A DNA stretch of 64,000 bases. It comes from an uncultured Acidimicrobiales bacterium (lineage in GTDB: Bacteria > Actinomycetota > Acidimicrobiia > Acidimicrobiales > SZUA-35). Shown piece by piece: positions 1 to 64,000 of this stretch (the stretch's first letter is position 1; every line of letters starts with the position of its first letter). The position numbers were made by a program, and so were the translations under genes. The notes under the pieces are model-generated. The model saw nothing but the letters and a program-made list of their open reading frames with translations. It ran no database searches and was not told where the DNA came from. The stretch spans positions 13,428 to 77,427 of the forward strand of contig CAVQRR010000002.1 in assembly GCA_963715325.1 (NCBI GenBank), written 5' to 3'.

Positions 1-191
1 TCCATGAACAATCTCGAGCGGTCACGCCCGCTCGGGAGGTGAGGATCTCTCGCAGGCTGACTCGTCGGGTTGGTCCGTTGATATGTGCGGGTTCAGTGAC
101 AGCCAGCGGTGTTCGTCCCGGCCGGGGCATGTGAGCTGGCTGATTGCGTCACGACCGATTGCGCGACTCGATGGGGGCAATGGGCGCGAGG

Positions 192-1094
192 ATGAGTCGG
201 TGGCGAGATCGCCGACCTTGCCACTCGTTGGAATGATCGCATGCTCCTTGGTGTGTGTGAGCCTCTCCCCGAGTCCACGCTTGCGGCTGGCTCACTTCTT
301 CGCCCGGGGGCGTCAGAAGAATCGCTCGTTGCCGCCGAGACTCGCCTTGGTCGTGATCTTCCGAAGTCGTTTCGGGAGTTCCTTGCGTTCTCAAACGGAG
401 CGAACGCCGACTGGGATCTTGTTACTGCTGGATGGCTGCGACAGTGCCGTGCTGGTGGGGAGATCGGGCTGCTGCCTGCTACCGAGATCGCGCCGCGATT
501 GAGGCCGCGCCAGAGACTGTCGACATGTGGGCGTATGGCTGGGTGGACCCGAACCCTCCCCGACCGCGTGCGAACCGGCAGGTCGTCGATCACTTTGAGC
601 CGCTCAAGGAAGCACTCCTCGTCAGCAGTCTGACGGTCGAGACAGGCAAGTTCTTCCTGTGTCTGGCACCGACTGACGGCCAAGACGCAGCCGAGTCGTT
701 CGAGCTGCGGGACAAGGGACATGACGAGATCACGAGGTACGTGACGTTCGGCGACTGGCTCGAGCTTTCGGTGTCCGACTGCCGGCACGATCCGGGTGAG
801 GTCTTTCTGCGCGTGAACGCCGAGGTCACACCAGACCTCGATACCGAGCAGAAGTCCTGGCCCGTGGTCATTCGCACGCAGCAGATTCGAAGGCTCGCGG
901 CATGCTCAGGGTCTCCGGCACTGAGCAAAGTGCTCGATGAGCTGTGGGCCGAGCCAGACCCCTTTGTCCGCCTCGCTGCTGCGTAAGTTCATCCAGTGAG
1001 CGCCGATGATGAATCGCGCATCGATGAACTGACCGAGTCTGACGAAGCCAGTGTTGCTTTGGCGGCCTTGGCGACTATTCGGGCATTGGGCTAG
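192..1094 (+). pseudogene. SMI1/KNR4 (SUKH) family protein with C-terminal HEAT-like repeats, disrupted
   Basis: ORF 241..633 has a SUKH-type N-terminus (PGASEESLVAAETRLGRDLPKSFREFLAFSNGA). The protein continues in another frame (ORF 432..986, ...RYVTFGDWLELSV...), so a frameshift lies near 495-505. An in-frame TAA at 984-986 is followed by 35 more HEAT-like codons, ending at TAG 1092-1094. A further shift near 200 is possible. Confidence 0.55.
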
Positions 1095-1444
1095 CTGATC
1101 TCGCTTCGAAACACGCTGGCAACTCGGACTTGCTGCACAATCTGGGGCGTTTCCGCCCGATCCAAGGTGCCGATACTTCTCGGGTCGTTAGACGCTTCTG
1201 TCGGAACATTCTCGAGCGGTCGAAGTCGGCAAACCCAACCGAGCTGCCGGTGACTCGCAGCATTGCGAGCTCGCCTTGCGCAGGCAACTACTCGTCGAAC
1301 GTGAGCGACTCGGACCGTGTTCGGGTGGGCTTCGATGTCTGGAGTTCGTCGATCTTGCGGTCGGCGTGCTCGATCAAGCCGCCGCCGGCAGTGAGGCGGG
1401 GCCTCGGAGAGCAGGGTCGCCGATACCGGCGCTCGTCAGCTGCG

Positions 1445-1936
1445 TCAGCCGATCTGGCCTCGCACCTCACCGGATGGGTTGGCCGAGCTGTGGACATTGA
1501 CGTAGGCCTGCCCGGCTTCCATCGCGGCAACCAGTTCATCCACGGTGGCGCCGCATGCGTCGTTGATGATGTCGTCTTCGCCGATCGAACCCGAGACCTT
1601 CAATTTGCCATCGACCCCGCCAGGTACGGGCTGGGCGAGGAACGCAACCACGGGACCGTTCTCCCCCGCCGGAGCGCAGTGGATGTGCGCACCGGCAACT
1701 GCGAGTAGCTCCACGCCATTCGTGACCTTGAGCTGAAAGTTGATTTCGTCGCTGTTCGGGTTGACGCGGAACTTCGCCGTGCCAGTGGTGTCGGACTCAA
1801 CGGGCGGCACCTCCTGGTTCCCGCTCAGATCCGCACGAAGAATCACCGCTCCGTTGCCTCCTGCAGACGCGCTCGACGCCAACGCTGTACTCGCAAATCC
1901 AGCGGCAATGACCAGCGCAAGGAGCTTCTTTCTCAT
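1445..1936 (-). CDS. secreted CHRD domain-containing protein
   Basis: 163-aa ORF with a signal peptide (MRKKLLALVIAAGFASTALASSASA). CHRD hallmarks are present: LSGNQEVPPV, AHIHCAPAGENGPVV, YVNVHSSANPSGEVRGQI. Confidence 0.8.
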   Translation of the reverse strand: MRKKLLALVIAAGFASTALASSASAGGNGAVILRADLSGNQEVPPVESDTTGTAKFRVNPNSDEINFQLKVTNGVELLAVAGAHIHCAPAGENGPVVAFLAQPVPGGVDGKLKVSGSIGEDDIINDACGATVDELVAAMEAGQAYVNVHSSANPSGEVRGQIG

Positions 1937-2192
1937 CGGATCCCTCCATCGTCGACACTACGACAACTCGGCGTTCGCGAGTCGTTGGCTGCCCAGACTA
2001 GATCAAGCCATCGGCTGCCGTGCTGCGGGCCGCGCACCTGACTCGATCTCGGCACGTCACGGTCTGAGCCGGTCGCGATTACCGAGCGCCCCGACCCGCT
2101 CAACGGTGCCGATCTCGGGTGGGTCATGGTTGTCAGGACCCCGAGTGATATGCGTGCCCGGCGCTCGGCGCAAGGCGATCTAGATTCGTCTC

Positions 2193-2729
2193 ATGGCCAT
2201 CGAGACCGACCGGCTGATCGTCCGGTGCCCGTTGGAAGATGACCGGGTCCGATTCGTCAAGCTGTTCACGAGCGAATCGTTCACTGTCTATTCCGGCGTC
2301 CACGATGTCGAGTCGGCCAACTCCCGCTTCGACCACATGCTCCGCATGGCAAGCGTCGTGCGTATGCGAAGCAGCCCGTAGTTGAACGGGTATCGGGCAC
2401 CATCGTCGGGTACACCGGAGCCGACGTCGTCAACTTCGATGGCGTCGATCGTCTCGAGTGGGGATGGCGACTCGTGGACGAGGCAAGGGGCCAGGGTCTC
2501 GCGACCGAGGCGGTTACGGCCCTGCTCGCGTTCGCGGACGAGTCCTCGAACGGAGAGATGTTTGTGCCTCGTCGACCCGGACAATCTGGCGTCACGGCGC
2601 GTTGCCGACAAGGTCGGATTCCGGTGGTTGCGACGGGTGGACTGGATGCAGGATCCGACCGACCCCACCAACGTGATGATTCGATCAATCGGCTCCGGCG
2701 GACCGCCGCTTCTGGCGCCGAGCAGATGA
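2193..2729 (+). pseudogene. GNAT (RimJ/RimL-like) N-acetyltransferase, two frameshifts
   Basis: The N-terminus lies in the frame of ORF 2193..2381 (IETDRLIVRCPLEDD). The core (LEWGWRLVDEARGQGLATEAVTALLAF) lies in the frame of ORF 2474... The C-terminus (LVDPDNLASRRVADKVGFRW) returns to the first frame. The shifts fall near 2350-2362 and 2568-2575. Confidence 0.6.
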
Positions 2730-3028
2730 CGCGACTCAGCGACGCGATTTGAGCACGCATCGCTCGCACAATCTGAGCGCCTGACCGAGCGCGTAGGTGC
2801 CGATCGCGAGCGGCGCGAGGCCAGCGGCTGGGGTGTTGTTCTGATCGCCATCGAGGCTTCAACTGGCTGGCGGCACACCAGACCTACAGTGGCAATCGTG
2901 GAGGGGTCGCCGTCAGCCGTTTGACCTGGGCAAGCTGAGTTACCGAATCAATCAATTGCGCGATGAGCGTGGTCTGACGATGGCAGCGCTGCCGCGGGCA
3001 CCACCAGTGGACGACAGGACAAGGCAAT

Positions 3029-3730
3029 GTGGCGTCACAGGCCATGGAGTACAGTTTCCGCATGCTCGGAGCCGAGATCGATCTGATGCCGAACGAGAAG
3101 ATGATCCTCGCGTCGCACCCGCACTGGTTCTACTTCTGGAAGCAGGTCGCAGCAGGTGTCGGTGTGCTGGGGCTGCTGTTGCTGCTCGTCCTGGTCGACG
3201 CCAACTGGCTGAACCAGATCATCGGGTGGGTCGTGACCGTCGCCGTGATCGTGCTGTTGCTCGACCTGCTGTACGAGTTCATCCAGTGGAAGACCACCAG
3301 GTTCGCAATCACCGATCAGCGGGTGGCGTACCAGAGCGGCATGTTCCGGCGAAAGGGCGTCTCGATCCCGCTCAACCGGATCAACAACGTCAACTTCCGC
3401 CAATCCGCGATCGCACGAGTTCTCAACAACGGTGTCGTCACGATCGAGTCGGCAGGCGAGACCGGAGACTCGGTGTTCGAGAACATCCCCGATCCCGAGC
3501 ACGTCCGTTCGATCATCTTCGCTCAGGTCGAAGCCGACGAACAGGCAGACTCCGACCGCGATGCCGCCGCTCTCGCGCAAGCGATGCAGCAGCACGTGCC
3601 GCCGCCGACCGGGCCCGCCGAGAAGACACCCAAGGAGCGTCTCGCTGCGTTGGAGGAACTCCGCTCCCAGGGGCTCGTCAACGACGACGAGTTCAAGCAG
3701 AAGCGACAGCAGATCCTCGACGAGATCTGA
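3029..3730 (+). CDS. bPH_2 (YdbT-like) membrane protein with C-terminal SHOCT domain
   Basis: Two TM helices are followed by a PH-like motif (RFAITDQRVAYQSGMFRRKGVSIPLNRINNV...VTIESAG). The C-terminus looks like SHOCT (ERLAALEELRSQGLVNDDEFKQKRQQILDEI). The start could instead be ATG 3044. Confidence 0.75.
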   Translation: MASQAMEYSFRMLGAEIDLMPNEKMILASHPHWFYFWKQVAAGVGVLGLLLLLVLVDANWLNQIIGWVVTVAVIVLLLDLLYEFIQWKTTRFAITDQRVAYQSGMFRRKGVSIPLNRINNVNFRQSAIARVLNNGVVTIESAGETGDSVFENIPDPEHVRSIIFAQVEADEQADSDRDAAALAQAMQQHVPPPTGPAEKTPKERLAALEELRSQGLVNDDEFKQKRQQILDEI

Positions 3731-4138
3731 GGCCCACGAAGCCCGACCTCGCTCATGTACAGATCAACGGCGGGACATGTCGGCGCACGGGGACACGCTA
3801 TGAAGCGCTCATCACTACATGATTGGCGCGCCGCAAAGTGTCCCTGATTCGGGATCTGACCGGCACGGCAACATGCGTCTACCGTTCCAGAACGTCTGGT
3901 GTCCGCACGCAACGAGCCACGCAACGTGCTCGACCGAATGGACGCCGACGAACGAGACCGGATTCGACGGCTCGACACCGAACCCGGACCGGCTGGGTTG
4001 GCTCAGTTGTTGACCGAACTGCGGGCGTCGTAAGCGCTGATCCGTCAGTGGGCACCGTCATTCACACTCTCTCACCCGAGTGATCGCCAAAGCCAGAGGC
4101 GTAGGCGATCAGAACGTGCAGACCACCACCCCACCCAG

Positions 4139-5110
4139 CTAGCGCATAGCCGGCACGATGCGCACGCCTACGTGCCCCATAGCGCTCGCTGTTTCGCCTC
4201 GGCCGGGTGCCCCGAACCGCCGGCTCGGGGGCACGCATATCGACGGTGACAGATGCCTTCCGAACCCGTCCGGGATCCGGCAAACTGCTCGGCTCTCGTC
4301 GGACGCCCGAGCTGCCTCGACCATCGCCAGCAGCACTGGACTCAGCGTGACGACCCGCCGGCTGCCGGTCCTCGTCGGCTTCAACCTTGGCGCTCGCACG
4401 CCGTCGGCGTGGGTCGAGACGATGATCTGGCCGTCGACCACGACCTTGTCGCCGACGAACTTGTCCCAGCGCAGCGCAGCCAGCTCACTTCGGCGGGCAC
4501 CCATCTCGGCGCCGAGTCGGAATGCCAGTGGGGCGAGCTCGTGCACCTTGGCCGCGGCCGCGATCACAGCTCGCACTTCGTCGTTTGTGAGCGTTCGCTG
4601 CTGTTGCCGCTTTGGGCTCTCGATCGGGGCGCTCGAGGCCGGGTTCGTCGCGATCCACTCCCAGCGGACGGCCTGCTGGAGAGCCGAGCGCAGCACGGTG
4701 TGCTGGTTGCGGATCGCACCCTCCCCCACACCCGCCTTGCGCAGACGAGCAACCCGGCGGTCGACATCTGAGACGCCGATCGACGCGACCGACATGTTGC
4801 CGATCGGGTCGGCGGCCACTTGCTTGGCCCGGCTCGTCTGGTCCCGAATCGTGAGGTCGGCCCAGCCGGGGGTCTTGATGTCGATCCACTCGTCGAGGAG
4901 CTGGCGCAGCTTTCGGCCGCCGGCGTTGCGGGCTGGCTTGACGGTCAGCTCGGCGGCCAGGCGCTGGGCGTCCTTCTTGGTGCCGTAGACGGTGCGCGAC
5001 ACCTGGGTCGACTTCCGGTCGACGTCCTTGCCCGCACAACCGCGCACTTCCCAGACCCCGGGACGCCGCTGTCGGATGGTCGCCATGACCGTCGACCGTA
5101 GCGCGTTCAT
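4139..5110 (-). pseudogene. tyrosine recombinase / phage-type integrase, C-terminal catalytic region degenerate
   Basis: The N-terminal SAM-like and core-binding parts and the first catalytic Arg context (GARRSELAALRWDKF) are present. No HxxR or Tyr motif follows TRTGSRRVVTLSP. Only a faint LH.L..YAS..GDHS trace appears, in another frame (ORF 4062..4283). Confidence 0.6.
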
Positions 5111-5203
5111 CCCTACCCCGGGTAGGGATGAGGGTAGGGATGGATCAGTTATCCACAGCTGGTGACCGCTGGTGACCCTTGGTCACCGCTATGACCGGTG
5201 ACC
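5111..5203. promoter_or_regulatory. repeat-rich region upstream of integrase (palindrome, direct repeats, phased GGTNACC sites)
   Basis: A perfect palindrome CCCTACCC-C-GGGTAGGG (5111-5127) abuts the integrase ATG. GGGTAGGGATG occurs twice (5120-5130, 5132-5142). GGTGACC/GGTCACC occur at 5161, 5171, 5181 and 5197. Confidence 0.4.
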
Positions 5204-5221
5204 ACAAACAAGCAGGTCAAG

Positions 5222-6436
5222 CTACTCGATTCGGATCCCCGAGATGGCCCGACTGATCACGAGCTGCTGGATCTGCTCGGTGCCTTCGAAGATGTCGTAG
5301 ATCTTGGCGTCGCGGTGCCAGCGCTCGACGGGGTGGTCGGTGACGTAGCCGTAGCCACCGAGAATCTGCATGGCCCGCTCGGTGGACCAGACTGCGACCC
5401 GACCGGCCTTGAGTTTGGCCATCGAGCCTTCGGCGTTGCGGAACTTCTTCTGCCGACCGAGCCAGGCCGCACGGTGGGTGAGCAGTCTGGCGGCGTCGAT
5501 CTCGGTTGCCATGTCGGAGAGCATGAAGGCGATCGACTGGTTCTGGATGATCGGCCGACCGAAGGCGACCCGCTCCTTGGCGTACGCCAGCGAGTACTCA
5601 TACGCCGCTCTGGCGATGCCGACGGCCTGGGCTGCGACTGCCGGTCGGGTGGCCTCGAAGGTCTGCATGGCGGCCTGGCGATCGTTCGTCTTGCCTTCGC
5701 GGACCCGGGCCAGCCGCTCGTCGAGCCGCTCCTTGCTTCCGAGCAGGCACCGGCCGGGAACCCGCACGTCGTCGAGCACCACCTCGGCGGTGTGGCTGGC
5801 CCGAATGCCGTGCTTCGAGAACTTCTGCCCCATCGACAAACCCGGTGTGTCTGGCGGAACGATGAAGCTGGCCTGGCCCTTGGATCCCAGCGCCGGGTCG
5901 ACAACGGCCACCACGACGTGGATGTTGGCGATCCCGCCGTTGGTGATCCAGGTCTTCGTGCCGTTGAGCACCCATTCGTCGGCCGCTTCGTCGTACACGG
6001 CTCTGGTTCGGTAGGCGGCGACGTCGGAACCGGCATCCGGTTCGGATGCGGCAAAGGCCCCGAGCTTGATGTCGCCGGCGTCTCCGTAGCACTGGGGCAC
6101 CCACTCGATCACCTGCTCGCTGGTACCGGAGGCGGCGATGCCTGCCGCGGCCAGCCCCGAACCCATGATCGACATGCCGATGCCGGCGTCACCCCAGAAC
6201 ATTTCCTCCAGCGCCACCGGCATCGAGAGACCCGATGGGTCATTCATCATCATCTCGGCCATGAACTCCCACCCGTAGAGTCCGATCTTGGCCGATTCCT
6301 CGAGGATGGGCCACGGGGTTTCCTCCCGCTCGTCCCACTCCCGGGCCGCGGGGCGTATCACGTCCTCGGCGAAGTCGTGAACCCACTTCTGCAGTTGGAC
6401 CTGGTCTTCATTGAGATCGAGGGAGAATTCGCTCAT
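5222..6436 (-). CDS. acyl-CoA dehydrogenase
   Basis: Full-length ACAD pattern: FAASEPDAGSD, TKTWITNGG, and C-terminal IYDIFEGTEQIQQLVISR. The start is taken at MSEFSL (ATG 6436) inside ORF 5222..6493. Confidence 0.9.
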   Translation of the reverse strand: MSEFSLDLNEDQVQLQKWVHDFAEDVIRPAAREWDEREETPWPILEESAKIGLYGWEFMAEMMMNDPSGLSMPVALEEMFWGDAGIGMSIMGSGLAAAGIAASGTSEQVIEWVPQCYGDAGDIKLGAFAASEPDAGSDVAAYRTRAVYDEAADEWVLNGTKTWITNGGIANIHVVVAVVDPALGSKGQASFIVPPDTPGLSMGQKFSKHGIRASHTAEVVLDDVRVPGRCLLGSKERLDERLARVREGKTNDRQAAMQTFEATRPAVAAQAVGIARAAYEYSLAYAKERVAFGRPIIQNQSIAFMLSDMATEIDAARLLTHRAAWLGRQKKFRNAEGSMAKLKAGRVAVWSTERAMQILGGYGYVTDHPVERWHRDAKIYDIFEGTEQIQQLVISRAISGIRIE

Positions 6437-6628
6437 GGCACACATCCTGTTCACCGCATCTCGAACGCCGCCCGTTCGAACGACGCACCTCACACCGTGC
6501 CCGTCGGTCGACGGGTCGACGACTTAAGTTACTACCTAGTAACTTAGCAGCGAACAGCCGATCCGACCAATCACCCGACGCCGAAAGCGAGCGCAGAAAC
6601 CTGGCGCCGACCATGGCCGGATCACAGC

Positions 6629-7288
6629 TCATCGCTGGGCGTGTTGAAGCTCCAGCGAGCGGACCAAGGCCCCGAGGTGGGCCATGAACTCATCGGTATT
6701 GGCCTGGTCATCGGTCCCCACCATTTCCATCGGCTCACCGAGACGGACCGTCACCGTCGGACGCCTGGCATGGAGTCTCGGTGGCCGTCCTCGCGGCCAG
6801 ACCCTATCGGTGCCGATGAAGGCCACCGGCACCACGCTGGCCCCGGCTCGGCGAGCGATCCGGGACAGGCCGGGCCGAGCCGGGCCGACACCGAGCACAC
6901 CCCGTTCGGCCGGTGGAACCAGGCGACCTTCTGGCATCATCGACACCGTGTGGCCTGCGGTCAAGGCCTCGACCGCCTCGTCCTCCGCATTCTGCCGCTT
7001 GGCCGATGACGTGGAGATCGAGCCCAGCCGTCGCAACATGGTGCCGGACAGGCCGCTGTCGACGAGGTCGGCCCGGATCAAGATGCGGCTTGACACATCG
7101 AACCGGGCGAAGATCGCCAGCGTGGCGATCACGTCGAAGAAGCTTCGATGGTTTCCGGCGAACAGGATCGGCCGAGCGGTCGGCACGGTCAGGGTCGGTG
7201 GGAGGTCCAGCTTGGCCAACGGGGCGGCGAGTCGGGTACACCAACGGCCGGTGGCGACGAACTGGTGATGATGGTCCGTTGGTTTCAT
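6629..7288 (-). CDS. lysophospholipid (1-acyl-glycerol-3-phosphate) acyltransferase, PlsC family
   Basis: 219-aa ORF with the HX4D motif (NHRSFFD) and MPEGR/FIGTD blocks typical of PlsC-type acyltransferases. Confidence 0.8.
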   Translation of the reverse strand: MKPTDHHHQFVATGRWCTRLAAPLAKLDLPPTLTVPTARPILFAGNHRSFFDVIATLAIFARFDVSSRILIRADLVDSGLSGTMLRRLGSISTSSAKRQNAEDEAVEALTAGHTVSMMPEGRLVPPAERGVLGVGPARPGLSRIARRAGASVVPVAFIGTDRVWPRGRPPRLHARRPTVTVRLGEPMEMVGTDDQANTDEFMAHLGALVRSLELQHAQR

Positions 7289-7354
7289 TCGACTCGATTC
7301 TACCGATCCGCCACAGCGCTGATGGGGGCATCGGGCTCGGCCGACATCGTGATG

Positions 7355-9283
7355 TCACGGCAATGGCACGAAGTTCGGCCCCTGATAGTTCTGGAAGTTG
7401 TTGAGTTTGGCCAGCTGCCGATTGGTACCGGTCTGACCGAACGAACAGTTCCGGGCCGCCTTCATACAGCCGTTGGTCCACAGGTCCATCGTCTGGTCGT
7501 TCCATCCCCCCCACCAGTCGGCGTGGAGCGTGGCACCGGGGCCGGTGTTGAAGCTACCGCCGCGATCGGACGACAGGTACCAGCCCTTGGTCGACGGTTG
7601 GCCGGGAAAGTAGAGCAGGATGCTGATCTGCGGCAGCCGAACCGGGTGGGTCGACGGACACGGCTTGTGGGGGCTGACCAGCGCCATGTGGGAGCGGTGA
7701 TCGGCCGAGTCCATGTTCCGGCCGTCCCAGCACTGGGGAAACGAGATCGTTGCGTTGACCGTGTCACCGTTGCAGTCTGGGATTCGATTCGACTTGTTGT
7801 AGCTGCGGCCGCTGTCGCCGCAGGACCAATAGAGGAAGTCCGAAACGGTGAACGATTCCGCAGCGGTGTTCCCACTGACCATCTTCAGTCCCTGCGGCAT
7901 CCGCTGGACCTGGCCCGGTTCCTTCGTCTTGTAATACAGGATGATCATGTCGGGAACCACGGCATTGCCCTGGCCGTCGAGCACGGCCGGCGTCCAGTAC
8001 GCCGAGCGGTTCAGCTCGAAGCCGTTGCAGGATCCACCACCGGAGTTGACGATCGAGTCGGTGGTGCTGAACGCATTGGTCTCGGTGTTTCCGAAGAACA
8101 TGTGGAGGTGCGACCGGCCTGGTTGGCCGGGGAACACGATGGGGTCGTCGTAGGCGAAATGGGAGTACTGGCAGGCGGCCCGGAACTGTCCGTCACCGAC
8201 GGTGCCGTTGTCCTTCGCCGGTGCCGGCTCGGTCAGCTGCTCCAGGCTGAGGGCGTTCGACGGTAGCGATGCATAGCGGCCGAACCTCGGGTCGGTGTTC
8301 GACATGGCCGCCAATCCGGCATTGTCGGAGGACCCTCCGGTTGGCTTCTGTGTCGTCGGTGGTGCACTGGTCGATACCACCGTTGTCGGCGGCTTGGTCG
8401 TCGACACCGCAGTGGTCGGCGGACCGGTGGTGGATGCCGGTACCGTCGGCGCCGCGGTGGTGGCGGCCTGAGCCGGCACGGTCGTGGCGGCCGCGGTCGT
8501 GGTCGTTGTGGCCCAGGTGGTGATCGGCCGGTTGGTGGTGGCCGGCAGCCACGTCGTCGACGCCGCCGCCGACCGCAGCGTCGAGCGTTCGCCGGAATCG
8601 ATGGCCACCGGTGCCACGGTGGGCCGCGGCCGCGGTGGGATAGATGGCGCCGAAGCCGTCGATGTCGACCGTAGGATCCCGGTGGTCGTCGTGGTTGTGG
8701 ATGCCGTCGAACCGGGGCCGGTAGAGGCACCCGATTCAGCGGTGGTCGTCGAACTCGTCTCAGAGCTCGAATGGGGCACCCTCGTCGAGGAGGTCGCGTC
8801 GACGGTCGCCGTATCGTCGGGTCGAGCGGCGGCGATCGGCAAGACCGGCTCGCCTGCCGCTTCGGTGAGCGGATCGGGTTCGGTTGCCCCAATCGATGTG
8901 CCGACGCTGCCGTCGCCGTCATCTCCGTCGGAGACCGGGCGATCGAGCATCTCGTCGACCAGTGCCGGCTGATCGGGGATCGTCTCCCCGCCGGCCAGGA
9001 CCTCATCGCTCTGGTCGGCCTCATCGACCACCGTCTGATCGGCCTCGTCGGCGACATCGATCGGCTCGACCTGGTCCTGATCGGTCTGCGACGGCTGGCC
9101 ATCGGGCCCGATCCCGGGGGGCGCCGGCCCGACATCGGGTTCCATTCCCACCGCTTCGATGGTCTCGAACTGCGTTGCGTAGTCCGAAACATCGGCGCCG
9201 AGAATGTCTGTGGCGACCGCCAGCGAGACGAGCTGGGCGGCGACGGCCACGGCGGCGACCCCAAGGTGTCGACGACTCTGCAT
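7355..9283 (-). CDS. secreted DUF1996 domain-containing protein with long acidic and Thr/Pro-rich linker
   Basis: 642 aa. An N-terminal hydrophobic signal is followed by about 330 aa of low complexity, then a C-terminal DUF1996-type block (FAYDDPIVFPGQPGRSHLHMFFGN...FPQCWDG). Confidence 0.8.
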   Translation of the reverse strand: MQSRRHLGVAAVAVAAQLVSLAVATDILGADVSDYATQFETIEAVGMEPDVGPAPPGIGPDGQPSQTDQDQVEPIDVADEADQTVVDEADQSDEVLAGGETIPDQPALVDEMLDRPVSDGDDGDGSVGTSIGATEPDPLTEAAGEPVLPIAAARPDDTATVDATSSTRVPHSSSETSSTTTAESGASTGPGSTASTTTTTTGILRSTSTASAPSIPPRPRPTVAPVAIDSGERSTLRSAAASTTWLPATTNRPITTWATTTTTAAATTVPAQAATTAAPTVPASTTGPPTTAVSTTKPPTTVVSTSAPPTTQKPTGGSSDNAGLAAMSNTDPRFGRYASLPSNALSLEQLTEPAPAKDNGTVGDGQFRAACQYSHFAYDDPIVFPGQPGRSHLHMFFGNTETNAFSTTDSIVNSGGGSCNGFELNRSAYWTPAVLDGQGNAVVPDMIILYYKTKEPGQVQRMPQGLKMVSGNTAAESFTVSDFLYWSCGDSGRSYNKSNRIPDCNGDTVNATISFPQCWDGRNMDSADHRSHMALVSPHKPCPSTHPVRLPQISILLYFPGQPSTKGWYLSSDRGGSFNTGPGATLHADWWGGWNDQTMDLWTNGCMKAARNCSFGQTGTNRQLAKLNNFQNYQGPNFVPLP

Positions 9284-9367
9284 GCTTCAACTATCGGTGG
9301 CAGACTCGTGTTGCGTGAGGTGAATCGCCAAAAGCGAGCCCGAAGTCCCCCAGGAGGACCTGCCACC

Positions 9368-10720
9368 ATGGCCACCCAAGTCTCATCGGAAAAGGTGCCG
9401 TTTCACCTCAAAGGCAACTATGCGCCGGTCGACGACGAGGTCTCGGCCACCGACCTGGCGGTCACCGGATCGATCCCCGAGGAAATGTCCGGTCGGTTCT
9501 TCCGCAACGGGCCGAATCCCAAGTCCGGGCGCTCGGCCCACTGGTTCCTCGGCGACGGGATGATCCACGGCATCCGCCTGCGCGACGGCAAGGCCGACTG
9601 GTACCGGAACCGCTACGTCAAGACCAGGGCGCTGCTCGAACCGGACGCGAAGCTGATCGGCGACGACGGCACCGTCGACCGGACCATCGGGGTCAGCAAC
9701 ACCCACATCGTCGGCCACGCCGGCAGGATCCTGGCCCTCGTCGAGTCGAGTTTTCCCTGCGAGGTCACGCCAGACCTCGACACCATCGGCCCCTACGACT
9801 TCGACGGCCGGCTCGACACCGCGATGACCGCCCATCCCAAGATGTGTCCGGTGACCGGCGAGATGCATTTCTTCGGCTACGGGTTCTTCGAGCCGTATCT
9901 GACCTACCACCGGGTTTCGGCCGACGGTCAACTGGTGCAGTCGGAAGTGATCGACGTACCGGGCCCGACCATGATCCACGACTTCGCCATCACCGACCGC
10001 CATGTCGTGTTCATGGACCTGCCGATCGTGTTCGACCTCGAGCTGGCCATGCAGGGAACGATGCCCTACCGGTGGGACGACGACTACGGGGCCCGCATCG
10101 GCATCATGCCCCGATCGACCGATGAGGCCACCGCCGGGGCCGCCGATGTCAGATGGTTCGAGGTCGAGCCGTGTTACGTCTTTCACCCGATGAACGCCTT
10201 CGTCGACGACCAGGACCGGGTGGTCGTCGACACCGCTCGCTACCGGCAGCTGTGGCGGGGTTCGTCGAGCGACTTCAAGGACCACGCCACCCTGCATCGC
10301 TGGAGCTTCGACCTGGCAACCGATGCGGTACGCGAGACCGAGCTCGACGACCGACCGATGGAGTTCCCCAGGGTCGCAGAACACCTGACCGGTCTGGCGA
10401 ACCGATTCGGCTATGGGGCGGGCGGCCTGGACGGAACGGCGCTGATCAAATACGACCTCGAGGCCGGAACGTCGCAGCTGCGCGAGCTGGGACCGAACGG
10501 CATGCCGGGCGAGCCGGTGTTCGTGCCGGCGGCCGATCCCGAGAGCGAGGATCACGGGTGGCTGATGACCTACGTCTACGACAAGGCCCGCGATCGGAGC
10601 GATTTCGTGCTGCTCGACGCCCGGGACATGCAGGCCGAACCGGTGGCCAAGGTGGAGCTGCCCCAGCGGGTGCCGTTCGGGTTCCACGGCTCCTGGCTCG
10701 ACGACGCCGACTTCGCCTGA
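9368..10720 (+). CDS. carotenoid oxygenase family (carotenoid/apocarotenoid cleavage dioxygenase)
   Basis: RPE65/CCD pattern: FHLKGNYAPV, FFRNGPNP, HDFAITDRHVVF, FHPMNAF, PFGFHGSW. The start is ATG 9368. The upstream part of ORF 8771..10720 is not coding-like. Confidence 0.9.
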   Translation: MATQVSSEKVPFHLKGNYAPVDDEVSATDLAVTGSIPEEMSGRFFRNGPNPKSGRSAHWFLGDGMIHGIRLRDGKADWYRNRYVKTRALLEPDAKLIGDDGTVDRTIGVSNTHIVGHAGRILALVESSFPCEVTPDLDTIGPYDFDGRLDTAMTAHPKMCPVTGEMHFFGYGFFEPYLTYHRVSADGQLVQSEVIDVPGPTMIHDFAITDRHVVFMDLPIVFDLELAMQGTMPYRWDDDYGARIGIMPRSTDEATAGAADVRWFEVEPCYVFHPMNAFVDDQDRVVVDTARYRQLWRGSSSDFKDHATLHRWSFDLATDAVRETELDDRPMEFPRVAEHLTGLANRFGYGAGGLDGTALIKYDLEAGTSQLRELGPNGMPGEPVFVPAADPESEDHGWLMTYVYDKARDRSDFVLLDARDMQAEPVAKVELPQRVPFGFHGSWLDDADFA

Positions 10721-10749
10721 CCCCGGCCGAACCCAGGCCGGCCCGACCC

Positions 10750-11826
10750 TCAGTTCGACACCGCTCGCAGCCCGGAGGGGTCGATCGAAACGGTGACCGT
10801 TCGGCCCGGCTCCAGAGGCTCCGACGTCGTGAAACCGATGGTCTGCCCCGGTTCGGCTCCTGCGGTCGACCTCCTGGCCGTGACATCGTGGAACCCCCGT
10901 CGAAACACGACCTCGACGACGTCGACATCGACCGTCCAGCGGCCAGGATGGACCGAACCGGCGGGGTCGCAGACGGCGATCCCGGCCGCAGGCATGACAA
11001 CGACATGGTCACCCGGCCCCATCGATCGCAACCGGTGCTCGGGGGCCAGGGCCCCCAGTGGGCGACCGGACCAAAGCACCGCGCCGTCTGTGGTCACCGA
11101 GATCGACCAGATGTTCGGATGGCCGAGGAACCGGGCGACGAACCGGCTGCCCGGGTCGGCCCACAGCTCGGCCGGTGTGCCGATGGCCATCGGCCGACCG
11201 TTGGCAACCACCGCCACCCGGTCGGCCAGCGCGAAGGCCTCGGCCTGATCATGGGTCACGTGCAGCGCGGTTTGGCCGAGCCGGTTCAGCAGCCGGCGGA
11301 GGTCGCCGGTCAGCTGATCCCGGAGCGCCCGGTCCAGCGAGCCGAGCGGCTCGTCGAGCATCAACAGACCCGGCTCGGGAGCCAGCGCCCGAGCCAGGGC
11401 CACCCGCTGGGCCTCACCTCCTGACAGCTCGGTGGTGCGTCGCTCGCCGTAGCCTCCGAGGCCGACCAGTTCCAGTAGCTCGGTCACCCGGCGCCGCTGC
11501 TCCGGCTTCGGCCGCCCCGCGATGCGGAGCCCGTATGCGATGTTGTCGGCCACGCTGAGGTGGGAGAACAGGCCGTGATCCTGGAACATCAGGCCGAGAC
11601 CTCGGCGGTGGGTCGGCACCGGGGCCAGGTCACGTCCGTCGAGCAGGACCCGCCCTCCGACCAGTGGCTCCAACCCGGCGACCGCCCGGAGCAGCGTCGA
11701 CTTCCCCGAGCCGCTTGGCCCGACGACGGCCACGATCTCCCCCGATGCGGCCTCGAGCGAGAACCGATCGAGGGCCACGACCTCGCCGAAGCGAACCGTG
11801 ACGTCGTCGACGACCAGGCCGGTCAC
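10750..11826 (-). CDS. ABC importer ATP-binding protein (thiamine/iron-type, ThiQ/FbpC-like)
   Basis: Walker A GPSGSGKST, signature LSGGEAQRV, Walker B LLMLDEP, and a C-terminal TOBE-like domain. The GTG start at 11826 overlaps the permease stop (GTGA). Confidence 0.85.
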   Translation of the reverse strand: MTGLVVDDVTVRFGEVVALDRFSLEAASGEIVAVVGPSGSGKSTLLRAVAGLEPLVGGRVLLDGRDLAPVPTHRRGLGLMFQDHGLFSHLSVADNIAYGLRIAGRPKPEQRRRVTELLELVGLGGYGERRTTELSGGEAQRVALARALAPEPGLLMLDEPLGSLDRALRDQLTGDLRRLLNRLGQTALHVTHDQAEAFALADRVAVVANGRPMAIGTPAELWADPGSRFVARFLGHPNIWSISVTTDGAVLWSGRPLGALAPEHRLRSMGPGDHVVVMPAAGIAVCDPAGSVHPGRWTVDVDVVEVVFRRGFHDVTARRSTAGAEPGQTIGFTTSEPLEPGRTVTVSIDPSGLRAVSN

Positions 11827-13439
11827 AGCAGGGTCACGCCGTCGTCGCGCCGGAACTCGATGATGGCGGCGACAACCGCCACCACACACCCGATGACGAC
11901 GCTGAGTGCCAACGCCTGGCCGCGGAGCTGCTGGCCGGGATTCGACAGCAACCTGAACACCGCCAGCGGCGCGGTGAACGATGCGTCTCCTCTGGCCAGG
12001 AACGAGGTCGCCCCGAACTCGCCGATGCTGACCGCGGCGGCGAATCCGGCGCCGGTGGCCAAGGGCCGGCGAACCAGGGGCCAGTCGACGGTTCGGCGGA
12101 TCACCGACGGCGCTGCCCCGAGGGTGGCGGCGGCCTCCCGGACCCGGGGATCGATCGAGCGCAGGGCCGGGACCATGGCCGCCAGCACGAACGGCAGCCC
12201 GATGACGGCATGGGCCACCGGGACGAGCCACACCGACCGTCGGATGTCGAACAGCGTGAAGCCCACCAGGTAGCCGAAGCCGAGCGTCACCGCCGAGACC
12301 CCGAGCGGTAGCAGGGCGATCGTCTCCAGCAGCCGGCCGATCCGACCACCTCGTTCGATGGTCAGCGCGGCCAAGGAACCGACGACGGTGGCCACGAGCG
12401 CCGCCAGGGTGGCGAAACGTATCGAGTTCCACAGCGCCGCCGCCGCCGACACCGGCAACAGGTCGGACCGATCCAGCAGCAGCCGATAGTTGGTGATGCC
12501 GTAGCGTTGTCCGGAACCGAGGCGGATCACAAGCGACTGCTCCACCAGCACCAGGATCGGCAATCCGATGGTGACCGCCACCAGGGCGCACACCAGGCCG
12601 AGATGCAACCGTCTTCGGAAGCCCTCCACTGCGACCGGCTTCGCGGTGTTGCGCTGGACGAAGGCATGGCGCCGCTGGAATCGGGCCGAGGCGGCGGCCA
12701 GGACCAACACGACGAGGATCTGGAGCGCCGCCAGCACTGCCGCCACATCGAACTCCTGACGGGAGACCGCATAACGGTAGATCTCGGTCTCGATGGTGGC
12801 ACGGCGGAGACCGCCCAGCACCCTGATCACCCCGAAGCTGGTGAACGAGAAGAGGAAGACAAGCAGGTAGGAACCGGCCAGTACCGGCACCAGACTCCGC
12901 AGGGTCACCGTGAACCAGGCCCGAACCGGCGACGCCCCGAGCGTTGCCGCCACCTCGAGCTGGCGTCGGTCGATGCGGGCCCAGTAGCCGCCGACGACCC
13001 GAACCACCACCGCCAGGTTGAAGAAGACGTGAGCCGCCAGCACCGCCCACAGGGTCCGATCGATGGCCAGGCCGAAGCGATCGAACAGGGCGTCGAACGC
13101 CGCTGCCACCACGACGGTCGGCAGCACGAAGGGGACGATGACCAGGGCCCGCAGCGCCGCTCTGCCCCGAAACCGGTAGCGGGCGATGACGTGGGCGATC
13201 GGCAACCCGATCACCACCGTGAGGGCGGCCGACAGTGCCGCCTGCCATACGGTGAACACCAGCACCCGGCGGACCGAGCCCCGGGCCAGGATTTCGGTGA
13301 TGTCGGCCGGGCCGACCCCGGCCAGGCTGCGCTGCATGACCGCAGTCAACGGCCATGCCGACCATGATGGCGAGGAACAGTGTCGGCACTGCGGCCGAGC
13401 CGAGGCGCCCGAGGGGCGGGCGACGTCGCCAGCGGGCAA
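11823..13439 (-). CDS. ABC importer permease, duplicated (two-module) ThiP-like
   Basis: 538-aa polytopic membrane ORF with two repeated permease modules. It sits between the binding protein and the ATPase. Confidence 0.8.
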   Translation of the reverse strand: MPAGDVARPSGASARPQCRHCSSPSWSAWPLTAVMQRSLAGVGPADITEILARGSVRRVLVFTVWQAALSAALTVVIGLPIAHVIARYRFRGRAALRALVIVPFVLPTVVVAAAFDALFDRFGLAIDRTLWAVLAAHVFFNLAVVVRVVGGYWARIDRRQLEVAATLGASPVRAWFTVTLRSLVPVLAGSYLLVFLFSFTSFGVIRVLGGLRRATIETEIYRYAVSRQEFDVAAVLAALQILVVLVLAAASARFQRRHAFVQRNTAKPVAVEGFRRRLHLGLVCALVAVTIGLPILVLVEQSLVIRLGSGQRYGITNYRLLLDRSDLLPVSAAAALWNSIRFATLAALVATVVGSLAALTIERGGRIGRLLETIALLPLGVSAVTLGFGYLVGFTLFDIRRSVWLVPVAHAVIGLPFVLAAMVPALRSIDPRVREAAATLGAAPSVIRRTVDWPLVRRPLATGAGFAAAVSIGEFGATSFLARGDASFTAPLAVFRLLSNPGQQLRGQALALSVVIGCVVAVVAAIIEFRRDDGVTLL

Positions 13440-13484
13440 CGGCAGGGGGCCGGCCCGCGGGGCCGGACCCGGTGTCGAGGTCGG

Positions 13485-14669
13485 TCAGCGGAGCACGATC
13501 TCGGCCCACCGCTCGGTCCAATCGCTTCGGTTGGCCTCGATGTCGGCCGGGCTGATGGTCAGTGGTTCGGTGACCTCGGCGGCGTTGGCCCGGTAGAGCT
13601 CGGGCAGCGCCACCTCGGCGTTCGCCGGGGCAACGAACATGTTCAGTGGGATGTCGGCCTGGAACGTTTCCGAGAGCATGAAGTCGATCAGCTTGCCGGC
13701 CGCCGACTCCACCTCGGTGCCTGCCAGGACGCCGGCGAACTCGATCTGTCTGAAACAACCGTCTGTCATGACCTGGGTGGGTGCGGTCTCGATGGCCTCG
13801 GTGGCGAACAGCACTTCGGCAACCGGGCTCGACGCGTAGGACGTGACCAGCGCCTTGTCCCCGCCGCCGGCCACGAACTCGCCGTAGTAGGCCTCGGTCC
13901 AGCCCGGTGTGACGGTGACGCCACCGTCACGAAGCTGACGCCAATAGTCCTCCCACCCGTCCTCGCCGTAGCGGGCGATCGTGGCCAGCAGGAAGGCGAA
14001 CCCCGGCGACGACGTTTCCGGATCGGGGGTGACGAAGGAGCCGGCGAACGCCGGGTCGGTGAGGTCGTCGAGATCGGTCGGGGCGTCAGCAACCCGGTCG
14101 GTCCAGTAGTTGATGCACACGTCGCCGAAGTCGATGGGGGTGACCCGGTGCTCGGGATCGAGCTCCAGTTCGTCCGGTACGTCGGCCAGTCCCGGCGATT
14201 CGTACGGCAGGAACAGTCCGGCGTCGAGACCCCGCTGGAGAAAGGTGTTGTCGATGCCGAACAGCACATCGCCCTCCGGTTGATCGGACGACAGCACGGC
14301 CCGGGCCACCACCTCGCCGGCGTCGCCGCCCTTGATGACCTCGACCTCGATCCCGGTGTCGAGGGTGAAGTTGTCGAACAACCCATCGCTGACCGAGAAC
14401 GAGTCGTGGGTGACGAGCCGGACGACCGTGCCGGGCTCGATGGCCACCGGATCGTCCCCATCGGCCGACACCTCGGACTCGGCGGTCGTCTGCTGCTCGG
14501 CACCGTCCGCGCCGCCGGGCACCTCCTCGCCCGGTGGGCTCGCCGGGTCCTCGCTCAACGCTTCGTCGTCACCGCCGGAACAGCCCGCCGCAAGCAACGA
14601 AATCGTCAGTAGCAGTGCCGAAAAGCCGCGGACGGGGCCAACGGGCACATGGAGACGTCTGTGATGCAT
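13485..14669 (-). CDS. ABC importer substrate-binding lipoprotein, thiamine-type (TbpA/ThiB-like)
   Basis: Lipobox LLAAGCSG and a periplasmic-binding fold pattern. It lies directly downstream of a TPP riboswitch. Confidence 0.85.
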   Translation of the reverse strand: MHHRRLHVPVGPVRGFSALLLTISLLAAGCSGGDDEALSEDPASPPGEEVPGGADGAEQQTTAESEVSADGDDPVAIEPGTVVRLVTHDSFSVSDGLFDNFTLDTGIEVEVIKGGDAGEVVARAVLSSDQPEGDVLFGIDNTFLQRGLDAGLFLPYESPGLADVPDELELDPEHRVTPIDFGDVCINYWTDRVADAPTDLDDLTDPAFAGSFVTPDPETSSPGFAFLLATIARYGEDGWEDYWRQLRDGGVTVTPGWTEAYYGEFVAGGGDKALVTSYASSPVAEVLFATEAIETAPTQVMTDGCFRQIEFAGVLAGTEVESAAGKLIDFMLSETFQADIPLNMFVAPANAEVALPELYRANAAEVTEPLTISPADIEANRSDWTERWAEIVLR

Positions 14670-14671
14670 TC

Positions 14672-14768
14672 TGGCTCCCTTTCGCTGGTATTACCCAGAT
14701 CAGGTTCGGCGGGTCGACAGGGGTAGCTGTCCTCTCAGCCCGGCATCATCCGAGCTCCCCGGTTCTTG
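14672..14768 (-). promoter_or_regulatory. TPP (THI-box) riboswitch
   Basis: The minus-strand RNA reads GGGGAGCUCGGAUGAUGCCGGGCUGAGAGGACAGCUACCCCUGUCGACCCGCCGAACCUGAUCUGGGUAAUACCAGCGAAAGGGAGCC and ends 2 nt before the ATG at 14669. It contains the CUGAGA and ACCUGAUCUGGGUAAUACCAGCGAAAGGGA cores. Confidence 0.85.
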
Positions 14769-14816
14769 CTTGGTATTCGCTTGTCGTTTCGATTCTAAAC
14801 CGGCGACACTGCCTTC

Positions 14817-15296
14817 GTGACTCCCGCCATCAAGTTGCTCGAAAAGAGCGGTATCGACCACCGGGTCGTGAGCTACACCCACGATCCGGCGGCCGAATCC
14901 TATGGAGCGGAGGCGGCCGAGGCGCTGGGGCTGGACCCGGGGCGGGTGTTCAAGACGCTGCTGGCCGAACTGGACGACGGCGAAACCGTTGTCGCCGTGG
15001 TACCGGTTGCCCGGCGACTCGATCTCAAAGCGCTGGCCCGCTCCGCCGGAGCCAAGAAGGCCACGATGGCCGACCCCCGCCATGCCGAACGGCTGACCGG
15101 CTACGTCGTCGGGGGAATCTCACCGCTCGGCCAGCGGAAACGGCTGCGAACCTTCGTCGACGCCAGCGCCGGCGGCCTCGACGAAATCCATGTCAGCGGC
15201 GGCCGGCGAGGGCTGGAGATCGCCCTGGCGCCGGCGGCGCTGACCGGGCTGCTGGACGCCGTCGTCGACGACCTGAGCGCCGAGGAGGGCCGATGA
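14817..15296 (+). CDS. ybaK: Cys-tRNA(Pro)/Cys-tRNA(Cys) deacylase YbaK
   Basis: 159 aa. YbaK/ProX pattern: TPAIKLLEKSGIDH...VFKTLL...GYVVGGISPLGQ. Confidence 0.85.
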   Translation: MTPAIKLLEKSGIDHRVVSYTHDPAAESYGAEAAEALGLDPGRVFKTLLAELDDGETVVAVVPVARRLDLKALARSAGAKKATMADPRHAERLTGYVVGGISPLGQRKRLRTFVDASAGGLDEIHVSGGRRGLEIALAPAALTGLLDAVVDDLSAEEGR

Positions 15297-15357
15297 ACAC
15301 CTCGAACGTTCGGGAGACGCGGCGATCGATCGATCATCGCCCGACGGGACCGGACAG

Positions 15358-15897
15358 GTGACGGGCTCACTGCTGATCGTCACCGGCCCACCGGGGGCGG
15401 GGAAGTCGACGGTGGCCGGTGTGCTGGCGGGGCGAGCGGCCCGCAGCGTCCTGGTTGCCGGCGACAGCTTCTTCGCGTTTCTGGCCGGTGGGATGATCGA
15501 ACCGTGGCTGCCGGCCTCGGCCACCCAGAACGAGATCGTGACAGATGCCGCCGGGGCCGCCACCGGCCGGTTCGTGGCAGGCGGGTATCGAACCATCTAC
15601 GACGGTGTGGTCGGGCCGTGGTTCCTGGACCGATTCCTGGCCGCGACCGGGATCGACGGGGCCGACTACGCCATCGTGTTGCCGCCGGTCGAGGTCTGCC
15701 TCCAGCGGGTGGCGACGCGGCCCGGGCACGGTTTCCGCGACGCCCCCGCTGCGGCCAAGATGCATCGCGAGTTCGCCGCCGCCACCATCGACGGGCGCCA
15801 TGTCATCGACAACCGGGCAACCGGCCCGGAAGAACTGGCCGACCTCGTGGAGCAAAGAGCCTTGGCCGGGACCCTGCGGTACGAGATCCAGCGGTGA
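15358..15897 (+). CDS. P-loop NTPase / small-molecule kinase-like (AAA_33-type)
   Basis: 179 aa with Walker A GPPGAGKST at the N-terminus. Its size is typical of the shikimate/gluconate-kinase-like fold. No specific family was recognised. Confidence 0.7.
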   Translation: MTGSLLIVTGPPGAGKSTVAGVLAGRAARSVLVAGDSFFAFLAGGMIEPWLPASATQNEIVTDAAGAATGRFVAGGYRTIYDGVVGPWFLDRFLAATGIDGADYAIVLPPVEVCLQRVATRPGHGFRDAPAAAKMHREFAAATIDGRHVIDNRATGPEELADLVEQRALAGTLRYEIQR

Positions 15898-15933
15898 CGG
15901 CACGAGAACCGCGGTCGAGCCCAATGCGCCCCG

Positions 15934-16419
15934 TCAGTGCTCGCCGAGCAGGTAGTGGGCCCCCGGACCCTGCTCGGCCGCCATGTCACCGGGATTGAAT
16001 ACGTCGCAGGCATCGAGGGTCTGGCAGCCACAGCCGATGCAGGCCGACAGTTTGTCCCTGATCGCCTCCAGCACGGCGATCTGATGGTCGAGCCGGGGCC
16101 GCCACTGACCGGCGAAGGTCTCCCACTCCTCCTTGGTCGGCGCCCGATCGTCCGGTAGTTCGCGGAGCGAGTCGCGGATCTCGGCCAACTTGAGCCCCAC
16201 GCTCTGGGCCGCCCGGATGAACGCCACCCGCCGTAGCACGTCGCGGGCATAGCGGCGTTGCCCGCCGGCGGTTCGACGGGAGACGATCAGCCCGTTCTGC
16301 TCGTAGAACCGCAACGCCGAGGTGGAGATCCCGATCCGGGCCGCGGTCTCCCCGATGGTCATCTCCCCATCGGCCGGTTCGCTCACCCGATCAGCGTCCA
16401 TCACGGCTGGCAACCCCAA
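15934..16419 (-). CDS. soxR: redox-sensitive MerR-family activator SoxR
   Basis: MerR-type HTH (MTIGETAARIGISTSALRFYEQNGL) and the SoxR [2Fe-2S] cysteine cluster CIGCGCQTLDAC. Confidence 0.85.
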   Translation of the reverse strand: MGLPAVMDADRVSEPADGEMTIGETAARIGISTSALRFYEQNGLIVSRRTAGGQRRYARDVLRRVAFIRAAQSVGLKLAEIRDSLRELPDDRAPTKEEWETFAGQWRPRLDHQIAVLEAIRDKLSACIGCGCQTLDACDVFNPGDMAAEQGPGAHYLLGEH

Positions 16420-16431
16420 TGCCGGCCCCGG

Positions 16432-17790
16432 TCAAGGGATTGGCAGGACCACCGGGCCGTCCGGTGCGTCCTCGACGGTCCAGCCGGCGGCGGCCAGCCG
16501 ATCCCTGAGCTCGTCGGCCCTGGCGTAGTCCTTGGCCCGGCGAGCCGCCGCCCGTTGGTCGGCCAGCGCCTGGATGTCGGCCGGGATCGAACCGGTTTCG
16601 GCTCGTAGTTCGAGGCCCAGAGCGTTGGCGATCTCCATCACCGACGCGGCGGCGCCGGCCGCCACCCCGGCGTCACCGCCATCGAGCGCCGAGTTGGCTT
16701 CCCGAACCTGACGGAACATCAGGTCCACCGCCCCCGGGGTGTCGAGATCGTTCTCCATCAGCTCTACGAACGCAGCCAGCACGTCCCGATCGGCCGTGCC
16801 GCCGAGCGTCGCAGTACGGCGGGCGAAGCCGTCGAGCCGGTCGAGGGCCGCCTCGGCAGACGTCATCGTGTTGTCCGTGACCTCGATCGGCGAACGGTAG
16901 TGCGACTGCAGCAACAACAGCCGATAGGCCCGCGGATCGTATTGCTCGGTCAGGTCGAGCAGGTTCCTGACGTTTCCAAGGGACTTCGACATCTTCTCGC
17001 CCCCGAGCTCGACGAAGCCGTGATGCATCCAATGCCCGGCGAAGGAGCGACCGAGGGCCACCGCCTGGGCCCGCTCATTCTCGTGGTGGGGGAAGACCAG
17101 GTCGAGCCCGCCGGTGTGGAGATCGAAACCCTCGCCGAGCAGATCGAGGCTCATGACGACACATTCGGTGTGCCAGCCCGGCCGACCATCCCCCCACGGC
17201 GATGGCCAGAACGGCTCACCCTCCTTGGCCAGCTTCCAGAGCGCGAAATCCGCCGGGTGGCGCTTCTCGCCGCCAACGATCTCCCGCTCGCCGCCGCCTT
17301 CCCGAAGATCCTCCAGCTCCTGGTGGGGCAGCAGCCCGTAGTCCTCCACCGACTGGACCGAGAGGTACACCCCGTCCGAGGTTCGATAGGCCTTGCCGGC
17401 ATCGACCAGGTCCACCACGAGATCGATCATCTGCTTCACGTACTCGGTGGCATGGGGCGTGTGATCGGGCCTGGCGACATTCAGCCGGTCCATGGCCTCC
17501 CACCACACCGCCTCGCACTTGCGGGCGATATCGGCCGGGTCCCTGCCCTCGGCGTTGGCCCGCTCGATGATGGCATCGTCGATGTCGGTGATGTTGGACA
17601 CGAACTCGACGTCGAGCCCCGACCATTCCAGGAACCGCCGCAGCACGTCGTACACCAGCACCTGACGGCCGTGTCCGATATGGGGTGGTGCGTAGACGGT
17701 AGGACCGCAGACGTAGATCGACACCTTGCCGGGATCGCGCTGGGCCAGCGGAACGACCCGTCGGGTCGCGGTGTCGTAGAGCTGCATCAT
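16432..17790 (-). CDS. cysS: cysteine--tRNA ligase
   Basis: HIGH-type motif CGPTVYAPPHIGHGR, KMSKS (EKMSKSLGN) and the C-terminal anticodon/DALR-2 region. The start is at the MMQLYDT methionines (17790 or 17787). Confidence 0.92.
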   Translation of the reverse strand: MMQLYDTATRRVVPLAQRDPGKVSIYVCGPTVYAPPHIGHGRQVLVYDVLRRFLEWSGLDVEFVSNITDIDDAIIERANAEGRDPADIARKCEAVWWEAMDRLNVARPDHTPHATEYVKQMIDLVVDLVDAGKAYRTSDGVYLSVQSVEDYGLLPHQELEDLREGGGEREIVGGEKRHPADFALWKLAKEGEPFWPSPWGDGRPGWHTECVVMSLDLLGEGFDLHTGGLDLVFPHHENERAQAVALGRSFAGHWMHHGFVELGGEKMSKSLGNVRNLLDLTEQYDPRAYRLLLLQSHYRSPIEVTDNTMTSAEAALDRLDGFARRTATLGGTADRDVLAAFVELMENDLDTPGAVDLMFRQVREANSALDGGDAGVAAGAAASVMEIANALGLELRAETGSIPADIQALADQRAAARRAKDYARADELRDRLAAAGWTVEDAPDGPVVLPIP

Positions 17791-17867
17791 GGGTTCAAGA
17801 GTAGCGATCACGCACCTCGACCGGAGGCGAATTGCGGGGCGTCCGCGCCCTGCCCGGTTCGGTGGAG

Positions 17868-17945
17868 TAGAAAACGAGAAAGGGGATCGCGTTACATTTT
17901 CCGCTAGCTGCCCAAAAGCGACCGCGGGTCCGAACGCGATCCCCT
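17868..17945 (-). terminator. terminator-like hairpin with U-tract in the cysS leader
   Basis: A 13-bp stem, AGGGGAUCGCGUU...AACGCGAUCCCCU (17945-17933 paired with 17893-17881), encloses a 39-nt structured loop. On the minus strand it is followed by UUCUCGUUUUC, about 80 nt upstream of the cysS start. Confidence 0.4.
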
Positions 17946-18179
17946 CCTCCGATCAGCGCAAGCTCCGAAACCCGGTCGTGACCGGTCGAAGCCCCGTTGA
18001 ACGATGCCTACCATCTCAGCTCGAAACGCAACCGTCAAGTGCCTCCGAGCACACCACCACTGCGTCGTGGTCGGGCTGTTCGGTTGCTCAAATATGGACC
18101 ACCGTGCCCATCAGTAGGTTTGCAGTCGCGGCAAAATCGGCTGGAGCCCCCGGATTTGGCGGTCGGCTAGGGTTCCTCC

Positions 18180-19163
18180 ATGACCGAGTGGCGCGCCGCC
18201 GACATCCCTGACCTCACCGACCGTGTTGCCATCGTCACTGGAGCGAATTCCGGGATCGGCTACGAGACCACAAAAGAATTGCTTCGCTGCGGCGCAACGG
18301 TGGTGATGGGATGCCGGAACCAGGGTCGGGGCGAGTCGGCCAGAAGCCGGCTGCTGTCGGCCGAACCGAAGACCGACGATGGTGCGGCACGCCGTTCGGC
18401 CGACGGTCGGCCACCGCCGGCAGATCGGATCTCGGTGCGGGAGTTGGATCTGACCGAGCCGGACTCGATCGAGGCGTTCGTCGCCCGATTCAACCGGGAC
18501 CGTCCGAACGACGCCAGGTCCGGTGCATTGGACCTGCTGATCAACAATGCCGGGGTGATGGCCTGCCCTCCCGCCCTCACCAGCCAGGGTGTCGAGCGGC
18601 AATGGGCCAGCAACCACCTCGGCCACTTCGCGCTGACCGGCCTGCTGCTGCCGACCCTGGTCGACGGCGGCCGGGTGGTCAGCGTCTCCAGCCTGGCGGC
18701 CGGCGGCGGCGACCTGAGCGGCTCGATACCGACCACCCTCGACCATTACTCACGCTTCCAGATATACAGCGACACCAAGTTGGCCAATCAGGTGTTCGCC
18801 GTCGAACTCAACCACCGGTTGGCCGCCGCAGGACGGACCGCGATCTCGGTGGTCGCCCATCCCGGCCTGTCTCGCACCAACCTCGGAGCCGGTATCGGCA
18901 TCCCGGTGCTTTCCACGCTCCTGATGGGCCTCAGCCGGTTCCTGACCCAGTCGGCGGCCGACGGCGCCCTGCCGACCTTGCGGGCGGCCACCGACCCCGC
19001 GGTGGAAGGCGGTCAGTACTACGGCCCATCCGGCCGGAACCAGCACCGGGGGCCGCCGAAGCAGATCGCGCTGGTGAACGGGGCGTCGCGCCGCAGTCTC
19101 GGCCGGGAGCTGTGGCAACAGTCGATGGCACTCACCGGCGTCCGCTACCTGGCCGGCGATTGA
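18180..19163 (+). CDS. SDR family oxidoreductase (retinol-dehydrogenase-like)
   Basis: Rossmann motif VTGANSGIGYET, NNAG and YSDTK catalytic blocks. 327 aa. Confidence 0.85.
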   Translation: MTEWRAADIPDLTDRVAIVTGANSGIGYETTKELLRCGATVVMGCRNQGRGESARSRLLSAEPKTDDGAARRSADGRPPPADRISVRELDLTEPDSIEAFVARFNRDRPNDARSGALDLLINNAGVMACPPALTSQGVERQWASNHLGHFALTGLLLPTLVDGGRVVSVSSLAAGGGDLSGSIPTTLDHYSRFQIYSDTKLANQVFAVELNHRLAAAGRTAISVVAHPGLSRTNLGAGIGIPVLSTLLMGLSRFLTQSAADGALPTLRAATDPAVEGGQYYGPSGRNQHRGPPKQIALVNGASRRSLGRELWQQSMALTGVRYLAGD

Positions 19164-19251
19164 GTCGAGGCGGTGGAGGCCCCCTGCGGTCAAATCCGCC
19201 GCAGGTCTCGAGTCGAGGCGGGCGGAGCCGCCCTTCGGGCCGCACAGTGGT

Positions 19252-20250
19252 TCAGCGCAGCCGCCAGGTGGCGGTCAGGGACGGCTCGGCGCCGTCGCCG
19301 GCCTCGTCGACGGCGGCGACACGGCCTTCACGATGGAGCGAGAGCAGGTGGGAGTAGACCGAGTTGGCCGCAGCCCGCCACAGCCGCTTGTCGACATCGG
19401 CGTACATGCCGGGCACGATCGCCTTGATGGTTGAGGGCCCATCGCCAAGGGCGGTGACGATCTGGGCCTCCCGATGCAGGCGGTGATCGAGAAAGCTCCG
19501 CACGTACTCGTGGGGGTTGTCGATGGCCGGGCCGTGGGTCGGCCAGTAGCGGACGTCGTCGCGGCCCAGCAGCTTGCGGAGGCTGCTCAAGTAGTCGAAC
19601 AGATCGCCGTCGGGGGGCGAGATCACCGAGGTGGCCCAGCCCATCACGTGGTCACCGGTGAACAGCAGCTTCTCCTCCCGGAGGCCGAAGCACACATGGT
19701 TCGAGGTGTGGCCCGGGGTGTGCACCACCTCGACGGTCCAACCGGTGCCCTCGATCACGTCGCCGTCGCCGACGGCCACGTCCGGGACGAAGTCGACGTC
19801 GGGGCCCTCCCGCTTCAGTTCGTCCGGAGTCTCGTTCCAGACCCGCTCGAACTCCTCCTTCTCCTCCTTCGTGAAGTACTCGTCGAAGCTGACCTTGTCG
19901 AGCGGATCGTGCTCCGGCACCGGCCCGTGGGGACCGAAGCCGTAGGTCGTGGCCCCGGTCCGGTCGACAAGTTTGGCCACCCCTGCGGTGTGATCGGTGT
20001 GGGTGTGGGTCACCAGGATGCGGGTGATCCGCTCCTCGGGGTCGAGAGCATCGAGGATGGCATCGAGGTGTTCGTCCAGGGTGGGGCCGGGGTCGATCAC
20101 CGCCACCTCTCCCCTGCCGATCAGGTAGACGCCGGTGCCGGTGAAGGTGAACGGGTTCGGGTTCTCGGCCACGACCCGGCGGACCAACGGCGACAACCCG
20201 TCGACCTTGCCGTATACCGGGGTGAAGTCCTTGTTGAATGCGATTGCCAC
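19252..20250 (-). CDS. MBL-fold metallo-hydrolase with C-terminal winged-helix-like tail
   Basis: Metal-binding motif THTHTDHTAG, downstream HTPGHT and TGDHV blocks. 332 aa. Confidence 0.85.
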   Translation of the reverse strand: MAIAFNKDFTPVYGKVDGLSPLVRRVVAENPNPFTFTGTGVYLIGRGEVAVIDPGPTLDEHLDAILDALDPEERITRILVTHTHTDHTAGVAKLVDRTGATTYGFGPHGPVPEHDPLDKVSFDEYFTKEEKEEFERVWNETPDELKREGPDVDFVPDVAVGDGDVIEGTGWTVEVVHTPGHTSNHVCFGLREEKLLFTGDHVMGWATSVISPPDGDLFDYLSSLRKLLGRDDVRYWPTHGPAIDNPHEYVRSFLDHRLHREAQIVTALGDGPSTIKAIVPGMYADVDKRLWRAAANSVYSHLLSLHREGRVAAVDEAGDGAEPSLTATWRLR

Positions 20251-20310
20251 ACCTGCGACAGTAGCGGATCGTCCCCGAACGGGCCCGCTTCGGTTGCCGG
20301 ACCGGCCGGT

Positions 20311-20577
20311 CTACAGAGGACCCTCGGGGTCGAGGATCCCGGTGAAGATCAGCCTGTCATCACGACCGACATCGGCCCGGTAGCGCCTGGTGCCGTCGAC
20401 CAGGATGAACACCAGCCCATCGGCGGCCGTTTCGATCTCGAAATCGAACCCGACGGTCTCGACCACCCGGGTGTACTCGTCGACCAGGATCGACTCCAGC
20501 CGCATCGACCGAGCCCGCTCGAACAGATCCAGGTCGAGCTCGACCCAGTCCTCGTCACCGGTTCCGATGAAGCTCAC
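20311..20577 (-). CDS. hypothetical protein
   Basis: 88-aa ORF with GC-rich third positions and an acidic, non-repetitive sequence. No family was recognised. Confidence 0.45.
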   Translation of the reverse strand: MSFIGTGDEDWVELDLDLFERARSMRLESILVDEYTRVVETVGFDFEIETAADGLVFILVDGTRRYRADVGRDDRLIFTGILDPEGPL

Positions 20578-20661
20578 CGTGCCACGATCTCACGCCCGGA
20601 ACCGGGTGTCACGCCACCGGACCGGCCCCCAGCGGGTCCTCAATGGATCCTCAGCGCATCC

Positions 20662-21063
20662 TCAGCGGATACTCAGCGGCTCGAGGGCCGGAAACAGCCA
20701 CTCCGGCGGCTTGGATGGTCGACCACGAGCGTCGGTGACCGCTGCGGTGACCTCGGCGGTGACCAGCACCTCGTCGCCCCTGAGGATCCGTTGCCGCCAC
20801 ATGCCGCTGGCCCGGCGGAGCTCGCCGACCTCGGTTTCCACCGTGACCACCTGGCCGGCCTCGGCCGGGCGCCGGAAGCGGACGTCGATATGGGTCACCA
20901 CCATCTGGTAGCCCCGCTCGGCCATCACCTCCAGCGGGATGCCGCAGGCGGCGAGGGCGTCGGTTCTACCGACCTCGAGATAGGTCACGTAGACCGCGTG
21001 ATTGACGTGGCCGTAGGGATCGATCTCGTTGAACCGAACCGCCAGGGACGTGTGGTGGGCCAT
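20662..21063 (-). CDS. acyl-CoA thioesterase, 4HBT/YbgC-like hotdog fold
   Basis: 133 aa. N-terminal motif VRFNEIDPYGHVNHAVYVTYLE, typical of YbgC/FcoT-type thioesterases. Confidence 0.85.
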   Translation of the reverse strand: MAHHTSLAVRFNEIDPYGHVNHAVYVTYLEVGRTDALAACGIPLEVMAERGYQMVVTHIDVRFRRPAEAGQVVTVETEVGELRRASGMWRQRILRGDEVLVTAEVTAAVTDARGRPSKPPEWLFPALEPLSIR

Positions 21064-21168
21064 GGGCCATCACCGTAGTGGGCGGCCGTGGCACCGAGAC
21101 CACCGTGGTTGGCGGACGCTCACCGGCACAGCCACCGGCACCGCTCCCGGCACCGGCATACTGTGGCC

Positions 21169-21933
21169 ATGACATCGGTCGAGCCGTTCGATTTCGTCGG
21201 CAGCCAGGGAACGACGCTGTCCGGTCGGCTCCACCGGCCGGCGCCGGGGCCGCCGGTCAAGGGCGCGGTGCTCCTGGCCCACTGCTTCACCTGCTCCAAG
21301 GACCTCAACACGATGACCCGACTGGCCAAAGGCCTGGCGGACGGCGGCTATGTGACGCTCCGATTCGATTTCACCGGGCTCGGCGAGTCCGGTGGCGATT
21401 TCGCCGGGACCACGGTCAGCGCCAACGTCGCCGATCTGACCAGGGCTGCGGCGTCGCTGATCCAAGCCGGGTTCGGCCCCTGCGGGCTGCTCGGCCACAG
21501 CCTTGGCGGTGCGGCCTCGATCCTGGCCGCCCATCGGCTCAAGACGGTTCGATCGCTGATCACGTTGAGCGCCCCGGCCGACGCCGGCCACGTTCGCCAC
21601 CTCTTCACCGACCAGCTGTCGCAGCTGGAGGCGGGCAGCCCGGCCACGATCACCATCGCCCAGCGTTCGTTCCGGCTCAACGCAGGCTTCATCGAGGATC
21701 TCCAGTGCCACGACGTGATCGCCAGGGTGGGCCAACTCGGCCGGCCGTACTGCATCATCCATGCCACCGACGACGACGTGGTCGGCTACGCCAACGCGGA
21801 GCGGCTGTACCGGGCGGCGGCGGGCCGCAAGAAGCTGGTTCCCCTGGAGAAGGGCGGCCACCTGTTCCTCGCACCGGCCGATGCGGAGCGGGTCCTCGAC
21901 GAGGTGCTGGCGTGGTTCGACGCCACGTTGTGA
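21169..21933 (+). CDS. alpha/beta hydrolase
   Basis: Nucleophile elbow GHSLGG and LLAHCFTCSKD/RFDFTGLGES blocks. The start is ATG 21169 within ORF 21088..21933. Confidence 0.8.
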   Translation: MTSVEPFDFVGSQGTTLSGRLHRPAPGPPVKGAVLLAHCFTCSKDLNTMTRLAKGLADGGYVTLRFDFTGLGESGGDFAGTTVSANVADLTRAAASLIQAGFGPCGLLGHSLGGAASILAAHRLKTVRSLITLSAPADAGHVRHLFTDQLSQLEAGSPATITIAQRSFRLNAGFIEDLQCHDVIARVGQLGRPYCIIHATDDDVVGYANAERLYRAAAGRKKLVPLEKGGHLFLAPADAERVLDEVLAWFDATL

Positions 21934-21967
21934 GCCATCGGCCCCCGTCGATGCCTGCGGCGGCCCG

Positions 21968-22489
21968 ATGACCGCCGTCGAGGTGGTGGATGCTCGGCCG
22001 AGCCACTACCCGATCCTGGGTGAGCTGACGGTGCGGGCCTATGAGCCGGTGGAGCCGACGATGTACGAGGACGGCTACGCCGACGAGCTGGCGGACGTGG
22101 CGACGAGGGCGGCCGAAGTCCCGGTGCTGGTCGCCCTCTTCAACGGCTTCGTCATCGGCGGGTTGACCTACGTCCCCAATGCTCGAAGCGGCTTCTACGA
22201 GTTCGGCGATCCGGACGGGGCCAGCTTTCGCCACTTGGCCGTCGACCCATCGGCTCAGGGCCTCGGTGCCGGGCGGCGGCTGGTCGAGGTGGTGATCGAC
22301 AGAGCCCGGTCAGCCGGTCGATCCCGGCTGCTGATCCACAGCCTGGCGCGAATGACCGCAGCCCAACAGCTCTACCGGACGTTGGGCTTCGTTCGTGACG
22401 AGTCGCTCGACGCCCTGTGGGACACCACCCACGGCCTTGGCTTCCGACTCGAACTGGGCCGGCCCGGCCAGGCCATACTGGAGCCATGA
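21968..22489 (+). CDS. GNAT family N-acetyltransferase
   Basis: Acetyl-CoA-binding block RHLAVDPSAQGLGAGRRLVE and C-terminal LYRTLGF. The start is ATG 21968. Confidence 0.8.
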   Translation: MTAVEVVDARPSHYPILGELTVRAYEPVEPTMYEDGYADELADVATRAAEVPVLVALFNGFVIGGLTYVPNARSGFYEFGDPDGASFRHLAVDPSAQGLGAGRRLVEVVIDRARSAGRSRLLIHSLARMTAAQQLYRTLGFVRDESLDALWDTTHGLGFRLELGRPGQAILEP

Positions 22490-22803
22490 CCGACCGGTAC
22501 GACACCGACCCGGCCGACACCGACCGGGCCGAGGTCGACGGTCACATGACCGACGGGTTCGAGCACGACCGGGCCGAGAACGACGGGGCCGACCGGGGCG
22601 GGGCCGACGACGTGGCGGGGCGGCCGTTCGTGGCACCCCGGACACGGCCTCGGCACGGGGGCTCGATCCTGATGGCGGCGATGGTCGGCATCGCAGAAGC
22701 ACTCGGGCTCGACCCGGAGCCGACCGAGATCGCCCAACCGGTCAGTCCCGGCTCCGGACCGGAGTTCGACCTCCGCTTCGGCGATCTCCCGCCGCTCGAC
22801 TGA
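22486..22803 (+). CDS. hypothetical acidic protein
   Basis: Its ATG overlaps the GNAT stop (ATGA). 105 aa, with a Asp/Thr-rich N-terminus and a conserved-looking SILMAAMVGIAEALGL block. No family was recognised. Confidence 0.45.
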   Translation: MTDRYDTDPADTDRAEVDGHMTDGFEHDRAENDGADRGGADDVAGRPFVAPRTRPRHGGSILMAAMVGIAEALGLDPEPTEIAQPVSPGSGPEFDLRFGDLPPLD

Positions 22804-22880
22804 GCGGCGCTGGGCCTGGACTTCGGCGACCAGACGTCGGCGCTGCGTTGGATCGGGGGCGGGTGTGTACGGCCTCCACG

Positions 22881-23783
22881 TCAGGGAAGCGGCTGGCCCT
22901 CGGCGGCCTGGATCAACTGGTACAGGTCGCCTCGATCCAACGTGACTTTCACCGCGGTGGCCTGTTCGGCCAGCCGTTCCGGTCGCTGCGATCCGATGAT
23001 CGCCACCGGCCGCGACGGGTGGGCGAGGACGAAGGCCACCGCCAGCACCGCCCGGGAAACGCCCTCCCTGGCCGCCAGGCGATCCATCACCTCCATCAGC
23101 TCGGCCGGCTGCCCCTCTCCGGTGGCCAGGCCACCACCGGCCAGCGGACTCCAGGCCAGCGGCCGGCGGTTGTGCTGCATGCAGCGATCGAGCGTGCCGT
23201 CGCGCAACGGGCCGAGCGCGGCCAGGGAGAACTCCGGTTGATCCGAGGCGATGGGGAACGCCAGGTAGGCGGCCAGGGCATCGGTCTGGCTCGGAAGGTG
23301 GTTGGAGACCCCGACCTCCTTGATCTTGCCTGCGTCCCGCAATTCGGCGAGGGTGGCCGCCACCTCCTCGGGGTGGGTGTAGAAGTCGGGTCGGTGGATC
23401 TGGTAGAGATCGATGACGTCGACGCCGAGTCGGCGAAGGCTGGCATCGCACGCAGAGCGCAGGTACTCGGCCCCGGAGTTGTACGGCGTCGGGGGGATGA
23501 TGCCACCCTTGGTGGCGAGGACCATCCGGTCGCGGAGCTCGGGAGCCTCGGCCAGGACCTGGCCGAGCAACGCCTCGTTCTGGCCGAAACCGGTGCCGCC
23601 CCAATCGAGCCCGTACACGTCCGAGGTGTCGACGAGGTTCATCCCGTTGTCGAGCGCGGCCTCGAGGCTGGTGCGGGCATCGGCCACAGAAGACGACGTG
23701 AATCGCCAGCAACCGAATGCCAGTGGCCCAACGGTGAACTGTCCGAGCGGTCGAGGATGACCGTCAACCAGGCTGTTTGTCAT
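22881..23783 (-). CDS. aldo/keto reductase
   Basis: 300 aa. AKR pattern: GPLAFGCWRF, NLVDTSDVYG, LATKGG, SNH, and a C-terminal IIGSQRPERL block. Confidence 0.9.
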   Translation of the reverse strand: MTNSLVDGHPRPLGQFTVGPLAFGCWRFTSSSVADARTSLEAALDNGMNLVDTSDVYGLDWGGTGFGQNEALLGQVLAEAPELRDRMVLATKGGIIPPTPYNSGAEYLRSACDASLRRLGVDVIDLYQIHRPDFYTHPEEVAATLAELRDAGKIKEVGVSNHLPSQTDALAAYLAFPIASDQPEFSLAALGPLRDGTLDRCMQHNRRPLAWSPLAGGGLATGEGQPAELMEVMDRLAAREGVSRAVLAVAFVLAHPSRPVAIIGSQRPERLAEQATAVKVTLDRGDLYQLIQAAEGQPLP

Positions 23784-23847
23784 GGTCGAACTCTATTGCG
23801 ACATCGATCGATCCGGGTAGGTCCCGACCGAGCGCTACCCTGATCAC

Positions 23848-24150
23848 ATGGATATTGCGATCAGCGATGAAGCGCTGGAAATGGTCAGGAGCAGGGGCGG
23901 CACCGCTGCCGTCGACTACATCCATGCCATCGGTTGAGGCGGCACGGAAGAGGTGTCGGTCGACACCTACCTCAAGGGCAAGAACACCTCGTCATACCGC
24001 AAGATCCACCATGAGGACATCACGATCCTGGTTGCCAAGCCGCTGATCCAGTACGCCAGCCGCATCGAGCTGGTCACACGCAAGAAACTGCTGGGGACCA
24101 AGCTCACCGCAGTGGCCCATCACCAACACAGCGCGGCCTGCCGCCACTGA
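23848..24150 (+). CDS. putative small selenoprotein (in-frame UGA at 23935-23937)
   Basis: ATG 23848 opens 29 coding-like codons (MDIAISDEALEMVRSRGGTAAVDYIHAIG). A TGA follows, and the same frame continues for 70 codons to TGA 24148-24150, including ORF 23953..24150. A SECIS-like hairpin lies 13 nt after the TGA. Confidence 0.5.
23951..23968 (+). promoter_or_regulatory. SECIS-like stem-loop
   Basis: AGGUGUC-GGUC-GACACCU: a perfect 7-bp stem with a GGUC apical loop, starting 13 nt after the in-frame UGA. Confidence 0.45.
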
Positions 24151-24158
24151 TCGGGCTT

Positions 24159-24298
24159 GGGCCGACTGGCCTGACCGGGCCGACGGACCTGACCGGGCCG
24201 ACGGACTGACCCGGCCGACGGGACTGACCGGGCCGACGGGCCTGACCCGGCCGACGGACCTGACCGGGCCGATCGGGCGACCGGCCGATCGGGCGACC
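24159..24298. repeat. intergenic tandem repeat, about 8 copies of a 17-18 bp unit (GGGCCGACGGNCCTGACC)
   Basis: Head-to-tail copies are read directly between two convergent genes. The last two copies degrade to GGCCGATCGGGCGACC. No spacers are present. Confidence 0.85.
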
Positions 24299-24315
24299 AC
24301 CGCCGGCGACCTCGC

Positions 24316-24723
24316 TCAGCTGGCCGACTTCGGCAGGATCTGGTCGGTTTCGATCAGCCGGGAGTCGGCGAGCGCCGCGGCCCGGATCGGGGCGATGGCC
24401 TGGTAGTCGGGGTCGTTGATCATCGAGACGAAGGCGGTCCGGCTGGGGTAACGAACGAGGATCACCACGTCCCAGTCCTCGTCACCGATGACCGATGCAC
24501 CGGCGGCACCCATCCAGATCGGCTCGCCACCGAATCGAGGATTGAGCTTGGCGAACTCCTGCCCGTAGCGGCGGTACGCCTCTTCGCCGGTCATGCCGTC
24601 GACACCGTGGCCGGCCTCGGCCCGATCCCGATATCGCAGCAGGTTGAGCATGACCACCGGGGCGTCCGGGTCCGTGGCGGCCATGGAGGCCAGGGCCTCG
24701 TGATCGGCATGAATCGACGGCAC
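24316..24723 (-). CDS. DUF1330 domain-containing protein
   Basis: 135 aa. Pattern PVVMLNLLRYRD...VVILVRYPSRTAFVSMINDPDYQAI, typical of DUF1330 (dimeric alpha-beta barrel). Confidence 0.85.
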   Translation of the reverse strand: MPSIHADHEALASMAATDPDAPVVMLNLLRYRDRAEAGHGVDGMTGEEAYRRYGQEFAKLNPRFGGEPIWMGAAGASVIGDEDWDVVILVRYPSRTAFVSMINDPDYQAIAPIRAAALADSRLIETDQILPKSAS

Positions 24724-25002
24724 GACGTTTCCCGCCTCCTTCCGCCGGCTCGACGGCCGGCATCGGGAAGCTACGACCGTGCCGCCCCGGTGTCAACCGC
24801 AGCCGAGCACCGAAGGGGGCGGTTGTTTGCCGTCATCCAGGTGGTGGCGCCTCTGCGGCGCCGGATGATGCCTGTCCGGACCCGTCCCCGGTCGATCTCG
24901 GCTGACCGCGGCCGGATGTGACGGCGGCTGAAGACCGGCGACCCGGCCAGTGCTGTCGAAATTCACCGGGGCCCGCTGCGAGCCCGGGCCTAACCTGGTT
25001 CG

Positions 25003-26154
25003 ATGCGGGCCTGGCTCATCTACCTCACCAACTTCCTGCTGACCTCGGCCCTCGGTGTGGTGTTCGTGTTCCTCGAGGATGTCCAGGCCGACCGGGGGTT
25101 GGCCGATTGGGAGATCGGTGTGGTGGCGGGCACCGGATTCGGGGCGGCGCTGTTGGCCCAGCTCCTGTTGTCCCCGCTGGCCGATCGGGGCACCACCCGG
25201 CCCCTGGCGGTGGTGGCGCTGGCTGCGGGCATCGTGGGACCGGTCGGCTTCGCCTATGGCCAGACCATGCTGATTCTGGCTGCCAGCCGTGGCCTCAGCG
25301 GCATCGGGCTCGGCCTGTTCGGCCTGCTGGCTCGCAAAGCCCTGCTCGGGCTCGACGCCACCGGCGGCGGGGCCAAGCTGGGAATGCTGCTGTCCACCGC
25401 CGTCGCCGGCTTCATCATCGGGCCGGTGATCGGTGCGGTGTTCGAACCGTTGGGGTTCGAGGCTCCGTTCCTGGCGGTCAGTGTTGCGCTGTTGTTGGTC
25501 GGCGTCCCCGCCACCGCCACGATCCTGCGAACCCAGATCGCCGCATCGCCGGTGGACTACTCGGACCTTGGTCGCCTCATCCGGCGGCCGAAGGTGCAGG
25601 CGGCGATGCTGGTCCAGGTGGTGGTGTACGGCTTCATCGGGGTGTTCGATGCCATCGTCGACCGCTTCCTCACCGACCTCGGCGCCTCGACCGCCACCAT
25701 CGCCGTCACCATCCTGTTCGTCGGAGGACCGATGCTGTTCCTGCCGAGAATCGCCGGTCAGCTGGCCGAGCGCAAGGGCGGGGCGACGGTGATGCTGCCC
25801 GCGCTCCTGATCCTGATCCCGGCCATGACCGGGTACGGCCTGGCGGGATCGGTGGTGGTGGCCACCGTGTTCGGCTTCCTTCACGGCACCGGGGAGTCAT
25901 TCGTCTCGATCAGCGCCCAGGTGCTGGTGCTGGAGGTCACCGGTGCCGAACGGGCTGCGGTCGGCTCGGCCCTGCTCGACGCCGCAGGCCTTTCCGCGGC
26001 CACCATGGCCGCGCTACTGACCCCGACGGTCTACGGGGCGGCGGGCCCACGAGCGCTTTTCGTCGGCGCTGCGGTGCTGGGAGCACTGCTCGGTCTGATG
26101 GCACTGGCCCGAGCCAGAAAAGGATCCGATCGACAGTTGCTGGCGGTGGCCTGA
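25003..26154 (+). CDS. MFS transporter
   Basis: 383 aa with about 12 predicted TM helices. An MFS loop motif (SPLADRGTTRP) lies between TM2 and TM3. Confidence 0.85.
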   Translation: MRAWLIYLTNFLLTSALGVVFVFLEDVQADRGLADWEIGVVAGTGFGAALLAQLLLSPLADRGTTRPLAVVALAAGIVGPVGFAYGQTMLILAASRGLSGIGLGLFGLLARKALLGLDATGGGAKLGMLLSTAVAGFIIGPVIGAVFEPLGFEAPFLAVSVALLLVGVPATATILRTQIAASPVDYSDLGRLIRRPKVQAAMLVQVVVYGFIGVFDAIVDRFLTDLGASTATIAVTILFVGGPMLFLPRIAGQLAERKGGATVMLPALLILIPAMTGYGLAGSVVVATVFGFLHGTGESFVSISAQVLVLEVTGAERAAVGSALLDAAGLSAATMAALLTPTVYGAAGPRALFVGAAVLGALLGLMALARARKGSDRQLLAVA

Positions 26155-26224
26155 GGCGGTGGCCTGAGGAGGTGCCCAGGGGCAAGCGGCCGGGTTGCAG
26201 CGCACCTCGCCGGGCCGGCTCGCC

Positions 26225-27019
26225 TCACTCGTGCAACAGCACCGCGAACCGGCGCCCCGCCAGGCGGAGGCCGATCAGCGCCATCGCCACCAGGACGCCG
26301 GTGTGGACCAGGTCGTGGAGGCCGACGGTGCCGAGCACGAGGTCACGGCACAGCGCCGCCCCGTGGTACAGCGGTGAGCATCGAGCGATCCACTGCAGCG
26401 CGGTCGGGTAGACCGACAGCGGGTAGAACGTGGCGGAGAACAGGAACAGACCGATCTGAACCAGCAGCACCAGGTCGAAGTCCTCCCAGCTCCGCATGTA
26501 GGTCACCGAAGCCAGGCCGGCGGCGGAGAAGGCGACCCCGATCAGAACTGCCGCCGGGAGCGTCAGCAGCGCCCACCAGCTCTGCACCAACCCGAGGGCC
26601 ACCATGGCCGCCAGGAAGAACGCACTGTACATCGAGCCTCGGGCCTGAGCGTATGCGAGCTCGCCGAGGGCGATGTCGCTCGGCGTCAACGGGGTAGCGG
26701 TCATGCCGTCGTAGAGCTTGTCCCACTTCAGCTTTCCATAGGTGTTGTACGTGCTCTCGGCGATGGCTCCGCTCATGGCCGCCGCGGCCAGCATGGCCGG
26801 TGCGACGAACTCGGTGTAGTCGTAGACCCGCCCGCCGACCTCGATGTCGCCGACCAGGACCCCGACCCCGACCCCGACCGACAGCAGATAGAAGAACGGC
26901 TCGGTGGCTCCGCTGGCAACGGCGGCCCAATTGGCTCTGGCGGCCAAGGTGTTGCGGCCCGCCACGTGGCGGAACCGGCGGGTGGCACCGGGCATCACCA
27001 GCTCGAGCAGCCGGCTCAC
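26225..27019 (-). CDS. ABC-2 type exporter permease
   Basis: Polytopic ABC-2 pattern. The GTG start at 27019 overlaps the stop of the upstream permease (GTGA). Confidence 0.75.
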   Translation of the reverse strand: MSRLLELVMPGATRRFRHVAGRNTLAARANWAAVASGATEPFFYLLSVGVGVGVLVGDIEVGGRVYDYTEFVAPAMLAAAAMSGAIAESTYNTYGKLKWDKLYDGMTATPLTPSDIALGELAYAQARGSMYSAFFLAAMVALGLVQSWWALLTLPAAVLIGVAFSAAGLASVTYMRSWEDFDLVLLVQIGLFLFSATFYPLSVYPTALQWIARCSPLYHGAALCRDLVLGTVGLHDLVHTGVLVAMALIGLRLAGRRFAVLLHE

Positions 27020-27864
27020 TGGTGCAACCGCTTGGCGTAGGCACGAGCGGCCAGCCACAGACCGACCCCGACGTAGGCCCCCAGCACCGCGAGGTGGACG
27101 ACGGCCGTCCGTAGGCTACCGGAGGCGGTGGTTGCCCCCCGAACCAACTCGACGGCGTGCCACAGCGGGGAGACCGAGGCCAACGCCCGCAATGGGCCTG
27201 GCAGCTGTTCGATCGGAAAGAACGTGCCGGACAGCAGGAACGATGGCAGCACCCCGAGGCGGAAGATCAGCGGGAACGAGGCTTCGCTCTCCCGGCCGAT
27301 GGCCCAGGCCGAAAGCCCCGTCGAGTAGGCCAGGCCACCGAGGGCCGCCGCCGGCGGTGCCACCAGCACCCACGCCGAGCCGATGGCCCCCGCCACCGCC
27401 ATGATGGCAACGAACACCGTTGCCGCAACCAGCATCTGGATCACCAGCCAGGTTTGCATCCCCAACGCCAGGTCGACCGGACGGATCGGAGTTGCCATCA
27501 CCCCGTGGGCCGTTCGCAGCCACTTGACCGACGCCAGGACGGGGAACAGGGAGCCGTTCACCGCGGTCTGCATGGCGGCGGCCGCCATCAATCCCGGGGC
27601 GACGTAGTGGAGGTAGGGGGTGCCGTCGAGGGTGGTGCCGGCGTTGCCGTCGATCAGGCTCCCGACCCCCACACCCATGGCCAGCAGGTAGAGGACCGGG
27701 CTGATCAGTATCGTCACGATGCTGCCACGCCAGAAATGGCGAAACAGCGTGGCGTAGTACTCGGTCACCAGCAGGAACCGGGGGGTGCTCCGACGTCGGC
27801 CGGCACCGGCCACGACGCCACCGGCCGTCGCACCGGATCGTGGCGGGCCTTCCACCGCGGTCAT
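27016..27864 (-). CDS. ABC-2 type exporter permease
   Basis: 282 aa with six TM segments, paralogous to the downstream permease. It follows the ATPase after a 10-nt gap. Confidence 0.8.
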   Translation of the reverse strand: MTAVEGPPRSGATAGGVVAGAGRRRSTPRFLLVTEYYATLFRHFWRGSIVTILISPVLYLLAMGVGVGSLIDGNAGTTLDGTPYLHYVAPGLMAAAAMQTAVNGSLFPVLASVKWLRTAHGVMATPIRPVDLALGMQTWLVIQMLVAATVFVAIMAVAGAIGSAWVLVAPPAAALGGLAYSTGLSAWAIGRESEASFPLIFRLGVLPSFLLSGTFFPIEQLPGPLRALASVSPLWHAVELVRGATTASGSLRTAVVHLAVLGAYVGVGLWLAARAYAKRLHQ

Positions 27865-27874
27865 GAGGTTGCCA

Positions 27875-28834
27875 TCAGTCGACGAGCGTTCGACCGGTCA
27901 GTCGGAGGAACACATCCTCCAGGGTGGAGCGACGAACCAGCGAGCCGATCGGGGTGATCCCGAGCCCGGCGATGACCGACGCCGCGTCGTCGCCGTCGTC
28001 GGCATAGACCAGGACCCGATCCGGCAGCGGTTCGACCTGGAAAGGCAGCCCTGCGAGCTCGCCCACTGCGGCGTGGTGCCTGTCGGGGTCGTCGAATCGG
28101 AGCTCCAGTACCTCTCTGGTGCAGTGGGCCTCGATCAGTTGCCGGGGCGAACCGTGATCGACGATCCGACCCTTGTCCATCACCACCAACCGGTCGCACA
28201 GTTGCTCGGCCTCGTCCATGTAGTGGGTGGTGAGCAGCAGGGTCGCCCCCTGCTGCTTGAGCCGGTACAGCCGCTCCCACACGAGATGTCGGGCCTGGGG
28301 GTCGAGCCCCGTGGTCGGCTCGTCGAGCAGCACCAGTTCCGGCTGATTGATCAGCGCCCTGGCGATGGTGAGCCGCCGTTTCATGCCACCGGAGAGCGGC
28401 TCGACCTTGTCGTCTGCCCGCTCGCCGAGCTGGGTGAAGGCCAGCAACTCGTCGGCCCGGCGCCGCACCTCCTTGCGTGGCAGATCGAAGAACCGGCCGT
28501 AGACCAGCAGGTTCTCGCGCACCGTGAGGCCGATGTCGAGGGTGTCCTCCTGGGGGACGACCCCGAGCCGGGCCCGGACCGCGGCTCCCTCCAGCGACGG
28601 ATCGAGGCCGAAGATCGACAGCTCGCCTGCGGTACGGGGCGAGACGCACCCCAGCATCCGCATCGTCGACGACTTGCCGGCGCCGTTCGGGCCGAGAAAC
28701 CCGAACGCCTCACCGGCGTTGATCTCGAAGTCGATGCCGTCGACGGCGCAGAACGAACCGAACCGCTTGGTCAGGCCCCGGGCCACCACCAGCGGACCGG
28801 CGCGGTCGGTCGACTCTCGGCGGCTGTCTGGCAT
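27875..28834 (-). CDS. ABC exporter ATP-binding protein (DrrA/NodI-like)
   Basis: Walker [11 protein letters not shown], signature LSGGMKRRL, Walker B LVLLDEP. The start is taken at MPDSRR (28834); an alternative is 28899. Confidence 0.88.
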
Positions 28835-28923
28835 CGGGACAACCGTAGTGGCCCGCCGCTGCTGTGGCCGAGGTGATTTCCTCGCCGGCGCGGCGACCAA
28901 CCGACCCTCGCCGGTCCCGCCCG

Positions 28924-30378
28924 CTATTCGTCCCGCAGGACCTGCACGTCGTGGGGGTGGCTCTCCCGGAGCCCCGCTCCGGTGATCTTGGTCAGCCGGG
29001 TCTTGGTCCGCAGGTCCTCCAGGTTCGACGCCCCGGCATAGCCCATCCCGGCCCGCAGACCGCCCACCAACTGACCGATCAGCTCGGCCAGCGAGCCCGC
29101 ATAGCGGACCCTGGCCTCAACCCCTTCCGGCACGTGTTTGCCGGGGGCCTGGCCGGTGCCGTAGCGGTCGGCGGCCCGGCCTTTCATGGCACCGGCCGAG
29201 CCCATGCCCCGGTAGGTCTTCCACATCGAGCCGTCGACCAGCTCGAGGTCCCCCGGAGCCTCGTCGACCCCGGCCAGGGCATTGCCGAGCATCACCGCAT
29301 CGGCCCCGGCGACGAAGGCCTTGACGATGTCGCCAGAGGAGACCACACCGCCATCGGCGATGATCGGAATGCCACGGGGCCGAGCCACCAGCGAGGTCTC
29401 GTAGATGGCGGACAGCTGCGGCATGCCGGCGCCGGCCACCACCCGGGTGGTACAGATCGATCCGGCGCCGACCCCGACCTTGATCATGTCGGCCCCGGCC
29501 TCGATCAGCGCCTCGGCCCCCTCGGAGGTGACGACGTTGCCGCCGACAACGATGACGTCGGGCCACTTCTGCTTGAGGTGGCTGACCGTGTCGACGACAC
29601 CCCGCGTGTGGCCGTGGGCGGTATCGACGACCAGCATGTCGACCCCGGCCGGGATCAGGGCCTCGGCCCGCTCGGCGGCGTCGCTGACCCCGACCGCGGC
29701 GCCGACCCGGAGCCGACCCTCGCTGTCGAGGGCGGCGTGGGGTTTCTCGATCCGCTTGGTGATGTCCTTGACGGTGATGAGGCCGCGGAGACGGCCACCT
29801 TCGTCGACCAGCGGCAGCTTCTCGATGCGGTGCTCGTGGAGGATGGCCACCGCCTGATCGAGCGATGTCCCGACCGGAGCGGTGACGAGGTTGCGGGAGG
29901 TCATGAAATCGGTGACCGGCCGGTCGTCCTCGTTCTCGGTGCAGAACCGGACGTCACGATTCGTGAGGATGCCGACCAGGAGCTGGTCGTCGTCGACGAT
30001 GGGCACACCGGAGATCGAATGGCGGGCCATGATCGCCTCCGCCTCGGCCAGCGTCGCCTTCGGGGTGAGGCTGACCGGGGCCGTGATCATGCCGGCCTGG
30101 GCCCGCTTGACCCGGTCGACCTCGGCCGCCTGGGCGTCGATCGACAGGTTGCGGTGGAGCACACCGATACCACCCTCACGGGCCAGGGAGATGGCCAGCG
30201 GCGCTTCGGTGACGGTGTCCATCGCAGCCGACAGCAGCGGCACCTTGAGATCGATCCCGGCCAGGTCGGTGGCGGTCGACACCTCGTTCGGCAGGATCTC
30301 GCTCCACCCGGGGACGACCAGCACATCGTCGAAGGTCAGCGATTCGAATCCTGTCAGCAGCTCGTGGTTTCCTGCCAT
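28924..30378 (-). CDS. guaB: IMP dehydrogenase
   Basis: [12 protein letters not shown]-terminus, a CBS pair, the catalytic loop [14 protein letters not shown] and GSLVGG-type blocks. ATG 30378 is preceded by GGAGGA. Confidence 0.93.
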
Positions 30379-30431
30379 GTGTTCCTCCGATTGCAACTTC
30401 GTGTGGCGCCGGGTCGTTCCAGCCAATCAAA

Positions 30432-31059
30432 TCACAACTTGGACCGCAGTTCGGTCAACACGCTGTGAATACTCGCGACCAGCAACCGGTGCTCGGCGAG
30501 ATGGACCCGCTGCTCGAATGATGCCAGGGAATCGCCCGGCTCGAACGGCACCTCCTCCCAGGCGATGACCGGGCCGTCGTCGATGCCCTCGTCTGGCACG
30601 AAGTGAACCATCACACCCCCCGAGCGGGCCTCACCTCGTTGCCACGCCTCGAACGCCCTGGCGATGGCGCCGAGGCCGGGAAAGGCCCCCGGCTTGGCCG
30701 GGTGGAGGTTGATCACGGTGTGGTGGGCCAGGAAGGCGTCGGTCAGCACCCGGTTCCAGCCGGCGAGCACCACCAGGTCGGCGCCGACGATCTTGGCCTC
30801 GTATGCCAGCTCGGTGTCGTATTCCGCACGGTCCCGGCCCTGGTGGGGCATGACCGAGGTGGCAACCCCGGCCGCTGCCGGCCCGCTGGAGAGCGTAGGC
30901 GTCGGGGTTGTTCGAGATGACGAGCACCACCTCGGCGTCGAGCCGGTCCACGCCGGGCACGACCGGGGACGAACCAGCGCCGGCGCAGGCGTCGAGTATG
31001 GCCTGAAGGTTGGTGCCGGAGCCGGAGACCAGCACCACCAGCCGGGCCGGTCCGATCAA
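30432..31059 (-). pseudogene. purN: phosphoribosylglycinamide formyltransferase, split by one frameshift (possibly an assembly error)
   Basis: The N-terminus (LVVLVSGSGTNLQAILDA...VISNNPDAYALQRA) is in ORF 30631..31059. The remainder (AAAGVATSVMPHQG...INLHPAKPGAFPG...) is in the frame of ORF 30432..30851. Deleting one base at 30877-30882 restores ALQRAAAAGVATSV. The TTG start overlaps the purD::purM stop. Confidence 0.8.
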
Positions 31060-33362
31060 TGCAGGGCAACCCCCTGGCCGTCGACGATCCGGCCGATCAC
31101 CCTGGTCGGTTCCGGGATGGCGGCCTGGACCGCCTCCAGGTCATCGGGGGCCACGATGGCCACCATGCCGATCCCCATGTTGAGGATCTGGTGGGCCTCG
31201 ACCTTGTTCAGACCGGCCAGCCCGACCAGGAACTTGAACAGCGGCGGCCTGGTCCACGACGACGTGTCGACCACCGCCCCGCAACCGTCCGGCAGGACTC
31301 GGGGCAGGTTGTCGACGAGCCCGCCACCGGTGATGTGGGCCAGCCCCTGCAGCAGATCGCCATCGAGCGCCGCCGAGAGAGGCGCCAGATAGGAGCGGTG
31401 GACCGCCAGCAGCGCCTCACCGATCGTGGTGTCCGGCAGGCCGGGCAGCGGGTCCTCGAGATCGATGCCGGACAGGACCTTGCGGGCCAACGAGTAGCCG
31501 TTGGTGTGCAAGCCCGACGACCCGAGACCGACGAGGAGGTGCCCCGGCTCGATCGACGCCCGAGGAAGCAGTTTGGACCGTTCGACCACCCCGATCAGGG
31601 TCCCGGCGATGTCCACCGCGCCGTGGGTCAGAACGTCGGGCATCTCCGCGGTTTCGCCGCCGAGCAGGATGCAGCCGACCTCCCGGCAGGCGGCCGCCAT
31701 GCCGGACACCACCCGGGCCACGAGGTGGGGGTCGAGGGAGGCCGCGGCCACCGTGTCGAGGAAGAACAGCGGGCGGGCCCCCTGAACGAGCACATCGTTC
31801 ACACCATGATTGACGATGTCGGCCCCCACCGATTCCCAGGAGTCGAGCTGCTCGGCCAACACGGTCTTCGTGCCGACCCCGTCGGTGGTGGCCACCAGGA
31901 GCGGATCGTCGAGCCCGGCCAGCGACCTCAGGTCGAACACGCCACCGAAGCTGCCGAGGCTGCTGACCACCCGATCGTCGTGGGTGCTCAGCACCGACTC
32001 GGCCATCCTGGCGGTGGCGTCGGCGGCGGCGGCGAACGACACACCGGCCTTGGCGTAGGCACTGCCGGCCTCCACCATCGGGTCGCGTTCCGGCGCAACC
32101 CGCTTCACGTAGCGATAGCCGATGTCGGAGCGGGCGAAGAGCTGGTCGTTGACCAGCTCGTCGACCACCCCGTAGACCTTCTCCAGTGCGTCTGCCAGGT
32201 CGATGCCGGTGCCGGTCACCGACAGCACCCGGCCACCGTTGCTGATGACCCGACCGTCCTCGACCTTGGTCGAGCTGTGGATCAGGGTCACCCCGGGCGG
32301 GGTCGTCACGTCGGGGATCGGGATGTCGAGCGCCGGCGTCGTCGGGTAGCCCTTTGCCGCCACCACCACGGTGGCCGCGGTGACATCGGCGACCCGCTCG
32401 ACCTCGGCCTTCGACAGCAGCCCCCTCGATGCCAAGGCCATCAGCTCCAGCACGTCCGAGCCGATGAGAGGCAACAACACCTGGGCTTCGGGATCACCGA
32501 ACCGGCAGTTGTACTCGATGAGCCGGGGACCGTCGTCGGTGAGGATGATGCCCGCATACAGGACCCCGATGTACGGCATGCCCTCGGCGGCCATCCCTTC
32601 GACCGCCGGGACGAGGAACCGTTCGACCAGCTCCGGCTCCAACTCGGCCATGCCCGGCACAGGAGCGAAGGCCCCCATGCCGCCGGTGTTCAACCCGGTG
32701 TCACCATCGCCGACCCGCTTGTGGTCCTGCGCCGTGCCGATGGCGATGACCGTGGATCCATCGGCGATGCCGAACAGCGACAGCTCCTCGCCCTCGAGCC
32801 GCTCCTCCAGCACCACCGTGGCCCCGGCCTCGCCGAGGGTCCTGTCGGAAAGCAGGCTGTAGATGGCCCGTTCGGTCTCGACCCGATTCTCGGGGATGAT
32901 GACCCCCTTGCCGGAGGCCAGACCGTCGGCCTTGACGACGACCGGACGGTCGAAGCCGTCGAGCCACTCCAGGGCCGGTGTGACCTTGGTGAAGGACTGG
33001 CATTCCGGCCCGGGGATCCCGTGACGGGCCGCGAACTGGCGGGCGAACGACTTCGACCCCTCCAGCTGGGCCGCGGCCGCCGATGGACCGAAACAGGCGA
33101 TCCCGGCCGCGGTGACCGCATCGGCCAGCCCGGCCACCAGGGGCGCTTCGGGACCGACGATCACCAGGTCGATGGCTTCGGAACGGCAGTACTCGAGGAG
33201 CGCATCGGAATCGGCCACATCGAGTGAGACGTTGTACTCGGCGGTGCCGGCGTTTCCGGGGGCGACCGCCAGCGACGCCAGCATCGGCGACCGGGAGATG
33301 GCTCTGGCGATGGCGTGTTCCCGCCCTCCGGATCCGATCAGGAGCACATGCAGCTTGTTCAT
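31056..33362 (-). CDS. purD/purM: bifunctional phosphoribosylamine--glycine ligase / phosphoribosylformylglycinamidine cyclo-ligase (PurD-PurM fusion)
   Basis: A single uninterrupted 768-aa ORF. Residues 1 to about 425 are PurD (LLIGSGGREHA, ATP-grasp, GGRVLSVTG). Residues from about 435 to 768 are PurM (YAKAGVS..., LVATTDGVGTK, AHITGGG). Confidence 0.9.
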   Translation of the reverse strand: MNKLHVLLIGSGGREHAIARAISRSPMLASLAVAPGNAGTAEYNVSLDVADSDALLEYCRSEAIDLVIVGPEAPLVAGLADAVTAAGIACFGPSAAAAQLEGSKSFARQFAARHGIPGPECQSFTKVTPALEWLDGFDRPVVVKADGLASGKGVIIPENRVETERAIYSLLSDRTLGEAGATVVLEERLEGEELSLFGIADGSTVIAIGTAQDHKRVGDGDTGLNTGGMGAFAPVPGMAELEPELVERFLVPAVEGMAAEGMPYIGVLYAGIILTDDGPRLIEYNCRFGDPEAQVLLPLIGSDVLELMALASRGLLSKAEVERVADVTAATVVVAAKGYPTTPALDIPIPDVTTPPGVTLIHSSTKVEDGRVISNGGRVLSVTGTGIDLADALEKVYGVVDELVNDQLFARSDIGYRYVKRVAPERDPMVEAGSAYAKAGVSFAAAADATARMAESVLSTHDDRVVSSLGSFGGVFDLRSLAGLDDPLLVATTDGVGTKTVLAEQLDSWESVGADIVNHGVNDVLVQGARPLFFLDTVAAASLDPHLVARVVSGMAAACREVGCILLGGETAEMPDVLTHGAVDIAGTLIGVVERSKLLPRASIEPGHLLVGLGSSGLHTNGYSLARKVLSGIDLEDPLPGLPDTTIGEALLAVHRSYLAPLSAALDGDLLQGLAHITGGGLVDNLPRVLPDGCGAVVDTSSWTRPPLFKFLVGLAGLNKVEAHQILNMGIGMVAIVAPDDLEAVQAAIPEPTRVIGRIVDGQGVALH

Positions 33363-34774
33363 TCCAGCACCCCGTCGAACCGCTTCTTCCCGGTGGTCAA
33401 CGACAGCTGCACCGGCATCGGGTACGAGCCGGTGAAACAGGCGTTGCAGTAGCCGTCGTCGCGCCCGAGGGCCTTCATCATCCGGGGTACGGACAAGAAG
33501 CCGAGGCTGTCGGCCCCGATGTGCTCACAGATCTCCGGCACCCCCAGTTGGTGGGCGATCAACTCGTCGTAGGAGCCCATGTCGACCCCGAAGAAGCAGG
33601 GATGGGCCACCGGTGGGCAGGTGATGCGGACATGGACCTCCAACGCACCGGCATCACGGATGAGACGGATCAGCTGGTTTGCGGTCGTGCCCCGGACGAT
33701 CGAGTCGTCGACGACCACCACCCGCCGGCCGGCGATGTTCTCCGGCAGCGTGTTGAACTTGAGGGCGACACCCTGGCGCCGCAACTCGTCTGTCGGTTCG
33801 ATGAAGGTCCGACCGATATAGCGGTTCTTCACGAAACCCTCGTTGTACGGGATGCCCGACACGTTGGCGTAGCCGATGGCGGCAGGCGTCGACGAGTCCG
33901 GGACCGGGATGACGACGTCGGCCTCCACCGGATGTTCCCTGGCCAGCTCCTCGCCGAGGTTCTGCCTTGCCTGGTGAACGAGCAACCCGTCCCAGGTGGC
34001 GTCCGGCCGGGAGAAGTAGATGTGTTCGAAGGTGCAGCGGGCCTGCGACGGCTTGGCCGGCACCGCCTGGCGGATCCTGGCGATGGTCGACTGCAGCACC
34101 ACGATCTCGCCCGGCTCGATCTCCCGGATCGATTCGCAACCGAGGGTGTGGAGCGCTCCCGATTCCGAGGCGACCACATGACCACCGGATGGCAGCCGGC
34201 CCATGGACAGGGGCCGAAAACCCCAGGGGTCGCGGGCGGCGAGGACCTTCGTACCGGCGATGATCACCAGCGAGAATGCACCCTCCCAGCTCGGCATCAC
34301 CGAAGCCAGCCGCTCCTCCCAGGAGTCGCCGTCGGCCCCGGCCAACATCAGGGCCAGCACCTCGGAGTCCGATGAGGACTGCAGCCCGGCGCCTCGCTCC
34401 AGGAGCTTGGTCCGCAGTCGATCGGCATTGACCAGGTTGCCGTTGTGGGCCACCCCCAATGGTCCGTGGATCGTCTCGACGACGTAGGGCTGGACGTTGC
34501 GTTCGCTGTTCGACCCGGTGGTGGAGTAGCGGGTGTGGCCGATGGCAAGGCTGCCAACGAGAGGGTCGAGGTTGCCGGGCTGGAACACCTGGTTGACCAG
34601 GCCCTGACCCTTGTGGATCCGCACCGCCCGACCGTCGGAGACCGCGATGCCCGCCGCCTCCTGACCCCGGTGCTGCAACGCGTAGAGGCCGAAGAACGCC
34701 GACCGGGCGACATCATCGGACGGGGAGGCTATGGCCAGGACCCCGCACTCTTCCTTTGGCCGATCGAGCTCCAT
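33359..34774 (-). CDS. purF: amidophosphoribosyltransferase
   Basis: Ntn Cys after a short propeptide (MELDRPKEECGVLAI), PRPP motif VVVVDDSIVRGTT, and C-terminal Fe-S cysteines (CFFG...CNACFTG). An upstream ATG at 34879 is an alternative start. The stop overlaps the purD::purM start. Confidence 0.9.
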   Translation of the reverse strand: MELDRPKEECGVLAIASPSDDVARSAFFGLYALQHRGQEAAGIAVSDGRAVRIHKGQGLVNQVFQPGNLDPLVGSLAIGHTRYSTTGSNSERNVQPYVVETIHGPLGVAHNGNLVNADRLRTKLLERGAGLQSSSDSEVLALMLAGADGDSWEERLASVMPSWEGAFSLVIIAGTKVLAARDPWGFRPLSMGRLPSGGHVVASESGALHTLGCESIREIEPGEIVVLQSTIARIRQAVPAKPSQARCTFEHIYFSRPDATWDGLLVHQARQNLGEELAREHPVEADVVIPVPDSSTPAAIGYANVSGIPYNEGFVKNRYIGRTFIEPTDELRRQGVALKFNTLPENIAGRRVVVVDDSIVRGTTANQLIRLIRDAGALEVHVRITCPPVAHPCFFGVDMGSYDELIAHQLGVPEICEHIGADSLGFLSVPRMMKALGRDDGYCNACFTGSYPMPVQLSLTTGKKRFDGVLE

Positions 34775-34939
34775 GTCCGGGGTACCTCTCAACTGTCGGG
34801 GTCTAGTGTCGGGCGACGTGTCGTCGCCCGGCTGTTGGACCGCTGCCGCGATCTGGGGCCGAGCGGTGTGCGTCGGCAAGCCCGCCGACCCCGGTGGCGA
34901 GAGTCGCTCCGGCCGGGCCGTTCCATTGCCGCCGTGGTC

Positions 34940-35428
34940 TCAAGGCGACGCCTCGGACGCCAGCAGCTCTCGATCGCCGTCCAGCACCCGCTGTGCCGCC
35001 TTGGCCTGGTGGGCGGCGATACGATCCCGGAGCCCGGGATCACCGAGACCCAGTATCTTCGCCGCGGCCAGGGCGGCGTTGCCCGGCTCCAGGGCCACGA
35101 TGGGCGCCACCCCTGGAGGGGTTCGCAGGCTCGACAAGACGTCGAGCCCCGCAAAGGCATCCGACCGGGGCGGGCAGGCCACCACCGGTGACACCACATT
35201 GGCGTCGGTCAGTCCGGACAGGGCATCGCTCATGCCGGCAACGGTGATGAACACCGTCGGCTCTGGCGAGCCGTCGTAGTGGCGGAGCAGGTCGAGAACG
35301 TGCTCCGGGACCCGGTGGGCCGACCCGACCCGACGAATGACTGGAACGTCCAGGGAATCGAGCACGTCTGCGATCTTGTCGGCCCAATCGGCGTCGCGGG
35401 GGGACCCGCACAGGATGACGACCTGCAT
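34940..35428 (-). CDS. purE: PurE-family protein, class-II-like (AIR carboxylase type)
   Basis: 162 aa. It has GSPRDADWA...VGSAHRVPE like PurE. Where class I has AGGAAHLPG, it has VAGMSDALSGL...PVVACPP...DVLSSLRTP. It starts 6 nt after the purC stop. Confidence 0.7.
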   Translation of the reverse strand: MQVVILCGSPRDADWADKIADVLDSLDVPVIRRVGSAHRVPEHVLDLLRHYDGSPEPTVFITVAGMSDALSGLTDANVVSPVVACPPRSDAFAGLDVLSSLRTPPGVAPIVALEPGNAALAAAKILGLGDPGLRDRIAAHQAKAAQRVLDGDRELLASEASP

Positions 35429-35433
35429 GCCCC

Positions 35434-36393
35434 TCAGCCCTCGCCGCCGGCCAGAACCGAGGCCAGGTTGGTCTCGAGCCGTTTGTCCGCCGGCTGGGCT
35501 CCCGGTTCGAAGGCCAGCCCGGTCAGCGACTCGTAGAGCTGCACGTACCGGGCCGAGGTCTCGGCCCAAACCTCGTCCGGCAGCGTGGGAGGCTCGCCGT
35601 CACCGGTGTAGCCGATCTCCTTGAGGGCCAGCCGGACCGGCTCCTTGTCGAAGCTCTCCGGTGACCGGCCGGACGCGAGGCGTTCCTCCAGCGAGTCGAC
35701 GGCCCAGAACCGGGACGAATCCGGGGTGTGGACCTCGTCGATCAGCAGCAGCTCGCCGTCCGGGCCAAGACCGAACTCGTATTTGGTGTCGGCCAGCACG
35801 AAGCCGGCGTCTGCCGCCAGCTGCTCGCCTCTGGCGAACAACTCGATCGCCACCTTCTGGACCTGAGCCCACAGGCCCGGCTCGACCAGGCCCAGTTCGA
35901 CCACCTCGTCGCTGGTCACCGGCTGATCGTGTTCGCCATGCTCGGCCTTGGTGGTGGGGGTGATCAGCGGCTGACCCAACGGCCCGTGGGGGGTGAGACC
36001 GTCTGGGAGTTGATGGCCGTAGAGCAGGCGCTCACCGGCCTGGTACCGGGGCAGCAGGCTGGTGGAGGTGCTCCCTGTCAGCCGGCCTCGAACGACGACC
36101 TCCACCGGCAACGGGTCGGCGTCGATGGCGATGAGGGCGTTGGGATCGGGTACCTCGATCACGTGGTTGGCGACGATGTCGGAGGTCTTGGCGAACCACC
36201 AGGCGGCCAACTGGTTGAGGACCTGACCCTTGTGGGGCACCGTCCCGATGATGCGATCGAAGGCGCTGAGCCGGTCGGTGGTGACCAGCAGGCGACGCCG
36301 GTCCGGGAGAGGCCAGGCCTCCCGTACCTTGCCGGAGGTTCGACCCTCCAGGTCCAAGTCCACGGTCGACAAAGTCTGGTCTGGTCCCACCAC
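35434..36393 (-). CDS. purC: phosphoribosylaminoimidazole-succinocarboxamide synthase
   Basis: SAICAR synthetase blocks GKVREAW, LLVTTDRLSAFD, LADTKYEFG, LIDEVHTPDSSRFW. The start is the GTG doublet at 36393/36390 inside the run-on ORF 35434..37074. Confidence 0.88.
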   Translation of the reverse strand: MVGPDQTLSTVDLDLEGRTSGKVREAWPLPDRRRLLVTTDRLSAFDRIIGTVPHKGQVLNQLAAWWFAKTSDIVANHVIEVPDPNALIAIDADPLPVEVVVRGRLTGSTSTSLLPRYQAGERLLYGHQLPDGLTPHGPLGQPLITPTTKAEHGEHDQPVTSDEVVELGLVEPGLWAQVQKVAIELFARGEQLAADAGFVLADTKYEFGLGPDGELLLIDEVHTPDSSRFWAVDSLEERLASGRSPESFDKEPVRLALKEIGYTGDGEPPTLPDEVWAETSARYVQLYESLTGLAFEPGAQPADKRLETNLASVLAGGEG

Positions 36394-36488
36394 CCCATCA
36401 TGGCCAAGCCACGTCCCGGCGCGGGCGACGGTCGGCCAAGTTGAACAAAAAGTAAGCCGACCCCCGTGGGGTCGATCGACAAGCCGGA

Positions 36489-37601
36489 TCAACCGTGACG
36501 AACGGCGCCGACGCCGGCGGCAAAGATCGCCAGGCAGCGCCCGCCGCGGTCTTGTCGCCAGTGCGGGTCCTGCCGAGCGAAGACATGGTCCTCGGGGTGG
36601 GGCATCATGCCGAGCACCAAGCCGGACGGGTCGACGATGCCTGCGATGTCGGCATCCGATCCGTTGGGGTTCGCCGGGTAGGCGCCGCCGGCCGGGGCGC
36701 CGTCGGCGTCGCAGTAGCGGAACGCCACCAGGTCGGCCGAGCCGATGGCCGCGGCGTCGGTGGTCACGAATCGCCCCTCGCCGTGGGCCACGGGACAGCG
36801 GACCGGTGCCGACAGTTCGGCCATCCATGGCGAATGCCTGGCGCCGGGGGCCAGGCGGACCCAGCGGCACTCGAAGCGCCCGTTTGCGTTCTCGGCCAGC
36901 GTGGCCGCGACAACGCCTCCTGCGCCGGTGGGCCGCAGGCTGTGACCGGAGGGTTCGGATGGTTCGACGTCGCCGGGGAGCAGCCCGGCCCGGACCAGGG
37001 CCTGGAAACCGTTGCAGATCCCGATGATCGGCATCTCCCGTTCCCTGGCCTCGTTGAGCTGATCGGCGAACCACCCGCTGAGGTCGAGGGCCAGCAGCTT
37101 GCCGGCACCGAGGGCGTCGCCGTAGGAGAAACCGCCGGGCAGGGCCAGCAACTGATGGTCGATCAACTTGACCTCGCCGCTGCGAAGCAGTTGGAGCGGC
37201 ACCTGGTTGACCTCGGCTCCGGCCGCCCGGAACGCCATCGCCAACTCCTCGTTGCGGTTGGTGCCGGGGGCGATCGGTAGCAGCACGGTCGGCTTTCTGC
37301 CGCTCGGATCACGCCGATCGCCAAGGTCACCGGGTTCGGACGGGGCACCTTCGGGGTCGGTGTGTTCGGCCTGGCCGCCGCCGGGGTCGGTGTGTTCGGC
37401 CTGGCCGCCGCCGGGGTCGGTGTGATCGGCCTCGGCGCCGCCGGCCTCGATGTGATCGGCCCGGCCGCCGCCGGGGTCGGTGTGATCGACCTCGGCGCCG
37501 CCGGCCTCGGTGTGATCGGCGTCGGTGTGTTCGGCCCGGTCCGCAGCGACCGGACCGCCATCCACGTCCGCCGAATCGTGGTGGGCCGGCTCACCGCTCA
37601 T
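36489..37601 (-). CDS. purQ: phosphoribosylformylglycinamidine synthase subunit PurQ, with possible repeat-containing N-terminal extension
   Basis: GATase core: GICNGFQAL catalytic Cys, MMPHPE. ATG 37601 overlaps the purL stop (ATGA) and would add about 105 aa of His/Asp/Gly-rich repeats. The alternative core start is GTG 37286 (MLLPIAPGTNRNEE). Confidence 0.85.
   Translation of the reverse strand: MSGEPAHHDSADVDGGPVAADRAEHTDADHTEAGGAEVDHTDPGGGRADHIEAGGAEADHTDPGGGQAEHTDPGGGQAEHTDPEGAPSEPGDLGDRRDPSGRKPTVLLPIAPGTNRNEELAMAFRAAGAEVNQVPLQLLRSGEVKLIDHQLLALPGGFSYGDALGAGKLLALDLSGWFADQLNEAREREMPIIGICNGFQALVRAGLLPGDVEPSEPSGHSLRPTGAGGVVAATLAENANGRFECRWVRLAPGARHSPWMAELSAPVRCPVAHGEGRFVTTDAAAIGSADLVAFRYCDADGAPAGGAYPANPNGSDADIAGIVDPSGLVLGMMPHPEDHVFARQDPHWRQDRGGRCLAIFAAGVGAVRHG
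37353..37535. repeat. 30-bp tandem repeat, about 6 copies (GGGGTCGGTGTGTTCGGCCTGGCCGCCGCC and variants)
   Basis: Read directly from the sequence. On the minus strand it encodes decapeptide repeats of the type AEHTDPGGGQ / AEADHTDPGGG. Confidence 0.85.
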
Positions 37602-40463
37602 GGCCGCACCTCGGTGAAGGTCGACGATTTGAAGGCCCGGCCGATCTCGTCGAGACCGATGTCGACCTCGATCCCGATCCGCAGCCGATCGTCTTCGGTG
37701 ATCCAGCCGATTCGCACCGCCGAAGGCACGGCCTCGGCCAGCCGATCGGCATCGTCGGGTCGGATCTCCAGTAGGTACCGTCCGGGCCCTTCGCCGAACA
37801 GCTCGTATGGGCTGTGCCGCTCGGCAAGGGTGATCGACAGGCCCCGTCGACCGGCGAAGGCCCATTCGGCGGCCGCAACGGCAAGGCCACCTTCTGCGAT
37901 GTCGTGGGCGCTCACGACCATGCCGGACCGGATGGCCTGATGGACGGTGCGGTGGCGGGCCGCCGCCTCGGGATCGGCACCGGGCACATGACCTCCCCTG
38001 TCGCCGCCGGTCACCTCGTCGAGGTAGCTGCCGCCGAGGGCGCCGGTGGCCGGCCCGACCAGCCAGACGTCGTTCCCCGGCGTGGTCAGCCCGACGGCGG
38101 GGATCGTCGTCACGTCGTCGACGGTGCCGACAGCGGTGATGATCAGGGTCGGGGTGACCGGGTCGGCGACACCGTCGACTCCGACGAACTCGTTGAACAG
38201 CGAGTCCTTGCCGGAGACGAACGGGGCGCCATAGCCGACGGCCGCATCGTGGCAGCCCCGGCAGGCCGCAACCAGCCTGCCCAGCATCTCGGGGTCGGTC
38301 GGATCACCCCAGGCGAAATTGTCGAGCAGCGACAGCCGATCGGGGTCGGCGCCCGCCACCACGACGTTTCGCACCGCCTCGTCGACTGCGGCCCAGGCCA
38401 TCGACTGGCAATCGAAGCGACCGATCAGGATGGCGGCACCGATGCCGATGGCGACACCCCGCAGCGGGTCGGCCTGCTCGGTGCCGGGTGGGAATCATCA
38501 CCGTGCCGTCGGCCGGACCGTCCAGCTCGGCCCCGTCGTACGGCCGAACCACGGTACCGCCGAGCACCTCGTGATCGTAGGTTCGAATGACCGACTCGTT
38601 CGAGCGCAACGACGGATGGGCCAGCAGCGCCTTCAGCGCCTCGACCGGTTGGATCTGGTCGCCGACGATCTCCACCGGGTGACGGGGTTGGCGGGCGTCG
38701 TCCACCGACACCGCCTGCAGCTCGAGCCGGGGGCGCCCGTCGTGGAGGAAGCGGCAGTCGAGGTCGATCACCACGTCCTCACCGTCGAGCACCAGGAGAC
38801 GGCCGTCTCCGGTGAACCAGCCGATCACGGTGGCATCCACCTGCCATTGGTCGGCCAGCGCCAGGAGCGGGACCGGATCCGGTACGGCCATCACCATCCG
38901 TTCCTGGGCCTCGGACAGCCAGACCTCCCACGGTGACAACCCGGGATACTTGCGAGGCACCTTGGCCAGATCGACCTGGGCGCCGAGACTCTCGGCCATC
39001 TCACCGACGGCCGAGGACAGGCCCCCGGCCCCACAGTCGGTGATGGCGTGATACAAACCGGCATCGCGGGCCGCCACGACCAGATCGATCAGGCCCTTCT
39101 CCACCACCGGATCGCCGATCTGGACCGATGATCCTGCGATGTCGGCGGTTTCGACGCCCATCGACTGGGAGGAGAAGGTGGCCCCACCGACCCCGTCACG
39201 ACCGACCGCACCGCCGAGGACGACCACGAAGTCGCCGGCGATGGCGTTCGTCGGGTTCGAGCCCTTCGGCAAGAGGCCGAGACAGCCGGCGAAGACGAGC
39301 GGGGTGGTGGTGTAGCTCGGATCGTGGAAGATGGCACCGGCCAGATTGGGAACGCCGATCTTGTTGCCGTAGTCGCCGACGCCTGCGATGACACCGGACC
39401 GGACCCGCAAGGGATGGAGCACACCGTCGGGCAGGGCGTCGACCGGGAGATCTTCGGGACCGAAGCACAACACGTCGGTGATGGCGATCGGTTTCGCAGA
39501 CACCCCGAGGATGTCGCGGACGACGCCGCCGACACCGGTGTTGGCCCCACCGAAGGGCTCGAGGGCCGAAGGATGATTGTGGGTTTCGGCCTTGATGGCG
39601 AGATCGAACCGATCATCGAAGTTGACGATGCCGGCGTTGTCGACGAAGGCGCTCTCGACCCACGGGGCGTCGATCGCCTCGGTGGCGCCCCGGAGGTAGG
39701 TGTCGAGCAGGCCGTCGATCGGGCCGTCCGGGGTGGCGACCAGTGCCCGGAACGTCTTGTGCGAGCAATGCTCGCTCCAGGTCTGGGCCAGCGTCTCCAG
39801 CTCGCCGTCGGTCGGCTCCCTGCCCTCGGAGGCGAACCACTTCTGGATGGCCTCCATCTCATGGCCGCTGAGACCGAGCCGCCTGGTCCGGCTGACCTCA
39901 CCAAGCCCGTCGTGGTCGAGGCCGCCGATGGCGATCCTGGCGGTGGGGACAACCGATGCGTGCAGGTCGGCATGGGCCGGCGCCAGCTCGTCGGTCGCCC
40001 AGCGCTCGATCACCGTGTTGTGCAGCACTCGATCGGCCAGTTGCTCGAGTTGCTCGTCGTCGAGCTCGCCGTAGATCATCCACCGGGTGGCGACCGTCGC
40101 CGCCTCCAACGGGAGCCCGAGCTCACCGGCCGCACGCAGCAACTCGGTACCTTCTCTGTCGGTCACCCCGGGACGCAGCCCGGTTTCGACGATGCTGACC
40201 CGGCCGTGGCCGGACGGCGGCAGGTGTTCCCGGCGGTACATCCACCATTGATTCACGGGGTCGACGAGGAGCCGGTCCACCAGCTCCTCGATCTGGTTGC
40301 GGTCGAGGTCGCCCCGGAGGTGAATCACCCGGTAGGCGACGATCTGGTCGACCTCGACACCGAACAACCGGGCTTTCACCGCCGGGCCGTCCGGCCCGGC
40401 ATCAACCGTGCCCGGGCCGATGACAATGGCGAAATCCCTGGCTGTCCCCACCCCGAACAGCAT
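37598..40463 (-). pseudogene. purL: phosphoribosylformylglycinamidine synthase subunit PurL with two N-terminal PurS-like modules; one frameshift (possibly an assembly error)
   Basis: The ATG 40463 frame (ORF 38304..41009) carries the PurS-like modules and the PurL core (WSEHCSHKTF, ETHNHPSALEPFGGANTGVGG). After ...GTVMIPT the protein continues in the frame of ORF 37598..38401 (GTEQADPLRGVAIGIGA...MAWAAVDEAVRN). The shift is at the G-run 38486-38488. Confidence 0.85.
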
Positions 40464-40501
40464 GTCGGATCCGGGGCCGGGCGTGGCAGATTCGTCCCCC
40501 T

Positions 40502-40518
40502 TTTTACCAATTGTAAAA
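40502..40518. promoter_or_regulatory. AT-rich near-perfect palindrome in the purL / nucleotidase divergent promoter region
   Basis: TTTTACCAATTGTAAAA has 8 arm positions with one mismatch. It sits in an otherwise GC-rich 102-bp gap between purL (ATG 40463, minus) and the plus-strand gene at 40566. Confidence 0.35.
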
Positions 40519-40565
40519 CCGCAGACGGCTGCCGGGGCCGGGTTGGTGGCTGAGCGGCTAGCGTC

Positions 40566-41219
40566 TTGCCGGTGAGTTCGAGTTTTGTCCTGGGGGTCGA
40601 TCTGGACGGCGTCTGCGCCGATTACAACCTCGGCTTTCGAGAGATCGTCGCCGCTGATCGGGGGGTCGAGCCGGAGAGCTTGGCCATGCCGACGCAGTGG
40701 GGTTTCGAGAGTTGGGGCCTCGACGAGGGCGAGTACCTGCGGCTGCACAAGCTGGCGGTCACAGAGAAACGTCTGCTGCGCCATCTGCCGGCGGTGGAGG
40801 GCTGCGCCGACGCCCTGTGGCGGCTGTCCGACCTCGGCGCCTGGATCCGCATCATCACCCACCGGCTCTACACCAACTGGGGCCATGCCACCGCGGTTTC
40901 CGACACCGTGGCCTGGCTGGACGAGCAGCGCATCCCCTACCGCGACCTCTGCTTTCTCGGTGCGAAACCGCAGGTCGAGGCCGATGCCTACATCGACGAT
41001 GCGCCCCACAACATCGAAGCACTACGCCAGGCAGGCAACTCGGTGATCATCTTCGATCAGCCATACAACCGCGGGCTCGACGGGCTCCGGGCCCGGAACT
41101 GGACCGAAGTCGAGGAGCTGGTGGCCGATCTGGCGGCCAGGAAGGGGGCGGTCCAGCCGCAATTGCCCGGCTTCGACGCCGGATCGGAGAGGCTCGATCG
41201 CAAACGGGGCGGGCGCTGA
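40566..41219 (+). CDS. HAD-superfamily 5'(3')-deoxyribonucleotidase-like nucleotidase (NT5C family)
   Basis: DxDxV motif (GVDLDGVCADY), IITHR and DAYIDDAPHN blocks. 217 aa. Confidence 0.8.
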   Translation: MPVSSSFVLGVDLDGVCADYNLGFREIVAADRGVEPESLAMPTQWGFESWGLDEGEYLRLHKLAVTEKRLLRHLPAVEGCADALWRLSDLGAWIRIITHRLYTNWGHATAVSDTVAWLDEQRIPYRDLCFLGAKPQVEADAYIDDAPHNIEALRQAGNSVIIFDQPYNRGLDGLRARNWTEVEELVADLAARKGAVQPQLPGFDAGSERLDRKRGGR

Positions 41220-41236
41220 GGGTCCCGATCCGATCT

Positions 41237-41476
41237 TCAGCCGGCCGGTACGGCGCTGAGCACCCGATCGAGATCGTCGAGGGCGTTGGCCCACCAGACG
41301 TTGTCGACGGTGGTGAGACCGGGCATGTCGGACAGCAGGCGGTCGATCTCGGCGACCAGGGCGGGCCGATCGGTGGCGGCCAGGCGAACATCCAGGAGGT
41401 GATCGACCACCCGGCGCTTGTCACTGAGTTGACCGTCGATGTTGGCTCGATACTGCTCGATCAGGGTTGCAATCAC
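41237..41476 (-). CDS. hypothetical protein
   Basis: About 80 aa from GTG 41476 (VIATLIEQYRANIDG...), with strongly GC-biased third positions. No family was recognised. Confidence 0.4.
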   Translation of the reverse strand: MIATLIEQYRANIDGQLSDKRRVVDHLLDVRLAATDRPALVAEIDRLLSDMPGLTTVDNVWWANALDDLDRVLSAVPAG

Positions 41477-41597
41477 CAGGCCATGTTGCCACCTGCGACC
41501 CCACGATGGAAGAACCAGAGGACAGGTTGCCCACAAACTCCCTGGTCACAGAGCCATCGGACCTGCGGCCGCTAGGTCGCTTGGTACCGTTCGGGCC

Positions 41598-42005
41598 ATG
41601 ACCGGTTCGATTCCGGACGCTTTGGCCATCGTTGCCGCGCTGATCCTCGCCGCGGTGTTCGTCGTCGCCGCGGCGGCCAAGCTGCGAGCCGGCGCCGCCA
41701 CCGCCGCCGACTTCGCCTCGCTCGGCCTGCCCCGGCCCGAACTGTGGGCCAGCGCGGTGCCGATCATCGAGTTGGCGACCGCGGCGGTGCTGGCGATCGC
41801 CCCCGGGTGGGGCGGGGTGCTGTCGTTCGCACTGCTGAGCGCCTTCACGACGAACCTGGCCTTGGTGCTGCGGTCTGGTCGGGTCGCCAGTTGCGCCTGC
41901 TTCGGCGGGGCGTCGACCAGCCAGGTCTCGGCCCGCCACCTGGTCCGCAACGGGGTGCTGCTGGCCCTGGCGCTGCTGGCCGCGACGTCCGACGGTTGGT
42001 TCTGA
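41598..42005 (+). CDS. MauE/DoxX-family redox-associated membrane protein
   Basis: 135 aa with four TM helices and a conserved Cys pair in SCACFGG. The start is ATG 41598. Confidence 0.75.
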   Translation: MTGSIPDALAIVAALILAAVFVVAAAAKLRAGAATAADFASLGLPRPELWASAVPIIELATAAVLAIAPGWGGVLSFALLSAFTTNLALVLRSGRVASCACFGGASTSQVSARHLVRNGVLLALALLAATSDGWF

Positions 42006-42082
42006 CGGCACGGACCCCGGCCGTGTCGGTCCGGCCGGCAACCGTTCGACGAGCGCGGTGGCCGTCTGGTCTAATGGGTCGA

Positions 42083-43387
42083 ATGAGCACAACCGGTGAC
42101 CGGCAGTGGGGATTCAGGACACGATCGCTCCACGCCGGCGGGCAGCCCGATCGGACGACCGGCGCCCGAGCGGTGCCTATCTACCAGTCGACCAGCTTCG
42201 TGTTCGAGGACACCGAGGATGCAGCCGATCTGTTCGCCCTGCAGAAGTACGGCGTGATCTACTCCCGGATCTCCAACCCGACCACAGCTGCGTTCGAGGA
42301 ACGCATGGCCTCGCTCGAAGGGGCGATCGGTGCGGTTGCAACCTCGTCCGGCCAGGCCGCCGAGTTCCTCGCCGTCACCACCCTGGCCGGGGCTGGCGAC
42401 CACATCGTGGCCGCGGCCGGGCTCTACGGTGGAACGTACTCGCTGCTGTCGACCACACTCGGTCGCTTCGGTGTCGAGACGACCTTCGTCGACAACGATC
42501 GACCGGAGGCGTTCGCCGCCGCCATCCGACCCGAGACCAAGCTGCTCTACACCGAGGTGATCGGCAACCCGTCCGGTTCGGTGGCCGATCTGGAGGCGCT
42601 GGCCGACATCGCCCACAGCCACGGTCTGCCGCTCGTCGTCGATTCCACCTTCGCCACCCCGTACCTGTGCCGGCCCATCGAATTCGGGGCCGACATCGTG
42701 CTGCACTCCGCCACCAAGTTCATCGGCGGTCACGGCACCAGCATCGGTGGCGTGGTCTGCGAAGCCGGCACGTTCGACTGGGGGGCGTCCGGCCGCTTCG
42801 AGCGGCTGACCGAGCCGGTGCCGAGCTACAACGATCTCCGGTGGTGGGACAACTTCGGCGAGTACGCCTACTGCACCGCACTCCGCTCCGAGCAGTTGCG
42901 CGACGTCGGGGCCTGCCTCTCGCCGTTCAACGCGTTCCTGTTGCTCCAGGGCATCGAGACCCTGCCCCAGCGGATGGACGATCATGTGGCCAACGCCAAG
43001 GCGGTGGCGGCCTGGCTCGAGGGTGACCGGCGGGTGTCGTGGGTGGCCCACGCCGACCTGCCGGGCTCGCCGTACCACGAGTTGGCGGCCAAGTACCTCC
43101 CGCTGGGGGCCGGCGCCATCTTCACCTTCGGGCTCAACGGCGGCCGCAAAGCCGGGCAGCGATTCATCGAGAGCCTCCAGCTGATCAGCCACCTGGCCAA
43201 CGTCGGCGACGCCAGGACGCTGGTGATCCACCCGGCGTCGACCACCCATCAGCAGCTGTCGGACCAGCAGCTCGAGGCGGCAGGGGTCGGGCCGGACATG
43301 ATTCGGCTGTCGGTCGGGCTCGAGGACCTCGAAGACATCCTGTGGGATCTCGACCAGGCGCTCAGCGCAGCGACGGAGCTCGTATGA
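42083..43387 (+). CDS. metY: O-acetylhomoserine aminocarboxypropyltransferase (sulfhydrylase)
   Basis: The [10 protein letters not shown] start, YSRISNPT, the PLP lysine in [11 protein letters not shown], and a [12 protein letters not shown] tail. Confidence 0.92.
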
Positions 43388-43902
43388 CAACCGCACCGAC
43401 CGGCTCGTCGAGGGCCACGCCAACCGTGTGGACGCCTCCCGGGGCCTCGGAGCGGAAACGTATCCTGGACGAGGCCGGCTCGATCGCCCTGGTCGGGGCG
43501 TCGTCGAACCCGGCCCGGGCCAGCAACTTCGTGATGACCTATCTCAAGTCGTCGATCTGCGACTACGACCTCTACCCGGTCAACCCCCGGGAGACCGAGG
43601 TCCTCGGCTTCACCGCCTACCCGTCGCTGGCCGAGCTGCCGGTCGTGCCCGACATCGTCGACGTGTTCCGCAGGCCCGAGGACTGCCCGGCCATCGCCAG
43701 GGAGGCCGTGGCCGTCGGTGCCAAGGTGCTGTGGCTGCAGCTGGGGATCTGGAGCGACGAGGCGGCGACCATCGCCAATGCCGCCGGCCTCGACGTCGTG
43801 ATGGATCGCTGCGCCAAGGTCGAACACGCACGGTTTGCCGGTGGCCTCCATCTGGCCGGCTTCGACACCGGTGTGATCAGCAGTCGCCGGGCCGCCCGCT
43901 GA
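43384..43902 (+). CDS. CoA-binding protein (YccU/CoA_binding_2 type)
   Basis: Its ATG overlaps the metY stop (ATGA). Pattern IALVGASSNPARASNFV...PDIVDVFRRPE...VLWLQLG. Confidence 0.85.
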   Translation: MTTAPTGSSRATPTVWTPPGASERKRILDEAGSIALVGASSNPARASNFVMTYLKSSICDYDLYPVNPRETEVLGFTAYPSLAELPVVPDIVDVFRRPEDCPAIAREAVAVGAKVLWLQLGIWSDEAATIANAAGLDVVMDRCAKVEHARFAGGLHLAGFDTGVISSRRAAR

Positions 43903-44038
43903 CCGCTCCCGACGCCGCGCCCCGGGCCACACCTCGCGTCGCCGGGCGAGGCCTGAAATCGGGCCGACCGATGTAACCACGAGCGCCCCGACCGCTCCCG
44001 TGGAGCGTCGGGCTCGTTCATCGGGCAGAATGGTGGCG

Positions 44039-46410
44039 ATGAATCTCCTCGATCAGCTCTTGTCGTGGTCTGCCGATGAGCTGTCGTACCTGATCGAACG
44101 TCGACCGGATCTGCTGCCGGCCACCGACCGGGGCCCGGAGGCGGTCGCCCGCAAGGCCGCAACCGCCATGTCGCTCGGTCGGGCGCTCGTCGGTGCTGAC
44201 GTCGGGATGCTGGTGGTGGCCGAGGCGCTGGTTGCCAAACATCCGGCAACTGTCGACGACCTCGACCGGCTGCTGGGAACCGGCGACGTGACCGCGGTGA
44301 TCGATGCGGTCGAACGACTGCGCCGGATCGGGGTCGTCGTCGTCGACGATCGGGTGATCTCCCCCGTCGGTGCGCTGCAGGACCTGCTCCATCGGCCCTT
44401 GGGGCTCGGCCCGTCGTTCGTCGAACTGGCAGAGCACCTGCCGACGGACACGATCGAACGGTTGGCGGTCGAGACACGAGCCGAGGGGGCGGCGAAACGA
44501 TCGGCAACCATCCGGGCCATCGCCCATCGCCTGTCCCAACCCGATGTCCTGGCCGAGCTGATGGCCGATGCGCCGGCAGACAGCGCAGCCCTTTTCGAGT
44601 CGCTGGTCTCCAGACGCTCCCCGGCGATACCGCTCCCGACCGGCTACCCCTACCGGGGTCTGGACGCCGACGATCCCCTGACCTGGCTGATGGACAAGCG
44701 GGCTGGTGATCGCGGTCACCGAATCGTTGGCCGAACTGCCGAGGGAGCCGGTGATCGCCTCCCGGCCGAACGGGCTGGCCCCCACCGCGGTGCTACGGCC
44801 GGTGGAGCCACGGCCGGTCGATGGGGTCGGGCCGGAGGTTGTGGCCGGCGGGTCGGCCGACAGCGCCAACCGACTCCTCGATGGTGCCGAGACACTGCTC
44901 CGGCTGGTGGATCGAGGCGAGGTCTCGGTACGCAAGGCGGGCGGCGTCGGCCCCCGCGAGCTCAAACGACTGGCCAAACTGTGCCGCCTCGATCAGGTCG
45001 ACGTCGCCCGGCTCTTCGAACTCCTGGCAGCGGCCCGGCTGCTCAAGGTCAGTGGCGGCTCGGTGATGTCGGCCGACGTGGTCTCCCGCTGGTGGTCCCT
45101 GCGGCGCCATCGGCGATATCTGGTCCTGGTCCGGGCCTGGCTGGCCTCCGACCGTTTCCTTTCACGGGGCCTGCTCGACGATCCCGGCGGCCAACGCATC
45201 GTCGCCCTCGGCGACCGGGAGCCTGTCGCCGCCGTCACTGCGGCCAGAACCGCGACGCTGACCACGATCTGCTCGCTTCCCCCTGGCGCCGCCTTCCAGC
45301 CAGACCAGCTGGCCGAAGCGGTGGTCTGGCACGGACCCAACCTCTGGGGCGCCGGCGACCCGCCCCCGGAGGTGCTGGTGGCGTGGACCCTGGCCGAGGC
45401 CGAGTTGCTCGGTCTGGTCGCCAACGATGCGGCCAGCGACATCGGCCGGGGATTGCTGGCCGCCGATGAGACGCTGGTCGATCGCGCCGCCGGGGCTGCG
45501 CTCGGCGACGACCAGGACAAGATGGTGCTGCAGGCCGACCTCACCGCGGTGTCCTTCGGACCACTGGCGCCATCCGTGGCCCGGTCGCTTGGCGAGATGA
45601 CCGATCGGATCGACGGTGCCGGCGACGGCCGGGCTCCCGGGTTCCGGTTCACCGAGGCCAGCGTACGTCGAGCCTTCGACCGGGGCTGGACCGTCGAATC
45701 GATCACCGGCTTCCTGACCGAGCACGGCCTGGCTGGCCTGCCTCAGCCGCTGGCCTATCTGCTGGCGGATGTTTCCCGGCGCTACGGCTCCATCCGGGTC
45801 ATGCCGGCCCAGGCGATCATCGTCACCGCAGATGACATCTCGGCGGTCGAGATCGCCGCCAACCGCAAGGCGGCCAAGCTGGGGCTCCGCCTGGTGGCAC
45901 CCACCGTGCTGACCTCACCGCTGGACCCGGTGACCGTCGTGGAGTCCCTGCGGGCACTGGGGTTGTTTCCCGTGCTCGACGGTTCGTCGGTCGTCATCGA
46001 CGAACCCCGGGCCGGTGCGGACCGCGAATCCGGGATCGAGGGCTCGCCCGCTGACCTCCCGGCCGACTGGTCCGGACCGCCGGTGCCGACCGGACCGTTC
46101 CCCGACGAAGTCAGCGAGGCGGTCGCCCAGCTCCAAGCGGACAGCCCCGACGAATCGGCCGCCACGGGCCGACGGCGGGTCATCCGACCGGGGGACGGAG
46201 ACGGTCGAGCAGCGGGTGACCACCGCCGTCCTGCTGCAGCCGTTCTGGGGTCGTGCGGTGGCGGTCGATGCGCTGGTCGACGGCACACCGAATCGCCTGA
46301 CCGGGACCCTGGTCGGTCTCGGGTCGGTGACATCGCTGCTGACGACCACCGGCGTTGTCGAGCTGGCCACCGAATCGATCATCGACGTCGCCGACCCCGA
46401 GACGGTCTGA
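44039..46410 (+). pseudogene. helicase-associated protein upstream of XPB, two frameshifts
   Basis: One protein is spread over three frames: ORF 44000.. to about 44700, ORF 44706.. to about 46190, and the ORF 46015..46410 frame to TGA 46408-46410. The shifts are at 44697-44705 and at the G5 run 46190-46194. Confidence 0.65.
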
Positions 46411-46420
46411 ACCGAACAGC

Positions 46421-48167
46421 GTGACCCGGGACAGACCACCACCTGACCGCGAGCCCGAGGCCAGGCCGGGACCGCTGCTGGTCGCCGGGCCGGACACGTT
46501 GCTGCTCCAACTGGATCATCCGTTGGCCGAGGTCTGCCGCTCGGCGCTCGCGGTGTTCGCCGAACTGGAGCGGTCCCCCGGACATGTCCACACCTACCGG
46601 CTCACCGACCTCGGCCTGTGGAACGCCAAGGCCGCAGGCCTCGACCCGTCTGAGGCGGTGGAGACGTTGCGCTGCTACGCCGCGAGCCCGGTGCCCCAGG
46701 CCACCGTCGATCGCATCACCGAGGCCATGGACCGCTTCGGCCGGGTGTCGATCGAAACCGTCCCCGCAAGCGCCCGGCCCCCATCGAGCGCCGAGCACCG
46801 GAACCGGTCGGTCGGCGGCGAACCCCGACGGTCGAACGGTGACCAGCTGGTGTTGTCGACCGATGAGCCGGGCCTGCTCGACGAGTTGTTGGCCGACCCT
46901 GCGGTGGCACAGCTGACCGGCAACCGGGTCGGGCCGAGCTGCGGTGGCGGTCGACGGGGCGAGCCGGGGCCGACTCAAACAGGTCCTGACCACGCTGCGC
47001 TGGCCGGCCGAGGATCGGGCCGCTCTGAGCCCCGGCGTGTCGTTCGACATCGGGCTGCGCCCCGAGCTCGACCTTCGGTCCTATCAGCGCCAGGCCGTCG
47101 ACTCCTGGCTGCCGTCGGGCACCGGCGTCATCGTGTTGCCGTGCGGTGCGGGCAAGACGGTCACCGCGATCGCCGCCGCCGCCGCGGTCGGGGCCAACAC
47201 CCTGGTGCTCGTGACCGGGCAGGCCTCACTGAGCCAGTGGGAGCGGGAGCTGCAGCGGTTCACCACCATCGACGACGGCGACATCGGCCACTACACCGCT
47301 GGCCGCAAGGAGATCCGACCGATCACCCTTGCCACCTATCAGGTGATGGCAACCAGGCGGGGCGGTCGGTTCCGCCACCTGGAGATGATCCACGACGGCG
47401 ACTGGGGCCTGATCATCTACGACGAGGTTCACCTGCTGCCATCGGCGGTGTTCAACCTGACCGCCGGCATCCAGGCCAGGCGGCGGCTGGGGCTCACCGC
47501 AACCCTGATCAGGGAGGACGGCCGGGAGGCCGATGTGTTCACCCTGGTCGGGCCGAAACGGTTCGACGTCCCCTGGGCCGAACTCGAACTCGACGGCTGG
47601 ATCGCCCCGGCCCGCTGCGTGGAGGTCAGGGTGACCGCGAGCGACGTCGAACGACTCGCCCACGCCAAGGCCGATCAACGGGCAAAGGCTGCGGTGGCGG
47701 CAACCGTCGAGGCGAAACTGGACGTGGTCGACTCGCTGCTCGAACGCCACCGGGGAGAGCCGACGCTCATCATCGGCACCTACCTCGACGGTCTGCGACC
47801 GATCGCCGAACGGTTCGACCTGCCGCTGGTGACCGGGAAGACCCCGCAACGCGAACGTCTCCGACTGTTCGACGAGTTGCGGCGGGGTGCGCTTGGTGCA
47901 CTCGTCGTGTCCAAGGTTGCCAACTTCAGCCTCGACCTACCGGAGGTCTCGGTGGCGATCCAGGTGTCGGGGAGCTTCGGTAGCCGCCAGGAGGAGGCCC
48001 AACGGCTCGGCCGCATCCTGCGACCCAAGGCCGACGGTCGCCAGGCCCACTTCTACAGCCTGATCACCCGGGACACCGTCGAGCAGGAGCACGGGCAACG
48101 GCGCCAGCGGTTCCTGACCGAGCAGGGCTACCACTACGAGATCATCGACGCCGATCAGTTGCGGTGA
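46421..48167 (+). pseudogene. XPB/ERCC3-type DNA helicase, one frameshift
   Basis: The N-terminal damage-recognition-like region (LLLQLDHPLAE...HVHTYRLTDLGLWNAKAAG) lies in the ORF 46355.. frame. The helicase core lies in ORF 46944..48167 (Walker A LPCGAGKT, YDEVHLLP, GLTATL, QEEAQRLGRILR). The shift is at 46925-46943. Confidence 0.85.
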
Positions 48168-48194
48168 TCGACCGGGGTGGAGGCCGCCGGATCG

Positions 48195-48488
48195 TCAGCC
48201 CGGTGTTGGACCGACCGTGGAGCACCCCTGGACGGTTCGATCGAAGAAGTCCGAGAAGCCCGCGACGCCCTCCTCGCTGTCGAGATAGGCGAAATCCGGT
48301 GCGGCCGAGATCTTGCCGAGCGCCTCCTCGTCGTCGGCGTACTCGGCGAAGACCGCATCGCTGATGCAGGTCGCCTCCTCCACGGACATGGCGTCGTCGC
48401 GGGTGAGAACATCGATAAGCTCCTCCTGCGAACCCGGCCCACTGGTGCAGCCGGTGACCAGGAACACAAGCGCCGACAGCACCGCCAT
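48195..48488 (-). CDS. hypothetical lipoprotein
   Basis: The start is taken at MAVLSALVFLVTGCTSG (lipobox). The mature part is acidic, about 75 aa. No family was recognised. Confidence 0.55.
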   Translation of the reverse strand: MAVLSALVFLVTGCTSGPGSQEELIDVLTRDDAMSVEEATCISDAVFAEYADDEEALGKISAAPDFAYLDSEEGVAGFSDFFDRTVQGCSTVGPTPG

Positions 48489-48795
48489 CGGCCCTGCCAG
48501 ACGGCCGCCGCGGCCCGAGGTGACGCCATCGATCGGCGACCGGTCGTCGGAGGGGATCGTCGGGGCGATGAAGGAGGTCATGACCGGTTCTTTCTAGCCC
48601 CGGTGGACCGCCTTTGCTACCGCCCACCGGGTCCGGGACCGCCCGGCCATCTTCGCCGATCCACCGCCGGGGCGGACCCGGCGTAGGCTTGACCGTCGTG
48701 GACGACCACCACCCCGACCACCACCCCGACGACCGTGCGCAGACGCCGTCACCGACACCGCGATCGCGCCCGGTCGAGCGGCCGATGACCGGCCG

Positions 48796-49849
48796 ATGAT
48801 GTTCAACCGCCGAGCCGCATTGGCCTTGGGCACCGCGGCCCTCGGCACGCGGCGATCGGCACCGCGGCGATCGGTACTGCGGCCATCGCCACCGCGGCGG
48901 GCGCCCGTGGGGCCGGGGCCCTCGCCATCACCGGTCCCCGGGTGCCACGGCTGTCGCCCGACCTGTCGACCCAGCAGCCTCAGCTGATCGACGCCCTCCG
49001 GCCCGAGATCGCCGGTCGCAGCGCCTGGGGTGAGGACCTTCCGGTGACCGGTGAGATCCTGGCCGAGGACGACGTTCGGTTCCTGCTCGTCCACCACACC
49101 GCATCCCGCAACGACTACGCCCGGGACGAGGTGGTGGACCAGATCCGGGACTTCTACGGCTTCCACACCGGCCCGGACAAGGGTTGGCCCGACGTGGCCT
49201 ACAACTTCTTCGTCGACCGCTTCGGCGGGATCTGGGAGGCCAGAACCGGCAGCATCGACGGGCCCGTACGCGGTGACGCCACCGGCGGTTCCCAGGGCTT
49301 CGCCATGCTGTGCAGCCTGATCGGCGACCACAGCCAGGTCGAGGTCAGCCCCGAGGCACTCGACAGCCTCACCGCGCTGCTGGCCTGGCTGGCCGAACGG
49401 TACCGCATCGACACCGCCCCCGGCTCCACCGTGGACTTCGTCTCCCGCGGCTCGAACCGCTGGCCTGCCGGAACCGAGGTGATGGCGGCCACCATCTCCG
49501 GCCACCGGGACATGTCGCCAGACCTCCTGCCCCGGCGATTTCGCCTACCGGCTCGTGACCGACACGTTGCCGGCCCGGGTCAGCGCCTTGCGGATCGACA
49601 CCGCAGCCGCCCTGGCCGCCACCTCGACAACCGCAGCAGCGCCGCCGACCACTGCCCCTTCGACGACCCACCGTCGACCTCGGTCACGAGCGACGCCGAG
49701 ACGCCGCCGGCGCGCCGCTCGGCCGGGAACCGGGAACGGGCAACGACGATGATTCGTTGGCCGTCGGCGCGGTCCTGGCCGGCGTCGCGGCCACGGTGAC
49801 GGCGGTGGTCATCGCCGGGGCGGCCAGGTTCCGCCGACGTGCCAGCTGA
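48796..49849 (+). pseudogene. N-acetylmuramoyl-L-alanine amidase (Amidase_2/PGRP-like) with Tat-type signal and C-terminal TM anchor, several frameshifts
   Basis: The Tat-like start is MMFNRRAALALGTAAL. The catalytic domain lies in ORF 48942.. (LLVHHTAS...WPDVAYNFFVDRFG...GHRDMS). The expected TSCPGDFAYRL lies in another frame (ORF 49555..), and the TM tail LAVGAVLAGVAATVTAVVIAGAARFRRRAS lies in a third. The shifts fall near 48846-48852, 49516-49524 and about 49700-49740. Confidence 0.6.
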
Positions 49850-49927
49850 CGAAGCGTTGCGGGGGGTCCGGAGCGGCCACGTCGGCCGGCGGCGGCCTGA
49901 CGATCGAATCGAGCAGTCCGCCGCCGG

Positions 49928-50353
49928 TCAGCGGCTGGACACCTCGGCATGGCCGGCCTGGCGCAAGCCGGCCCTCAGCCTGACAAGCTGATCATCGAGC
50001 CGGGACTGATCGGGATCGGTATCGGCGGTGGCGAAGTCGAGATTGGCCATGGTGTTGATCGGGATCACATGGACATGCACGTGGGGCACTTCGAACCCGG
50101 CGATCATGAGCCCGATCCGGGCCGGGTCGAACACGTCCTTCTGGACCCGGCCAACTGCATGGGCGACCGTTGTCAGGCGGGCCACGGTGTCCGGTTCGAG
50201 GTCGGTCCACTGGTCCACCTCGGCCCGGGGCACGACGAGACAGTGGCCGGGGGCCAGCGGGCGGACATCGAGGAAGACCACACAGAGGTCGTCCTCCCAG
50301 ACCATTCGCGACGGGATCTCGCCGGCGATGATTCGAGAGAAGATGGTTGCCAT
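49928..50353 (-). CDS. HIT family (histidine triad) protein
   Basis: 141 aa from ATG 50353. MATIFSRIIAGEIP and the HxHxHxx motif PHVHVHVIP. Confidence 0.88.
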   Translation of the reverse strand: MATIFSRIIAGEIPSRMVWEDDLCVVFLDVRPLAPGHCLVVPRAEVDQWTDLEPDTVARLTTVAHAVGRVQKDVFDPARIGLMIAGFEVPHVHVHVIPINTMANLDFATADTDPDQSRLDDQLVRLRAGLRQAGHAEVSSR

Positions 50354-50659
50354 GGGGCCACCATAGGCCGGGTCGAGCCGGCCGGAGCCGGCCGACACCG
50401 CACCACACCACCGACACCACCGACACCACCGACCGGGCTGACCCGCCCCCTGAGCGCAGAGAACCGAAACGGTCCGGATAGGGGTTGCCGAGCGAACGAT
50501 CGTTCGGTAGTCTCGACGAGTTGCCGGGTGCCGGCTCGTGACTGTTTCGAGAGCGTGCCGGCACCCGAACGCAACCAGAGACGGTAGCCGGTTCGCCGGG
50601 CGGTCACCAGCGCTGCTGTGCCGGCGCAGGCAGTCCTTTGCTTTTGCCAGGGCGAACCG

Positions 50660-51301
50660 ATGGGAACCGATGGCCAACAACGCCAACCCGGAGCCCCGGC
50701 CCGTTCCGTCGCAACCCTGGCCCCGGTCGGGCGACACCGAGCAGGCAGGACCGCGGACGACGTGGGCTCGCTCCCGGCCGAAGGATCATCCGTCGTCGAT
50801 GCCCGCTTCGAGCTGCGGGTGGCCCAGATCGCAAGGCGTCACCGCCACCGCGCCGCCCGCCGCCACCTGTGGTTGAGCCATCACTGGCCCGAGCACTACG
50901 GCCAGCGTTGTGTCAGGATCGGCTCCCGCCACCTCTGCAGGCGCTGCACGGCGCTCTATCCGTTCGCCTTCCTGGTGGCGCTGGTGTCGGCGGCAGGGCG
51001 GCCGCCGTGGCCGACCGAGCTCGACCCGGCGATGATCTGGATCCTGTCGATACCGGCCACGGTCGCCTTCGTCGGTGAGGCGGTCGGACTGTTCCGGTAT
51101 TCGCCGAAATGGCAGGTCGGCACGACCCTGCTGGCCGGGGCGGCGTTTGGTCGAGCGCTCGGCTATGAACTCATCGACCGGTGGAGCCCCGAGTTCTGGC
51201 AGCCGATCGCCGTGTTCGGCGGCATCTGGTTCTTCGCGTCGTTCTTCGCCACCACCACGACCCCGAAGGTGGCGAGGCGGGTCACCGCCGATCCGCGGTA
51301 G
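50660..51301 (+). CDS. DUF2085-like membrane protein
   Basis: A CRRCTALYP motif is followed by four TM helices. The start is uncertain (ATG 50660 or further downstream). Confidence 0.6.
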   Translation: MGTDGQQRQPGAPARSVATLAPVGRHRAGRTADDVGSLPAEGSSVVDARFELRVAQIARRHRHRAARRHLWLSHHWPEHYGQRCVRIGSRHLCRRCTALYPFAFLVALVSAAGRPPWPTELDPAMIWILSIPATVAFVGEAVGLFRYSPKWQVGTTLLAGAAFGRALGYELIDRWSPEFWQPIAVFGGIWFFASFFATTTTPKVARRVTADPR

Positions 51302-51358
51302 CCGGCGCACCATCGACGCCCGCCTCGGGGGCCAAGGTCGAGATCGACCACCGGCCGA

Positions 51359-51928
51359 TCAGTAGTCGATCCCCTTCTTGGCCACGATGCCCTCGTCGAA
51401 GGCGTGCTTGATCTTGCGCATCTCGGTCACCGTGTCGGCGACGTCGATCACCTCCTGGGCCATGTCCCGGCCGGTGAGCACGATGCTGACGTTCTCCGGC
51501 CTGCCGGCAACGGTGGCCGCCACCTCGTCGGCGTCGACCCAGCCCCAGGTCATGGCATAGCTGATCTCGTCGAGGATCAGCAGGCGGTACCGCCCGCCGG
51601 CGATCAGGGTCTTGGCGTGTTCCCAGGCTCCCCGAGCCATGGCCCTGCTCTCGTCGAGATCCTCGGAGTTCCAGGTGAAACCGTCGCCGGCGGCGAACCA
51701 GTCGACGCCGAGCTCCCGGCAGATCTTCTCTTCTCCAACGTGCCAATCGCCGCTCTTGAGGAACTGCACGACGGCCACGTTCCAGCCCTGGGCCAAGCCC
51801 CGCAGCACCGTGCCGAAGGCGGCGGTTGACTTGCCTTTTCCTTCACCGGTATTGACGACCACCAACGATTTGGCGGTCCGGTAGTCGGTGGCGTCCGGTT
51901 TCTCGACCGGTGGTGTGTTATCGGGCAT
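51359..51928 (-). CDS. cobO: cob(I)yrinic acid a,c-diamide adenosyltransferase
   Basis: P-loop-like NTGEGKGKSTAAFG, VVQFLKSG, LLILDEISY and a KHAFDEGIVAKKGIDY tail. The start is ATG 51928. Confidence 0.9.
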   Translation of the reverse strand: MPDNTPPVEKPDATDYRTAKSLVVVNTGEGKGKSTAAFGTVLRGLAQGWNVAVVQFLKSGDWHVGEEKICRELGVDWFAAGDGFTWNSEDLDESRAMARGAWEHAKTLIAGGRYRLLILDEISYAMTWGWVDADEVAATVAGRPENVSIVLTGRDMAQEVIDVADTVTEMRKIKHAFDEGIVAKKGIDY

Positions 51929-52772
51929 GGCGAGCTCCAGGGGGTTCGTTCTCGGTCGGGGGTTGGTGGTCGGTTGGCGTTGCTGACAGTCCTGGCGGCG
52001 TTCGAAGCGGCACCACCACGATGCCACCGTCCGGTCCGTCGAGAACGGTCACCGGGGTTCGGTACTGTCGGGTCAGCAACTCGGCGGTCAGGACCTGCTC
52101 CGGCGACCCGAGGGCCTGCTGGCGCCGGTCGGCGATCAGCAGCAGTCGGTCGGCGAACCGGCCGGCGATGGTCAGATCGTGCATGGCGGTCACCACCGCG
52201 AGGTCGTGGGTCCTGCGGAGCTCGTCGACCAGTTCCAGCACGCTGATCTGATGGGCCAGGTCGAGGGCGCTGATCGGTTCGTCGAGCACCAGTACCGAGG
52301 CCTCCTGGACCAGGGCCCGAGCCAGGCTGGCCCGTTGCGCTTCACCGCCGGACAGCTCGGTGACCGGTCTGGCGGCCATGGCACCCAGATCGAGCTGCTC
52401 GAGCACGTCGGCCACCCTCCGGCGGTCCCGGCCGGACTCGGCCCGGAACCAGCCGAGATGCGCCGTCCGCCCCAGCAGCACGTACTCGGCGGTCGTCATC
52501 CCGAGCGGCAGGATCGGCTGCTGCGGGACGTACCCGATGCGACGGGCCTCTGCACCGCCACCGCGACCCCGGCGTTTGCCGTCGAGCTCGATGGTTCCAT
52601 CGAAACCGAGCGCACCGACGATGGCCTTGAGCAGGGTGGACTTGCCGGCCCCGTTCGGGCCGATCACCGCCAACCACCGGCCGGCTTCGACGGCGAAGCA
52701 GACCCCGCTCAGCACCGGCTCATCGCCGTAGCCGACCCCGACATCGGCCAACCGAAGGGCGGGGGCCACCAC
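51918..52772 (-). CDS. ABC importer ATP-binding protein (BtuD/FepC-like)
   Basis: Walker [10 protein letters not shown], signature LSGGEAQRA, Walker B VLVLDEP. An ATG at 52939 overlaps the permease stop (TGATG) in another frame, so the true start may lie upstream, with a frameshift near 52800-52830. Confidence 0.85.
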   Translation of the reverse strand: MVAPALRLADVGVGYGDEPVLSGVCFAVEAGRWLAVIGPNGAGKSTLLKAIVGALGFDGTIELDGKRRGRGGGAEARRIGYVPQQPILPLGMTTAEYVLLGRTAHLGWFRAESGRDRRRVADVLEQLDLGAMAARPVTELSGGEAQRASLARALVQEASVLVLDEPISALDLAHQISVLELVDELRRTHDLAVVTAMHDLTIAGRFADRLLLIADRRQQALGSPEQVLTAELLTRQYRTPVTVLDGPDGGIVVVPLRTPPGLSATPTDHQPPTENEPPGARHAR

Positions 52773-52938
52773 GCCGCCGGTGGCATCGGCGACGGCACTG
52801 GACCGGACCGCGGGTCGATCGGTCGGTCGATCGTCGGATCGTCGATCCAGGTCGATGTCGCATCCGGGACCCGTTCGATCGTGGCGGCGACGTCGGAGGC
52901 GATCCCGGCGCCGGTCATCCCGCTCCGTTCCGTCCTCA

Positions 52939-54006
52939 TCAGAACGACCCCCGCCTGCTCCACATCACGAAGGCGAAGAACGGCGCACCGAAGAACGCGG
53001 TGACCACACCGATGGGCAGTTCGGCTCCGGTCATCAGATTCCGGGCCCCGGCGTCGGCCAGCATGAGGAACGTGGCGCCGCCGATGGCCGACAGCGGCAG
53101 GACGGTCCGGTAGTTCGAGCCGACCAGGAGCCGGACGACATGAGGAACGATGATGCCGACGAAGGCGATCAGGCCGCTGACCGCAACCGCGGCGGCGGCC
53201 AGCAGCGACGCCGCCAACACCAACACGATCCGGACCCGGACCACCGGCACCCCGAGCGCCACCGCCTCATCGTCGCCGAGCTGCATCACGTCGAGCTGAC
53301 GTCTCAGCGACAGGATGACGGCGGTGCAGACCACCACGTAGGGGGCCAGCATGGCAACGTCGCCCCAACCGAACGTGCCGAGGCGGCCGAGGATCCAGGT
53401 GTAGACCTCGGTCAGCACATCTGTGTTGCGTTGCATGACGTAGGTCTGTACTGCGGTGAGGAACGAGGCGACGGCCACGCCGGCAAGGAGCAGGGATCCC
53501 GCACTCCGGGACACGCCGAAACCGACCCCGGCGGACACGCCGACCGCCAGCAGGCCGCCGACGAAGGCGGCGATCGGTACCGGGTGGATCGGCCCCCAGC
53601 CCTGGTCGGCTCCCGACACGATGGCCAGGGTCGCCCCCAGGCCGGCCCCGGCGGCGACACCGAGCAGGTACGGGTCGGCCAGCGGGTTACGAAAGACGCC
53701 CTGGTAGGTTGCCCCGCCGATGGCCAGCGACGAGCCGACGAGCCCGCCGAGCACGGCCCGGGGCATTCGCCACTGCCACAGGATGGAACGCTGCGATTCG
53801 GTCATCCCCGAGTCGAGCGAGACGCCGGGCAAGGCGTCGAGCAGCTCGGCTGCGATGGCGGAGAACGTGATGTCGCTGCTGCCGAGCGAGATCGCAACGA
53901 AGAAGGCGCCGACGAGGAGCCCCACCGCCACCGGGATCGCCAGCGGAGACATGCGAAAAGCCCGCTCGGTCGCACGCTGAGCGGACCGAACGGGGAGGCC
54001 GATCAT
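52939..54006 (-). CDS. FecCD/BtuC-family ABC importer permease
   Basis: About 355 aa and polytopic, with the typical GxxGFVGLIVPH-like block (SGLIAFVGIIVPHVVR). Its ATG 54006 overlaps the binding-protein stop (ATGA). Confidence 0.85.
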   Translation of the reverse strand: MIGLPVRSAQRATERAFRMSPLAIPVAVGLLVGAFFVAISLGSSDITFSAIAAELLDALPGVSLDSGMTESQRSILWQWRMPRAVLGGLVGSSLAIGGATYQGVFRNPLADPYLLGVAAGAGLGATLAIVSGADQGWGPIHPVPIAAFVGGLLAVGVSAGVGFGVSRSAGSLLLAGVAVASFLTAVQTYVMQRNTDVLTEVYTWILGRLGTFGWGDVAMLAPYVVVCTAVILSLRRQLDVMQLGDDEAVALGVPVVRVRIVLVLAASLLAAAAVAVSGLIAFVGIIVPHVVRLLVGSNYRTVLPLSAIGGATFLMLADAGARNLMTGAELPIGVVTAFFGAPFFAFVMWSRRGSF

Positions 54007-55057
54007 GACTTCACGGCGACCACATCGGCGATGGCCCGCATGAATTCGACGATCCGCGGACCCCACCGTGAGGCGATGTCGGCGTCGACCTGGACGATGT
54101 TGCCCCGGGCCACCGCAGTGATCCCGCTCCACCCCGGCCGGGCCGCGATCTCCTCTGCGGTGTATGGCGCCTGGCTGGTGAACACGATGAGCGACGGATC
54201 GGCGGCGAGGATGCTCTCGCCGTCGATCAGCGGAAACCCGGTCCCGTCGTCGAGGGGATCGGCGATGTTGACGAACCCCATCGTCTGGTAGACCTGGCCG
54301 ATGAACGAGGCCGACGTTGCGGTGTAGAACGAGTCGTCGATCTCGTGGAACACCCTGACCGGGGTGTCGGTCTTCGGCAGATCGGCCAACACGTCGTCGA
54401 TCTCGGCCCGGATCTCGGCATTGAGGGCCGCGGCCTCGTCGATCCGTCCGGTGGCCTCCCCGAGCTGGGCGATCTGATCGAAGGTGTCGGCGAACGATTC
54501 GGCGGCAGGCATCAGCATGACGACAACACCGCTGTCGCCCAACCCGGCGGCGACGTCCTCGGGCAGACCGGAGGCGACCACCAGGTCTGGCCTGTCGGCC
54601 AGGATCGCCTCCAGATCGGGAACGAACCCGTCGAGGGTGCCCTCCGGCGCTTCCGGCGGGTAGTTGGAATAGAGATCCACCGCTGCCACCTGCTCACCGG
54701 CATCGATGGCGAACAGCATCTCTGTGGCGGTCGGCGACAGCGAAACGATCGAGTCGGGGCGTGCCTCGATCAGCACGGTCCCGGCTGCGGTTTCCACCTC
54801 ACGGGGGAAGTCCCCGGCCGCCGAACCCGCCTCGTCGTCGTCCGGCGGGCGAATCCCCATCGTCGTCGGCCGGTGTCGGTAGCGGCATCGCCGGGTTCGG
54901 CCTCGGCGTCGCTCTGGCCGTCCGGGTCCTGGCCGCCGCCCGCCGCATTCGATCCCGGGTCATCGTCGGATCCACAGGCGGTGGCCGACAGCGTCAGCGC
55001 CAGCGCCACGACCAGGAGGCCGATCAGTGGGCGCCGGGACGATCTGGGTGCTTTCAA
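54003..55057 (-). pseudogene. cobalamin/siderophore-type periplasmic binding lipoprotein (BtuF-like), one frameshift
   Basis: The signal and lipobox (RRPLIGLLVVALALTLSATACGS) are in the ORF 54770..55144 frame. The binding domain is in ORF 54003..54860. The shift is near 54861-54875. The proposed start is TTG 55057, 9 nt after GGAGG. ATG 55144 lies inside the riboswitch. Confidence 0.75.
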
Positions 55058-55061
55058 GAGT

Positions 55062-55280
55062 TGCAACCTCCGTTCGATCGGAGGGGCTCTTCGAAGGCGT
55101 GTCGCCGACGAGGCGCCTTGCTCCGAGGGCCTGCGTGCATCCATCCCGAGAAGGCGACCTGACTACACGCTCGAAACGTGATCACAGTTGCGGCACAGCG
55201 CCGGATTCTCACCGGACTTCGCTACCTGGGGCGGTGCCGGGGCTTTCTCGTCCCGGCGGGGTCACTATAGGTCATCGGCC
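55062..55280 (-). promoter_or_regulatory. cobalamin riboswitch with SD-sequestering hairpin
   Basis: The minus-strand RNA contains GGUAGCGAAGUCCGGUGAGAAUCCGGCGCUGUGCCGCAACUGUGA (55230-55187) and a B12-box-like GUAGUCAGGUCGCC. The hairpin CCUCCG-AUCGAA-CGGAGG (55084-55067) includes the GGAGG Shine-Dalgarno. Confidence 0.8.
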
Positions 55281-55344
55281 GGGACTTCTCATCGCCATCG
55301 GAAAACGGGTGTCGGTCCGGGCGGGCCGGCCCGGCGGACCGGCG

Positions 55345-55396
55345 GTGGAAAACAATCGAGGGTCGGCCACCGGAGGGAGTGGTGACCGACCCTCGA
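55345..55396 (-). terminator. intrinsic terminator-like hairpin (minus strand), no obvious upstream gene
   Basis: A 16-bp stem (one mismatch), UCGAGGGUCGGUCACC-ACUCCCUCC-GGUGGCCGACCCUCGA, is followed by UUGUUUUCC on the minus strand. Confidence 0.5.
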
Positions 55397-55595
55397 CTGC
55401 GTGTCGCCCGACTCATCGTGAAGATGAGCCACGGGTTGTCGCCCGACCCTGCACTTGCGGGGTCAGCTCTACTGACGCACGGCGGTTGCGAAAGGTAGCG
55501 AAAAGGATCGACAGAATCTCCCGGCCGACCGTTGGTGTGCCCGCACGTCGGGACGGGGCCGGTACCGACCGGACCATCGTGATCGAGGGCGCTCT

Positions 55596-56717
55596 ATGGT
55601 GGACCGGGTCATGCAGATCTCGACCGTCGACCTGTTCCTGCTGGAGCTCCCGCTCCGGGAACCCTTCGTCGCCAGCCACGGCGAGACCCTGTGCCGGACG
55701 GTGACGATCGTGAGGGTCACCACCGACATCGGGATCGGTTGGGGTGAGTGCTCGGCCCTGCCGGCTGCGACCTACAGCCCCGAGTCGGCGGTCGGCTCGT
55801 TCCGAGCCATGGCCGAGGTGCTGTCGCCGCTGCTGATCGGCCCGACGCTGACCCATCGGCTGCTGGCGCCGCTGCTGGCCGACCATCGGGACAAGCCGAT
55901 GGCGGTGGCGGCGCTGGAGATGGCGGTGCTCGATGCCGAGCTTCGTCACGACGATCGCTCCCTCGCCGACTGGCTCGGTGTCGCCCGATCGACCGTGCCT
56001 GCCGGCGTGAGCATCGGCCTCGACGATGTCGATGCCACGGTGGCCCGCGCCGTTGCCCTGGCCACCGAGGGCTACCGCAGGCTGAAAGTCAAGGTCCAAC
56101 CCGGCCACGACGTCGATCTGGTGACCGCCATCCGCAGGGAGCTGCCGGCGATCGAGCTCCAGATCGACGCAAACGGCGCCTACGGTCCGGGCGACCTCGA
56201 TCGGTTGCAGCGGGTACTCGATTGCGGCGTCGACGCCGTCGAGCAGCCGTTCGGTCCTGCCGACGAGTCGTTGACCCGGGAGCTGATCCGCAGGTTGGCC
56301 CACCGGCGGCCGATTCCGGTGGTGGCGGACGAATCGGTGACATCGATGGCCGATGCCACCGGCCTGCTGGAGCGGCAGGCGATGACGGGTCTGTCGATCA
56401 AGCCGGCCCGGGTCGGAGGGATGTCGGCCGCGGTGGCACTGCACGACCTGTGCCTGGCCCGTGGTCTGGCGGCCACCGCCGGCGGCATGCTGGAGACCGG
56501 GCTCGGCCGACGGGGGCTGGCGGCGCTGGCCGGGCTGGCAGGCTTCACAGTGACCGGCGATCTGTCGCCGGCCGGCCGGTGGCTGACCCTCGACCCGTGG
56601 CCCGATCTGGAGATGATCGACGGGCGGATCATCGTGCCGACCGGACCCGGCATCGCCCCCGACCCCGATCCCGGGCTCCTGGACCACACCACCGTCGAGC
56701 GGGAGACCGTCCGATGA
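55596..56717 (+). CDS. menC: o-succinylbenzoate synthase (enolase superfamily)
   Basis: Enolase-superfamily catalytic blocks: RLKVKV, QIDANGAY, VEQPF, VADES, SIKPARVGG. The menC assignment rests on context with menH and menD. The start may be ATG 55611. Confidence 0.8.
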   Translation: MVDRVMQISTVDLFLLELPLREPFVASHGETLCRTVTIVRVTTDIGIGWGECSALPAATYSPESAVGSFRAMAEVLSPLLIGPTLTHRLLAPLLADHRDKPMAVAALEMAVLDAELRHDDRSLADWLGVARSTVPAGVSIGLDDVDATVARAVALATEGYRRLKVKVQPGHDVDLVTAIRRELPAIELQIDANGAYGPGDLDRLQRVLDCGVDAVEQPFGPADESLTRELIRRLAHRRPIPVVADESVTSMADATGLLERQAMTGLSIKPARVGGMSAAVALHDLCLARGLAATAGGMLETGLGRRGLAALAGLAGFTVTGDLSPAGRWLTLDPWPDLEMIDGRIIVPTGPGIAPDPDPGLLDHTTVERETVR

Positions 56718-57531
56718 GTCGCCACGAGGCACCGCTGCACCGCCGGCCGCTGGGCGGCTCGACCGGGGTCGACGGCGGCGTCGGAGGTGGTGACCCGGCC
56801 CCCGGGTGATCCTGGCCCACGGTTTCACCCAGAACGCCGACTGCTGGGGCGAGTTCGGCCGGCGGCTGGCCACCACGGTCGAGGTGATCGCCGTCGATCT
56901 TCCCGGCCATGGCCGCTCGCACCACGACGACGCCGATCTCACGGAATCGGCCCGGCTGCTGATCGAAGCCGGTGGGACCGGCGTCTACCTCGGGTATTCG
57001 ATGGGAGGTCGGGTCGCCATCCACGCCGCCCTCGATCAACCCGGACAGGTCACGGGCCTGATCTTGATCGGCGCCACCGCCGGGATCGATGACGCCTCGG
57101 AGCGGGCGGCCCGCCGTGCGGCCGATGACGCCCTGGCCGAGCGGCTCCTGGCCGACGGGCTCCCGACCTTCCTCGACCGGTGGCTGGCCGGGCCGCTGTT
57201 CGCAGGACTCAGCGACGAGCAGGCGGCGAAGACCGAACGATCGACCAATCGGGCGGAGGGGCTGGCCGCAAGCCTGCGCCGTTGCGGCACCGGCAACCAG
57301 CAGCCGCTGTGGGATCGCCTGGCGGAGCTTCGCATGCCGGTGACGGTGGTGGTCGGCAGTGACGACCGCAAATTCTCCGCTCTCGGCGCCAGGTTGGTGA
57401 CCGCCATGACCGGCACCACAGCGGAGCTGGTGTCGATTCCCGGAACCCACGCCGTCCACCTCGAACAACCGGAGCTGACGGCCAAGGCGATCGCCGCCAG
57501 GCTCGATCGCCTCAACGGGACCGGCCGATGA
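56714..57531 (+). pseudogene. menH: 2-succinyl-6-hydroxy-2,4-cyclohexadiene-1-carboxylate synthase, one frameshift near the start
   Basis: ATG 56714 overlaps the menC stop (ATGA) and reads MSRHEAPLHRRPL...DPAP. After the C5G3 run at 56799-56806 the protein continues in the ORF 56806..57531 frame (VILAHGFTQNAD..., GYSMGG nucleophile elbow). Confidence 0.8.
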
Positions 57532-57594
57532 CGGGATCGATGACGGGTCCGAGGCGGGTCCGATGACGGGTCGAGGCGGCGACCTCGGATAGCT

Positions 57595-59280
57595 TTGGCC
57601 CTGATGTCGACGACCGCTGCCACCTTCTGCGCCACCCTGGTCGACGAGTGGGTCCGGGCCGGGGCCACCAGTGCCTTCGTCGCACCCGGCTCACGATCGA
57701 CACCCCTGGCCCTGGCCCTGCACGACGATCGACGGATGCGGCTCTCGCTGTTCCACGACGAGCGTGCCGCCGGATTCGCCGCTCTGGGCCACGCCCTCGC
57801 CACCGGCCAACCCTCCATCGTCACCTGCACCAGCGGCACCGCCGCGGCCCACCTCCATGCCGCGGTGATCGAGGCCGACCTCTCGGCGGTGCCGCTGATC
57901 GTCTGCACAACGGACCGACCCCCCGAGCTGTGGCAGGTCGGGGCCCCACAGACCGTCGACCAGAACCGACTGTTCGGCTCGGCGGTCCGGTTCTATGCCG
58001 AGCCGGGGGTTGCCGTGCCGGAGATGGCGGGTGCGTGGCGCTCTTTGGGCTCGCGACTGGTGGCCGAGGCCAACGGTGGCGCAGATCGGCCCGGCCCGGT
58101 GCACGTGAACCTCAGTTTCCGGGACCCGCTGGTTGCCACCCCGGGGCCCCTCCCCCGAGGCCGGTCGAAGCGGGCACCGTGGCACCGCGACCTTCGGGCC
58201 ACCGGCCGCTCGACCGCGGCCGACGTGGAGATCGATGAGGTGTGGAATCGCATCCGAGGGCTCGATGGGTTGGTCGTGGCCGGCCACGGCACCTCCGATC
58301 CCCCATCGGTCCTGGCCCTCGGTCGTGCGCTGGGGTGGCCGGTGCTGGCCGATCACCGGTCTGGCTGTCGGGCCGAGGGGCAGGCCATCGCCCACTTCGA
58401 TCCGTTGCTCCGCAGCGAGAGCTTCGGCCGCCTCTCCAAACCGGACGTGGTGATCCGCTTCGGTCAGCCCCTGGCCAGCAAGGTGCTCAGCCAGTGGCTG
58501 GCGGCGGCCGACGCCGACACGATCGCCGCCCTCGGCCGCTCCCATTGGATCGATCCGGAACGGCTTGCGTCGCTGGTGGTCAACGAGGCCGGCCTGGCCC
58601 GAGGTCTCCTGGCCAGGATCCCCGCCGACTATCGCCCATCGACCGAGGCCGACCGTTGGGAGCGGGCCGATGTGCTGGCAGAGAAGGTCATCGCCGAGGA
58701 GCTCGCTGCCATCGGCGTTGTCACCGAGCCGGGCGTGGCCCGGGCGGTGGTGGAAGGCGTTCCGGCCGGAGGCTCGCTGCTGGTGGCCTCGTCGATGCCG
58801 ATCCGCGACGTCGAGTGGTTCGCCCCGAACCGGCGGCGGATCCGGGTCCATGCCAACCGGGGAGCCAACGGGATCGACGGTCTGATCGCCACCGCCATCG
58901 GCATCGCCCTGTCCGGCGCGCCGACGACGCTGCTGATCGGCGATGTGGCCTTCCTCCACGACAGCTCTGCGCTGATCGGGCTCCGCGACAGATCGATCAC
59001 GCTGACCATCGTGGTGATCGACAACGACGGCGGTGGGATCTTCTCGTTCCTGCCCCAGGCCGAGCTCGTCGACCACGCCGGCTTCGAGAGGCTCTTCGGA
59101 ACCCCCCATGGCACCGATCTGGCTGCTCTGGCGCTGGCCCACGGGCTCGAGGTCGAACCGTGGCCGGGCTCCGGGTTGCGGCCAGGCCCGCCACGGGTGG
59201 TCATCGCCACCACCGACCGTGCCGAGAACGTCGAGATCCACGAGCGACTCAATCGGGCGGTGGCCGACGCCATCGGTTGA
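57595..59280 (+). CDS. menD: 2-succinyl-5-enolpyruvyl-6-hydroxy-3-cyclohexene-1-carboxylate synthase
   Basis: 561 aa. ThDP-enzyme pattern typical of MenD: APGSRSTPLALA, FHDERAAGFAALG, TSGTAAA, and a C-terminal GDVAFLHD...NNDGGGIF. Confidence 0.9.
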   Translation: MALMSTTAATFCATLVDEWVRAGATSAFVAPGSRSTPLALALHDDRRMRLSLFHDERAAGFAALGHALATGQPSIVTCTSGTAAAHLHAAVIEADLSAVPLIVCTTDRPPELWQVGAPQTVDQNRLFGSAVRFYAEPGVAVPEMAGAWRSLGSRLVAEANGGADRPGPVHVNLSFRDPLVATPGPLPRGRSKRAPWHRDLRATGRSTAADVEIDEVWNRIRGLDGLVVAGHGTSDPPSVLALGRALGWPVLADHRSGCRAEGQAIAHFDPLLRSESFGRLSKPDVVIRFGQPLASKVLSQWLAAADADTIAALGRSHWIDPERLASLVVNEAGLARGLLARIPADYRPSTEADRWERADVLAEKVIAEELAAIGVVTEPGVARAVVEGVPAGGSLLVASSMPIRDVEWFAPNRRRIRVHANRGANGIDGLIATAIGIALSGAPTTLLIGDVAFLHDSSALIGLRDRSITLTIVVIDNDGGGIFSFLPQAELVDHAGFERLFGTPHGTDLAALALAHGLEVEPWPGSGLRPGPPRVVIATTDRAENVEIHERLNRAVADAIG

Positions 59281-59314
59281 CCGGCGGCGCCTGGCTCCGC
59301 CCGCCTCGACTCAC

Positions 59315-60475
59315 TCAGGTGCGGTTGATCATTCTGGACATGTTGGCGCTGTAGAACTTCTCAAGGACGTCCTCGCCGAACCCCTCCAGCGACCTACCGA
59401 ACCGGCCCAGTGGGTTGCGGCCGCCCTCGATGTGTGGGTAGTCGCTGGAGAACAGGTAGAGCTCGGGGCTGGACTCGCGGATCAACGCCCCGACATCCTC
59501 GAACGGGTAGGGGGTGAACGCCATCTGGGCCGCGATCTGCTCCGAGGGTTTTCGGGTCAGGGACGCCAGCTCCGGTTCCGAGCGACGCCAGATCTCGGCG
59601 ATCGAATCGAGGCGGCGCAGCATCGAAGGGACCCAGCCCGCCCCGAGCTCGATCACGCCGACCTGTAGCGCCCGGTGCCGTTCCAGCACACCGTCGAGCA
59701 CCATGGTGCCGAGGAAGGTCTCGGCCGCGTGGTGGAGGGCGATCATGTCCTTGCCCCTTATGTTCTCGCCGCCGCCGAGCCAGTCGGTCGGCACGTCCCG
59801 CCCGGTGTTCATCCACGCCGGTTTGAGCTGCAGCGGGTTCCCGCCGACGTGCAGCACCACCGGTACACCGGCCTCGGCGGCCAGGGCCCAGAACGGGTCG
59901 ATGTCGTCGTGACCCGGGGACCGACCACCGGCCGGCCGGTGGGGTACCCAGACCGCGGCAAGGCCCAGTTCGATGATCTGCTGCAATGCAACCACTGCGG
60001 CGGTCGGATCGTCGAGGCAGGCCGCACCGACGCCGAGCAGCCGCCGGTCGTCGGCGCAGAACTCGGCGATGCCGCGATTGTGGGCGGCGATACCGGCCGC
60101 CATGAGGTCGGGTTCGGCGATTGCGGAGAACACTTCACCTGCGCTGAAGGTGGCGAACACCAGCTGGCGATCGAACCCCAACAGGTCGAGGGCCTGCGAG
60201 CGCTCGTCGGCGTTGAACGCGCCCAGCGCCTGGTAGCCCTTGGGTCCGGCGATCAGCCCGTCGCCGAGGGCCAGCAGCTCCTCCACGGTCTCGGGGCTGT
60301 GGGCGCCGCGTTCGCCCATGGCGTCGAGGGCGTCTCTGAGCTTGCCCCCGCCGGACAGGCTCAGGCGGGGCAGTCGATCGCGGACGTCCGCCGCTGCGTT
60401 GTCCCGCAGGAAGTCCGGCAGCTCCATGATGTGGCTGTCCGCGTCGAGAAAGGTCCGACCTTCGGCGTAGGGCAT
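59315..60475 (-). CDS. amidohydrolase family protein (amidohydrolase_2 / ACMSD-like TIM barrel)
   Basis: 386 aa from ATG 60475. DADSHIME metal-binding start, VLHVGG, and a C-terminal FSSDYPHIEG block. Confidence 0.8.
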   Translation of the reverse strand: MPYAEGRTFLDADSHIMELPDFLRDNAAADVRDRLPRLSLSGGGKLRDALDAMGERGAHSPETVEELLALGDGLIAGPKGYQALGAFNADERSQALDLLGFDRQLVFATFSAGEVFSAIAEPDLMAAGIAAHNRGIAEFCADDRRLLGVGAACLDDPTAAVVALQQIIELGLAAVWVPHRPAGGRSPGHDDIDPFWALAAEAGVPVVLHVGGNPLQLKPAWMNTGRDVPTDWLGGGENIRGKDMIALHHAAETFLGTMVLDGVLERHRALQVGVIELGAGWVPSMLRRLDSIAEIWRRSEPELASLTRKPSEQIAAQMAFTPYPFEDVGALIRESSPELYLFSSDYPHIEGGRNPLGRFGRSLEGFGEDVLEKFYSANMSRMINRT

Positions 60476-60616
60476 GGGTTCTTCTCCGGTCGTGTCTGGT
60501 CCGTCCCGGTCGACGTTAGCGATTGGCGGATCGAGCATCCCAATTCGGGGACCGCGGGCGAACTCGGAAAAGCGCCCGAAGGGGGCCCGGAACCGCCTCC
60601 GGCGGGGTTTCTGCGG

Positions 60617-61768
60617 TCAGCCGAACTCGATCACTCCTCGGATGTTGATGCCGTCGTTCATGTCCTTGTAGCCCTGGTTGATCTCGTCCAGCGGGTATCG
60701 GCGGGTGATCAACTCGTCGAGCTTGAGCTTGCCCTGGCGGTACAGCATCAACAGTTCCGGGATGCGGGAATTGGGGCTGGCCGACCCGAAGATCGTGCCC
60801 CGGAGCTGTTTCTGCGACAGCGTCATCCTGGCCAGGTCGAGCTTCACGTCCGTTTGGTCCATGGGGGCCACCGCGGTGGCAACGACGGTGCCCCCCTTGG
60901 CGGTCAGCTCCATGGCCGGCTGGATCAGCTCGCCGTGGAGCACACCGGGGGTCAGGATGGTGGCGTCGGCCATCCGACCCCATGTCAGATCGTTGACGAG
61001 CGGGATGGCCTCCTCCATGGAACCGACTGCGTGGGTGGCGCCGAACTCCATGGCCTTCTCCTGTTTGAACTGCACCGGATCGACGGCGATGATGTTGGCC
61101 GCACCGGCTGCCGCCGCACCCTGCACCGCGTTGGAGCCGATGCCGCCACAGCCGACGACCACCACCGTGTCGCCGGCCTTCACCTCGGCCCGGTTGACCG
61201 CCGAGCCGTAGCCGGTGGCCACACCGCAGCTCACCAGGCACACCGCTTCCAGTGGCAGGTCCGGTTCGACCTTGATCACCGAGGCGTCGGCCAGGACCAT
61301 GTGTTCGGAGAAGGTCCCCAGCTTGGCCAACGCCCCCAGGTTGCGACCGTCTGCGGTGTGGGTCCGGTAGGTGCCATCGGTGATCATGCCGCCACCGAAG
61401 GTTCTGGCGCCGAGATCGCAGAGGTTCTGCTTGCCCTGGGCGCATGGCGGGCAGATGCCACAGGCCGGGACGAACGAGCACGACACATGGTCGCCAGGGG
61501 CCACCTTGGTCACGTTCGCTCCCACCTCGACCACCACCCCCGAGCCCTCGTGGCCGCCGATGATGGGGAAGATGGTGCCGCCGGGAATCGTGTCCAGCAG
61601 CTCCTGCGGGGGGACCATGTCGCCGGTCACCAGATGCTCGTCGGAGTGGCACAAACCGGCGAAGGCCGTCTTCACGAGCACCTCACCGGGACCGGGCGGG
61701 TCGAGTTCGATCTCCTCCACGCTCCACTGCTGCCCCACGCCGTGCAACACCGCTGCCCTGGTCTTCAT
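60617..61768 (-). CDS. Zn-dependent alcohol dehydrogenase (NDMA-dependent ADH-like)
   Basis: GLCHSDEH, GHEGSGVV, a structural-zinc Cys cluster (CGICPPCAQGKQNLC) and Rossmann GCGGIG. ATG 61768 is preceded by GAGGAGG. Confidence 0.88.
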   Translation of the reverse strand: MKTRAAVLHGVGQQWSVEEIELDPPGPGEVLVKTAFAGLCHSDEHLVTGDMVPPQELLDTIPGGTIFPIIGGHEGSGVVVEVGANVTKVAPGDHVSCSFVPACGICPPCAQGKQNLCDLGARTFGGGMITDGTYRTHTADGRNLGALAKLGTFSEHMVLADASVIKVEPDLPLEAVCLVSCGVATGYGSAVNRAEVKAGDTVVVVGCGGIGSNAVQGAAAAGAANIIAVDPVQFKQEKAMEFGATHAVGSMEEAIPLVNDLTWGRMADATILTPGVLHGELIQPAMELTAKGGTVVATAVAPMDQTDVKLDLARMTLSQKQLRGTIFGSASPNSRIPELLMLYRQGKLKLDELITRRYPLDEINQGYKDMNDGINIRGVIEFG

Positions 61769-61808
61769 GCCTGCCTCCTCGGTTCCCCCGTTGTGTCCTG
61801 GCCGCACC

Positions 61809-63419
61809 TTATGCCGGGGACGGCGCCGGGTTCCACCGCCGGCCGGCCAGATGGCCGACCAGACGTCGTCGAAGCGTCGCAGGCAGCGAGGGGGCTCTGG
61901 CCAGCGCCTCGACGATCAACCCGTCGACGTACCGGTCGCCGTCGCCGAGGGGGCCGTCGACCACCCGTGCCAGGACGTCGTCCCGCAACCGATGGTTCGC
62001 CAGGACCGGCACCAGGGCCAGCGCCGCCGATTGGCGGACCGTCGATCGGGAGAACCCGGCCCCGAAGGCGTTGTCTGGCTCGGCTCCGGGTTCCAGCCGG
62101 TCCAGCAGGGCGTTGGCCACCGCGGTGCCGTCGGCCTCGGGATGGCGGCTCAGTTGCCCCAGGCCGTAGGCCGCATTGGAGCGGACCAGGTCGTCCGGGT
62201 CGCACCGCAACACCTCGATGAGGGCGGCGATCGCCTCGGGCACGGCGGCCCCCGCCGCCGTGCCGAGGGCTGCCACCGCCGGCCGCCGGGTGGTGGCGGC
62301 GCCGCTTGCCAGGCCGGCCAGCAGCGGGGCGATGGCCGCCGGACCAGCCTGGGTCAGCCCATGGCCGGCGGCCCGCCTCGTCGATTCGGTGGCGGCGGAC
62401 AGCCCGGCCGCCAAGACCTTGAGGGCGTTTCGGTCGCCGGATCGGGCGGCCGATCCGAGTTCGTAGGCCGCCGCCACCTTCTGGTCCTCCCGACCACCGA
62501 CGAGCGCAGCGTTCAGCCGGGCGAGGTCGACCCGGTGACGGCGGGGCACCCCTCCCAGGAGCCGACGAAGCTGCGCGTCGACGACCGGTCGAACCTCGGG
62601 TCGGGTCGTGGCCGGGAGGTCGAGGTTCACAGGTGGCCGGCGGCCGGGGTCGACGACCGGCTCACGAACCCGGGCCAGGTAGAACTTGTACATGTACCTG
62701 GGTTCGGGGTGGCCGCCGACCCGGCTGCCACGGTGGACCAGGTCGTAGTCTGCAATCACCACCGTGCCGGCCGGCACGTGGAGGAAGCGACGCTCAAGAT
62801 CCGGCACGTCCAGTCCCCGGGCCAGCGCCTCGGCCTGGTGGCGGTCCCTGGTGTCCGGGTCATCGCCGTCGAACACCGAAGGGTCGATGCTGCGATCGAT
62901 TCGATCGCCGGGGTGCCAGCCGCCATCCGGTTTCTCGTGGTCGACCGTCCAGTACTGCGAACCGGCGACGACCTCGGTCGGGCCGTTCGTCTCGTCCACG
63001 TCCTGGGGGTAGTAGAACAGCATGAGCCAGTCGGTTCGATGCGATCGGTAGTGGCCGCGTTCGTTCCACGGCAGGTTTCCGTCCTGGTGGAAGATCTGAT
63101 CCCCGGTCCCGCTGCGATGGCAGTAGCTGTGTGGGTGGAGGAGATAGTCGGGGCCGAGCAGGCTGGTCAGTGCTCCGTCGATCTCCGGGTCGGTGAGCAC
63201 CCGATCGATCTCGGGGACCCTGGCCCGCAGATTGTCGCCAAGGATGTCGAGGTGGGCCGTCGGGCTCTCCACCGCCCGGCTGAGGTCGTAGAGGTCGGCG
63301 GCCCGCCGGTAGAGGGTCCGATGGTCGTTTGCCGTCATGTCTCGGGGTGTCAGCTCCAGGTAGCCGTCGACGAGGAACGTGAGAAGCCGGTCGGCTGCGA
63401 GCGGCTGTGGTTGGTCCAT
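61809..63419 (-). CDS. PhyH-like Fe(II)/2-oxoglutarate dioxygenase fused to a C-terminal HEAT-repeat domain
   Basis: The N-terminal ~290 aa carry HxD (IFHQDG) and a distal His (DYDLVHRGS) in a PhyH-like context. The C-terminal ~240 aa are Ala/Leu-rich HEAT/PBS-lyase-like repeats (VAAAYELG..., VRSNAAYGLGQL..., RQSAALAL). Confidence 0.75.
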   Translation of the reverse strand: MDQPQPLAADRLLTFLVDGYLELTPRDMTANDHRTLYRRAADLYDLSRAVESPTAHLDILGDNLRARVPEIDRVLTDPEIDGALTSLLGPDYLLHPHSYCHRSGTGDQIFHQDGNLPWNERGHYRSHRTDWLMLFYYPQDVDETNGPTEVVAGSQYWTVDHEKPDGGWHPGDRIDRSIDPSVFDGDDPDTRDRHQAEALARGLDVPDLERRFLHVPAGTVVIADYDLVHRGSRVGGHPEPRYMYKFYLARVREPVVDPGRRPPVNLDLPATTRPEVRPVVDAQLRRLLGGVPRRHRVDLARLNAALVGGREDQKVAAAYELGSAARSGDRNALKVLAAGLSAATESTRRAAGHGLTQAGPAAIAPLLAGLASGAATTRRPAVAALGTAAGAAVPEAIAALIEVLRCDPDDLVRSNAAYGLGQLSRHPEADGTAVANALLDRLEPGAEPDNAFGAGFSRSTVRQSAALALVPVLANHRLRDDVLARVVDGPLGDGDRYVDGLIVEALARAPSLPATLRRRLVGHLAGRRWNPAPSPA

Positions 63420-63594
63420 GACTCCCGAACGCTAGTTGGGAGCCCGACACGTCGGTAGTTCGTGTCGAGCGCGTACGACCCGGCAAGACGTGACGCAACC
63501 CGAAGGCTTCCCGCCGCCTTGGGCCGGGAGCGCCCGTTCAGGGCGGTCCGCTGTCGGCCCCGTCACATCGACGCAGGGCGGCCCCGTCTGTACG

Positions 63595-63990
63595 ATGTTC
63601 GCCATGGCCCTCTCCCGCTCGCAACTGGCAAAAACCACCGCAGAGTTCCTGGCCGCATTCAACACCGCCGACCTCGACGCCACGATGGGCTTCTTCGCCC
63701 CGGATGGCGTCTACGAGGAGTTCAACGGCAAGATGAACCGCGGCCTGGATGAGGTTCGGGCCGCGTTCGCCCCGCAGTTCGCCGGTGCGTTCGGCGAGAT
63801 GAAGTTCCTCGACGAGGACCTGATCGTGGATGCCGAGGCCGGCAAGGTGATGGCATCGTGGACCTGCACCCTCGAAGTCAAGGGCCAGCCGACCGCCTGG
63901 CGGGGCCTCGACGCCATGACGTTCGACGATCAGGGCCGCATCACCCACAAGCTGACCTACGCCAAGACCAAAGCCCCGCTGTTCGCCTGA
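63595..63990 (+). CDS. NTF2-like / SnoaL-like protein
   Basis: About 130 aa. Pattern FLAAFNTADLDATMGFFAPDGVYEE...WRGLDAMTFDDQGRI, typical of SnoaL-type NTF2 folds. The start is ATG 63595 or 63604. Confidence 0.8.
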   Translation: MFAMALSRSQLAKTTAEFLAAFNTADLDATMGFFAPDGVYEEFNGKMNRGLDEVRAAFAPQFAGAFGEMKFLDEDLIVDAEAGKVMASWTCTLEVKGQPTAWRGLDAMTFDDQGRITHKLTYAKTKAPLFA

Positions 63991-64000
63991 GTCGATGCTG

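Follow-up and report, generated by a model that had tools for sequence, protein, structure and literature searches.

A fused purD-purM gene in a purine operon of an uncultured Acidimicrobiales bacterium is the normal state of its lineage and very probably arose within bacteria

RESULTS

A purD-purM fusion lies within a cluster of pur genes

The window, by which we mean the whole 64-kb stretch of DNA that was analyzed, contains a cluster of purine biosynthesis genes read from the minus strand, within which purD and purM form a single gene, here called purDM (Table 1). The original prediction of an uninterrupted 768-aa ORF was borne out exactly as described, as was its claim that the ORF holds a complete PurD and a complete PurM: five Pfam domains follow one another in one frame (GARS_N, residues 5-101; GARS_A, 102-293; GARS_C, 329-417; AIRS, 487-593; AIRS_C, 605-767), with the GARS domains matched in full (profile positions 2-100 of 100, 1-194 of 194, and 1-92 of 92, respectively) and AIRS and AIRS_C scoring 76.7 and 98.7 bits. 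The protein also exceeds the cut-offs of both curated NCBI equivalog_domain models, TIGR00877 for purD (444.7 bits against a cut-off of 288; residues 5-419, profile positions 2-424 of 425) and TIGR00878 for purM (306.8 bits against 236.35; residues 435-761, profile positions 2-331 of 332). Motifs of PurD (GSGGREH, QDHKR, NTGGMG, and RFGDPE) and of PurM (DGVGTK, GGETAEM, HITGGG, and HTNGY) are present in the window protein, and the catalytic motifs of both halves recur in 109 to 121 of 121 relatives; the P-loop-like, N-terminal GSGGREH is found in 116 of the 121 lineage members and R[LF]GDPE, the PurD signature PS00184 as cited in PMC3261824, in 121 of 121. The opposite strand holds a 722-aa antisense ORF (31059..33227, plus strand); long chance ORFs are possible because the DNA is 69% GC. 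The family scores mark the minus-strand ORF, and not this one, as the gene. An identical protein is present in the database (P0287). No GAR transformylase domain lies at the C terminus of the purDM product, which ends at a stop codon at 31056-31058. By homology, the ORF is predicted to encode both GAR synthetase and AIR synthetase.

Table 1. Location of the purDM gene, its modules, and the neighboring genes in the window
Feature	Position	Strand	Basis or remark
purD-purM fused gene, purDM (predicted bifunctional GAR synthetase / AIR synthetase)	31056..33362	-	768-aa ORF, ATG start
PurD (GARS) module, residues 5-419	32106..33350	-	TIGR00877, motifs, structure superposition
Inter-domain linker, residues about 420-434 (YVKRVAPERDPMVEA)	32061..32105	-	Low pLDDT, hypervariable spacer
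PurM (AIRS) module, residues 435-761	31080..32060	-	TIGR00878, motifs, TM
guaB (IMP dehydrogenase), last gene of the cluster	28924..30426	-	IMPDH 477.8 bits + CBS
purN (GAR formyltransferase)	30432..31059	-	TTG start; two ORFs in different frames
purF (amidophosphoribosyltransferase)	33359..34879	-	Pfam GATase_6/7 + Pribosyltran
Putative class II purE (AIR carboxylase type)	34940..35425	-	PDB match ranking
purC (SAICAR synthetase)	35434..36420	-	Top NCBIfam match NF009251; ends 8 nt before purE
purQ (FGAM synthase glutaminase subunit)	36489..37604	-	GATase_5 195.6 bits, residues 104-364
purL (FGAM synthase II)	37598..41009	-	FGAR-AT_linker, AIRS, AIRS_C

The sequence of the inter-domain linker had been quoted correctly in the original prediction. 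This spacer is hypervariable, at 5 to 40 aa (median, 16), and is in frame in 117 of the 117 clusters examined; its most frequent length in Acidimicrobiia is 8 aa (22 clusters). The fusion junction aligns without gaps to that of a 92%-identical relative (L001). The AF2 model of the protein as a monomer has a mean pLDDT of 89.9 and a pTM of only 0.57, with pLDDT below 50 confined to residues 425-433 and 469-471 and at about 90 in the PurM half. The PurD half superimposes on solved PurD structures with TM scores of 0.88-0.94 (1gso, 0.88) and the PurM half on 3m84, 2z01, 2btu, 5avm, and 1cli with scores of 0.87-0.96 (5avm, 0.96), and no PDB chain among the structure matches to the model covers both halves. 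The model suggests that the linker acts as a flexible, disordered tether. A methionine at residue 431, just ahead of the PurM module, is conserved between the window and L001 and may leave room for some internal initiation yielding free PurM.

The stop codon of purF (TGA) overlaps the ATG of purDM as ATGA (gaATGAac), and the stop codon of purDM (TGA) and the TTG start of purN share 4 nt (CAT TGA / TTG ATC); the latter overlap, noted in the original prediction, is likewise 4 nt in the L001 gene call. A 1-nt insertion near position 30879, which the original prediction did not mention, nor the purF overlap, breaks the purN reading frame; there, alignment to L001 reveals one extra base in the window; the split ORFs carry positions 2-46 and 62-180 of Formyl_trans_N, and the PurN of L001 is intact (211 aa; TIGR00639, 164 bits). 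The purL gene is also broken by a 1-nt insertion relative to L001, at about 38496: the ORF at 38304..41009 holds FGAR-AT_linker, AIRS, and AIRS_C, and that at 37598..38401 holds another AIRS/AIRS_C pair. The purL product possibly has a PurS-like N-terminal region. Programmed frameshifting of purN was ruled out, as the 92%-identical relative lacks the extra base and has an intact purN, and the second, unrelated single-base insertion in purL also counts against it. These frame-breaking indels indicate that the base-level accuracy of the window assembly is imperfect, which makes the concern of the original prediction over an artefact at the junction a reasonable one. An exact-sequence contig look-up with the window protein found no independent same-strain assembly.

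As for the other genes of the cluster, guaB occupies the same position in L001 as in the window. The purC product scored 365.2 bits against NF009251, slightly under the cut-off of 371, and the L001 purC gene call contains SAICAR_synt. The purE product appears nearer to class II enzymes (T. denticola PurE and the PAICS AIRc domain) than to class I: in the PDB it matched 3rg8, which we take to be the T. denticola class II PurE, at 135.7 bits, PAICS at 81 and 78 bits, and class I entries (N5-CAIR mutase type) at about 38-57 bits. It scored 63 bits against 2ywx, whose annotation goes no further than a carboxylase catalytic subunit, and 115 bits, under the cut-off of 149.6, against TIGR01162, the purE model described by NCBI as N5-CAIR mutase. 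This animal-type, putatively class II purE follows purC, the order also found in PAICS. The ~14-kb pur cluster of the window shows no purK. The translated purQ ORF has an N-terminal extension of acidic/His-rich repeats. An Rfam scan near the operon found no purine-related riboswitch.

The fusion is routine in Acidimicrobiales and recurs in other prokaryotes

All 120 of the homologue clusters listed, at 55-92% identity, have the five-domain architecture, save for two truncated protein entries; they derive from Acidimicrobiales/Actinomycetota MAGs and contigs of 4.9-5.4 Mb in NCBI, ENA, JGI, and Logan assemblies. Neither an artefact nor a rarity, the fusion is the normal state of the Acidimicrobiales lineage, and since the architecture is routine among the 120 clusters listed, a finding that the original prediction had itself named as a refutation, the rarity in bacteria implied there is not supported, and the claim of novelty falls with it. 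IMG labels the relatives bifunctional, and the NCBI name for them is "phosphoribosylamine--glycine ligase," which gives the PurD activity only.

Single-ORF PurD-PurM fusions were also found, among the matches listed, in Anaerolineae (L005-L007), Rectinema/Rectinemataceae (Spirochaetota; P0122), and the marine archaeon ARS54 (L010/P0210), and a Chlamydiales MAG (P0134) carries the reverse-order PurM-PurD fusion. These proteins resemble the window protein in uniting the same two enzymes in a single ORF and differ from it in their identity to each of its halves (29-50%), in belonging to other phyla, and, in one case, in being reversed; they probably represent events separate from the Acidimicrobiia fusion. 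The pattern used for the contig scan, GETAEMPD, is near-universal in PurM; the scan samples lineages, and the window's own genome is not among the matches listed. Many "full-length" tblastn matches proved to be adjoining genes, not fusions, and were left out of the fusion count. Among the matches listed, purM and purD are adjacent in Planctomycetales and Omnitrophota, and purM-purN-purD are adjacent in Spirochaetota and Peptococcaceae. Where purD and purM are unfused, the two genes may still overlap, by 4 nt (ATGA) in both Anaerolinea sp. L034 and Elusimicrobia L068, and in L082, the PurD of which nests within the Acidimicrobiia clade, by 8 nt; given overlaps of 4-8 nt, one small indel would therefore fuse both genes. 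Added together, the tails of unfused purD and purM come to roughly the 8 aa of the most frequent Acidimicrobiia spacer. Anaerolineae and Elusimicrobia have the purD-purM-purN gene order in common with the window, and in L034 this order is preceded by purF (by homology to L001), as in the window.

Relation to the eukaryotic GARS-AIRS and GART proteins

The window protein has GARS and then AIRS in a single polypeptide, as does a eukaryotic-type GARS-AIRS, and the description in the original prediction of GARS-AIRS followed by purN, matching the Ade5,7/GART order and uniting steps 2 and 5, stands; the rarity that it implied is not supported. Ade5,7 (S. cerevisiae; Cryptococcus neoformans 7lvo/7lvp, PMC8449271) likewise has GARS_N/A/C and then AIRS/AIRS_C in a single chain, with both halves homologous to those of the window protein (318 and 235 bits), and fungal and amoebozoan GARS-AIRS proteins, some 770-800 aa long, join steps 2 and 5 through a linker that is short and flexible, as here. 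In contrast to Ade5,7, the window PurM half is of the bacterial Chloroflexota/Thermus type, and the gene lies in a bacterial operon with overlapping stop and start codons. The animal trifunctional GART (human 2qk4/2v9y, PMC2978367) shares the order of purD-purM and then purN along the DNA, and by analogy with it a dimer built on AIRS, with GARS attached flexibly, is likely here, whereas the window purN is a separate, frameshifted cistron with a 4-nt overlap rather than a fused domain. Sea-urchin and butterfly proteins are about 43-45% identical to the window protein in the PurD half and 39-40% in the PurM half. The closest solved relatives by sequence are E. coli PurD (1gso), T. thermophilus PurM (5avm), and B. 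anthracis PurM (2btu); monofunctional PurD and PurM presumably perform the same chemistry as the modules that are covalently joined in the window.

In the PDB, the PurM half scored 303 bits against Thermus (5avm), 291 against Bacillus (2btu), 237 against human, and 235 against Cryptococcus, and the PurD half scored 375 against E. coli PurD (1gso), 365 against human GARS, and 318 against Cryptococcus. The Acidimicrobiia form a clade in the neighbor-joining (NJ) trees of both PurD (bootstrap, 100) and PurM (97); this clade lies amid Chloroflexota-type PurM in the PurM tree, with eukaryotic AIRS elsewhere, and stands on its own without a eukaryotic sister in the PurD tree, where deep nodes are unsupported. 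Bootstrap values at the deep nodes of the trees are negligible (0-40), so the case for independence from eukaryotes rests on the PurM half and the score ranking, and we claim no specific donor lineage or exact number of fusions. The original prediction had proposed separate PurD and PurM trees as a test for lateral origin, and in neither do the Acidimicrobiia group with eukaryotes, so that the two halves are not both sister to eukaryotic sequences as common descent with the eukaryotic fusion would have them. Eukaryote-type representatives occur in several arrangements (D-M, D-M-N, D-N-M, and D-M-M-N). Because neither the trees nor the PDB scores point to eukaryotes, and the PurM half resembles that of Chloroflexota and Thermus, the likeness to Ade5,7 and GART appears to be convergent and to have arisen separately inside bacteria.

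DISCUSSION

We consider it very probable that purDM encodes a genuine bifunctional PurD-PurM enzyme that is maintained as the normal state of Acidimicrobiales and that was fused inside bacteria, independently of Ade5,7 and GART. The enzyme would comprise an N-terminal PurD (step 2) and a C-terminal PurM (step 5) tethered by a short disordered linker, and it would be expressed by translational coupling from the purF-purDM-purN part of a large pur operon. The fusion most likely began in bacteria as adjacent purD and purM genes with overlapping stop and start codons (ATGA), and a single small indel would have removed the purD stop and brought purM into frame, after which the fusion would have been selectively maintained in the lineage. 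Each module would retain its own chemistry, and the protein would probably dimerize through its PurM module, as do free PurM and the human and fungal GARS-AIRS, leaving the PurD modules to swing on the linker. The benefit may be a fixed 1:1 stoichiometry and co-localization; direct channeling is not proposed, because steps 2 and 5 are not consecutive.

A falsely joined pair of genes, in which a base was lost from an ATGA-type purD/purM overlap during sequencing or assembly, would be in keeping with the single-base insertions in purN and purL and with the fact that fused and unfused relatives differ by just such a small indel. The chance of this is almost negligible, as the same single ORF occurs in the 120 independent clusters listed, the 4.9-5.4 Mb contigs included, linkers differ in length by multiples of three nt throughout, and the junction is gapless against L001. 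It is extremely unlikely that one half is a degenerate remnant and the protein effectively monofunctional: the NCBI names of the relatives, which would suggest as much, are an annotation shortfall, and against such a remnant stand the scores of both halves above their equivalog cut-offs, the conserved motifs and confidently predicted fold of PurM, and the operons of the window and L001, in which no separate purM was seen.

Lateral transfer in either direction could have given the bacterial and eukaryotic GARS-AIRS fusions a shared origin, and the identical domain order followed by purN, mirroring GARS-AIRS-GART, a PurD half that resembles human GARS almost as closely as it does E. coli PurD, and the succession of purC and an animal-type, putatively class II purE in the same operon are all in its favor. 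We nonetheless regard a shared origin as very unlikely, since the PurM half is clearly nearer to the PurM of Thermus, Bacillus, and Chloroflexota than to any eukaryotic AIRS, neither NJ tree groups Acidimicrobiia with eukaryotes, the eukaryote-type arrangements themselves vary, and unfused ATGA-overlapping intermediates exist within bacteria. Highly improbable, too, is the bolder idea that the window operon represents a bacterial forerunner of both the GART order (purD~purM, purN) and the PAICS order (purC, class II purE), with the eukaryotic fusions descending, by inheritance or transfer, from such operons or fusions. Within bacteria, one ancient fusion may have spread horizontally to Acidimicrobiia, Anaerolineae, Rectinema, and others, in place of several fusions. 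The PurM tree places Acidimicrobiia, P0125, Rectinema P0122, P0123, and the Anaerolineae L005-L007 in one broad region, and these fused proteins are the best full-length matches outside Acidimicrobiia among the matches listed; yet the same region holds unfused Chloroflexaceae, Ktedonobacteria, P0261, P0162, and P0250, with node bootstraps of 2-42, and the PurD tree groups the fused Anaerolineae with the unfused Anaerolinea sp. L034, near unfused Chloroflexota PurD and apart from Acidimicrobiia. The reverse-order Chlamydiales protein and the very divergent archaeal group further imply that fusion is easy and repeated, and a single spread is thus rather doubtful, if a serious contender. The reading that we prefer is a fusion formed inside bacteria and kept by Acidimicrobiales, with the eukaryotic likeness arrived at separately.

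Nothing in this finding overturns current understanding, and its implications are of a practical and comparative kind. Because the NCBI names give only the PurD activity, purM may be scored as missing, and name-based metabolic reconstruction of Acidimicrobiales MAGs could wrongly report step 5 as absent; the IMG naming of the fused proteins is correct. No description of a bacterial GARS-AIRS fusion turned up in literature searches, and bacterial GARS and AIRS are stated to be encoded "almost exclusively" by separate genes, with the GARS-SAICAR synthetase fusion of Francisella cited as a rare bacterial exception (PMC8449271). The latter PurC-PurD type, known here from that statement only, resembles purDM as a bacterial PurD fusion to a non-consecutive step and differs in its partner enzyme. 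Contrary to the generalization in PMC8449271, a lineage widespread in the environment has the GARS-AIRS fusion as a fixed trait, and no fewer than four further groups of prokaryotes carry one, in a single case reversed; the fusion offers a clean natural case of convergent fusion joining non-consecutive steps of a pathway. According to PMC8449271, AIRS forms dimers, and the kcat/Km of GARS for PRA, compared for C. neoformans, is higher with AIRS attached. A bacterial GARS-AIRS, being compact, could serve as an easy model of the benefit of the eukaryotic fusion, whether in stoichiometry, metabolon assembly, or the handling of PRA.

A single reading frame joins PurD and PurM

The fused protein carries, in one frame, the Pfam domains GARS_N (residues 5-101), GARS_A (102-293), and GARS_C (329-417), all complete, followed by AIRS (487-593) and AIRS_C (605-767), and it exceeds the cut-offs of the NCBI curated models for both purD (TIGR00877; 444.7 bits, cut-off 288, residues 5-419) and purM (TIGR00878; 306.8 bits, cut-off 236.35, residues 435-761). 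The original prediction of a single 768-aa ORF holding a complete PurD and a complete PurM is therefore borne out, and the linker sequence it quoted is correct. One database protein (P0287) is identical to the fused protein and another (P0285) differs by one residue. The DNA here is 69% GC, at which long ORFs may be spurious, but the family scores favor the minus strand and decide which strand is real; the antisense ORF opposite purD-purM is a high-GC shadow ORF rather than a gene. The start codon (ATG) of the fused gene shares bases with the stop of purF (gaATGAac), and its own stop overlaps the start of purN by 4 nt, as had been described; the window sequence confirms this overlap and shows the purN start to be TTG, and the same overlap is in the gene call of L001 (GCA_947259095.1), the closest relative compared (92% identical). 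Given stop/start overlaps at both ends, purF, purD-purM, and purN would be translationally coupled.

Features of the window and PDB matches of the two halves of the fused protein
Feature	Coordinates	Strand	Basis or description
purD-purM fused ORF	31056..33362	-	768 aa, ATG start, single ORF
PurD half, bacterial PDB match			E. coli 1gso 375 bits
PurD half, eukaryotic PDB matches			human 2qk4 365 bits; Cryptococcus 7lvo 318 bits
PurM half, bacterial PDB matches			Thermus 5avm 303 bits; Bacillus 2btu 291 bits
PurM half, eukaryotic PDB matches			human 2v9y 237 bits; Cryptococcus 7lvp 235 bits
Antisense ORF	31059..33227	+	722 aa
purN	30432..31059	-	two frames
purE, class II AIR carboxylase type (animal/Treponema)	34940..35425	-	PDB scores
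purQ	36489..37865	-	N-terminal extension
purL	37598..41009	-	frameshifted
PurS-like stretch	~40000..40190	-	residues 274-338 of ORF 38304..41009
TPP riboswitch (RF00059)	14659..14771	-	59 bits, gathering score 54.3

Concern that the purD-purM junction is an artefact is legitimate, because single-base insertions break both purN and purL nearby. A single extra base at ~30879 (GCCGGCAGCGG versus GCC-ACTGCGG in L001) splits purN into pieces carrying Formyl_trans_N positions 2-46 and 62-180, whereas the L001 PurN is intact at 211 aa; either the assembly is wrong here or purN has recently become a pseudogene. In purL, the insertion relative to L001 is at ~38496, with ORF 37598..38401 carrying the second AIRS/AIRS_C pair. 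That essential genes show two frameshifts within ~14 kb suggests sequencing prone to indels. A check of the junction against raw reads had been proposed, and comparison with relatives bears on the same point: the junction is gapless in alignment to L001, and all 120 homologue clusters listed (55-92% identity) have the same five-domain architecture save two truncated entries. These clusters were drawn from NCBI, ENA, JGI, and Logan assemblies, some on contigs of 4.9-5.4 Mb. With FAR.DIG marking the C-terminal end of PurD and Y..AGV the N-terminal end of PurM, the spacer could be delimited in 117 clusters, and in every one it is in frame, although its sequence is hypervariable and it can be as short as 5 or as long as 40 residues (median, 16). 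Catalytic motifs are kept in both halves, in 109-121 of 121 proteins. A variable but in-frame spacer with retained motifs is the mark of selection to keep the two frames fused and not of error, and an assembly or sequencing artefact is rejected.

Distribution among prokaryotes

Relatives of the fused protein carry the source names Acidimicrobiales or Actinomycetota. Their IMG label, 'phosphoribosylamine--glycine ligase / phosphoribosylformylglycinamidine cyclo-ligase', names both activities, while the NCBI label covers PurD activity only. We scanned one genome per species and then used an ORF check to tell true fusion from adjacency; among the matches listed, single-ORF fusions occur in Acidimicrobiales (L002-L004), Anaerolineae (L005-L008), and a marine archaeal MAG (L010). 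An exhaustive search over 50%-identity representatives added Rectinema/Rectinemataceae (Spirochaetota; P0122), several GC-rich metagenomic clusters, and a Chlamydiales MAG with the reverse order, PurM-PurD (P0134). A divergent GARS-AIRS group of ~20 clusters (~740-850 aa), in which only L010 (632..3004) and P0210 (marine archaeon) bear an archaeal source name, is probably archaeal. The same search found four proteins of ~1000-1165 aa (P0132, P0133, P0138, and P0161) in the order GARS-GART-AIRS, with the formyltransferase central, unlike the animal GARS-AIRS-GART; IMG naming makes one of these clusters a bifunctional ligase/formyltransferase. The rarity originally ascribed to a bacterial PurD-PurM fusion thus fails by its own measure, as the architecture is routine in the lineage and recurrent elsewhere: the suggested domain-architecture search finds it across the 120 listed clusters and in other prokaryotic groups.

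Relationship to the eukaryotic enzymes and origin of the fusion

The likeness to animal GART and fungal Ade5,7 is real in architecture and order, with GARS then AIRS and the GART activity next. The PDB scores, BLAST, and neighbor-joining trees gave no evidence of descent shared with the eukaryotic fusion. The PurD half is uninformative on this question. For the PurM half, a close eukaryotic relationship is rejected by its PDB bit scores, by BLAST identities (unfused Chloroflexaceae PurM, 50-55%, versus sea-urchin, butterfly, and fungal proteins, 38-40%), and by tree placement. Separate PurD and PurM trees, as had been suggested (99 and 90 sequences, respectively; 100 bootstraps), each unite the Acidimicrobiia fused proteins in one clade (support, 100 and 97); in the PurM tree, this clade lies among bacterial Chloroflexota-type sequences, away from the eukaryotic cluster. 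As deep nodes are unsupported, the rejection is limited to the PurM half and the count of fusion events is imprecise; some transfer among bacterial phyla may have occurred.

Unfused neighbors with overlapping genes appear to represent the precursor. Both Anaerolinea sp. (L034) and Elusimicrobia (L068) have an ATGA in which the stop codon of purD and the start codon of purM overlap, and a small indel within an overlap of this kind would remove the stop and join the frames. Among Acidimicrobiia, a spacer of 8 residues is the most frequent (22 clusters), close to the 9-10 residues that the C- and N-terminal tails add up to in the unfused genes, and this agreement, with a single small indel sufficing, would explain the recurrence of the fusion. 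In L082 (2451..2458), purD and purM are separate, in different frames with an 8-nt overlap (ATGAGTAG), and its PurD falls within the clade of fused Acidimicrobiia proteins; either the pair predates fusion, has split secondarily, or reflects a 1-nt error in a 2.5-kb Logan contig. A stand-alone PurM (P0250; L083/L084, 3001..4005) groups as sister to the PurM half of the Acidimicrobiia proteins (bootstrap, 99). Its gene adjoins those for both subunits, large and small, of ribonucleotide reductase and several ORFs lacking a Pfam match, possibly a viral or auxiliary-gene setting.

Other features of the pur cluster

PurE scores 136 bits against 3rg8 (T. denticola class II PurE), 81/78 against PAICS, and about 38-57 against class I mutase chains, and does not reach the cut-off of TIGR01162, the purE model. 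Its gene follows purC after 8 nt, the SAICARs-AIRc domain order of animal PAICS, and purK was not seen in the pur cluster examined. A typical PurQ is ~225 aa; the window PurQ has an unusual N-terminal extension of ~100 aa, especially 37293..37604, of acidic His-rich repeats (AE[HV]DHTDPGGG[QR]...) that do not align to the L001 PurQ (322 aa). A PurS-like match, weak at 21.8 bits (cut-off 22.2), immediately precedes the FGAR-AT linker in PurL (954 aa in L001); purL may thus have a PurS-like region at its N-terminus, and this may be a purS-purL fusion in the lineage. The TPP riboswitch is the sole match in an Rfam scan of the window, which detected no purine riboswitch.

Predicted structure and significance

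Modeled with AlphaFold2 from 45 lineage sequences, the protein reaches a mean pLDDT of 89.9 but a pTM of only 0.57, and pLDDT drops below 50 only in the linker (residues 425-433) and at residues 469-471; the two bodies are thus predicted to be well defined and their mutual orientation not. In Foldseek, the N-terminal body matched experimental structures of PurD (TM 0.88-0.94) and the C-terminal body those of PurM (TM 0.87-0.96), and no solved chain covered the two together. Two autonomous active sites would be joined by a flexible tether, and if free PurM and the GARS-AIRS proteins of fungi and humans (PMC8449271, PMC2978367) are taken as analogues, a dimer via PurM with mobile PurD modules is expected. 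For the bacterial fusion, we infer bifunctional working throughout from such analogies. As steps 2 and 5 are non-consecutive, the gain is probably fixed stoichiometry and co-localization; in Cryptococcus, the attached AIRS is reported to raise the GARS kcat/Km for PRA ~three-fold (PMC8449271).

In the literature searched, bacterial GARS and AIRS are described as monofunctional, with PMC8449271 placing them 'almost exclusively' in separate genes, and neither PMC10912719 nor an archaeal survey (PMC3261824) mentions a PurD-PurM fusion. Prokaryotic fusions are visible in databases, and as far as we found, they are not discussed in print. The fusion reported here is a bacterial, convergent case of a known bifunctional enzyme type, useful to some extent in annotation and as an illustration of how enzymes evolve.
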